Source: Candidatus Saccharimonadota bacterium
Lineage (GTDB): Bacteria > Patescibacteriota > Saccharimonadia > Saccharimonadales > Saccharimonadaceae
Length of the DNA: 32,000 bases
Assembly: GCA_025349965.1 (NCBI GenBank)
Contig: CP075337.1
Coordinates: 480,001 to 512,000, forward strand
Reading direction: 5' to 3'
Positions within the stretch are counted from its first letter, which is position 1. Each line of letters opens with the position of its first letter. A program made the translations under genes and the position numbers. Below are positions 1 through 32,000 of the stretch, piece after piece. Below the pieces are notes generated by a model. That model was given only the letters and a program-made list of their open reading frames with translations. It searched no databases and was not told the origin of the DNA.

Positions 1-3000
1 GATGGCGACACCGTCTGGAATGGCACCTTGGAGAACAGCGACAGGGGAGGACTTGTTGGTCATTGTGCCGTCGCCAAGCTGGCTGGAAGTGCCAAGACCC
101 CAACAATAGGCTTTATTGTCGGAGGCAAGGGCGCAGGTGTGGCTACCACCGGCTGTGAGTTGGCGGATGGTAGTGCCGGCCGGAATGGCTCCCTGGAGAA
201 CAGCGACAGGGGAGGACTTACTGACCGTAGTGCCGTCGCCAAGCTGGCTGGAGGTGCCAGCTCCCCAGCAGTAGGCCTTGTTGTCGGAGGCAAGGGCGCA
301 GGTGTGGCTAGCACCAGGCGCAAGCTGGCGGATGGTAGTGCCGGCTGGAATGGCCCCCTGGAGAACAGCAACAGGGGAGGATTTGTTGGTCGTTGTGCCG
401 TCGCCAAGCTGGCCGGAGGTGCCAGCCCCCCAGCAGTAGGCCTTGTTGTCGGAGGCAAGGGCGCAGGTGTGGTTGGTACCCGTTGCAAGCTGGCGGATGG
501 TAGTGCCAGCCGGAATGGCACCCTGGAGAACAGCAACAGGGGAGGATTTACTGACCGTTGTGCCGTCGCCAAGCTGGCTGGAGGTGCCAAGACCCCAGCA
601 GTAGGCCTTGTTGTCGGAGGCAAGGGCGCAGGTGTGAAGATTACCGTTAATAACCTGCCGGATAGTAACACCGGCTGGAATGGCCCCCTGGAGAACGGCG
701 ACAGGGGAGGATTTGTTGGCCGCTGTGCCGTCGCCAAGCTGGCTGTAGGTACCATTTCCCCAGCAGTAGGCCTTGTTGTCGGAGGCAAGGGCGCAGCTGT
801 GGCTACCACCGGCCGTGAGTTGGCGGATGGTGGCACCGTCTGGAATGGCACCCTGGAGAACAGCGACAGGGGAGGATTTGTTGGCCGTTATGTCAGCTCC
901 CCAGCAGTAGGCCTTGTTGTCGGAGGCGAGGGTGCAGGTGTGGCTATTACCGGCTGTGAGTTGGCGGATGGTAGTGCCAGCCGGAATGGCACCCTGGAGA
1001 ACAGCAACAGGGGAGGATTTACTGACCGTTGTGCCGTCACCGAGTTGACCATTTGTGTTTGTACCCCAGCAATAGGCTTTGCTGTCGGAGGCGAGGGTAC
1101 AGGTGTAGTTAGAGCCGATGGTAACTTGCCGAAAGGATACACTAGTCAAAACTTCAGCCGGATAGAATTTACTAGTAGTTGTACCGTCGCCAAGCTGGCC
1201 AACACTGTTATACCCCCAGCAATAGGCTTTATTGTTAGCTGTAAGGGCGCAAGTATGATTGATGCCGGGTATAATGCGACGAATCGTAACTCCGGCTGGG
1301 ATTTCACCCTGAGAGACGGCGACGGGAGAGAATTTGTCATCTGCGGTACCGTTACCAAGTCGACCGTTTGCATTCTGCCCCCAGCAATAAGCTTTGTTAT
1401 CGGAAGCGAGGGTACAGATGTAGCCAACGCCAGCAGTAAGCTGCCGAATGGTGGCACCGGCTGGGATTTCACCCTGAGAGACGGCGACGGGAGAGAATTT
1501 ATTGACAGTCGTGCCGTCGCCGAGCTGACCTGATGTATTCTGCCCCCAGCAATACGCCCTGTTGTCGGAGGCGAGGGCGCAGGTATTATGCCCCCCTGCT
1601 GTGATTTGCCGAATCGCAACTCCGGACGGGATAGCCCCCTGGAAGACAGCAACAGGAGTAACTCTATTGGTACTAATACTACTACCGCCGGCCTGTCCGT
1701 AGGCGTTATACCCCCAGCAGTAGACTTTATTATCGGAGGTAAGTGCACAGGTGTGGCTAGAGCCGGCTACAAGTTGCCGAATCGTAACTCCGGCTGGGAT
1801 TTCACCCTGAGAGACGGCGACAGGGGAACTCTTTTGAATAGTCGTACCGTCACCTAGCTGACCGTAATTGCTATACCCCCAGCAATAGATTTTATTATCT
1901 GAAGCGAGGACACAAGTATAGTTAACCCCGGTTACAAGTTGCCGAATCGTAACTCCGGCTGGGATTTCACCCTGAGAGACGGCGACAGGGGAACTCTTTT
2001 GAATAGTCGTACCGTCACCTAGCTGACCGTTTCCGTTATTCCCCCAGCAGTAGACCCTATTGTCAGAGGTGAGAGCGCAGGCATGAGTACTGCCCGCAGA
2101 TACATTCTTAAGATACGGCCACCGCGTCTTATCATAAAGGCTATTCACGCTTACCGGCGTTCTCGATGCAGTTGTATCCCCGCGACCAAAGCGCCCCTCT
2201 AGATTTGCGCCCCAGCAATATGCCTTTTCTTGGCTCGTCAATACACAGACACTGCCATTCATAGCTGAAACTTGTGTAACTATTGCACCATCAGGTATTT
2301 CACCTGATGAAATTGACACAGGGAGCGTTCGCGTTGTTGTTGAGCTATCGCCAATCTCACCATTTCCATTGAATCCCCAGCAATACACCCTACCAGTCGT
2401 TGAGACTGCACAGGTTGACCGCCCCGAAACCCCATTACCACTTGCAGAGATACTATCAATCATAGTATCTTTCGCTTCGATATCTGCAAAATTAACAAGT
2501 GTAGGGGAGTTTGAGTTTGTAACATCGTTCAGGGCTTTTCCAAGCTTTCCATCGGCACCACTCCCCCAGCAATAGGCCTTGCTGTCTGTTGTTACGGCAC
2601 AGGTATGCCCCCAGCCTAAAGACAGCTGGGAGACGCGAGCAGTCGCCGCCATAGCACCTTGAGCAACTGCCGCGGGCACCGAGGTATTTGCAACACCTCC
2701 CGTTCCGAGACGTCCGCTATCACCGGCGCCCCAGCAATAGGCCTTATCGTTTGAGGCAATCATACAGGTTTGCTCGGTACCGGTTTCAATTTGGAGCGCG
2801 GTACTTCCAGCAGGGGTAGCACCTTGCGCAACAGCGACCGGGGCATTCTTCTGAACAGTAGTGTTATCGCCAAGCTGTCCGTAGTTATTGTAGCCCCAAC
2901 AGTAGGCTTTGTTATCAAACCCAATTGCGCATGTATGATAGAACCGCGTGGATATCTGAGATACTTGCATTGCCGCAGCGGGGCGGCTACCTTGCGCAAC

Positions 3001-3300
3001 GGCAACCGGAGTATTTCGCTGCGTAGTTGAGCCGTCACCAAGCGTACCGTTGGTATTAAAACCCCAACAATACGCTTTGTTGTCAGAGGCAATGGCGCAC
3101 GTTGTGTCACGACCAGCGGTAATCGAGAGTATCGTCGCATCTTGCGGCATTGCTCCGCGCGCCACTGCCGTCGGAGTGGTGCGCTGCGTCGTCGTACCAT
3201 CACCGAGTTGTCCATATGTATTCAGACCCCAGCAATACGCCTTGTTGTCAGAGGCAATGGCGCACGTATGTGTCACTCCTTGCGAAATCTGTCGCCACGA
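1..3300 (-). repeat. Coding tandem repeat array, unit about 165 bp (55 codons), about 20 units
   Basis: The conserved Trp codon (cca on the plus strand) recurs at 100, 265, 430, 595, 760, 901, 1066, 1216, 1381, 1546, 1714, 1879, 2044, 2212, 2377, 2566, 2731, 2896, 3064 and 3229. Spacing is mostly 165 bp, with in-frame variants of 141, 150, 168 and 189 bp. A perfect 98-bp duplicate occurs at 1768..1865 and 1933..2030. Confidence 0.9.
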
Positions 3301-3795
3301 AAGTTCAATACCCGGGTTTACATCCGTGACCGTATCTTGTAGCCGCATCACTGAACTATACGACTTCCACACCTCGCCGGTACTTGAGCGTGTACGCTCC
3401 GTAAACCCCTTTACTTTCACGGTACTAATATCCCCGGCAATATCAGGGCCTGCAGCAACTTCAAACCGAGTACGTACATTCGGCGTATCAACGACATAAC
3501 AATCAGGGCCAGCACACTGATCGCTTGAGCCGTAACAATCACCACCAGGGCGAAGCGTCTGGTCCCATGTTAAGTAGCCGTCTTCAATACAAGAGCGCGC
3601 CATTTGCAATCCGGCCTCAGAAGCCTCCTTCGCAAGCTGGCTATAGTACTGGTTTTGTAGCGCAACGCGCGAAGAGTTAACCGCACCTACGGCGACAGTG
3701 AGCATCGTCAGCAAAATCATCGAAGCAATCAAAACAGTAGGGAGCGCAAAGCCCCTAGAAGATTTCCCACCAAAAACACTCCGAATCTTTTGCAT
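1..3795 (-). CDS. Giant surface protein, 3' partial: PilX-like (type IV minor pilin-like) N-terminal hydrophobic domain followed by about 20 RCC1/beta-propeller-type repeats
   Basis: Absent from the ORF track because there is no stop codon inside the window. I translated the minus frame (codon first bases at positions divisible by 3) from ATG 3795 to base 1 and found no stop. N-terminus: MQKIRSVFGGKSSRGFALPTVLIASMILLTMLTVAVGAVNSSRVALQNQYYSQLAKEASEAGLQMARSCIEDGY. A 55-aa unit then repeats, e.g. WGAGTSGQLGDGTTTNKSSPVAVLQGAIPAGTTIRQLAPGASHTCALASDNKAYC, which matches the RCC1 signature (CWG..GQLGDG...HTCA). Upstream on the minus strand: TGcTACAAT at 3817..3809. Confidence 0.9.
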   Translation of the reverse strand, partial: MQKIRSVFGGKSSRGFALPTVLIASMILLTMLTVAVGAVNSSRVALQNQYYSQLAKEASEAGLQMARSCIEDGYLTWDQTLRPGGDCYGSSDQCAGPDCYVVDTPNVRTRFEVAAGPDIAGDISTVKVKGFTERTRSSTGEVWKSYSSVMRLQDTVTDVNPGIELSWRQISQGVTHTCAIASDNKAYCWGLNTYGQLGDGTTTQRTTPTAVARGAMPQDATILSITAGRDTTCAIASDNKAYCWGFNTNGTLGDGSTTQRNTPVAVAQGSRPAAAMQVSQISTRFYHTCAIGFDNKAYCWGYNNYGQLGDNTTVQKNAPVAVAQGATPAGSTALQIETGTEQTCMIASNDKAYCWGAGDSGRLGTGGVANTSVPAAVAQGAMAATARVSQLSLGWGHTCAVTTDSKAYCWGSGADGKLGKALNDVTNSNSPTLVNFADIEAKDTMIDSISASGNGVSGRSTCAVSTTGRVYCWGFNGNGEIGDSSTTTRTLPVSISSGEIPDGAIVTQVSAMNGSVCVLTSQEKAYCWGANLEGRFGRGDTTASRTPVSVNSLYDKTRWPYLKNVSAGSTHACALTSDNRVYCWGNNGNGQLGDGTTIQKSSPVAVSQGEIPAGVTIRQLVTGVNYTCVLASDNKIYCWGYSNYGQLGDGTTIQKSSPVAVSQGEIPAGVTIRQLVAGSSHTCALTSDNKVYCWGYNAYGQAGGSSISTNRVTPVAVFQGAIPSGVAIRQITAGGHNTCALASDNRAYCWGQNTSGQLGDGTTVNKFSPVAVSQGEIPAGATIRQLTAGVGYICTLASDNKAYCWGQNANGRLGNGTADDKFSPVAVSQGEIPAGVTIRRIIPGINHTCALTANNKAYCWGYNSVGQLGDGTTTSKFYPAEVLTSVSFRQVTIGSNYTCTLASDSKAYCWGTNTNGQLGDGTTVSKSSPVAVLQGAIPAGTTIRQLTAGNSHTCTLASDNKAYCWGADITANKSSPVAVLQGAIPDGATIRQLTAGGSHSCALASDNKAYCWGNGTYSQLGDGTAANKSSPVAVLQGAIPAGVTIRQVINGNLHTCALASDNKAYCWGLGTSSQLGDGTTVSKSSPVAVLQGAIPAGTTIRQLATGTNHTCALASDNKAYCWGAGTSGQLGDGTTTNKSSPVAVLQGAIPAGTTIRQLAPGASHTCALASDNKAYCWGAGTSSQLGDGTTVSKSSPVAVLQGAIPAGTTIRQLTAGGSHTCALASDNKAYCWGLGTSSQLGDGTMTNKSSPVAVLQGAIPDGVAI

Positions 3796-3898
3796 AATTC
3801 TACGTTCAATTGTAGCACAAGCAGAATCGTTGCAGACAATAAAAAATTACTGTACAATGTATAGTAACGATTAGTTTAGGGAGATAACTGAGGTTTTT

Positions 3899-4177
3899 AT
3901 GTCAGACACAAATAATAACGACGCAAAAGTAATTGTTTACCGCACAAGCTGGTGTGCTTTTTGCCACACTGAAATGCAGTGGCTTGAGCGCCTTGGCGTA
4001 AAGTATGTCGCTAAAGACATCGAAGAAGACGAAGAGGCTCACAAGGAGCTTATGCAGAAAATCAATGGCGACTTCCGCGGCGTTCCAGTAACCGACATCG
4101 CTGGAGATATCATTCTTGGCTTTGACCGTCCTAAACTCCAAGACTCGCTTAAAAATCATGGGCTCGCCGCTGCCTAA
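3899..4177 (+). CDS. Glutaredoxin/NrdH-like small thiol-disulfide oxidoreductase
   Basis: 92 aa with a thioredoxin-fold pattern: VIVYRTSWCAFCHTEMQWL (CxxC = CAFC) and GVPVT in the C-terminal part. GAGG lies 8 nt upstream of the ATG. Confidence 0.85.
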   Translation: MSDTNNNDAKVIVYRTSWCAFCHTEMQWLERLGVKYVAKDIEEDEEAHKELMQKINGDFRGVPVTDIAGDIILGFDRPKLQDSLKNHGLAAA

Positions 4178-5030
4178 CACGGCGGCTCGGACAGTACGTC
4201 CGGCTCATCACACAAAAGCACCAGAAACTCCTCTGGTGCTTATTCATGGGTTTAGAGGCACGAAACAAGGGCTTCAACTTATAGGCAAAGAACTCTCGAC
4301 TATCGGGAAGGAGAACACTACTTCATACAGTCTTCTTGCACCCGACCTTCCGGGGTTTGGTCGTGGAGCACACCTTCCGCAGTACACGCTCGACGCATAC
4401 GTTGAATGGCTTCACGGCTACATGGTAGGCGTCCAGAAAAAATTCCCCCGCAAGAAAATAACACTCCTTGGACATTCATTTGGGAGTATTATTTGCGCAG
4501 CCTACGCATCAAAATACCCAAAAACCATCGGTAAACTTATTCTCGTTAACCCGATCGCCACACCGGCACTAGAAGGCCAAAAGAAACTTCTCACAAATTT
4601 AGCTATTTTATACTACAAGATTGGTGCAAAACTTCCCGAAAAAGCCGCAAAACCATGGCTTGCATCACCACTGATTGTCAGGATTATGAGTATTGCCATG
4701 ACAAAAACAAAAGACCCGGAGCTTCGTAAGTTTATTCATGCACAACATGATCAATATTTCAGTCGATTTCATAGTCCAAGTTCAGTTCTTGGGAGCTTTA
4801 AGACATCAGTAAGTCATACTGTTGGCGAATATGCCGCGACTATTCCCGTTAAAACGCTCCTTATTGCTGGCTCCATCGATGACATTACACCACTTAGCAA
4901 CCAATTCGGCTTAGTTAAAAAGTTTCCAGATGCAAAGTTAAAAGTAATCGATAACGTCGGGCACCTTACTCATTACGAAACGCCACACACCGTAGCGGAG
5001 CATGTTCACACTTTTGTTAAGTCTGTATAG
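4116..5030 (+). CDS. Alpha/beta-fold hydrolase
   Basis: LVLIHGFRGT oxyanion region, GHSFGS nucleophile elbow, and a C-terminal GHLTHYE histidine region. The start is uncertain: TTG 4116 is preceded by GGAG at 4103..4106, and ATG 4158 is the alternative. Confidence 0.8.
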   Translation: MALTVLNSKTRLKIMGSPLPNTAARTVRPAHHTKAPETPLVLIHGFRGTKQGLQLIGKELSTIGKENTTSYSLLAPDLPGFGRGAHLPQYTLDAYVEWLHGYMVGVQKKFPRKKITLLGHSFGSIICAAYASKYPKTIGKLILVNPIATPALEGQKKLLTNLAILYYKIGAKLPEKAAKPWLASPLIVRIMSIAMTKTKDPELRKFIHAQHDQYFSRFHSPSSVLGSFKTSVSHTVGEYAATIPVKTLLIAGSIDDITPLSNQFGLVKKFPDAKLKVIDNVGHLTHYETPHTVAEHVHTFVKSV

Positions 5031-6175
5031 ATCGTTTCGAATCTTTCAAGTGTTGTATCAAGGTCATGTGTCTTCGCAATGGCAAGACTTTCTTTACTCA
5101 TTGCATCACGCAGTTTTGAATCTTCAAGGATCTTAATAAGCCCCTTCGCAATAGCGTGACTATCATCCTGCTCACAGATGTATCCGTTGCGCTCATGCTG
5201 ACAAAGTTCGCTCAAAGCGCCAGCATCAATGGCTACAACAGGCTGGCCACTTGCCATTGCCTCAAGGGTTGCAATGCTTTGAAGCTCAGCTGGTGAAGGC
5301 ATACAGAAGACGGTACCAACACGGTGCAGTGACTGCAGGTCTTCATCTGTAACACGTCCAGTAAACGATACTGAATCATCCACGCCTAAGTCGCGTGCCA
5401 AAGCGCCCAGAGTCCCAAACTCCGTGCCGTCGCCCACAACAACAAGATGTACATCCGGAAGAGCATTTTTCACCTCAACAAACGCCTGCAAAAGAATAGG
5501 GAGGTGTTTTTCGGCGTCAAGGCGGCCAACATAGCTCACAATCGGTGCATTTTTAGGAATTGAGAATTTCTCATACACAATCTCAGGCACTTCTCCTGGG
5601 GAGAACTGAGAAAGATTGATGCCGTTTGAAACAGCCTCAAGTGGGACGGCAAGTTTATCACCAGCATTAAACATATCAATCGCAGATTGCGTCGGCATCG
5701 TAACATAATCCGCCTTTGAGTGGAACCGTGCACCATACGCTTTAAGAATATAATTAATTGGGCGAGAAACTGGCGCAAGAAGTACAAGATTATCCATGAG
5801 GTTCTCTGGCATCGCATGATTCGTACTCACAATTGGAATACCTTTCTTATTGCCGTACTTCATTGCCGCTTGGCCAATCCACATTAACATTTGGATATGG
5901 ATTACATCGGGGTCAAATTCTTCGATAATTTTCTTTACTTCCCGTGCAGGATTGAGTGAAATTCTAAAATTCTGATAAAACGGAAAGGCAACAGAAACCG
6001 TTCGTACAATCGTGTAATTTCCGTCGACTTCTTTGTACTTTTTTCCGGTTTGACTTGGTGCAATAACAAGCACTTCGTGACCACGGGCAGCTAAGCCTTG
6101 AGCCAAATTACGGCTGAAAGTCGCAACGCCATTGATAGTCGGGTAGTGTAAGTCCGACGCAATTAGGATTTTCAT
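5006..6175 (-). CDS. Glycosyltransferase family 4 (GT-B, glycos_transf_1 type)
   Basis: N-terminus MKILIASDLHYPTINGVATFSRNLAQGLAARGHEV, and an EX7E-like PSPAELQSIATLEAMASG. I prefer ATG 6175 over the track start 6223 because TGgTATACT (6196..6188, minus strand) lies 12 nt upstream. The 3' end overlaps the convergent hydrolase gene by 25 bp. Confidence 0.85.
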   Translation of the reverse strand: MKILIASDLHYPTINGVATFSRNLAQGLAARGHEVLVIAPSQTGKKYKEVDGNYTIVRTVSVAFPFYQNFRISLNPAREVKKIIEEFDPDVIHIQMLMWIGQAAMKYGNKKGIPIVSTNHAMPENLMDNLVLLAPVSRPINYILKAYGARFHSKADYVTMPTQSAIDMFNAGDKLAVPLEAVSNGINLSQFSPGEVPEIVYEKFSIPKNAPIVSYVGRLDAEKHLPILLQAFVEVKNALPDVHLVVVGDGTEFGTLGALARDLGVDDSVSFTGRVTDEDLQSLHRVGTVFCMPSPAELQSIATLEAMASGQPVVAIDAGALSELCQHERNGYICEQDDSHAIAKGLIKILEDSKLRDAMSKESLAIAKTHDLDTTLERFETIYTDLTKV

Positions 6176-6224
6176 AATCTGCGCCTTAGTATACCATACT
6201 CGATGAATATATCCGTCCGCCATC

Positions 6225-6233
6225 TGTTACAAT
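6225..6233 (+). promoter_or_regulatory. Extended -10 box TGtTACAAT, 7 nt upstream of the smpB ATG (leaderless-type)
   Basis: Read directly: ctgttacaat agaggaa ATG(6241). Confidence 0.5.
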
Positions 6234-6240
6234 AGAGGAA

Positions 6241-6714
6241 ATGGCTGGAAAGAAAAAACCCACACGAGCATCATCAAAAGCACCGGTAATCACCAATCGG
6301 CGTGCTTCGTATGATTATGCACTTGGCGACGAGATTACTACCGGCATCGCCCTGACAGGTAGGGAAGTGCGTGCGGCTCGCGATGGGCGCGTACAACTTA
6401 AAGGTGCGTTCGTTACCATCCGCAACAACGAACTCTGGCTTAATAATGCAAGCTTTAGTCTTGCACTGAACTCAAAGGGCACTCACGAAACCTCTGTAGA
6501 TACATCACCTCGCAAACTACTTGCGCATCGCCGCCAAATCGACGAGCTACAAGATCAAAAACAGACTGGACTCACCATCGTACCACTCAGGCTCCTTACA
6601 AAAGGCCGTCATATTAAGCTTGTTATCGCGACCGGTAAAGGTAAGAAACTCTACGATAAGCGCCAAAGCATCAAGCAGCGCGATCAAATGCGCGACGCAG
6701 CAAAATTACGATAA
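6241..6714 (+). CDS. smpB: SsrA-binding protein SmpB
   Basis: 157 aa. ITNRRASYDYALGDEITTGIALTGREVRAARDG...LWLNNASFS...RKLLAHRRQIDEL is the typical SmpB pattern, with a basic C-terminal tail. Confidence 0.95.
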   Translation: MAGKKKPTRASSKAPVITNRRASYDYALGDEITTGIALTGREVRAARDGRVQLKGAFVTIRNNELWLNNASFSLALNSKGTHETSVDTSPRKLLAHRRQIDELQDQKQTGLTIVPLRLLTKGRHIKLVIATGKGKKLYDKRQSIKQRDQMRDAAKLR

Positions 6715-6715
6715 A

Positions 6716-6750
6716 AGAAAAGCCCGGCAAAACCGGGCGATTCTTTATTC
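6716..6750. terminator. Bidirectional intrinsic terminator between convergent smpB and the 6762..7262 gene
   Basis: GCCCGG-caaaa-CCGGGC hairpin at 6722..6738. T-rich runs flank it on both strands: gattctttatt on plus, cttttctttt on minus. Confidence 0.6.
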
Positions 6751-6761
6751 GATAGGGCGCC

Positions 6762-7262
6762 TCACCTTCCGGCGAGGGTAGAGCGCGGCATGGCGCAGAA
6801 GCGGATTCTTCCGTTTGACTTGACCGTCAGCTGGAAGGTGTTTTCATCCACGAAGAACGTCACGATGCTTCGCGCTTCGCCACGGTTCCAGGAGTGCGGG
6901 TGTGCGAACGTATCGTACGCCAACATCAGCGCTCCAGGGGGAAGCAGAACGGTCATACCAACACCGGGCAAAAACAGCACCCGAGACGGATACGTATCCG
7001 CCATACGCGCCATCATCTCCGCATTGTGCGGATTGATCGGGATAAACAAGCGGACCTGTTCACCCAAGGCGTGCTTCAGGTTATCATTGTTCTTCCCATA
7101 AAGGCTCGTCACCTTTGCGCCAGAGTCTTTACGCTCACGACCCCACACCTCGCGCACATAGGCACGAACATGGATGCATCCAGCAGGAACTGGAGGTTCG
7201 GGCGGTGGCCCACTTGGCTTCATTGACGGTGCGGTGTTTCGATATACCACACGATGTGCCAT
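6762..7262 (-). CDS. Hypothetical protein (GC-rich gene; C-terminal half weakly resembles a double-stranded beta-helix / 2OG-Fe(II) oxygenase fold)
   Basis: I prefer ATG 7262 (MAHRVVYRNTAPS...) because GAAGGGA lies upstream, and the AT-rich 7263..7331 extension in the track does not look coding. Segment GMTVLLPPGALMLAYDTFAHPHSWNRGEARSIVTFF resembles the distal His / Arg strand pattern of 2OG oxygenases, but no clear HxD is present. GC was about 57% in a hand-counted 60-nt line. Confidence 0.55.
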   Translation of the reverse strand: MAHRVVYRNTAPSMKPSGPPPEPPVPAGCIHVRAYVREVWGRERKDSGAKVTSLYGKNNDNLKHALGEQVRLFIPINPHNAEMMARMADTYPSRVLFLPGVGMTVLLPPGALMLAYDTFAHPHSWNRGEARSIVTFFVDENTFQLTVKSNGRIRFCAMPRSTLAGR

Positions 7263-7336
7263 CCTTGTATCCCTTCTCTCTATCGTACAAAGAACATTTC
7301 TTATTATATCATAAAACGTAATAATTTTCAATTAAG

Positions 7337-7345
7337 TGCTATACT
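7337..7345 (+). promoter_or_regulatory. Extended -10 box TGcTATACT, 6 nt upstream of the xth ATG (leaderless-type)
   Basis: Read directly: gtgctatact gaaact ATG(7352). Confidence 0.55.
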
Positions 7346-7351
7346 GAAACT

Positions 7352-8152
7352 ATGAAATTATACTCGTGGAACGTAAACGGCATCCGTGCCGTTATCAATA
7401 AGGGCGCTTTTCAGGAATTTATCGCCAAGCACCAACCAGACATTCTTTGTCTCCAAGAAACAAAAGCCAAGCAAGGCCAGGCTGAGATTGATCTTCCAGA
7501 ATACGAAGAATATTGGAATAGTGCAGAGCGAGCAGGCTACAGCGGAACGGCTATCTTCTCAAAGCAGAAACCGCTAAGCGTACAGTACGGTTTTTCCGAT
7601 GAAATCTCCCAAAAATATACCCTGTCCGCAGACCGATTTGGAGACCCAACAAAAGAAGGGCGCGTTATTTCTGCCGAGTTTGATACTTTTTGGGTTGTGA
7701 CCGTCTACACACCGAACTCAAAAGGTGACCTAGGACGGCTTGAGCTCCGCCACAAATACTGGGACCCAGCGTTCCTAGAGCATATTAAAACCCTTGAACA
7801 GACTAAGCCGGTAGTATTTTGCGGTGACCTTAATGTTGCTCACCAAGAAATTGACCTTGCTAATCCTAAGCCAAATATTGGCAAGCATGGCTTTACCGAC
7901 GAAGAGCGAGAAGGCTTTGATAATTTCGTTGCAGCTGGTTTTGTAGACACCTTCCGCGCCGCGAACCCAGACACTACAGCTGCGTACAGCTGGTGGAGTC
8001 ACTGGGCAAATGCACGCGCTCGTAACGTAGGGTGGCGGATTGACTACTGGCTTGCAAGCAAATCAATCGCCGACAAAGTAAAAAACCCGCAAATCCACCC
8101 TGATGTATTAGGATCGGATCACTGTCCAGTCAGCATTGAGCTTGACGTTTAA
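7352..8152 (+). CDS. xth: Exodeoxyribonuclease III (AP endonuclease, Xth family)
   Basis: MKLYSWNVNGIRA, LCLQETKA, NVAHQEIDL and GSDHCPV are canonical EEP/ExoIII motifs. Confidence 0.95.
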   Translation: MKLYSWNVNGIRAVINKGAFQEFIAKHQPDILCLQETKAKQGQAEIDLPEYEEYWNSAERAGYSGTAIFSKQKPLSVQYGFSDEISQKYTLSADRFGDPTKEGRVISAEFDTFWVVTVYTPNSKGDLGRLELRHKYWDPAFLEHIKTLEQTKPVVFCGDLNVAHQEIDLANPKPNIGKHGFTDEEREGFDNFVAAGFVDTFRAANPDTTAAYSWWSHWANARARNVGWRIDYWLASKSIADKVKNPQIHPDVLGSDHCPVSIELDV

Positions 8153-8154
8153 GA

Positions 8155-8183
8155 TTGACAAATCTACCTATTTTTGATATAAT
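8155..8183 (+). promoter_or_regulatory. Consensus sigma70-type promoter: TTGACA, 17 nt, TGaTATAAT
   Basis: TTGACA at 8155..8160, a 17-nt spacer, and TATAAT at 8178..8183 with TG at 8175..8176. It is followed by AAGGAGG at 8208..8214. Confidence 0.65.
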
Positions 8184-8222
8184 ATATACATTCCGTACAC
8201 CCAATTCAAGGAGGTGGTCATT

Positions 8223-8924
8223 TTGACCATGACAGCGGAACGCACGAAGACAACCTACACCAACCCAGATAGCACGGACGTCAACGTCTCGATCCACCCC
8301 AGCGCGAACATCGGCGACAATGTCACCATCGGCGAGGGGACTACCGTCGAGGCTGACGTTACGCTGCTCAACGGAACGTCCATCGGCAAGAAATGCATTA
8401 TCGGAAGAAGCGCATTCATCGCAGGCGGTCGAATCGGTGACGAAACCGTCGTCGGACACGACGCCATGGTCGCGAGGAACGTCCGCATTGGGCACAACTC
8501 CACCATCAAGTCGGATGCCGTCATTGGTACCGGCGCGGAAATCGGCAATGAGTCGATGATCGGCGAACGTGCGCAGCTCAGCTCGTACGTGCGCATCGAT
8601 TCCGATGTGACAATCGGGGCTCATTCCAGGCTCGGAACGCGAACTACCGTCTGCTTCGGTACGACCATCGGTTCGTTCTCGTCGCTCGACCACGACGTCT
8701 ACATCGCGAGCACGCGTGAAGATCCGTGTGAAATCGGAGATGGCGTCCACGTCGGCCAGAGCACGTACATCAATAAAGGCGTGCGTATCGACGATGGCGC
8801 TACTCTCGGTGCTCATGTGAGCGCAGGAGTCAACGCCAGCGTCGGCAAGAAGGCGCTGGTTTCGGCGAATACGACAATCGTCACCAAGAGCTCAGTCCCG
8901 GATGGTGCCGTCTTCAGTGGCTAA
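8223..8924 (+). CDS. Left-handed beta-helix (hexapeptide-repeat) protein, acyltransferase-like fold, function unknown
   Basis: More than 20 uninterrupted hexads: IGDNVT IGEGTT VEADVT LLNGTS IGKKCI IGRSAF ... IGHNST IKSDAV IGTGAE IGNESM IGERAQ. The start is TTG 8223 (8 nt after AAGGAGG) or ATG 8229; the track start GTG 8214 overlaps the SD. GC was about 62% in a hand-counted line. Confidence 0.8.
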   Translation: MTMTAERTKTTYTNPDSTDVNVSIHPSANIGDNVTIGEGTTVEADVTLLNGTSIGKKCIIGRSAFIAGGRIGDETVVGHDAMVARNVRIGHNSTIKSDAVIGTGAEIGNESMIGERAQLSSYVRIDSDVTIGAHSRLGTRTTVCFGTTIGSFSSLDHDVYIASTREDPCEIGDGVHVGQSTYINKGVRIDDGATLGAHVSAGVNASVGKKALVSANTTIVTKSSVPDGAVFSG

Positions 8925-8940
8925 CCCCACTGCACAGGAG

Positions 8941-8975
8941 ATACCCCTCCGTGTGGTGGGGTATTTTCTTTCTCT
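8941..8975 (+). terminator. Hairpin plus T-rich tract after the hexapeptide-repeat gene
   Basis: ATACCCC (8941..8947), a 10-nt loop, GGGGTAT (8958..8964), then tttctttctct. Confidence 0.55.
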
Positions 8976-8996
8976 AAATGGTATATACTAGCTACT

Positions 8997-9731
8997 ATGA
9001 CCCGAAAAATTGCAGTATTTGATATCGACGGTACATTATTTCGGAGTGGGCTGTACCGTGAAGTGTTTTACGAACTTTATAAAATGGGTGTACTTCCCAA
9101 TGACTTAACGGAGCAAACCACAGAAAAGCATCGCGAATGGCGCCACCGTGTGCATGGCAATGCCTTTGAAGAGTTTGAGCGTATTATGGTTGCTGGGCTT
9201 GATTCTTACCTTCCGCGCCTGCGCATTGCAGATTACGAAGAAGCGGTGAAGCGCGTTTTGGACAAAAAGGCAGAAAATATCTACGTCTATACTACACGTC
9301 TGCTGAAGAAACTTCAGGACGAAGGCTATTTTACTGTGGCAATCAGCGGCTCGCAACAAGACCTCGTAGAACCGTTTGCAAAACGCTACAACTTTGATGA
9401 TTGGATTGGACAAGAGTGGGAGCGTGGCGAAGAATACTTCACCGGAACACGCACCGTTACTCACACCGGTAAGGATAAACTCCTTCGCCAGATGCTTGAA
9501 AAGCACAACCTCACCCTTGAAGGAAGCTATGCAGTAGGGGACAGTAATGGTGATAGCGGCATGCTTGCGATTGTTGATAATCCTGTCGCGTTTAACCCAA
9601 CCAACGAACTTCTGGAAAAAGCACTCGCCAACGGTTGGAAAATTGTGATTGAACGTAAAAACATTAGCTACGAGCTAGAGGGGAAGAGTAGTGCAGAACC
9701 ATTCGTATTGGCGCACACAAACGCCTACTAA
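8997..9731 (+). CDS. HAD-superfamily hydrolase (subfamily IB / phosphoserine-phosphatase-like)
   Basis: FDIDGTLF (DxDxT motif), ISGS, K at TGKDK, and GDSNGDSGML. TATACT at 8984..8989 ends 7 nt before the ATG. Confidence 0.85.
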   Translation: MTRKIAVFDIDGTLFRSGLYREVFYELYKMGVLPNDLTEQTTEKHREWRHRVHGNAFEEFERIMVAGLDSYLPRLRIADYEEAVKRVLDKKAENIYVYTTRLLKKLQDEGYFTVAISGSQQDLVEPFAKRYNFDDWIGQEWERGEEYFTGTRTVTHTGKDKLLRQMLEKHNLTLEGSYAVGDSNGDSGMLAIVDNPVAFNPTNELLEKALANGWKIVIERKNISYELEGKSSAEPFVLAHTNAY

Positions 9732-10479
9732 AGCACTCTTTCCAGATATTGAGTGGAGTAAACCCGAACAGCGTTCGCATGCCGGGCGTCTTGGTATTAT
9801 TGGCGGCAATAAGCTTGGCTTCGCCGGTGTTGCCGAAGCCTATGGTGTTAGCCTTTCTACTGGAGTTGGGGAAGCACGTGCACTCCTGCCGGATGCACTA
9901 AAGACCACTCTCCCAAAAACAATTCTTGATACCCGTTTTGCGCCAACAAATGTTTCAGGCAGTCTCTCTAAAGAAGCGCTCCCGACCATGCAAGCACTCG
10001 GCGCCTGGGCGCAGAGCGTACTCTTGATTGGAGATGCCGGACGCAGCAGCGAAACCGCCATTGTCTACGAAGAATTTGTTAAAACCTATACCGGCCAGCT
10101 CGTCATTACACGAGATGCCGTTGATCTCGTCAAAAACTCCGCCAACGTCCTTCTTGAACGTCCCGATACACTCCTCGTCGTTTCGTTCGCGCAACTCCAA
10201 AAGCTCTTTCAGTCTGTCTATTACCCAAAGGTGCTCACATTTAGCATGCAACTGACAAATCTTGTTGAAGCGCTTCATAAATTCACTATTACATACCCCG
10301 TTAGTATCGCTGTTCTTCACCGCGATACACTCATCGTTGCGTCAAATGGTGAAGTCACCTCAACTGCCTGGGAAAACCCAATGGCAATTTGGCGTGGCAC
10401 AATTGCCGCTAAAGCTGCGGCATATTGGCTCTGGAATCCAGCCAAGCCCCTTGAGGCAATCACGACGAGTCTTATCTAG
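9691..10479 (+). CDS. YjeF C-terminal/carbohydrate-kinase-like protein (possible NAD(P)H-hydrate dehydratase homolog, divergent)
   Basis: GRLGIIGGNKLGFAGVAEAYGVSLSTGVGEARALLP resembles the GGS..Y.GA...AA.R.GAG motif of YjeF_C. The C-terminal GDxL motif is not evident. GTG start is preceded by GAGGGGAAGAG and overlaps the HAD gene by 41 nt. Confidence 0.5.
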   Translation: MQNHSYWRTQTPTKALFPDIEWSKPEQRSHAGRLGIIGGNKLGFAGVAEAYGVSLSTGVGEARALLPDALKTTLPKTILDTRFAPTNVSGSLSKEALPTMQALGAWAQSVLLIGDAGRSSETAIVYEEFVKTYTGQLVITRDAVDLVKNSANVLLERPDTLLVVSFAQLQKLFQSVYYPKVLTFSMQLTNLVEALHKFTITYPVSIAVLHRDTLIVASNGEVTSTAWENPMAIWRGTIAAKAAAYWLWNPAKPLEAITTSLI

Positions 10480-10492
10480 CACCCGCTAATTG

Positions 10493-10501
10493 TGCTATAC
10501 T
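10493..10501 (+). promoter_or_regulatory. Extended -10 box TGcTATACT upstream of tRNA-Leu
   Basis: Read directly, 22 nt upstream of the tRNA 5' end. Confidence 0.5.
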
Positions 10502-10523
10502 ATGACTTGCGTTACACACCTAT

Positions 10524-10610
10524 GCCGCGGTGGTGGAATTGGTAGACACGCGAGACTCAAAATTTCGTGTCCTTACGGACGTGCCGGTTCGATTCCGGCT
10601 CGCGGTACCA
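10524..10610 (+). tRNA. tRNA-Leu (anticodon CAA), type II with long variable arm, CCA encoded
   Basis: Folded by hand. Acceptor GCCGCGG/TCGCGGT, D stem GTG/CAC, anticodon stem CGAGA/TTTCG with loop CTCAAAA, variable arm GTCC-ttac-GGAC, T arm GCCGG-TTCGATT-CCGGC, then A-CCA. Confidence 0.95.
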
Positions 10611-10620
10611 GATAGTAATT

Positions 10621-10647
10621 AAATCGTCTTTTTAGGCGATTTTTTTA
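10621..10647 (+). terminator. Intrinsic terminator after tRNA-Leu
   Basis: AAATCGTC-ttttta-GGCGATTT hairpin followed by ttttt. Confidence 0.55.
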
Positions 10648-10829
10648 ATTCAACAGATAATAGACAGGGCATGTAGCATACAGACACAACGCTCTCAAAA
10701 TATATAAAATGCATACATACCTTATATATTTTGAGCATTACCCAGTACAAGCAAGAGCAAGAAGGTTACCCTGAGACAAAAAACGCAAACTATTGTACAA
10801 TAAAAGGGAAAGAATACAGATTAAAGTAT

Positions 10830-12203
10830 ATGAATCCTAATAGTCAAAGCCAGGGTGGGGGCTTCACAGGAGCGCCGAATAATCAGACTCCTGTTCAGCC
10901 AGCCCAGCAGAACCCCCAAACGCAATCTTCTGCAGCTCCCGCACAGCGTGAAGCAACTATTAATGTGTTGCGCACTCAAATCGACTCACTTTACGGCGAC
11001 AACCCTGTCACAGACCAGCAGGCTGTTCATGCCGCACAGGCCCAACAAACACATGCACCGACCCAGCAAAACACTCAGCCTCAACAGGTGGCAGCTGCAC
11101 ACAGCGTACTTGATCAAACCGCACTTCAGCAGAATCTCGACGATGCCAGCAACCCGTACAACCGCTCCATAGGTGACTCTCAAAAGCAGACTTCAATCGA
11201 TCCAAAACAATGGAAAGACTACCATTCAGCATGGCAAGATTATTACCAAAAATACTACGCCGCCTATTACGCACACCAGGATGCACAAAAAGAACAGCGC
11301 AAAAAAGACGTGTCCCAGGCGCTTGAGCAGAGTACCGAGCAAACACAGCCGCAAGCAATCGGCTCCGCACCACTAGAACAGCCGCAGGCAGCACCTCAAG
11401 AAAGTGCCGAAGATATCTCCAAGGCGCAAGCAATGCAAGAACTGCGCAATCGTCTCTTGGGCAAGGTTAAAGACCGTGCCCAGAAGGTGCGCAAAAGCCG
11501 CCACTTTATGCCCATTGCAGCCGCGCTTGTCGTTATTCTTATTTTCGTATTCATTCAATACAACCGGGTCTTCATAGCAACCGTAAACGCATATGTATCT
11601 CCAGGCTCCATCGACCCACAAAATATTGTCATCAACCCTGCTAGCAACGGAGTTGTTGGTGAAGAATCTCGGCTTATTATTCCAAAAATTAATGTTGACG
11701 TACCCGTTCTGTACGACGTCGGCGCTGACCATAACTCACAAATGGATGCCATGGAGAAGGGGGTTGCTCACTTTGCAATCCCTGGCGCTAAAAGCCATCC
11801 CGGTGAAAAAGGAAATACCGTTCTTTCTGGTCACAGTAGCAACGACCTCTTCGATAAGGGTGATTACAAGTTTATTTTCGCACAACTCGATAAACTCACC
11901 GACGGTGATACAATCTACGCTAACTACAAGGGTAAGCGCTATACGTACGTTGTAACACGAACGGAAGTCGTAAAGCCAACGCAAGTAGATAAGCTCGTAT
12001 ACCCAACTGACAAGCCAATTATGACACTTATTACCTGTACTCCACTTGGTACATCTCTTAACCGACTCCTCGTTACTGCGGAGCAAATAAGTCCAGACCC
12101 AGCTGAAGCGACCACAGCACCCGCTACAGGAGATACAGAAGCAGAAGCGCCAATGCCAGGCAACTCGGCAACCCTCCTTGAGCGTCTATTTGGGCGTCGT
12201 TAA
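10830..12203 (+). CDS. Sortase (transpeptidase) with Gln/Pro-rich N-terminal region and a single TM anchor
   Basis: TM FMPIAAALVVILIFVFIQY. Catalytic triad context VLSGHS (His), TLITCTP (Cys) and NRLLV (Arg). I prefer ATG 10830 (MNPNSQSQ...) to the TTG at 10731, which lies inside an AT-rich inverted repeat. Confidence 0.85.
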   Translation: MNPNSQSQGGGFTGAPNNQTPVQPAQQNPQTQSSAAPAQREATINVLRTQIDSLYGDNPVTDQQAVHAAQAQQTHAPTQQNTQPQQVAAAHSVLDQTALQQNLDDASNPYNRSIGDSQKQTSIDPKQWKDYHSAWQDYYQKYYAAYYAHQDAQKEQRKKDVSQALEQSTEQTQPQAIGSAPLEQPQAAPQESAEDISKAQAMQELRNRLLGKVKDRAQKVRKSRHFMPIAAALVVILIFVFIQYNRVFIATVNAYVSPGSIDPQNIVINPASNGVVGEESRLIIPKINVDVPVLYDVGADHNSQMDAMEKGVAHFAIPGAKSHPGEKGNTVLSGHSSNDLFDKGDYKFIFAQLDKLTDGDTIYANYKGKRYTYVVTRTEVVKPTQVDKLVYPTDKPIMTLITCTPLGTSLNRLLVTAEQISPDPAEATTAPATGDTEAEAPMPGNSATLLERLFGRR

Positions 12204-12218
12204 GTAGATAATAAATCT

Positions 12219-13676
12219 TTACTCAAGAATCATGCGCACGCGCTGTAAACCAAGGCCCTTGTCGGTCTTAGCAACGGCATACATAAAGCGGCCATTTTGG
12301 CTAAGTGTCGCATCAAATCCGACGGCAACTGGCATAATAGCTTGGGTATTCGTACCATCAAAATCACGCATACGAAGAGTGTCACTCGCGTCAGTCCATA
12401 GATGAGCTGCATCAAGCCAAAGAAGCGGTCGAGATGTGTCCCGTGTTGCAGTTGAGCTCCGCTTATACTCAATCTCATATGTCGCAAGTTGACCACCCGC
12501 TTGTGCAGCCACATACTCGCCACTTGGGCTAAACGAAAGCACGTCTACCGTCTGCGCCGTAGAAAAGGTAGCGAATTGCTTAAGGCTCGCAATAGTGCTT
12601 TGCGCCTGAGCGCTCGGATACGCGCCCTTGAGGACTGTTACGCGGCTACCTTCGGCAATTGCTACATAATCACTGCCAAAGTACTCGCTGGTAGCAATAG
12701 AAAGTGGCACATCTTTCTTAACTTCACGAAGTACACTTGATGCCTCATCACCATCACGGTACACGCCCACCAAATGGGTTTCTGGCTTATCTGGATTTGT
12801 ACCATTGTATACAAGTACCTTTGTTGAATACATCTGGAATCGCTCAACATTCGTCACGAATGCGCGAGACATACTTCCAGCACCCAAATCAAGCTTACGA
12901 ATCACGCCATCGTTCGTTAAGCCGTAAAGGGAGGAGCCATTAGTGCCTGCGAATTGTAAGTCCTTAAAATCGACGTTGAGAAGGCGAGTCACGTTCACTG
13001 AACGGGCTACATCCTGGGTATCAAGCACAATCCATTCGCGCTTACCTGAAAATTCATGACTAATGAGCACGTGTCGACTTGGTGTATTCCAGCGAACAAT
13101 ACTAAAGACGTGCCCAGCATCGGCTACGTCCGGTTCGCTATACAGCGTCGTTGGAAGTGTAAGTAGCTGGCTCTTTACTGTTTCGGAGCGAAGGTCGATA
13201 GAATGAAATGATGGATCGTGGGCAGCCTCATGCGCAACAGCCCATTTAAGATCAGGTGAAAATTCTAGCTGCGTCAAAGCACCATACTGCGCCACAGTTT
13301 GAGGCTTTCGCTCTGTCGGCACGAGACGAGTGTAATTAAGCCATGTGAGCGTACCCGGTTCAATTGTGAGTGTTCGAGACCAATCTTCGTACCCAGCCTT
13401 CTTCATAACAACAGTGTGTGTCCCAGCCACAACAGCCTGCTTAGTTGCCGTCCTTCCGCCAACCTGTCGGTCATCCACATATACATCAGCGCCATTTGGC
13501 CGTGAGTCAAACTGGAGCAGTGCACCTTGCTGCAGTGTGCCATTATTGCTATTAAGGCGATAGCCCAGCATTGAGAGGACTGCAATCGTTACGATAATAG
13601 CAACCGCCGCCGTTGCTAAAGATGAGAGAATAACGCGACGAATAATAAATTGTTTACGGGTAGGTTTCTTAAACAT
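12219..13676 (-). CDS. PEGA domain-containing membrane-anchored protein with C-terminal beta-propeller-like region
   Basis: N-terminal TM ILSSLATAAVAIIVTIAVL. PEGA-like FDSRPNGADVYVDDRQVGGRTATKQAVVAGTHTVVMKKAGYEDW. TGgTATACT (13694..13686, minus strand) lies 9 nt upstream of the ATG. Confidence 0.75.
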   Translation of the reverse strand: MFKKPTRKQFIIRRVILSSLATAAVAIIVTIAVLSMLGYRLNSNNGTLQQGALLQFDSRPNGADVYVDDRQVGGRTATKQAVVAGTHTVVMKKAGYEDWSRTLTIEPGTLTWLNYTRLVPTERKPQTVAQYGALTQLEFSPDLKWAVAHEAAHDPSFHSIDLRSETVKSQLLTLPTTLYSEPDVADAGHVFSIVRWNTPSRHVLISHEFSGKREWIVLDTQDVARSVNVTRLLNVDFKDLQFAGTNGSSLYGLTNDGVIRKLDLGAGSMSRAFVTNVERFQMYSTKVLVYNGTNPDKPETHLVGVYRDGDEASSVLREVKKDVPLSIATSEYFGSDYVAIAEGSRVTVLKGAYPSAQAQSTIASLKQFATFSTAQTVDVLSFSPSGEYVAAQAGGQLATYEIEYKRSSTATRDTSRPLLWLDAAHLWTDASDTLRMRDFDGTNTQAIMPVAVGFDATLSQNGRFMYAVAKTDKGLGLQRVRMILE

Positions 13677-13838
13677 TCTCTAAAGAGTATACCAAATTAC
13701 GGTGAAAATTCCCTTAAAACATGAATCAGGCTTGCATAAGCACGATAATCGCACTACTATAGAAGATAAGTAATTGGTGGGTACGTCTTTACTCCTACTA
13801 TTTATAGAACTGTGAAACCTGCGAGGAATCAACATACA

Positions 13839-14939
13839 ATGGCATCAAACAACACCATCACAATTAATGGGCGCGAGTACGACGCAAAGACGGGCCTTCC
13901 TGTCGCATCAACCGGAGCGCCACGCCCCGAAGCGGCTCGCCCTAAAACAGCGAGCCGACCAGCGGCAAAGCGCCCAGCGCCTGTGGCAAGCCCTAAGACT
14001 CCAGCCTCGGCCCGAGGCGTTCAGGCTGCGAAGGCTGTTCACAGCTCAGCCCCAAAGCGCTCTGAAACACTTCGGAGGCAGGCGGTTAAAAAACCTGTTG
14101 CACCCACAAAAGTAGTACGCAAAACTAAACCATCTGGCACTCGCCACATGGATATTGCTCGAAGTACTCAAGTAACAAAGTTTGCACCGCACCCTGAAGC
14201 TGCCGTTGCAAAAAAAGCACCGACATCCGCAGCGACGCATATCCGCCCAGCACAAACTAAGAAAGCGGTGCAGGCAGATGCACCAGCCGTAGCACACCCT
14301 ATCGCACGAAGGGCAGTTCTTAAGCAGGCTCAGACAAAAACAAAACCTGTAGCAAAGACTGTCAGCGCCAAAGAGGTAAAGGAAGCACAAATTAAAAAGG
14401 CTCTCTCTGCGAAAGCAGTACCTCAATCCAAGAAGCAGACAAAAGTAGCAAAGCAAAGCAGCAAAAAGAAAGCACCTTCACTCTGGAAGAAGCGCACCAT
14501 CATCCTTACAGGAATTGCCGTCGTCGCACTTCTTGCAGTACTCGCAGCGACCCACATCTTCCCGGGACTTAGTGTACAAGTTGCCTCAATCCAGTCCGGC
14601 GTTAATGCATCATATCCAAAGTACATTCCTGACGGATATTCACTCTCACAGCCAATCCGAACCGGTGACGGAAAAATTGCCATCACCTTCAAATCAAACA
14701 GCAACGACACAAGCTATACACTCACGCAGTCAAGTAGCTCATGGGATTCAACCGCCGTTCTTGATAATCTCGTTAAAAAGGAAGCGGATAATAATTACGT
14801 CACTACACGCGAGCGCGGACTCACTATCTACACCTACCAAACCCATGCGGCATGGGTAAACGGTGGCATCCTCTACACCATCAATGGCAGCGCCGATCTT
14901 TCGGGTGACCAAATCCGCAAAATCGCTACGAGTTTATAG
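13839..14939 (+). CDS. Membrane-anchored protein: Lys/Ala/Pro-rich N-terminal tail, one TM, DUF4367-like C-terminal domain
   Basis: I prefer ATG 13839 because GAGGA lies about 10 nt upstream. TM IILTGIAVVALLAVLAATHIF. C-terminal PKYIPDGYSLSQPIRTGDGKIAITFKS...LTQSS pattern. The domain call is from memory, not from a search. Confidence 0.65.
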   Translation: MASNNTITINGREYDAKTGLPVASTGAPRPEAARPKTASRPAAKRPAPVASPKTPASARGVQAAKAVHSSAPKRSETLRRQAVKKPVAPTKVVRKTKPSGTRHMDIARSTQVTKFAPHPEAAVAKKAPTSAATHIRPAQTKKAVQADAPAVAHPIARRAVLKQAQTKTKPVAKTVSAKEVKEAQIKKALSAKAVPQSKKQTKVAKQSSKKKAPSLWKKRTIILTGIAVVALLAVLAATHIFPGLSVQVASIQSGVNASYPKYIPDGYSLSQPIRTGDGKIAITFKSNSNDTSYTLTQSSSSWDSTAVLDNLVKKEADNNYVTTRERGLTIYTYQTHAAWVNGGILYTINGSADLSGDQIRKIATSL

Positions 14940-14990
14940 GGCTTACTCCTTCTCCACCCCTAGAGAAGTGTGTTATAATAAGAGATAATT

Positions 14991-16442
14991 ATGACATCAA
15001 TTCGCACTCGATTCGCACCAAGTCCAACTGGCTTCATGCATGTAGGTGGTGTTCGCACCGCCTTATTTGCTTGGCTCTTGGCTCAGCAAAGTAAAAAAAT
15101 AAATGGCGAAGGTACGTTTATTCTTCGTATTGAGGATACTGACAAAGTCCGCGAAGTCGAAGGAAGCATCCAGCAAATTGAAAACAGCCTTAAGTGGCTT
15201 GGGATTAGCTGGGATGAAGGCGTAGACCAGGGTGGACCAGACGCACCTTACAAGCAGTCAGAACGTCTTGCCATTTACAAAGAATGGGCTCAGAGGCTTA
15301 TTGATGCGGGACGTGCCTACGCAGACCCATACACACCAGCCGAGCTGGAGGCATTCCGTGAACAGGCAAAAGCAGAGAAGCGTCCGTTCCTTTACCGCAA
15401 TCATCGCCCAGAAAACCCGCCAACATGGGACGGCACTCAGCCACTTCGTTTTAAATCCGACCCGAAGCCATACCAATGGACCGATGCCGTTATGGGCAAC
15501 CTCTCAACTGGAGAGGACGCTATTGATGATTTCATTCTCATCAAGAGTGATGGCTATCCAACTTACAACTTCTGTCACATTGTTGATGACGCTATCATGG
15601 GTGTAACACACGTCCTCCGTAGCCAAGAGTTCATCAGCAGTACACCAAAATTTTTAAATCTTTATGAAGCACTTGAAGTCGAACGTCCAACGCTCGCAAC
15701 ACTTCCTTTTGTTATGGCGATTGACGGCAAGAAGAAGCTTGGTAAGCGTGACGGTGCTAAGGATATTCTTGAATATGCCAAAGAAGGGTATCTCCCAGAG
15801 GCAATGGCAAACTTCCTCGCAACACTTGGCTGGAACGATGGCACGGAACAAGAGGTATTTACCGTTCAAGAGCTTATTGACGCTTTTACACTAAGTCGTG
15901 TACAAAAAAGCCCTGCGCGCTTCGACGAACAGCGCCTCCTCTGGCTCAATGGTCAGCACATTCGCGCACTTAGCCTTGACGATCTCTATGCTCGCGTGGA
16001 AGATTTCTGGCCTGTTGTGGCCAAAAATACAGACGAAGCACACAAGAAGCAGGTGCTCGCACTCGTGCAAGATCGCCTTAAGACACTTGCAGACCTTCCA
16101 ATTCTTACGGAGTATTTCTTCACCGAGCCATCGCCGGACTGGGAGATGGTTTCGACTAACAAGCAACTCAAAAAGCTTAATCAAGAAGAAATTGTTACGC
16201 TCCTTGCAGCGACAAAGGCTGTTATCGCAGACATACCAGAGTCTGATTTTGTGGCGGAAAATATTCAAGATACACTTAATCAACTCCTCGAAACAACAGG
16301 GCAGAAGCCAGGCATTCTTTTCAGCCTTATCCGCCTTGCAGTTTCATGGGCGCCATTTAGCCCAGCCCTCCATGATACGCTTGCGACACTTGGCAAAGAC
16401 ACCACGTTGCGACGACTCACCGAAAGCATAGAATCTCTTTAG
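14991..16442 (+). CDS. gltX: Glutamate--tRNA ligase
   Basis: RTRFAPSPTGFMHVGGVRTALF (HIGH-type motif), a KLGKRDG (KMSKS-like) region, and a class I GluRS layout. TGtTATAAT at 14971..14979. Confidence 0.95.
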   Translation: MTSIRTRFAPSPTGFMHVGGVRTALFAWLLAQQSKKINGEGTFILRIEDTDKVREVEGSIQQIENSLKWLGISWDEGVDQGGPDAPYKQSERLAIYKEWAQRLIDAGRAYADPYTPAELEAFREQAKAEKRPFLYRNHRPENPPTWDGTQPLRFKSDPKPYQWTDAVMGNLSTGEDAIDDFILIKSDGYPTYNFCHIVDDAIMGVTHVLRSQEFISSTPKFLNLYEALEVERPTLATLPFVMAIDGKKKLGKRDGAKDILEYAKEGYLPEAMANFLATLGWNDGTEQEVFTVQELIDAFTLSRVQKSPARFDEQRLLWLNGQHIRALSLDDLYARVEDFWPVVAKNTDEAHKKQVLALVQDRLKTLADLPILTEYFFTEPSPDWEMVSTNKQLKKLNQEEIVTLLAATKAVIADIPESDFVAENIQDTLNQLLETTGQKPGILFSLIRLAVSWAPFSPALHDTLATLGKDTTLRRLTESIESL

Positions 16443-16462
16443 AAAATCAAGCAAATACACAC

Positions 16463-17476
16463 ATGAAACTTACACGACATCACGCACTCCGTCTGTTCTC
16501 AAAACGCACAACGATATACATCATCGGTGTTCTCGCAGGCATCGTGATTGTGTCACAGTTTCTCCATGCAAACCACCTCAATGATCACGTGTCACAACTT
16601 GAATCCGAAATAGCGTATCAGCGCAAAGAGTTGGCCGGTGTACTCAGGGAGCGTTGCAGCACAAGCAAAATCAGAGAAAGCAACACGACACTTACATTTA
16701 CGATTCAAAGCTCCGGGGGCGAACGAAGCTATCATGTCCGAACGCCCGCACAGTACAGCTATAACTCTCGTACTCCAGCAGTAATTGTCTTTACGGGAAA
16801 GGGTGGGACTGGTGCAGAATTTGAGAGTATTGCGAAGTTTCAAGACAACTCAGTACTCTCTATTTACCCCGAGCCTCTCCGTGACGCCGACGGTATCACT
16901 TCGTGGCAAGGCGCACCGTACTCACCAAAGGGCGTCAGCGATGTCCGCTTTACTGCAGATATGATCCGTCAACTCACCACCGACTTCTGTATTGATGCGG
17001 ATAAAATCTATACCGTAGGCATGTCAAATGGCGGGGGAATTGCTTACCTTAGTTCGTGCTATCTTTCCGATACAATTGCCGCCACTGCATCCATCTCAGG
17101 CGCATATTATAAAAAGTTCCAAAACTGCCCCCACCAGGCGCGTCCGATGCCAACTCTCGCAGTTCACAGCCACTCCGACGTGCAAGTTCCTTATACGGGC
17201 AGCGTTCAGCGTCAGCTCATTCCAATTGAGACCTGGTCAGCCCAAAGGGCGAAGGACAATCATTGCAAACCCGACCCCAAGGTTCGCGAAGCTCGCACCT
17301 TCACCCTTACTGAATGGCAAGAATGTGAACAGGAAGCGAACGTGACACTCCTTGCACTCGAGGATAAACCTCATGGCTGGATGGCGCTCCCGGACATCAC
17401 CGCAGACCCAAATACACCCGACCAAGACCTTTCAGGTTTCATATGGGACTTCCTTCGTAAACACCGTCGCAACTAA
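16463..17476 (+). CDS. Secreted/anchored esterase, PHB-depolymerase/feruloyl-esterase (LpqC-like) family
   Basis: N-terminal TM IYIIGVLAGIVIVSQF. GMSNGG nucleophile motif, VIVFTGKGGTG, and a distal HS.D..VPY region. Confidence 0.65.
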   Translation: MKLTRHHALRLFSKRTTIYIIGVLAGIVIVSQFLHANHLNDHVSQLESEIAYQRKELAGVLRERCSTSKIRESNTTLTFTIQSSGGERSYHVRTPAQYSYNSRTPAVIVFTGKGGTGAEFESIAKFQDNSVLSIYPEPLRDADGITSWQGAPYSPKGVSDVRFTADMIRQLTTDFCIDADKIYTVGMSNGGGIAYLSSCYLSDTIAATASISGAYYKKFQNCPHQARPMPTLAVHSHSDVQVPYTGSVQRQLIPIETWSAQRAKDNHCKPDPKVREARTFTLTEWQECEQEANVTLLALEDKPHGWMALPDITADPNTPDQDLSGFIWDFLRKHRRN

Positions 17477-17496
17477 CAAAGCCGGGCAAGACCCTG

Positions 17497-17505
17497 TGCT
17501 ATACT
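17497..17505 (+). promoter_or_regulatory. Extended -10 box TGcTATACT, 6 nt upstream of ATG 17512 (leaderless-type)
   Basis: Read directly: tgtgctatact aagctt ATG. Confidence 0.55.
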
Positions 17506-17511
17506 AAGCTT

Positions 17512-18633
17512 ATGCTTAAACGTCGGAATAAACAGCCTCGTGTCATCATTGAGGACGACACAAATCAAAAAGATTTCAAAAAACCAAACTGGTTCAAGCG
17601 CCACAAAAAGTGGACTATCGTTATCATTGTCGCAAGTGTACTCATTATCGCGGGTGGAACGGTAACGGCACTTTATCTTGCTAACAAAAAGCCGGAAACG
17701 CCACAAGTCGCTAAACCAGCCGCAAAACCAAAGCCATCAATCAAGTACTACTCTCCACTTACGGGGGCCGAGCTGAAGGATAAAGCAGCAACAAAACAAC
17801 CTACTACGGCAGTTATGATAGAGAACAGCCCCGACGCACGCCCACAATCCGGACTTAAGGATAGCGGAGTCGTCTTTGAGGCTATCGCAGAGGGAGGTAT
17901 TACCCGCTTCCTCGCGCTCTACCAAGAACAAAAGCCGACACTCGTAGGCCCTGTGCGAAGTCTTCGTATGTACTACGTTGACTGGCTCGCCCCGTTCAAC
18001 GCAAGTGTTGCGCATGTAGGCGGAAGCGCCGCCGCGTTATCCGAAGTACGCAACGGAAACTACCGCGACATCGACCAATTCTTTAACGCGGGTACCTATT
18101 GGAGGGCAACCGACCGATACGCACCCCATAATGTCTACACTAACTTCGAACGACTCGACGCGCTCAATAACTCAAAAGGGTATAAAGAATCCACCTTTAC
18201 TGGTTTTGCGCGTAAAGACTCAAAGGCCTCTGAAGCACCAACAGCCACACAGGTAAAGGTTACAATTAGTGGCCCTCTCTACAATAGTTCGTACGCTTTC
18301 AATGCGACAACCGGCACCTACGACCGCTCACAAGCAGGCGCAGCACACATGGATAGAGAGTCGGGTCAAATCAGCCCGCGAGTTGTTATCGTTATGAAAG
18401 TGAAGCAACAACATGTAATGGAAGATGGATGGCGTGAACAGATCAATGCCGTCGGCACTGGTGCGGGATACATCTTCCAAGATGGAACTGCACAGGAAGT
18501 GACCTGGAATAAATCAGCTCGTGATCAGCAAATTGTCTTTACAGACGCCGAAGGTAAGGAGATAAAGCTCGCACGCGGTCAGACATGGCTTACTGCAGTA
18601 CCCGAAGGACAGGGGAATGTAACGTGGCAGTAG
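17512..18633 (+). CDS. DUF3048 domain-containing membrane-anchored protein (YerB-like)
   Basis: TM IVIIVASVLIIAGGTVTALYL. Then YSPLTG...AVMIENSPDARPQSGL..AGVVFEAIAEGGITRFLALY...YYVDW, the pattern typical of DUF3048. Confidence 0.75.
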   Translation: MLKRRNKQPRVIIEDDTNQKDFKKPNWFKRHKKWTIVIIVASVLIIAGGTVTALYLANKKPETPQVAKPAAKPKPSIKYYSPLTGAELKDKAATKQPTTAVMIENSPDARPQSGLKDSGVVFEAIAEGGITRFLALYQEQKPTLVGPVRSLRMYYVDWLAPFNASVAHVGGSAAALSEVRNGNYRDIDQFFNAGTYWRATDRYAPHNVYTNFERLDALNNSKGYKESTFTGFARKDSKASEAPTATQVKVTISGPLYNSSYAFNATTGTYDRSQAGAAHMDRESGQISPRVVIVMKVKQQHVMEDGWREQINAVGTGAGYIFQDGTAQEVTWNKSARDQQIVFTDAEGKEIKLARGQTWLTAVPEGQGNVTWQ

Positions 18634-18659
18634 GGGTAAATGGTAAAAAAACTCGAAAA

Positions 18660-20195
18660 ATGAATCAACCGCCCGTACCAAAACTCGTCAAAGACTTTTG
18701 GCCTCGCTTCAGTGCGCACACTGCTAACCTAAGCCTCTTACTTGCGGTGGGGTCACTCGCTCCCGCAGCCCTCACACTATACGTGACCGGTTTATTCGCA
18801 CGTCAACTAGAGCTTGCCTTAATCCTCCTGTTTGTCCAGTTTGCGACGGTGTATCTCATGCTTTTCTTCCTTGCGACAGTAACTACCCGTCCAACCAAGC
18901 ACCTCCTCTCGGCATTAACATTCGCTACAGGAGAAAAAGACGGAAGCACGCCACCAAACCCGAACGAAACTCGCTTTAAGCGCACCGGGCTTGGCGCTGC
19001 AATTGAAGCAATCTATGCGACGCTCTCAAAAGAGGGTCGGGAACAAAATACAGATACCCTGGCGACTGCAACTTCCCAGGTAGAAAAAGCTCTTGAAGCG
19101 ACTCAGTGCGGCTTCGTTACGTATGACGCTCAACGTTCTATGACGTACGCAAACCCCGCAACACCGGTTAGTGAAACCACCGACGGCACAAAGGTATTAG
19201 ATCTTCTCTTTCAACCAGAAGACGCTCTTGAACAATGGTGGGATGAATGCGCAGCCAATGCAGTGCGCGCTGAAAAAACCTGGACACGCGTGCCGGACAA
19301 ACTTCCAGGGGAAGAGGGGAGGCGGCTTTTTGACGTCATCGCCTCATACAACAAGGGGCTTGCTGACGAACTTATTTTAACGCTCGTTGACCGCACCGAA
19401 GACTACGCCATAGGAGAAGAAGAGCTCGACTTTATTGCTTTCGCCGCCCATGAGCTTCGCGGGCCAATTACGGTCATTCGCGGTTACCTTGATGTACTGC
19501 AAGACGAACTGCAGGATGAGCTTGATACGGACCACAAAGAATTATTCCATCGGCTCGTCGTCTCAGCAAATAGACTTAGCACCTATATCAATAACATCCT
19601 TAACACCTCAAAGTATGACCGCCACCATCTCAATGTCCAACTCAAAGAGACAACAGTTCGGTCGGTATATAGTAGTGTTGCCGATGACATGGAACTCCGC
19701 GCCCGGGCACAACGTAGACTTCTGTCTGTCTCTATACCCGATACACTTCCAACCATCGCTGCCGACAACGGAAGTTTAAGCGAAGTCTTCTCAAACCTCG
19801 TAGACAACGCAATAAAATACAGCAACGAAGGTGGCACTATCAACGTCTCGGCCGTTTCTAAAGGCGATACAGTTGAAGTAGCTATCACCGACCATGGCAT
19901 AGGGATGCCCAGCAACGTTGTTAGCAATCTCTTTCAAAAATTCTACCGTTCTCACCGCTCACGCGAAACAGTTGCCGGAACCGGAATTGGTCTCTATATC
20001 AGCAAGGCTATTGTCGAATCTCATGGCGGCACCATTGCCGTAGCAAGCGAAGATGGACGCGGCTCGACCTTTACGGTTATACTCCCAACCTACGATTCAG
20101 TTGCAGAGAAGCTCAAAGCGGGTAATAATGAGAGTAAAGAGCTGCTTGGTGATGGCAAGAGCTGGATTAGAAACCACAACATGTACAGAGGATAA
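18660..20195 (+). CDS. Sensor histidine kinase (two N-terminal TM helices, HisKA + HATPase_c)
   Basis: H-box FAAHELRGPIT, N-box VDNAIKYS, G1 DHGIGMP, G2 GTGIGLYISK. The start is uncertain: ATG 18660, or GTG 18624 with AGGGGA 7 nt upstream. Confidence 0.9.
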   Translation: MNQPPVPKLVKDFWPRFSAHTANLSLLLAVGSLAPAALTLYVTGLFARQLELALILLFVQFATVYLMLFFLATVTTRPTKHLLSALTFATGEKDGSTPPNPNETRFKRTGLGAAIEAIYATLSKEGREQNTDTLATATSQVEKALEATQCGFVTYDAQRSMTYANPATPVSETTDGTKVLDLLFQPEDALEQWWDECAANAVRAEKTWTRVPDKLPGEEGRRLFDVIASYNKGLADELILTLVDRTEDYAIGEEELDFIAFAAHELRGPITVIRGYLDVLQDELQDELDTDHKELFHRLVVSANRLSTYINNILNTSKYDRHHLNVQLKETTVRSVYSSVADDMELRARAQRRLLSVSIPDTLPTIAADNGSLSEVFSNLVDNAIKYSNEGGTINVSAVSKGDTVEVAITDHGIGMPSNVVSNLFQKFYRSHRSRETVAGTGIGLYISKAIVESHGGTIAVASEDGRGSTFTVILPTYDSVAEKLKAGNNESKELLGDGKSWIRNHNMYRG

Positions 20196-20198
20196 TGT

Positions 20199-20573
20199 AT
20201 GGCTATTAAAACAATTCTTATCGTAGAAGACGACCGCTTTATCGGCGAGATGTACGTGCGTAGCCTCCAGCGCGCAGGCTACGAAGTGGACTGGATGATT
20301 GATGGAAATGACGGCTTAATTGCAGCACGCAACAAACCATATGACCTTCTCCTGCTTGACGTGATGCTCCCGGAACGGCGTGGAACAGAGATCCTTGAAG
20401 CACTCCGAGGCAAGGAAGATTTAATCCCAAACACAAAGGTGATTGTCTTAACGAACTTTGAGCAAGACGACGAATCGCGCCAAGCGATGGAAGCACACGC
20501 CGACGCATACCTCATTAAAGCGGAGATTACACCCCGTAAATTACTTTCCGTTATTGAACGGCTCACCGCCTAG
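20199..20573 (+). CDS. Stand-alone response-regulator receiver domain (CheY-like, no output domain)
   Basis: 124 aa. VEDD acidic pocket, phospho-acceptor LLLDVMLP, VLTN, and YLIKA lysine. GAGGA SD 6 nt upstream. Confidence 0.9.
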   Translation: MAIKTILIVEDDRFIGEMYVRSLQRAGYEVDWMIDGNDGLIAARNKPYDLLLLDVMLPERRGTEILEALRGKEDLIPNTKVIVLTNFEQDDESRQAMEAHADAYLIKAEITPRKLLSVIERLTA

Positions 20574-20736
20574 CCGCCCTAGACAAGAAGCGGGGATTTT
20601 GGTATGATTTTTTAGGTAGTGAATTTAGCTTATTTTTACTCCTTCACTCAAAATTTGGCCCATACGGTGTATGAGTCGACATTTCTCGGAAGTGCAAAAA
20701 TAAGCAAGCTTATTTTCACCACTTCGCTCAAAATTT

Positions 20737-20811
20737 GGCCTCATCGTCTAACGGTTAGGACATCAGGTTCTCATCCTGGCAATCGGGGTTCGATTCCCCG
20801 TGAGGTCACCA
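20737..20811 (+). tRNA. tRNA-Glu (anticodon CUC), CCA encoded
   Basis: Folded by hand. Acceptor GGCCTCA/TGAGGTC, D arm GTCT-AACGGTTA-GGAC, anticodon stem TCAGG/CCTGG with loop TTCTCAT, T arm CGGGG-TTCGATT-CCCCG, then A-CCA. Confidence 0.95.
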
Positions 20812-20847
20812 CGAAAACAGCCCACTATACGGTGGGCTTTTTTCGTG
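20812..20847. terminator. Bidirectional intrinsic terminator between tRNA-Glu and the convergent DUF4396 gene
   Basis: Long stem CACGAAAACAGCCCAC (one mismatch), loop tatacg, GTGGGCTTTTTTCGTG. The A-tract/T-tract symmetry allows termination on both strands. Confidence 0.65.
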
Positions 20848-20858
20848 GCAACTATTTT

Positions 20859-21353
20859 CTAATGATGATACTCATGTGTTAACGCGTGCCCCTTGCCACG
20901 CCGAAGGAGATAAACATTAACAGGAAAGGCTATAATAAAGGCCGCAGCAAGTGAAGCAAGACGACTTATCCAATAGATAGGGTGGGTTAGGTCTTTATCC
21001 ATAGCACCAGGCACGGAAACCATAACGATATTGTCAACGATTGTCATCGTTAAGATAGACAGGGTATCGGCAGCGAATACAAGCCGTAAGGCCTTATGGA
21101 AGGGTAGCTTCGCGCGCAATAGAGGCAGGGTGGAGACGGTGTATCCCGAAACAAACGATAACACAACCGCGAGAAGTATCGTCATGTGTGGCTCAAATCC
21201 AAGATGCGTACCAATCGTTACGCCAACCATTTCACCAATTGCACACCCAATAAGACAGTGGAGCGTTGCGCTCAGCGCCATACGCTTAGACACTACTGTA
21301 TGGTGCCCGTGATGCTTGTGTTGGTGATGCGCATGTTCATCTGAATGATTCAT
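20859..21353 (-). CDS. DUF4396-family integral membrane protein with His-rich termini (putative metal homeostasis)
   Basis: N-terminus MNHSDEHAHHQHKHHGHH, conserved LHCLIGCAIGE motif, about 4 TM segments, C-terminus HALTHEYHH. The start overlaps the upstream repressor stop (TAATG). Confidence 0.7.
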   Translation of the reverse strand: MNHSDEHAHHQHKHHGHHTVVSKRMALSATLHCLIGCAIGEMVGVTIGTHLGFEPHMTILLAVVLSFVSGYTVSTLPLLRAKLPFHKALRLVFAADTLSILTMTIVDNIVMVSVPGAMDKDLTHPIYWISRLASLAAAFIIAFPVNVYLLRRGKGHALTHEYHH

Positions 21354-21637
21354 TATTTCCCCCTAATATTATTCAACTCGTAGAGTTTTAAAAGCTCATC
21401 AACTGCCTTTAGCTGAACCTCGTTATCAGTGGAGGCCATGTCGGCTGCGATATGTGTACGTAGATGGTTTTCCAAAACCAGCTTATTAAGCGAGGCGAGC
21501 GATTTCTGTAGCGCTAAGCTCTGCACGAGAATATCCATACAGTATTCATCTTCTTTTATTTGCTTTTCTAGGGCTTTCATCTGACCCTGAATAATCTTTG
21601 TTCGGTGCAATGCACGTTTCTTCAATGCTTCAATCAT
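21353..21637 (-). CDS. CsoR/RcnR/FrmR-family metal-sensing transcriptional repressor
   Basis: 94 aa all-helical protein. RTKIIQGQMKALEKQI..DEYCMDILVQ...LENHLRTHI gives an x-C-H-H ligand fingerprint (Cys in EYC, His in ENH, His four residues later). Confidence 0.8.
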   Translation of the reverse strand: MIEALKKRALHRTKIIQGQMKALEKQIKEDEYCMDILVQSLALQKSLASLNKLVLENHLRTHIAADMASTDNEVQLKAVDELLKLYELNNIRGK

Positions 21638-21643
21638 GCAATT

Positions 21644-21673
21644 AGTATAATACCCCTAGGGGGTATTTGTAAA
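21644..21673 (-). promoter_or_regulatory. Promoter TTTACA, 18 nt, TATACT with a CsoR-type operator (ATACCCC-TAG-GGGGTAT, 21650..21666) filling the spacer; the -10 ends 6 nt before the repressor ATG
   Basis: Minus-strand reading: tTTTACAaATACCCCCTAGGGGTATTATACTaattgcATG. A G/C-tract inverted repeat flanked by ATA/TAT is the known architecture of CsoR/RcnR operators. Confidence 0.6.
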
Positions 21674-21694
21674 TACTCTATGCTATTCCGCCTA

Positions 21695-21703
21695 TGCTAT
21701 ACT
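21695..21703 (+). promoter_or_regulatory. Extended -10 box TGcTATACT, 6 nt upstream of ATG 21710 (leaderless-type)
   Basis: Read directly: tatgctatact gaaatc ATG. Confidence 0.55.
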
Positions 21704-21709
21704 GAAATC

Positions 21710-22459
21710 ATGCAAGATCCATTCAATCCTTCGAATCAAGACGCTCAATCAACCAACCCTACACCAACACCCGCGGAACCCCAAACTCCTCAACAGTTTT
21801 CTGCTCCTGGAGCAGATATTCCTACGCAGCCAACACCCCTTGCCGCCCAGCAACCCGTAACACCACAGCCGTATACCCAGCCAGTTCCAAGCTATCAACA
21901 ACCTATGAAAAAGAAGTCGAACAAAACACTTATAACACTTCTCATTGTGGGTGGCGTTGTTCTTTTAGCAGGAATCGCTGCAGCACTTTACTTTACAGGT
22001 GCTCTTGCAAAGTTCACCTCTCAAAATGAAAGTGGCACGAACACAAACGTTACTACCGGAGAGGGGAGTAATGCTACAGATACCCCAGAGACCCCTTCAA
22101 CTGAAAGCAGCGCAGACACCAGTACCGTTGATCAAAAACTTGCCGAAAGCGTAGAAGCAGCGCTCGTGAAAAGCGGGGCAGCTGATGCAAAAGTAACCGC
22201 GACCCAACAGAGCAAAACAAACACTACGCTTACAATAGAGGTAACCGAAGCGCCAATTACAATGACCACGCTTCGAACTGTCCTGACTCGTATTGCGAAC
22301 ACCATCCCAAGTCCACAGACCGCAACTCTCACGTTCAAGTCAAGCAACCCAAACCTTCCGCAGTCAATTGAACGCATCGGCCTCGGCTCAGCACTTGTTG
22401 GCGCAGCGACAAACGATACCGCTACCTTTGATATTGCTAAAGCCCGTGACTTGCTTTAA
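21710..22459 (+). CDS. Hypothetical membrane-anchored protein (Pro/Gln-rich N-terminal tail, one TM, Ser/Thr-rich ectodomain)
   Basis: I prefer ATG 21710 (MQDPFNPSN...) because of the abutting -10 box; the track start 21605 would overlap the repressor gene and operator. TM LITLLIVGGVVLLAGIAAALYF. Confidence 0.65.
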   Translation: MQDPFNPSNQDAQSTNPTPTPAEPQTPQQFSAPGADIPTQPTPLAAQQPVTPQPYTQPVPSYQQPMKKKSNKTLITLLIVGGVVLLAGIAAALYFTGALAKFTSQNESGTNTNVTTGEGSNATDTPETPSTESSADTSTVDQKLAESVEAALVKSGAADAKVTATQQSKTNTTLTIEVTEAPITMTTLRTVLTRIANTIPSPQTATLTFKSSNPNLPQSIERIGLGSALVGAATNDTATFDIAKARDLL

Positions 22460-22498
22460 CGATACTTCACCTCGCGATTATGCTACAATAGGATAAGT

Positions 22499-23299
22499 AT
22501 GGAGTTTCTTAAACTTGTTCGGAAAAAATCGTTTTTTAGCGAGCTTACCTATGCGCTACTCAATATGGCGCTCGCAATCGCAGTCACGCTCATCGTTTAT
22601 TACACGAGTTCTATTCTTCTTGCGATGATTGCGGTCATCATTAGTAAATGGCGAGTCTTTGCAGTACGACCACGCTACTGGTGGGCGAACCTCCGTTCAA
22701 ACATGGTAGACTTTACCGTCAGCGCGAGCGTCGTACTTCACATGTACGGCATTCATGTCTCAAACCTACCAGATAGCAGTAAGCTTCCTATCATGATCGC
22801 GCTTACTATTCTGTACATCGGTTGGCTTCTTTTCCTTAAGCCTCGCTCGAAGCGTTCTTATGTTATCGCACAGGCAGGAGTCGCCATTTTCCTTGGAAGC
22901 ACCGCATTATTCACAACATGGTATGACTGGCCTGTGTCAATCGTCGTGCTCGGAATGTGGATCAATGGCTTTACCGCAACACAACACGCCCTAAGCGCGT
23001 ACGAAAAAGAAACGCACGCCATCTTCTTGAGTCTCGTATGGGGATTCGTTATCGCTGAAATATCATGGGTGGCATACCACTGGGCGGTCGCATACCCACT
23101 TCCACTCCTTAGCGGCGTAATGATTCCTCAAGTATCGATAATCGTAACGCTCTTAAGCTTCCTTGCGTTCAAGGTATACAATTCACTCTACATGCACGAC
23201 AAAGTACGCTCGGCAGATGTACTCATGCCACTGCTCTTTACCGTAGGTATTATCCTCGTGCTTCTCGTAGCATTCACTCGAGTCGGCGTTGCTATTTAG
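22499..23299 (+). CDS. Hypothetical polytopic membrane protein (about 7-8 TM segments)
   Basis: Hydrophobic segments run throughout and I recognise no motif. TGcTACAAT at 22481..22489 lies 9 nt upstream. Confidence 0.7.
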   Translation: MEFLKLVRKKSFFSELTYALLNMALAIAVTLIVYYTSSILLAMIAVIISKWRVFAVRPRYWWANLRSNMVDFTVSASVVLHMYGIHVSNLPDSSKLPIMIALTILYIGWLLFLKPRSKRSYVIAQAGVAIFLGSTALFTTWYDWPVSIVVLGMWINGFTATQHALSAYEKETHAIFLSLVWGFVIAEISWVAYHWAVAYPLPLLSGVMIPQVSIIVTLLSFLAFKVYNSLYMHDKVRSADVLMPLLFTVGIILVLLVAFTRVGVAI

Positions 23300-23302
23300 C
23301 AC

Positions 23303-24133
23303 CTACGCAAGCTTTTGCAGTAAAAGTCCATACCCATCTCTACCAGCCTCAACAAGACGATACTTAGCCGCGCGCCTTGTAATATCGTCATGCTGTACAG
23401 GGTCGGCCTCTAGAATAATATATCCACCCGGCTTAAGTACTGAAGCTGTTTGCTCAATAAGGATATAAATAAGCGCCTTTCCATTATCTGCTGCAAATAA
23501 CGCGGTAGCAGGCTCGTGATTCGTCTCTGGCGAGCGCTCCCATTCTGCATCAACATAGGGAAGATTTGCAATAATAATATCTGCTATATACGGGTACTGA
23601 CCGAGTAAGTCACTCTGTATACAGGTCACATCGGCGTCAAGTGCCCTGGCGTTATCTTCCGCAACTTGCAATGCGTGCCGACTAATATCAAGCAGTGTAA
23701 CCTCAAGCTCTGGGTGCTCAAGTTTTGCAGTTATACCCAAGATACCACTCCCCGTACCGACGTCGACAAGGCGAAGCGGAGCGGTGGGGAGTAGGGAAGT
23801 ATTACTCGGAAGTGCTACTTCAAGGAGCGAGATAAGATCTTCACTCTCTGGGCGGGGGATGAGCGTCGCGGTCGTCACCTTAAACCGTCGCCCGTAAAAT
23901 TCTTTATGTCCAATAATATACGCAATAGGGACTCGGTCAAGCCGAAGGTCAAGCCGCGCTTCGACAATCTCATAGTGACGGTCACTAAGTATGTCATCAC
24001 CATGTGCATGAAGCCATGTGCGTGGTTTTCGGAGTGTATGTGCAAGGAGGAGTTCAGCATCAAGGCGTGCAGAAGCAATACCCGCCCCCTTTAGTGTTTC
24101 AGTTGCGCGATGTATCCATTCCTGCACGGTCAT
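23303..24133 (-). CDS. prmC: Release-factor glutamine N5-methyltransferase PrmC/HemK
   Basis: SAM motif VDVGTGSGILG, catalytic IIANLPYV (NPPY variant), located immediately downstream of prfA. Confidence 0.9.
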   Translation of the reverse strand: MTVQEWIHRATETLKGAGIASARLDAELLLAHTLRKPRTWLHAHGDDILSDRHYEIVEARLDLRLDRVPIAYIIGHKEFYGRRFKVTTATLIPRPESEDLISLLEVALPSNTSLLPTAPLRLVDVGTGSGILGITAKLEHPELEVTLLDISRHALQVAEDNARALDADVTCIQSDLLGQYPYIADIIIANLPYVDAEWERSPETNHEPATALFAADNGKALIYILIEQTASVLKPGGYIILEADPVQHDDITRRAAKYRLVEAGRDGYGLLLQKLA

Positions 24134-24136
24134 ATA

Positions 24137-25207
24137 TTATGCCTCTGCGTTTTTCGCCGCCAGCTCGCGTTCATACGCCTGGAGATGTTCAACCAAGTCA
24201 TCAATACGACCATCCATCGCTTGTGGAATTCCCGAGCGACTATAGCCAATACGGTGATCGGTAATGCGATCTTGCGGGAAGTTATACGTACGAATCTTTT
24301 CAGAGCGGTCACCAGAGCCAACTAAACTGCGGCGCTCACTGGCAACGCGCGCGTTTTCTTCGTCAATCTTCTGCTGCAAGAGGCGGGCGCGGAGAACACT
24401 CATGGCCTTTTCTTTATTCTTAATCTGCGACTTCTCGTCTTGGTTTGTTACAACAAGCCCAGTAGGGAGGTGGGTGATGCGCACCGCAGAGTCAGTTGTA
24501 TTGACCGACTGTCCACCGTGTCCGCCAGCACGATAGACATCTACCTTAAGATCATTGGCGTTGATTTCAATATCAGTTTCTTCAGCTTCAGGAAGCACCG
24601 CTACTGTAACAGTGCTCGTGTGAATGCGCCCTTGGCTTTCGGTGGCAGGAATACGCTGTACGCGGTGCACGCCAGATTCAAACTTAAGCTGGGAATACGG
24701 AGAATCTCCCTTCACTCCAAAGACGACTTCCTTGTAGCCACCAGTATCATTGGCACTTTCGCTGATGAGTTCTGTTTTAAGATTGTGTGCCTCGCAGTAG
24801 CGAAGGTACATACGGTACAATTCCGCACCAAAAAGACTTGCTTCATCGCCACCCGCGCCAGCGCGGATTTCAACAATGACATTCTTGTCATCATTTGGGT
24901 CTTTTGGAGCGAGCATCATAAAGAGGTCGTCCTCAAGCTGCTCAAGTTGCGTTTCAGCTTCCGATGCTTCCATCTTCGCAAGCTCTGCAAGCTCATCATT
25001 ACCCTGAGCGAGCTCTTTCGCTTCGGCTAATTGAGCCTCGAGTGTTTGGCGTAGCGTCGCCTTTTCTAAGATTGCTTCAAGTTCAGTGCGCCGCTTATTT
25101 TTTTTAGAGAAATCTGGGTCACTATAGGCGTTTGGCTGCATTAAAAAGTCGTCGAGTGCATTCTTCTCGGCGGTTAAGTCGTCAATGTTAAGTGTAATTT
25201 TCGGCAT
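24137..25207 (-). CDS. prfA: Peptide chain release factor 1
   Basis: PAT tripeptide ([14 protein letters not shown]) and GGQ ([24 protein letters not shown]). TGcTATAGT (25227..25219, minus strand) lies 11 nt upstream. Confidence 0.97.
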
Positions 25208-25291
25208 AATTCATACTTACTATAGCAGATTTACCCCTGTTTGTCTCTAGTACACTCATATCTTAAAAATCGAGCACACTACGGACTGGAC

Positions 25292-25320
25292 TTGCATATT
25301 TTTTAATATTATGCTATAAT
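25292..25320 (+). promoter_or_regulatory. Promoter TTGCAT, 17 nt, TGcTATAAT upstream of the GC-rich GT2 operon
   Basis: TTGCAT at 25292..25297, TATAAT at 25315..25320 with TG at 25312..25313. A leader of about 70 nt ends in AAGGAG at 25385..25390. Confidence 0.55.
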
Positions 25321-25395
25321 TGGTAAGTTTGACGCCCTTACTACGCTAAGCGGCTCATCACCTTGACAATTAGCCTATATCAAAAAGGAGTTTTC

Positions 25396-26433
25396 TTGTC
25401 TGTTGTCGCTTTGATTCCGGCTCATAACGAGCCCTCAATCGGCTTGACGGTGGACAGTATCCTCCGCCAAAGCCACCCCGTCGATGCGGTGATCGTTATC
25501 ACCAACAACTGCACCGACAACGGAAGAACCGCCCGACGTGCCCGAGCGCACGGCGCCACCGTCATTGACCTCGGTGTCATTGAAGGCAAGAAAGCTGGTG
25601 CGCTCAATACCGGCTTTGAGATTGTACGCCAGGAGTTTCCAGACGCCAACTTCCTCCTCCAGATGGATGCCGACACCATTCTCGACGAGCATTTCGTAGA
25701 GAACACCGTCGCCGCCATGCGCGCCAACGATCGCATCGCCGGACTCGGCGCAAGCTTCATCGCCCAAAACAAACCGGGCGAAGGAGCGGTGGGGAAGTTT
25801 CTCGTATGGGGCCAGCGTCAGGAGTTCGCCCGTTTCCATGGAGGTCAGCTTACCAAGCAAACCTCCGTGTTGAGCGGAACTGCAACCCTCCTGCGCGTTG
25901 ACGCCATCCTGGAACTGCGCAACGATCGTGGGTTCATCTGGTCCGAGACGTGCATCGTCGAAGACTACGAGACCACCAAGGCCCTGCAGTCACGTCAGTG
26001 GCTCTGCATGACCGATACCACGTTCATCGCACATACGGATGTAATGACCAACTGGAAGGACCTCCTTCAGCAGCGCAAGCGCTGGCAGCGAGGCACTCTC
26101 GAAGTCATCTTCCGTGAGTATCGCGGCCAGGAATGCACGCGGCTGGATAAGCTGCGTCAGTACTTTGCCCACATCATGATAGCGCCACATCTGTTGAGTT
26201 ATCTCGCACTGATTATTCTGGCGTTCATGTGGGGCGGCCTCGAGCCGCTTCCGCTGATTGTCGTCTGGTTCGTCATGGGCACCTACAATGCCTGGAGCGC
26301 CCGACGCGCCGGCTGGAAAAGCGCACTCTTCGCCGGGACACTGATCCCTGTGGAATTGTACAATTTCGTACGATACTACTGGCTCTGGAAGAGCTGGCGT
26401 CTGTACCGTACAGCACAAGCTCAGGCATGGTAA
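25396..26433 (+). CDS. Processive family-2 glycosyltransferase (membrane-embedded synthase type, QxxRW class)
   Basis: ALIPAHNE, DxD at QMDADT, QQRKRWQRG (Q-x-x-R-W), and C-terminal TM helices. I prefer TTG 25396 (5 nt after AAGGAG) to the track TTG 25363. GC was about 60% in a hand-counted line. Confidence 0.85.
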   Translation: MSVVALIPAHNEPSIGLTVDSILRQSHPVDAVIVITNNCTDNGRTARRARAHGATVIDLGVIEGKKAGALNTGFEIVRQEFPDANFLLQMDADTILDEHFVENTVAAMRANDRIAGLGASFIAQNKPGEGAVGKFLVWGQRQEFARFHGGQLTKQTSVLSGTATLLRVDAILELRNDRGFIWSETCIVEDYETTKALQSRQWLCMTDTTFIAHTDVMTNWKDLLQQRKRWQRGTLEVIFREYRGQECTRLDKLRQYFAHIMIAPHLLSYLALIILAFMWGGLEPLPLIVVWFVMGTYNAWSARRAGWKSALFAGTLIPVELYNFVRYYWLWKSWRLYRTAQAQAW

Positions 26434-26469
26434 GACCTGCCTGTCTTTAGGGGAAAGAAAGGAGAGGCA

Positions 26470-26634
26470 TTGTATAACAACGCCGCAACCAATACGCTCG
26501 CTGTTACCGGTGGAGTGGGGTCGATCTACATCGGCTGGTGGGCCGTGGCCGCTGCTGTCGTGGGGATTACCATCCTTGTGATCATGCGGCACCAGGCGCT
26601 GCGCAAGCGACGCCTGATGTTGACCGGCAAGTGA
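26470..26634 (+). CDS. Unlisted 54-aa micro-ORF: single-TM peptide resembling an isolated LAxTG sorting signal
   Basis: AAGGAG at 26459..26464, 5 nt, then TTG 26470. Translation: (M)YNNAATNTLAVTGGVGSIYIGWWAVAAAVVGITILVIMRHQALRKRRLMLTGK, stop TGA at 26632..26634. It has the same GC-rich composition as the GT2 gene, is in the same frame, and is separated from it by TAA plus 12 codons. Confidence 0.4.
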   Translation: MYNNAATNTLAVTGGVGSIYIGWWAVAAAVVGITILVIMRHQALRKRRLMLTGK

Positions 26635-26638
26635 TATC

Positions 26639-26679
26639 ATTCTGGTGGAGCGGCCGCACATGCTCCGCTCCACCAGAAT
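26639..26679 (+). terminator. Perfect 15-bp stem hairpin without a U-tract at the end of the GC-rich segment
   Basis: ATTCTGGTGGAGCGG (26639..26653), an 11-nt loop, CCGCTCCACCAGAAT (26665..26679). No T-run follows. Confidence 0.5.
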
Positions 26680-26743
26680 ACCCACAAAATTCTATAGGTT
26701 AATTGTCATGTCTACACATCGCCGTAACGGGGGATGTTTTTTA

Positions 26744-26778
26744 TTACAAAAAACACCGCCATGAAAGCGGTGTTTTAT
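26744..26778 (-). terminator. Intrinsic terminator of rpmE
   Basis: AAAACACCGC-catgaaa-GCGGTGTTTT at 26750..26776. On the minus strand the stem runs into a TTTTTT tract. Confidence 0.65.
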
Positions 26779-26795
26779 TTATATGCCCAGTCGGA

Positions 26796-27116
26796 CTACT
26801 TGTCAGACTTCTTAGCCTTGTTTGCAGCGGCCTTCTTAGCCTTATTTGCAAGTGCCTCACGTCGAGCTTCTGCGGCAGCAAAGCGGTTCTTGAAGCGGTC
26901 AACACGCCCTTCGGTGTCGATAATCTTCTCTTCACCAGTAAAGAATGGGTGAGATGCACTTGAGATGTGAATCTTTACAAGTGGGTACTCGTTGCCGTCT
27001 TCCCATTTAATTGTTTCGTTGGTTTGTGCTGTTGACTGAGTCAAGAACGCAAAACCGGCGACGTCATCGCTAAATACGACGGGCCTGTAGTCGGTTGGAT
27101 GTAAATTGCTCTTCAT
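26796..27116 (-). CDS. rpmE: 50S ribosomal protein L31, type B (no Zn-binding CxxC), with Ala/Lys-rich C-terminal extension
   Basis: [15 protein letters not shown]...[24 protein letters not shown] is the L31 type B core. The extra tail is [27 protein letters not shown]. Confidence 0.92.
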
Positions 27117-27159
27117 AATCTGATTTATTGTATCTTAAAATTGCCGTCTTGTAAAGGGG

Positions 27160-27168
27160 TGGTACACT
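27160..27168 (+). promoter_or_regulatory. Extended -10 box TGgTACACT, 6 nt upstream of ATG 27175 (leaderless-type)
   Basis: Read directly: TTGCCG (27141..27146), 16 nt, TACACT, aagtat, ATG. Confidence 0.55.
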
Positions 27169-27174
27169 AAGTAT

Positions 27175-27684
27175 ATGAACCTCCTCCTTCTCCCTGGAAA
27201 TAGTCCACGGCACGCCGGGTGGGTTAAAGCGCTCAAAAACGCCATGAAACCCCACACAGATGCAATCGAAGCACACCAGTATCATCACTGGGAAACCGGA
27301 GAAGAGTGGGCGGATATTCCAACGGAAATCGCGGCGGCGGCCGCAAAAGTCGTGCCGCTCAAGCCATATACCATCATCGCCAAGTCTATTGGCACCGCCA
27401 TTGCCATTCGCGGCACCGCAGAGGGGATGTTTTCGCCAGAAAAGATTATCTTGCTTGGCGTACCCATTGAAGGCGAGAGTATTGATGAACAATTCATGAA
27501 ATCACTCAAAAAAATCACCGAACCTATTGTGATTATTCAAAACACAAATGACCCATACGGAGCATTTGAGAACGTCAAAACAAAGCTAAAGAGTGTTAAT
27601 CCAACTATTACTTATATTGAGACACCTGGTGATTCACACGACTATTTAGATTTTGAGCTTATCGCTAAGCAACTTACGCGCTAA
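27175..27684 (+). CDS. Small alpha/beta hydrolase (YdeN/RBBP9-like serine hydrolase fold)
   Basis: 169 aa. LLLPGNS, nucleophile-elbow-like AKSIG, NTNDP (Asp) and GDSHDY (His) occur in the expected order. Confidence 0.55.
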   Translation: MNLLLLPGNSPRHAGWVKALKNAMKPHTDAIEAHQYHHWETGEEWADIPTEIAAAAAKVVPLKPYTIIAKSIGTAIAIRGTAEGMFSPEKIILLGVPIEGESIDEQFMKSLKKITEPIVIIQNTNDPYGAFENVKTKLKSVNPTITYIETPGDSHDYLDFELIAKQLTR

Positions 27685-27694
27685 GCGCGAAGAA

Positions 27695-28492
27695 TTAGTT
27701 ACCACCGCCGCCCGAGGCACCACCCGCACCGCTGCCACCCGCAGAAGCACTACCAACACCGCCACCATCTATAGCGCTTGAAGCACCACCGTCATCAGCA
27801 GCCGGCTCTGGCGTATCATCGTTATCCCAATCAACTTGATCAGCAAAGACGTCCCATACGGCAAGTTCATCATTAGTTAATGATTGCGCTTGATCTACAG
27901 CAGCTTTCACGTCGTCGGCAGAAATAGTAACACGCTGTGCTTGGCTAAGTAGCGGAGCCCCCGCCTTCTGGGTAAGGAATGTTTCGGCAGCAACACGTTG
28001 TGCAGGGGAGAGCGAAATACCCTGACTCTTTATATAGAGCGTAATCGCGGAGCGTACCATTGCTGTATACGAATCGCCGACACGTGCCACGAAAATATAC
28101 TGCTTTGGCGCCACCGTAACAGCTTTTTCTTGAGATTTGACAGTCTCTTTTTCGGAAGCCTCTTTCTTCGTAGGTTGAGCGTCCTCCGTCTTCTTTTCAT
28201 TTACAGCATCGGCTTCGCCATCAACCGTCACGCCCCCGGCAACCTCTGGGGCAATAGTAAGAGGCTTTTTCTTTTCGACAGTCGAAAGCTCCTCAGCAGG
28301 ACCATCAATAGAAGTGCTGGCAATAGTCTTTTGAACGGTGTCAACTTGAGCAATGCTCGACTCGGCAACAGTAGGGCGAACAAGAACAAAAACAAGGAGC
28401 GCTACAAATGCTACACCCGTTACGGATGCAAAGGCAATCTGCGCCTTCCTAGGCAGAATAGGCACCTTAGTCTTTCCCTCTCTTACTTTCAT
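27695..28492 (-). CDS. Hypothetical membrane-anchored protein with acidic region and Gly/Ser/Ala-rich C-terminal tail
   Basis: I prefer ATG 28492 (MKVREGKTKV...) because TGcTACACT (28508..28500, minus strand) ends 7 nt upstream. TM IAFASVTGVAFVALLVFVLV. Tail GGASSAIDGGGVGSASAGGSGAGGASGGGGN. Confidence 0.6.
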   Translation of the reverse strand: MKVREGKTKVPILPRKAQIAFASVTGVAFVALLVFVLVRPTVAESSIAQVDTVQKTIASTSIDGPAEELSTVEKKKPLTIAPEVAGGVTVDGEADAVNEKKTEDAQPTKKEASEKETVKSQEKAVTVAPKQYIFVARVGDSYTAMVRSAITLYIKSQGISLSPAQRVAAETFLTQKAGAPLLSQAQRVTISADDVKAAVDQAQSLTNDELAVWDVFADQVDWDNDDTPEPAADDGGASSAIDGGGVGSASAGGSGAGGASGGGGN

Positions 28493-28617
28493 TATCACTA
28501 GTGTAGCAGAGGAAGGGCTGTCAATAAAAGCATATTCGCCATCCATTTTCAAAGTCATTAACAGGGGCAAGGTATTTACATTTTGTCAAATTTGTTGTAT
28601 GATGAAATAATATACCA

Positions 28618-29517
28618 ATGCAAAAACAAAGGGAAGTGTTAATGCAAGAAATTAATCTGTATGATTTAATGCGCTACTACGCAAAAAACTGGCTCAACTT
28701 ACTAGGTGCGTTGTTTGTAGGCGCGATTATCGGAGTAGCCTACACGGGCCTTATCCAAACGCCGCTTTACAAGAGTGAAGCAACCATGATTGTCACCGGT
28801 CGCACAAGCGCTGCCGACACCACTACTAATAATAACTACGCCGAACTATTCAAGTCACGCCTTGTACTTGAAACAGTTGTGCGCGAAAAGGGCTATAACG
28901 GCAGCTACGAACAGCTTCTTGCTCGTACAACAGCAGTAACCGACAAGAATACCGACGTTCTCAAGGTATCTATTGCCGACCCAGACCCAAAGACAAGCCA
29001 GCTACTTTTGACCGCATCCGTTGATACGTTCAAAGAACGCGCTAGCAACATCTTTAAGAACTCTGAAAATATTAAAAGCGTTGACACCGCCAGCCTTCCA
29101 AGCAAACCGTTTAACGTTAAAACAGTTATGCAGGTTGGACTTGCTATGGCAGCCACTTTCTTTGCGGCAATCATTGCACTATTCTTCGTTTACGACTACA
29201 AAAATAGCAACCCAGCACGCACCCGTGCAACTGAAAAACGCGCTAAGAAAACTTCCCGCCAAGCAAAGAAAAATAACACTTCTACCACTGATACTGATGC
29301 AAAAAAGGCAACAGTTTCTTCCCGAACAAAAAATGTGAACACTCCCGCAGCGGACGCAGTAGAAGATGAGCTTTGGGCTGTTGAAGAAAATGCAACAGAT
29401 GATGAAGAAATCGTTGCTGCGGCGCAGCCAAAAAAGGCCTCAAAGCAGTCTGGTAAAAAGCCGGAAAAGGCTTCAAAGCGCGGCAAGAAGGCTGGAAAAA
29501 GCGCTACCAAAAAATAG
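28618..29517 (+). CDS. Wzz/CpsC-like polysaccharide chain-length determinant protein with Lys-rich C-terminal tail
   Basis: INLYDLMRYYAKNWLNLLGALFVGAIIGVAY...PLYKSEATMIV is a Wzz N-terminal pattern, with a second TM GLAMAATFFAAIIALFFVY. Alternative start ATG 28642, with AGGGAAG upstream. Confidence 0.75.
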   Translation: MQKQREVLMQEINLYDLMRYYAKNWLNLLGALFVGAIIGVAYTGLIQTPLYKSEATMIVTGRTSAADTTTNNNYAELFKSRLVLETVVREKGYNGSYEQLLARTTAVTDKNTDVLKVSIADPDPKTSQLLLTASVDTFKERASNIFKNSENIKSVDTASLPSKPFNVKTVMQVGLAMAATFFAAIIALFFVYDYKNSNPARTRATEKRAKKTSRQAKKNNTSTTDTDAKKATVSSRTKNVNTPAADAVEDELWAVEENATDDEEIVAAAQPKKASKQSGKKPEKASKRGKKAGKSATKK

Positions 29518-29689
29518 GAAAGTGTGTTAAAATAGTCTTAAATTACGTGTACCGTTTTCTTAAAACATTTTGACTTACAGCACACCAGCAGTACACACAG
29601 GAACAACGCCAAAAGCGGCACACTCCTACGGCAACACCACACGTTGCGAAATAAATTAATTATTAACTTAAAGAAAAGTTTGGATAACC

Positions 29690-30319
29690 ATGTACGAACG
29701 TTTCATTAAACGAACGCTAGATTTTGCTGGGGCAAGTTTTCTGCTCATTATCACAAGTCCTGTGTTTATAGCCATTACCATTATTGTCAAGCTCACCAGC
29801 CGCGGACCAGCAATTTTTAAGCAGGAGCGTACCGGCCTTAATGGCGAACTTTTTACCATGCGAAAATTCCGCAGTATGGCAAAAGACAACGATGTGCACG
29901 ACGCTAAGAGTGGCGATAAAGTAACAAAGGTCGGCAAGATTCTCCGAGCCACGTCACTTGATGAGCTTCCACAACTTATTAATGTCCTGCGCGGCGACAT
30001 GTCATTCATTGGGCCACGCCCATGGATTCCGACCTACTATGAGCACATGAACTTAGAACAACGCCGCCGTAACAACGTTCGCCCAGGCATCACCGGTCTT
30101 GCACAGGCATACGGTCGCAACAACCTTAGCATTCACGAAAAAATCAACTACGATGTTGAATACGTTGACAACATGTCACTTCGTGGGGATCTTAAGGTTA
30201 TTTTTGTGACCGTGAAAACACTCTTTGACCACGAAGCTCACGAGCTCGGCAAGGGTGGGATTCATGAGGAGCTGGATGTTTTGCGAAGCCAGAATGGAAA
30301 CGAACTAGCTCGAGGGTAA
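29690..30319 (+). CDS. Polyprenyl-phosphate sugar phosphotransferase (small bacterial sugar transferase, WbaP C-terminal/EpsL type), priming enzyme
   Basis: KRTLDFAGASFLLIITSPVFIAITIIVKLTSRGPAIFKQERTG.NG..F...KFRSM and DELPQLINVLRGDMSFIGPRP. Confidence 0.9.
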   Translation: MYERFIKRTLDFAGASFLLIITSPVFIAITIIVKLTSRGPAIFKQERTGLNGELFTMRKFRSMAKDNDVHDAKSGDKVTKVGKILRATSLDELPQLINVLRGDMSFIGPRPWIPTYYEHMNLEQRRRNNVRPGITGLAQAYGRNNLSIHEKINYDVEYVDNMSLRGDLKVIFVTVKTLFDHEAHELGKGGIHEELDVLRSQNGNELARG

Positions 30320-30321
30320 TC

Positions 30322-31401
30322 ATGAAGATTGTCTATGTCATTAACTCTATAAAAAACAGTGGCCCGAATCAAGTAGTGGAGGCTATGGTTAATGGGATTA
30401 GTGATCGAAATGATGTAATAGTAGTAGCCTTCTTCGGTCCTAACGATAGTGCTGGCGCAGAGCGTTTAAGGAGAGTAGGAGCGAAGGTCGTAGTACTGGG
30501 AGTTTCCAAGCGCCACATAATAACCAAGGGCACTCGTAGACTCAGGGCCTACCTAGAGGGGTGCGGCGTGAGTGTTATACACTCTCATGGGATTCTTTCT
30601 GATATTGCGGTTGCAAGGTCTGGATTTGGCCAGAAGGCGCTGACGACAATTCATAACAATATGCCGGCAGACTACAAGAGTACATTCGGACCTATTAAAG
30701 GTCTGCTATATACAACACTTCACTTGCTGTACTTAAGGAGAATTAGGCTAGCTGTCTGCTGTTCCAAGGATGGAATGAAGGCGATTCGGCCGTTTGTAAG
30801 AAGGGTAACTTTTATCCATAACGGGTATGGTAGTGAATCGACGCAAGAAAGCGTATCGATACGAGATGAAATTCGAGCCACCATGGGTATTAAACCGAGC
30901 GATAGGGTGTATCTTTACATAGGTCGATTATCTAAGAGGAAAAATATAAAGGAACTTATTCTCAATTTTAGGGTAAGTAGATCTGCAAATGAGCATCTCA
31001 TTATTGTTGGCGACGGTGAAGAGTATGAGTACTGCGTAGAAAATGCCGGAGATGGTATCCATGTTGTTGGATTTAAAGACAATGTAGAAGACTATCATAG
31101 AGTATCGGATGTGTATGTCTCGGCTTCATTGTCAGAGGGATTCTCAATTTCTATAATAGAGGCTCTTAGCAAAGGATTGTACTTGTTACTATCTGATATC
31201 CCATCTCACAGAGAAGTGATAGATATCGATCCGTCAAAGTATATCGGTACGATATTTAGTAACGGTAATTTTTCCGCCAAGAAAGATGAGTTGGTCAAAA
31301 GCATGGGCACGAGGCTTACGCCCGTAAACTATCATCAAAAGTACTTAACACAAGAGGTTATGATGAGGCAGTACGAAAAGTTGTACAAAGGTGTGTTATA
31401 G
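30322..31401 (+). CDS. Glycosyltransferase family 4
   Basis: GT-B layout. YIGRLSKRKN and SLSEGFSISIIEALSKG (EX7E). GAGGG SD 6 nt upstream. GC is lower, about 43% in a hand-counted line. Confidence 0.85.
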   Translation: MKIVYVINSIKNSGPNQVVEAMVNGISDRNDVIVVAFFGPNDSAGAERLRRVGAKVVVLGVSKRHIITKGTRRLRAYLEGCGVSVIHSHGILSDIAVARSGFGQKALTTIHNNMPADYKSTFGPIKGLLYTTLHLLYLRRIRLAVCCSKDGMKAIRPFVRRVTFIHNGYGSESTQESVSIRDEIRATMGIKPSDRVYLYIGRLSKRKNIKELILNFRVSRSANEHLIIVGDGEEYEYCVENAGDGIHVVGFKDNVEDYHRVSDVYVSASLSEGFSISIIEALSKGLYLLLSDIPSHREVIDIDPSKYIGTIFSNGNFSAKKDELVKSMGTRLTPVNYHQKYLTQEVMMRQYEKLYKGVL

Positions 31402-32000
31402 TGAAAAGTTTTTCGGTATTAACCTCCGTGTATTACAAGGAAAAACCTGAATATCTTAAGGCTGCCCTAGACAGTATCTTTAGCCAATCACTGCTTCCAA
31501 ATGAGGTAGTGCTCGTTAAGGACGGACCACTCGGTGATGAGCTAGAGGCTGTTATTGATGAATCGATTAAAAAACACGCCGAAACCTCTTTTGTAGTAGT
31601 TGAGCTAGGGCAGAATGTGGGTCTTGGTGAAGCTTTAAATAAGGGCCTTGAGAGAGTTAGCTCTGAATATGTTATGCGAGTCGACACGGATGACATATCC
31701 CTTCCGAATAGATTTGATAGGCAAATGCGTTTTCTAGACGCACACCCCGAGGTATCGATACTAGGCAGTAATATTGATGAGTATGATGAAGATATGCTTC
31801 GCAAGTTATCAGTTCGAGAGGTGCCACAAAGTCATGATGAGATAGTTAATTTTATGAAAGGCCGTAATGCGTTTAATCATATGGCTGTGGTCTTTAAGAA
31901 ATCTGCGATTATAAGGGTTGGTCAATACCAACCATGCCCCTTCTTTGAGGATTATTATCTATGGCTAAGAGTATTGTCAGCCGGTGGTAAATTTCATAAT
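31401..32000 (+). CDS. Glycosyltransferase family 2, 3' partial (runs off the window)
   Basis: Absent from the track because no stop lies in the window. GTG 31401 overlaps the upstream stop (taGTG). Hand translation: VKSFSVLTSVYYKEKPEYLKAALDSIFSQSLLPNEVVLVKDGPLG...VMRVDTDDISLPNRF...EDYYLWLRVL, a classic GT-A/GT2 N-terminal domain with a DxD motif. Confidence 0.85.
   Translation, partial: MKSFSVLTSVYYKEKPEYLKAALDSIFSQSLLPNEVVLVKDGPLGDELEAVIDESIKKHAETSFVVVELGQNVGLGEALNKGLERVSSEYVMRVDTDDISLPNRFDRQMRFLDAHPEVSILGSNIDEYDEDMLRKLSVREVPQSHDEIVNFMKGRNAFNHMAVVFKKSAIIRVGQYQPCPFFEDYYLWLRVLSAGGKFHN

Follow-up and report, generated by a model that had tools for sequence, protein, structure and literature searches.

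A probable PilX2-type minor pilin with three tandem RCC1 propellers in a Saccharibacteria genome

The left end of the window (the whole stretch of 32,000 nucleotides that was analysed) holds a large open reading frame which, on sequence grounds, probably encodes a modular type IV minor pilin of the PilX2 type, with a carrier of about 170 amino acids followed by three tandem RCC1 propellers. The protein is a three-propeller variant of an already described and experimentally studied pilus protein, and less novel than first assumed. A first-pass annotation of this DNA proposed a host-binding adhesin with a function still to be characterised. The second part of this statement is out of date given the work of Grossman et al. 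(ISME J 2025; PMC12206443 / PMC11623550) on PilX2 (TM7x_02980) of Nanosynbacter lyticus TM7x. This minor pilin carries a single seven-bladed RCC1 propeller, and its deletion halves host binding (PMC12206443). The first part is supported by homology to this protein and by the drop in host binding from 10.6% to 4.6% after deletion of pilX2 (PMC11623550), an effect known only for PilX2 of TM7x.

The link to PilX2 was established with a primer sequence from PMC12206443, which allowed retrieval of the TM7x-type pilX2 locus (locus three). The retrieved protein has 576 aa with 7 CWG blades and lies inside a five-gene pilin locus. Its N-domain matches our family profile A2, which includes the window sequence, with 98 bits (E 3e-32), and the BLASTP alignment of PilX2 with the window protein, which begins at aa 11, is collinear, with 28% identity (E 1e-56). 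As judged from these matches, the family of the N-terminal module includes PilX2 of TM7x.

The reading frame and its N-terminal module

As first annotated, the minus strand is open from ATG 3795 to base 1 for 1265 codons with zero stops, and the ORF was missing from the supplied list because it runs off the left edge. This ATG is the first ATG, GTG or TTG downstream of an in-frame stop located 17 codons upstream, and L001, among the closest relatives, begins MQKTMFARGGVQRKGFALPT, with nearly the same start. The frame is a real gene truncated by the window edge. A syntenic orthologue in another genus (L009, 1346 aa) has 21 blades, and by comparison only about 56 residues are probably missing from the window copy. 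Both stretches quoted in the first annotation, the N-terminus and DCYGSSDQCAGPDCY (aa 86-100), agree exactly with the translation. The protein starts with a 170-aa N-terminal module, followed by 20 whole RCC1 blades and a fragment of the next, and has a GAST content of 44%, inside the pilin range quoted by the PilX2 study. Its features are as follows:

1..3795, minus strand: whole ORF visible in the window, 1265 codons, C-terminus beyond the left edge (about 56 aa probably missing by comparison with L009)
3751..3795, minus strand: leader, aa 1-15 (MQKIRSVFGGKSSRG), with four basic and no acidic residues and Gly15 as the last one
3679..3750, minus strand: hydrophobic alpha-1N segment, aa 16-39 (FALPTVLIASMILLTMLTVAVGAV), from translation and family alignments
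3583..3744, minus strand: continuous 54-residue helix, aa 18-71, AF2 pLDDT 93-97 over the span
3496..3591, minus strand: Cys-containing loop, aa 69-100, with C69, C87, C94 and C99, from alignments and AF2
3274..3477, minus strand: predicted four-stranded antiparallel beta-sheet of the N-domain, strands at aa 107-113, 125-135, 142-155 and 164-174 in two AF2 models (pLDDT 85-86, pTM 0.73-0.78)
2209..3285, minus strand: putative RCC1 propeller 1, blades 1-7, aa 171-529, from Pfam, CWG motifs and the match to UVR8 (E 5e-41)
1063..2208, minus strand: putative RCC1 propeller 2, blades 8-14, aa 530-911, mean blade identity 53%
1..1062, minus strand: putative RCC1 propeller 3, blades 15-20 and a partial 21st, aa 912-1265, a 165-bp tandem array

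Gly15 is the predicted prepilin-peptidase cleavage site, and right after it the 24 residues from F16 to V39 are all uncharged. The mature protein would have Thr and not Glu at position +5, as expected from the lack of Glu5 already pointed out, and Pro at +4, an unusual combination for pilins. Glu5 is also missing in tip subunits of the GspK, PilX and ComGG types, and the window protein, with Thr there, would likewise sit at the very tip of the pilus. The long helix includes the family-conserved motif QYY.QLA..A.EAG...A..C. The Cys-rich stretch that follows had been taken for a linker, a description that has to be abandoned: an AF2 model of the N-domain (pLDDT 85) places it as a loop joining the long helix to the four-stranded sheet in one folded domain. 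Moreover, C69, W77, L81 and C87 are invariant in all three family alignments, and G89 is invariant in two of them and at least 90% conserved in the third.

The RCC1 propellers

The Pfam matches of the window protein are WD40_RLD (PF25390; 750 bits, E 4.5e-226), RCC1 (PF00415; 518 bits in 19 stretches) and RCC1_2 (PF13540; 503 bits in 20 stretches). The [YF]CWG motif delimits 20 complete blades, and a 21st is cut by the window edge after 32 residues, in good agreement with the estimate of about 20 blades of 55 aa. The spacing is 47-63 aa, mostly 55, and every blade carries two conserved Cys. We infer that the blades are grouped in sevens because the complete RCC1-bearing relatives show 7, 14 or 21 CWG motifs. 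This series, together with the 21 repeats of the collinear L009 protein, also upholds the early suggestion of roughly three seven-bladed propellers. The blades of propeller 1, the portion collinear with the single propeller of PilX2, are the most diverged, with a mean of 39% identity among themselves. Those of propeller 3 are near-identical (79% in protein, 80% in DNA) in a region with a GC content of 61%, compared with 48% in the remaining window.

Such a repetitive region raises the question of whether the 165-bp array was collapsed or joined chimerically during assembly, or is decaying, so that the real gene would be shorter or broken. Consistent with this explanation, blades 15-20 are 80% identical in DNA, blade 16 has lost 8 aa, the two closest relatives (L001 and L002) end at contig breaks within the array, and there is a split tandem copy in L021. 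Nevertheless, short-read assembly can cope with repeats of 80% identity, the 1265 codons are open with no frameshift, and the protein is collinear from end to end with the complete 1346-aa protein found at the corresponding chromosomal position of another genus, all of which makes an artefact extremely improbable.

The L009 protein is encoded at 9992-14032 of an unannotated Patescibacteria MAG contig (JASGMG010000006.1), where the ORF was called in the present analysis. It shares 40% identity with the window protein over 1299 columns and has the same neighbourhood (SmpB, Xth, sortase and PEGA), but its blades are all spaced 54-55 aa and its C-terminus, cut at the edge in the window copy, is complete (...NVGWFNF), with no sorting signal of the LPXTG type after the last blade. 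At 5.4 kb downstream of it, a gene encodes a canonical small pilin.

A carrier family mostly away from pilus operons

The window gene lies beside a glutaredoxin gene, outside any pilus operon, and the 32 kb of the window contain no prepilin motif, pilin or pilus-assembly gene, pilD included. This orphan position is conserved in L001, L002, L009 and L081, the last one occupied by a headless carrier of 182 aa. Altogether, N-module relatives were found at 77 genome loci, nearly all from Saccharibacteria, and at about 65 of these there is no pilin or pilus-assembly gene within 10 kb. The family is characterised by a short basic leader, a near-invariant G↓FALPTVLIAS junction, a hydrophobic helix and a small beta-sheet domain, and most of the best 150 matches of an exhaustive profile search begin with this motif. 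Among members chosen by a regular expression, leaders are 3-47 aa long (median 12) and net positive in 95%, position -1 holds G (84%) or A (16%), and position +5 is Thr in 96%. Binding modules predominate among the heads detected in 82 relatives: RCC1 (35), Gly_rich_2 (17), Collar (6), Laminin_G_3 (6), Ricin_B (5), PA14 (4), NHL (3) and CBM_4_9 (1).

Searches with known pilin models offered a mixed picture. The first-pass annotation had recognised the layout of PilX_N-type pilins; the pilin-like character of the N-terminus stands through its homology to PilX2, whereas the assignment to the Pfam model does not, as PilX_N (PF14341) gives no match to the window protein at E <= 10 and reaches only 5 of 38 relatives (best E 0.0096). 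N_methyl (PF07963 / IPR012902) does not match the window protein either, and among the 38 relatives it finds one (E 0.049). The YgdB-type prepilin N-terminal model NF007660 produces weak matches in 33 of the 38 and, with a score of 19 bits, stays below its cut-off of 86, and scattered weak matches to GspK, ComGG, GspI, PilV and GspJ models also occur in the family. Compared with a class III signal peptide, the window protein has the short, positive, Gly-ending leader and the uncharged stretch of about 20 residues, and lacks Glu at +5 and a threshold match to N_methyl. A profile search of PDB sequences with the family returned zero matches, and Foldseek comparison of the two confident N-domain models with the PDB returned no pilin, the best match being VirB8-like (E 0.15-0.2, TM about 0.2).

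Several family members, on the other hand, lie close to pilin genes. In L014, L019 and L021 they occur in same-strand runs with GFT[LA][IV]E prepilins; one of these prepilins has a ConA-like lectin head and passes the gathering threshold of N_methyl. The member in L077 adjoins a major pilin and is close to PilC-, PilD- and PilM-like genes, as called from their N-terminal sequences only. Moreover, the JGI annotation names several members PilX or PilV.

These data have to be weighed against a different scenario, in which the N-terminus serves as a signal anchor that stays uncleaved (type II topology) and fixes the three propellers to the cell surface, the protein being a pilus-independent adhesin whose resemblance to pilins is just ancestral. 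The missing Glu5, the absence of threshold HMM and fold matches to pilins and the orphan locus without pilus genes would all fit, as would two observations on TM7x: SignalP 6 predicted no PilD site in PilX1 or PilX2, and thin pili were still made without PilX2, whose physical presence in pili was not demonstrated by the authors (PMC11623550). An ordinary anchor, however, does not account for a near-invariant G/A-F-A-L-P-T junction kept at a fixed point behind leaders of 3-47 aa, nor for members in operons with true prepilins or for recurring weak matches that are all to minor (pseudo)pilin models. In addition, the pilX2 deletion binds the host as poorly as those of pilA2 and pilB2 (PMC11623550). 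We thus regard this scenario as unlikely.

For a tip-located minor pilin of the PilX2 type, the following course of events can be proposed. The precursor would enter the membrane by means of its basic leader (15 residues) and hydrophobic segment (24 residues), and prepilin peptidase would cleave behind Gly15 to leave Phe as the new N-terminus. With Thr instead of Glu at position 5, the protein would join minor pilins of the PilV/PilW kind, whose genes would lie elsewhere in the genome, to form the very tip, and polymerisation of the major pilin would push it outward. The three propellers (21 blades, about 1150 aa) would project from the tip and bind a host-surface ligand, most likely a cell-wall glycan, tethering the epibiont to its host. 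We infer the binding of a host ligand because of the homology to PilX2 and the lectin-rich heads of the family.

A central open question in research on Patescibacteria concerns the means by which ultrasmall epibionts recognise their hosts and stay attached to them, and PilX2 is the sole pilus-linked adhesin candidate tested so far. Its design is one point in a large modular family, where a single conserved carrier presents many lectin-like or phage-fibre-like heads, RCC1 heads come quantised as one, two or three propellers, and a conserved chromosomal slot away from pilus operons holds a carrier without any head, a triple propeller or something in between. Family members are concrete candidates for host-range determinants, and the G↓FALPTVLIAS signature finds such candidates where standard pilin signatures fail. 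A bolder and rather doubtful proposal is that this family constitutes the main host-recognition repertoire of Saccharibacteria, comparable to the interchangeable receptor-binding proteins of phages. If so, heads would be swapped or enlarged in the glutaredoxin-adjacent slot, where they range from none (182 aa in L081) to the three propellers of the window protein. Blades would continue to be amplified and homogenised, adding propellers, with selection retaining multiples of seven, and host range or binding avidity would be determined by the kind of head and how many propellers it has.

Comparison with known systems

Each propeller of the window protein shows clear sequence homology to UVR8, the RLD of HERC2, RPGR and RCC1 (E 5e-41 to 1e-20). 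These eukaryotic proteins have a single intracellular propeller, whereas the window protein would be extracytoplasmic, with tandem propellers and two Cys per blade. At the other end of the molecule, GspK, Pseudomonas PilX, ComGG and E. coli YgdB share with it a Gly at -1, a hydrophobic alpha-1N and the absence of Glu5, and the models of such tip (pseudo)pilins are the only ones that give recurrent weak matches to the family. Yet the scores stay below the curated cut-offs, there is no fold match, and only the Saccharibacteria family has the FALPT motif.

PilY1 of Pseudomonas aeruginosa is a large adhesin associated with the pilus tip that also has a seven-bladed propeller (PMC12206443, PMC8179133). 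The PilX2 authors raised the idea of a PilY1-like factor (PMC11623550), which would attach to the tip complex of minor pilins or prime it, neither polymerised nor processed as a pilin, and the very large head of the window protein is in line with it. PilY1, however, is not a pilin and does not have the pilin-like N-terminal helix and the Gly at -1 seen here, its propeller belongs to a family other than RCC1, and no PilY1/PilC-type domain appears among the Pfam matches of the window protein. A role of this kind seems highly unlikely to us.

Of the same design as the proposed propeller-bearing minor pilin are the modular type IV pilins PilB (vWA head) and PilC (lectin head) of Streptococcus sanguinis (Raynaud et al. 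2021, PMC8179133), where a small pilin carrier presents a bulky binding module, with display proposed at the pilus tip, in a monoderm-type envelope. The S. sanguinis proteins have a canonical class III signal peptide (IPR012902) and Glu5; the window protein has neither a match to this signature nor Glu5, and the head here amounts to three propellers. Since IPR012902 does not see this family, the survey of Raynaud et al. would have missed it.

PilX2 itself differs from the window protein in its size (one propeller and 576 aa compared with three propellers and at least 1265 aa), in its location (a five-pilin operon compared with an orphan locus beside a glutaredoxin gene) and in its junction (G↓YSLVLIV compared with G↓FALPTVLIAS). 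Both proteins nevertheless come from the same phylum and combine a homologous N-module, with Gly at -1 and no Glu5, and an RCC1 head built of seven-bladed propellers, and PilX2 and the window family share a C-terminal aromatic residue.

Domain anatomy and blade quantisation

The minus-strand frame that opens at ATG 3795 holds, on translation, 1265 codons and 0 stops down to base 1, as the first-pass annotation had described, and its absence from the ORF list is explained by its crossing of the window edge. This ATG is the earliest possible start 3′ of the upstream in-frame stop, and the N-terminal peptide of the closest relatives resembles the start of the window protein; a sigma-70 promoter scan 5′ of ATG 3795 gave nothing convincing for the gene. 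A plus-strand frame at 28-1533 (501 aa) and the other long antisense or out-of-frame ORFs overlapping 1-3795 are most likely by-products of the GC-rich repeats and not genes. From about aa 170 to the end, Pfam reports WD40_RLD (E 4.5e-226) together with 19 stretches of RCC1 and 20 of RCC1_2. Counting [YF]CWG motifs, each of which closes one repeat, we found 20 complete blades, mostly 55 aa apart, in agreement with the roughly 20 initially estimated, while the window edge cuts a 21st after its first 32 residues. Exactly two cysteines are present per RCC1 blade (window 1-3285, minus strand; H-T-C ... Y-C-W-G), which together with 4 in the N-terminal carrier module account for the total of 44. 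Such a two-Cys pattern suggests that each blade of an extracytoplasmic propeller carries one disulfide. To our knowledge, eukaryotic RCC1 proteins do not have this pattern.

An HMM built from the window blades detected RCC1 blades in 84 of 304 members of the carrier family, and the complete members among them show CWG counts of 7, 14 or 21, at ~550, ~940 and 1346 aa, respectively. The 1346-aa protein, encoded in a Patescibacteria MAG contig (JASGMG010000006.1, hereafter L009), contains 21 RCC1 repeats. Its gene shares the neighbourhood of the window gene, and both proteins are collinear with 40% identity (aa 11-1265 of the window protein against aa 4-1290 of the L009 protein). By comparison with L009, the window protein would be about 56 residues short, missing the remainder of blade 21 and a short tail. 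The three 7-bladed propellers originally anticipated are thus upheld by the 7/14/21 series and the 21-repeat L009 protein, with the grouping by sevens deduced from these quantised counts. That the window protein is an assembly artefact seems to us most improbable.

Each of the three propellers (blades 1-7, 8-14 and 15-21) is clearly RCC1-like, the nearest solved structures to propeller 1 being UVR8 (E 5e-41), HERC2, RPGR and RCC1. Mean blade identity is 39% in propeller 1, 53% in propeller 2, and 79% at the protein and 80% at the DNA level in propeller 3 (window 1-1062, minus strand). A recent duplication of a whole propeller was rejected, given that blade identities carry no lag-7 signal and TRF reports periods of 165 and 330 bp only; the data rather fit a recent, distal, blade-wise amplification or homogenisation. 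From 51% in the carrier, the GC content climbs to 53% in propeller 1 and 61% in propeller 3, the remainder of the window (3796-32000) having 48%; this climb may reflect either a Gly/Ala-rich composition or GC-biased gene conversion among homogenised blades.

The carrier module and its family

Searches with aa 1-171 retrieved relatives sharing an invariant GFALPTVLIAS motif and differing in their C-terminal parts. A scan of species-representative genomes yielded 77 carrier-family loci, nearly all of them in Saccharibacteria, with a top match to the window protein of 61-62% identity; no match was found in the plasmid collection searched, nor any relative in a metagenome scan with six N-domain peptides. 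Thousands of representatives came from an exhaustive profile search, some of them contaminants matching the repeat columns of the profile, and the same N-terminus starts most of the best 150. The 304 family members were picked with a permissive regular expression, which by construction constrains some positions. They show a leader of 3-47 aa (median 12; net positive in 95%), a Gly (84%) or Ala (16%) preceding the motif in this regex-selected set, and then F-A-L-P-T, ~22 more hydrophobic residues and a conserved R..L..QYY.QLA..A.EAG...A..C helix. In an AlphaFold2 model of the carrier (81-sequence alignment; pLDDT 85, pTM 0.73), a helix of 54 residues (aa 18-71) is followed by a loop with cysteines and then by an antiparallel sheet of four strands (aa 107-174). 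Both sequences given in the first-pass annotation, that of the N-terminus and the Cys-rich stretch, were found as quoted, although in this model the latter is part of the folded module and not the linker it had been called. Residues C69, W77, L81 and C87 show no variation in any of the three family alignments, nor does G89 in two of them (≥90% in the third).

Under labels of other taxa than Saccharibacteria, a 276-aa member is annotated in Gulosibacter macacae (Actinomycetota; P0082), and another occurs in a 3.7-kb contig binned as Dongiaceae (L039); both may result from contamination or mis-binning. A Thermoleophilia MAG (L077, 10007-10816) encodes a GFALPTVLIA protein within an apparent type IV pilus cluster, whose neighbours were recognised by N-terminal sequence only, which suggests that the carrier exists in Actinomycetota too. 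Actinomycetota are the host phylum of Saccharibacteria.

Regarding the nature of this module, the proposed PilX_N identity did not hold, as the window protein has no match to this Pfam family, nor to N_methyl. For this module, Pfam and NCBIfam searches with the whole protein and with aa 1-160 yielded only Tad (E 0.22) and NF007660 (E 0.0013), both below threshold, and 5 of 38 relatives match PilX_N, all at E ≥ 0.0096. A profile of 38 N-domains recovered nothing from PDB sequences at E ≤ 10, and Foldseek returned no pilin for either confident model (the full N-domain and a model without the hydrophobic helix). The top Foldseek matches were VirB8-like (E 0.15-0.2, TM ~0.2), and a VirB8/TraE/NTF2-like fold was also considered and rejected (Foldseek E 0.15-0.5, TM ~0.2, probability ≤ 0.21). 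The main rival explanation is an uncleaved membrane anchor that shows the propellers on the cell surface, and we deem it rather unlikely. The lack of Glu5 was correctly noticed, residue +5 being Thr.

On the other side, NF007660, which models the N-terminus of E. coli YgdB-type prepilins, is weakly matched by 33 of the 38 members (best E 5e-05), and the remaining recurrent weak matches (GspK, ComGG, GspI, PilV and GspJ) are all minor (pseudo)pilins. Several members are annotated by JGI as "Tfp pilus assembly protein PilX" or "PilV". Moreover, at three loci (L014, L019 and L021) a carrier-family member belongs to a same-strand run that includes genes starting with the canonical GFT[LA][IV]E prepilin motif; one of these genes exceeds the gathering score of N_methyl and has a ConA-like lectin head. 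In the Thermoleophilia locus a major pilin precedes the carrier-family member, with PilC-, PilD- and PilM-like genes, as judged by their N-terminal sequences only, close by. Altogether, four independent lines, namely the NF007660-type matches, the JGI names, the prepilin neighbours and the homology to PilX2 described below, point to the carrier as a minor pilin; a PilY1-like accessory role appears quite improbable.

The chromosomal slot

No pilus genes were found in the 28 kb to the right of the window protein's gene, a region of housekeeping and envelope genes: glutaredoxin, alpha/beta-hydrolase, GT4, SmpB, Xth, a sortase-domain protein, a PEGA protein, GltX, a two-component system, RF1/PrmC and polysaccharide genes. 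The genes of this region discussed here are the following:

3899-4177, plus strand, glutaredoxin
10731-12203, plus strand, 490-aa protein with a C-terminal sortase domain
12219-13676, minus strand, 485-aa PEGA-domain protein
20859-21353, minus strand, DUF4396 membrane protein, with the CsoR-type gene directly upstream
21353-21637, minus strand, CsoR-type metal-sensing repressor

A minus-strand ORF at 3902-4180 is empty in Pfam, the real gene there being the plus-strand glutaredoxin. The orphan position of the window gene is kept in three loci (L001, L002 and L009), and in two more the same slot, beside a divergent glutaredoxin gene, is occupied by a 182-aa carrier-only member (L081, 8001-8549; L082, 6187-6735). 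In the latter two, hydrolase, GT4 and SmpB genes are nearby, and an ATP synthase operon and a Dus gene lie 3′ of the carrier-only gene. No canonical prepilin was detected within 10 kb at ~65 of the 77 family loci. Several genomes harbour at least two carrier-family copies, some of them in tandem; in L021, the second tandem member is broken up into a carrier fragment of 126 aa (12278-12658) and a separate 530-aa RCC1 ORF (12941-14533), likely a frameshift or pseudogene, or else an assembly error within the repeats. The adjacency of the sortase-domain and PEGA genes is also kept in L001, L002 and L009. Sortase anchoring of the window protein, considered in view of the nearby sortase-domain gene, found no support in the complete orthologue in L009, which has no LPXTG tail. 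The CsoR-type repressor and DUF4396 genes probably form a small copper-response unit.

PilX2 homology and modular heads

Grossman et al. (bioRxiv 2024, PMC11623550; ISME J 2025, PMC12206443) described PilX2 (TM7x_02980) of Nanosynbacter lyticus TM7x as a minor pilin encoded among five pilins at one locus; it has a non-canonical signal peptide and a hepta-bladed RCC1 beta-propeller. Host binding falls from 10.6% to 4.6% when pilX2 is deleted (PMC11623550). Thin pili are still made in the absence of PilX2, which was proposed as the tip adhesin, possibly glycan-binding (PMC11623550, PMC12206443). The genome-specific part of the supplement primer PilX2_Up_R matched 8 metagenome contigs, and in one of them (L086) it extends up to the ATG of an ORF of 576 aa, with three small prepilin genes before this ORF and a major pilin of 142 aa after it. 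This ORF was taken as pilX2 by the name and position of the primer and the matching description, the contigs being TM7x-like and not necessarily TM7x. Its product starts MMRKKDG/YSLVLIV (the slash marks the junction), contains 7 CWG blades and ends in ...NRYIY. Since it scores 98 bits (E 3e-32) over the full length of the family N-domain profile, and, from residue 11 of the window protein to the end of its first propeller, aligns with it collinearly (28% identity, E 1e-56), the window protein is a PilX2 homologue in both carrier and head. Tyr or Phe ends nearly every complete family member whatever its head type, as in this PilX2 (L086 4600-4647) and in L009 (...GWFNF, 13990-14032), and could correspond to a propeller-closure strand or to a sorting or assembly signal.

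The heads of 82 representatives of 300-800 aa comprise RCC1 (35), Gly_rich_2 (17), phage tail Collar (6, with Gp10_C in 5), ConA-like Laminin_G_3 (6), Ricin-B lectin (5), PA14 (4) and NHL (3), as well as SBBP, Toxin_R_bind_N, Fibrinogen_C, fn3 and CBM_4_9 (one or two each); Collar heads predominate among the short members. These heads are binding modules, many of them for carbohydrates. In a pilin-operon member (L019, 9995-12280), a ricin-B lectin domain (beta-trefoil) is inserted in the RCC1 propeller (aa 443-594), direct evidence that the family includes heads of the carbohydrate-binding type.

Beyond the domain anatomy, family context, blade quantisation and PilX2 homology, which we regard as established, we favour with reasonable confidence a window protein that acts as a Glu5-less tip minor pilin, whose three propellers tether the epibiont to its host. 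The hydrophobic helix would insert the precursor, a prepilin peptidase would presumably cut after Gly15, and the Glu5-less subunit would occupy the tip-most place of a minor-pilin complex whose genes lie elsewhere. From the tip of the pilus, the three propellers would then extend outward and bind a ligand of the host envelope, probably a glycan, keeping the epibiont tethered.

The architecture of a PilX-type carrier with an RCC1 propeller and its host-binding role were already published; the triple-propeller form, the 7/14/21 series, the conserved orphan slot with a variable head and the family-wide G/FALPTVLIAS signature were not found in the searchable literature. The survey of Raynaud et al. 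2021 required the IPR012902 signature (PMC8179133), which the carrier family lacks; the varied heads of this family agree with the modular pilin concept put forward in that work.
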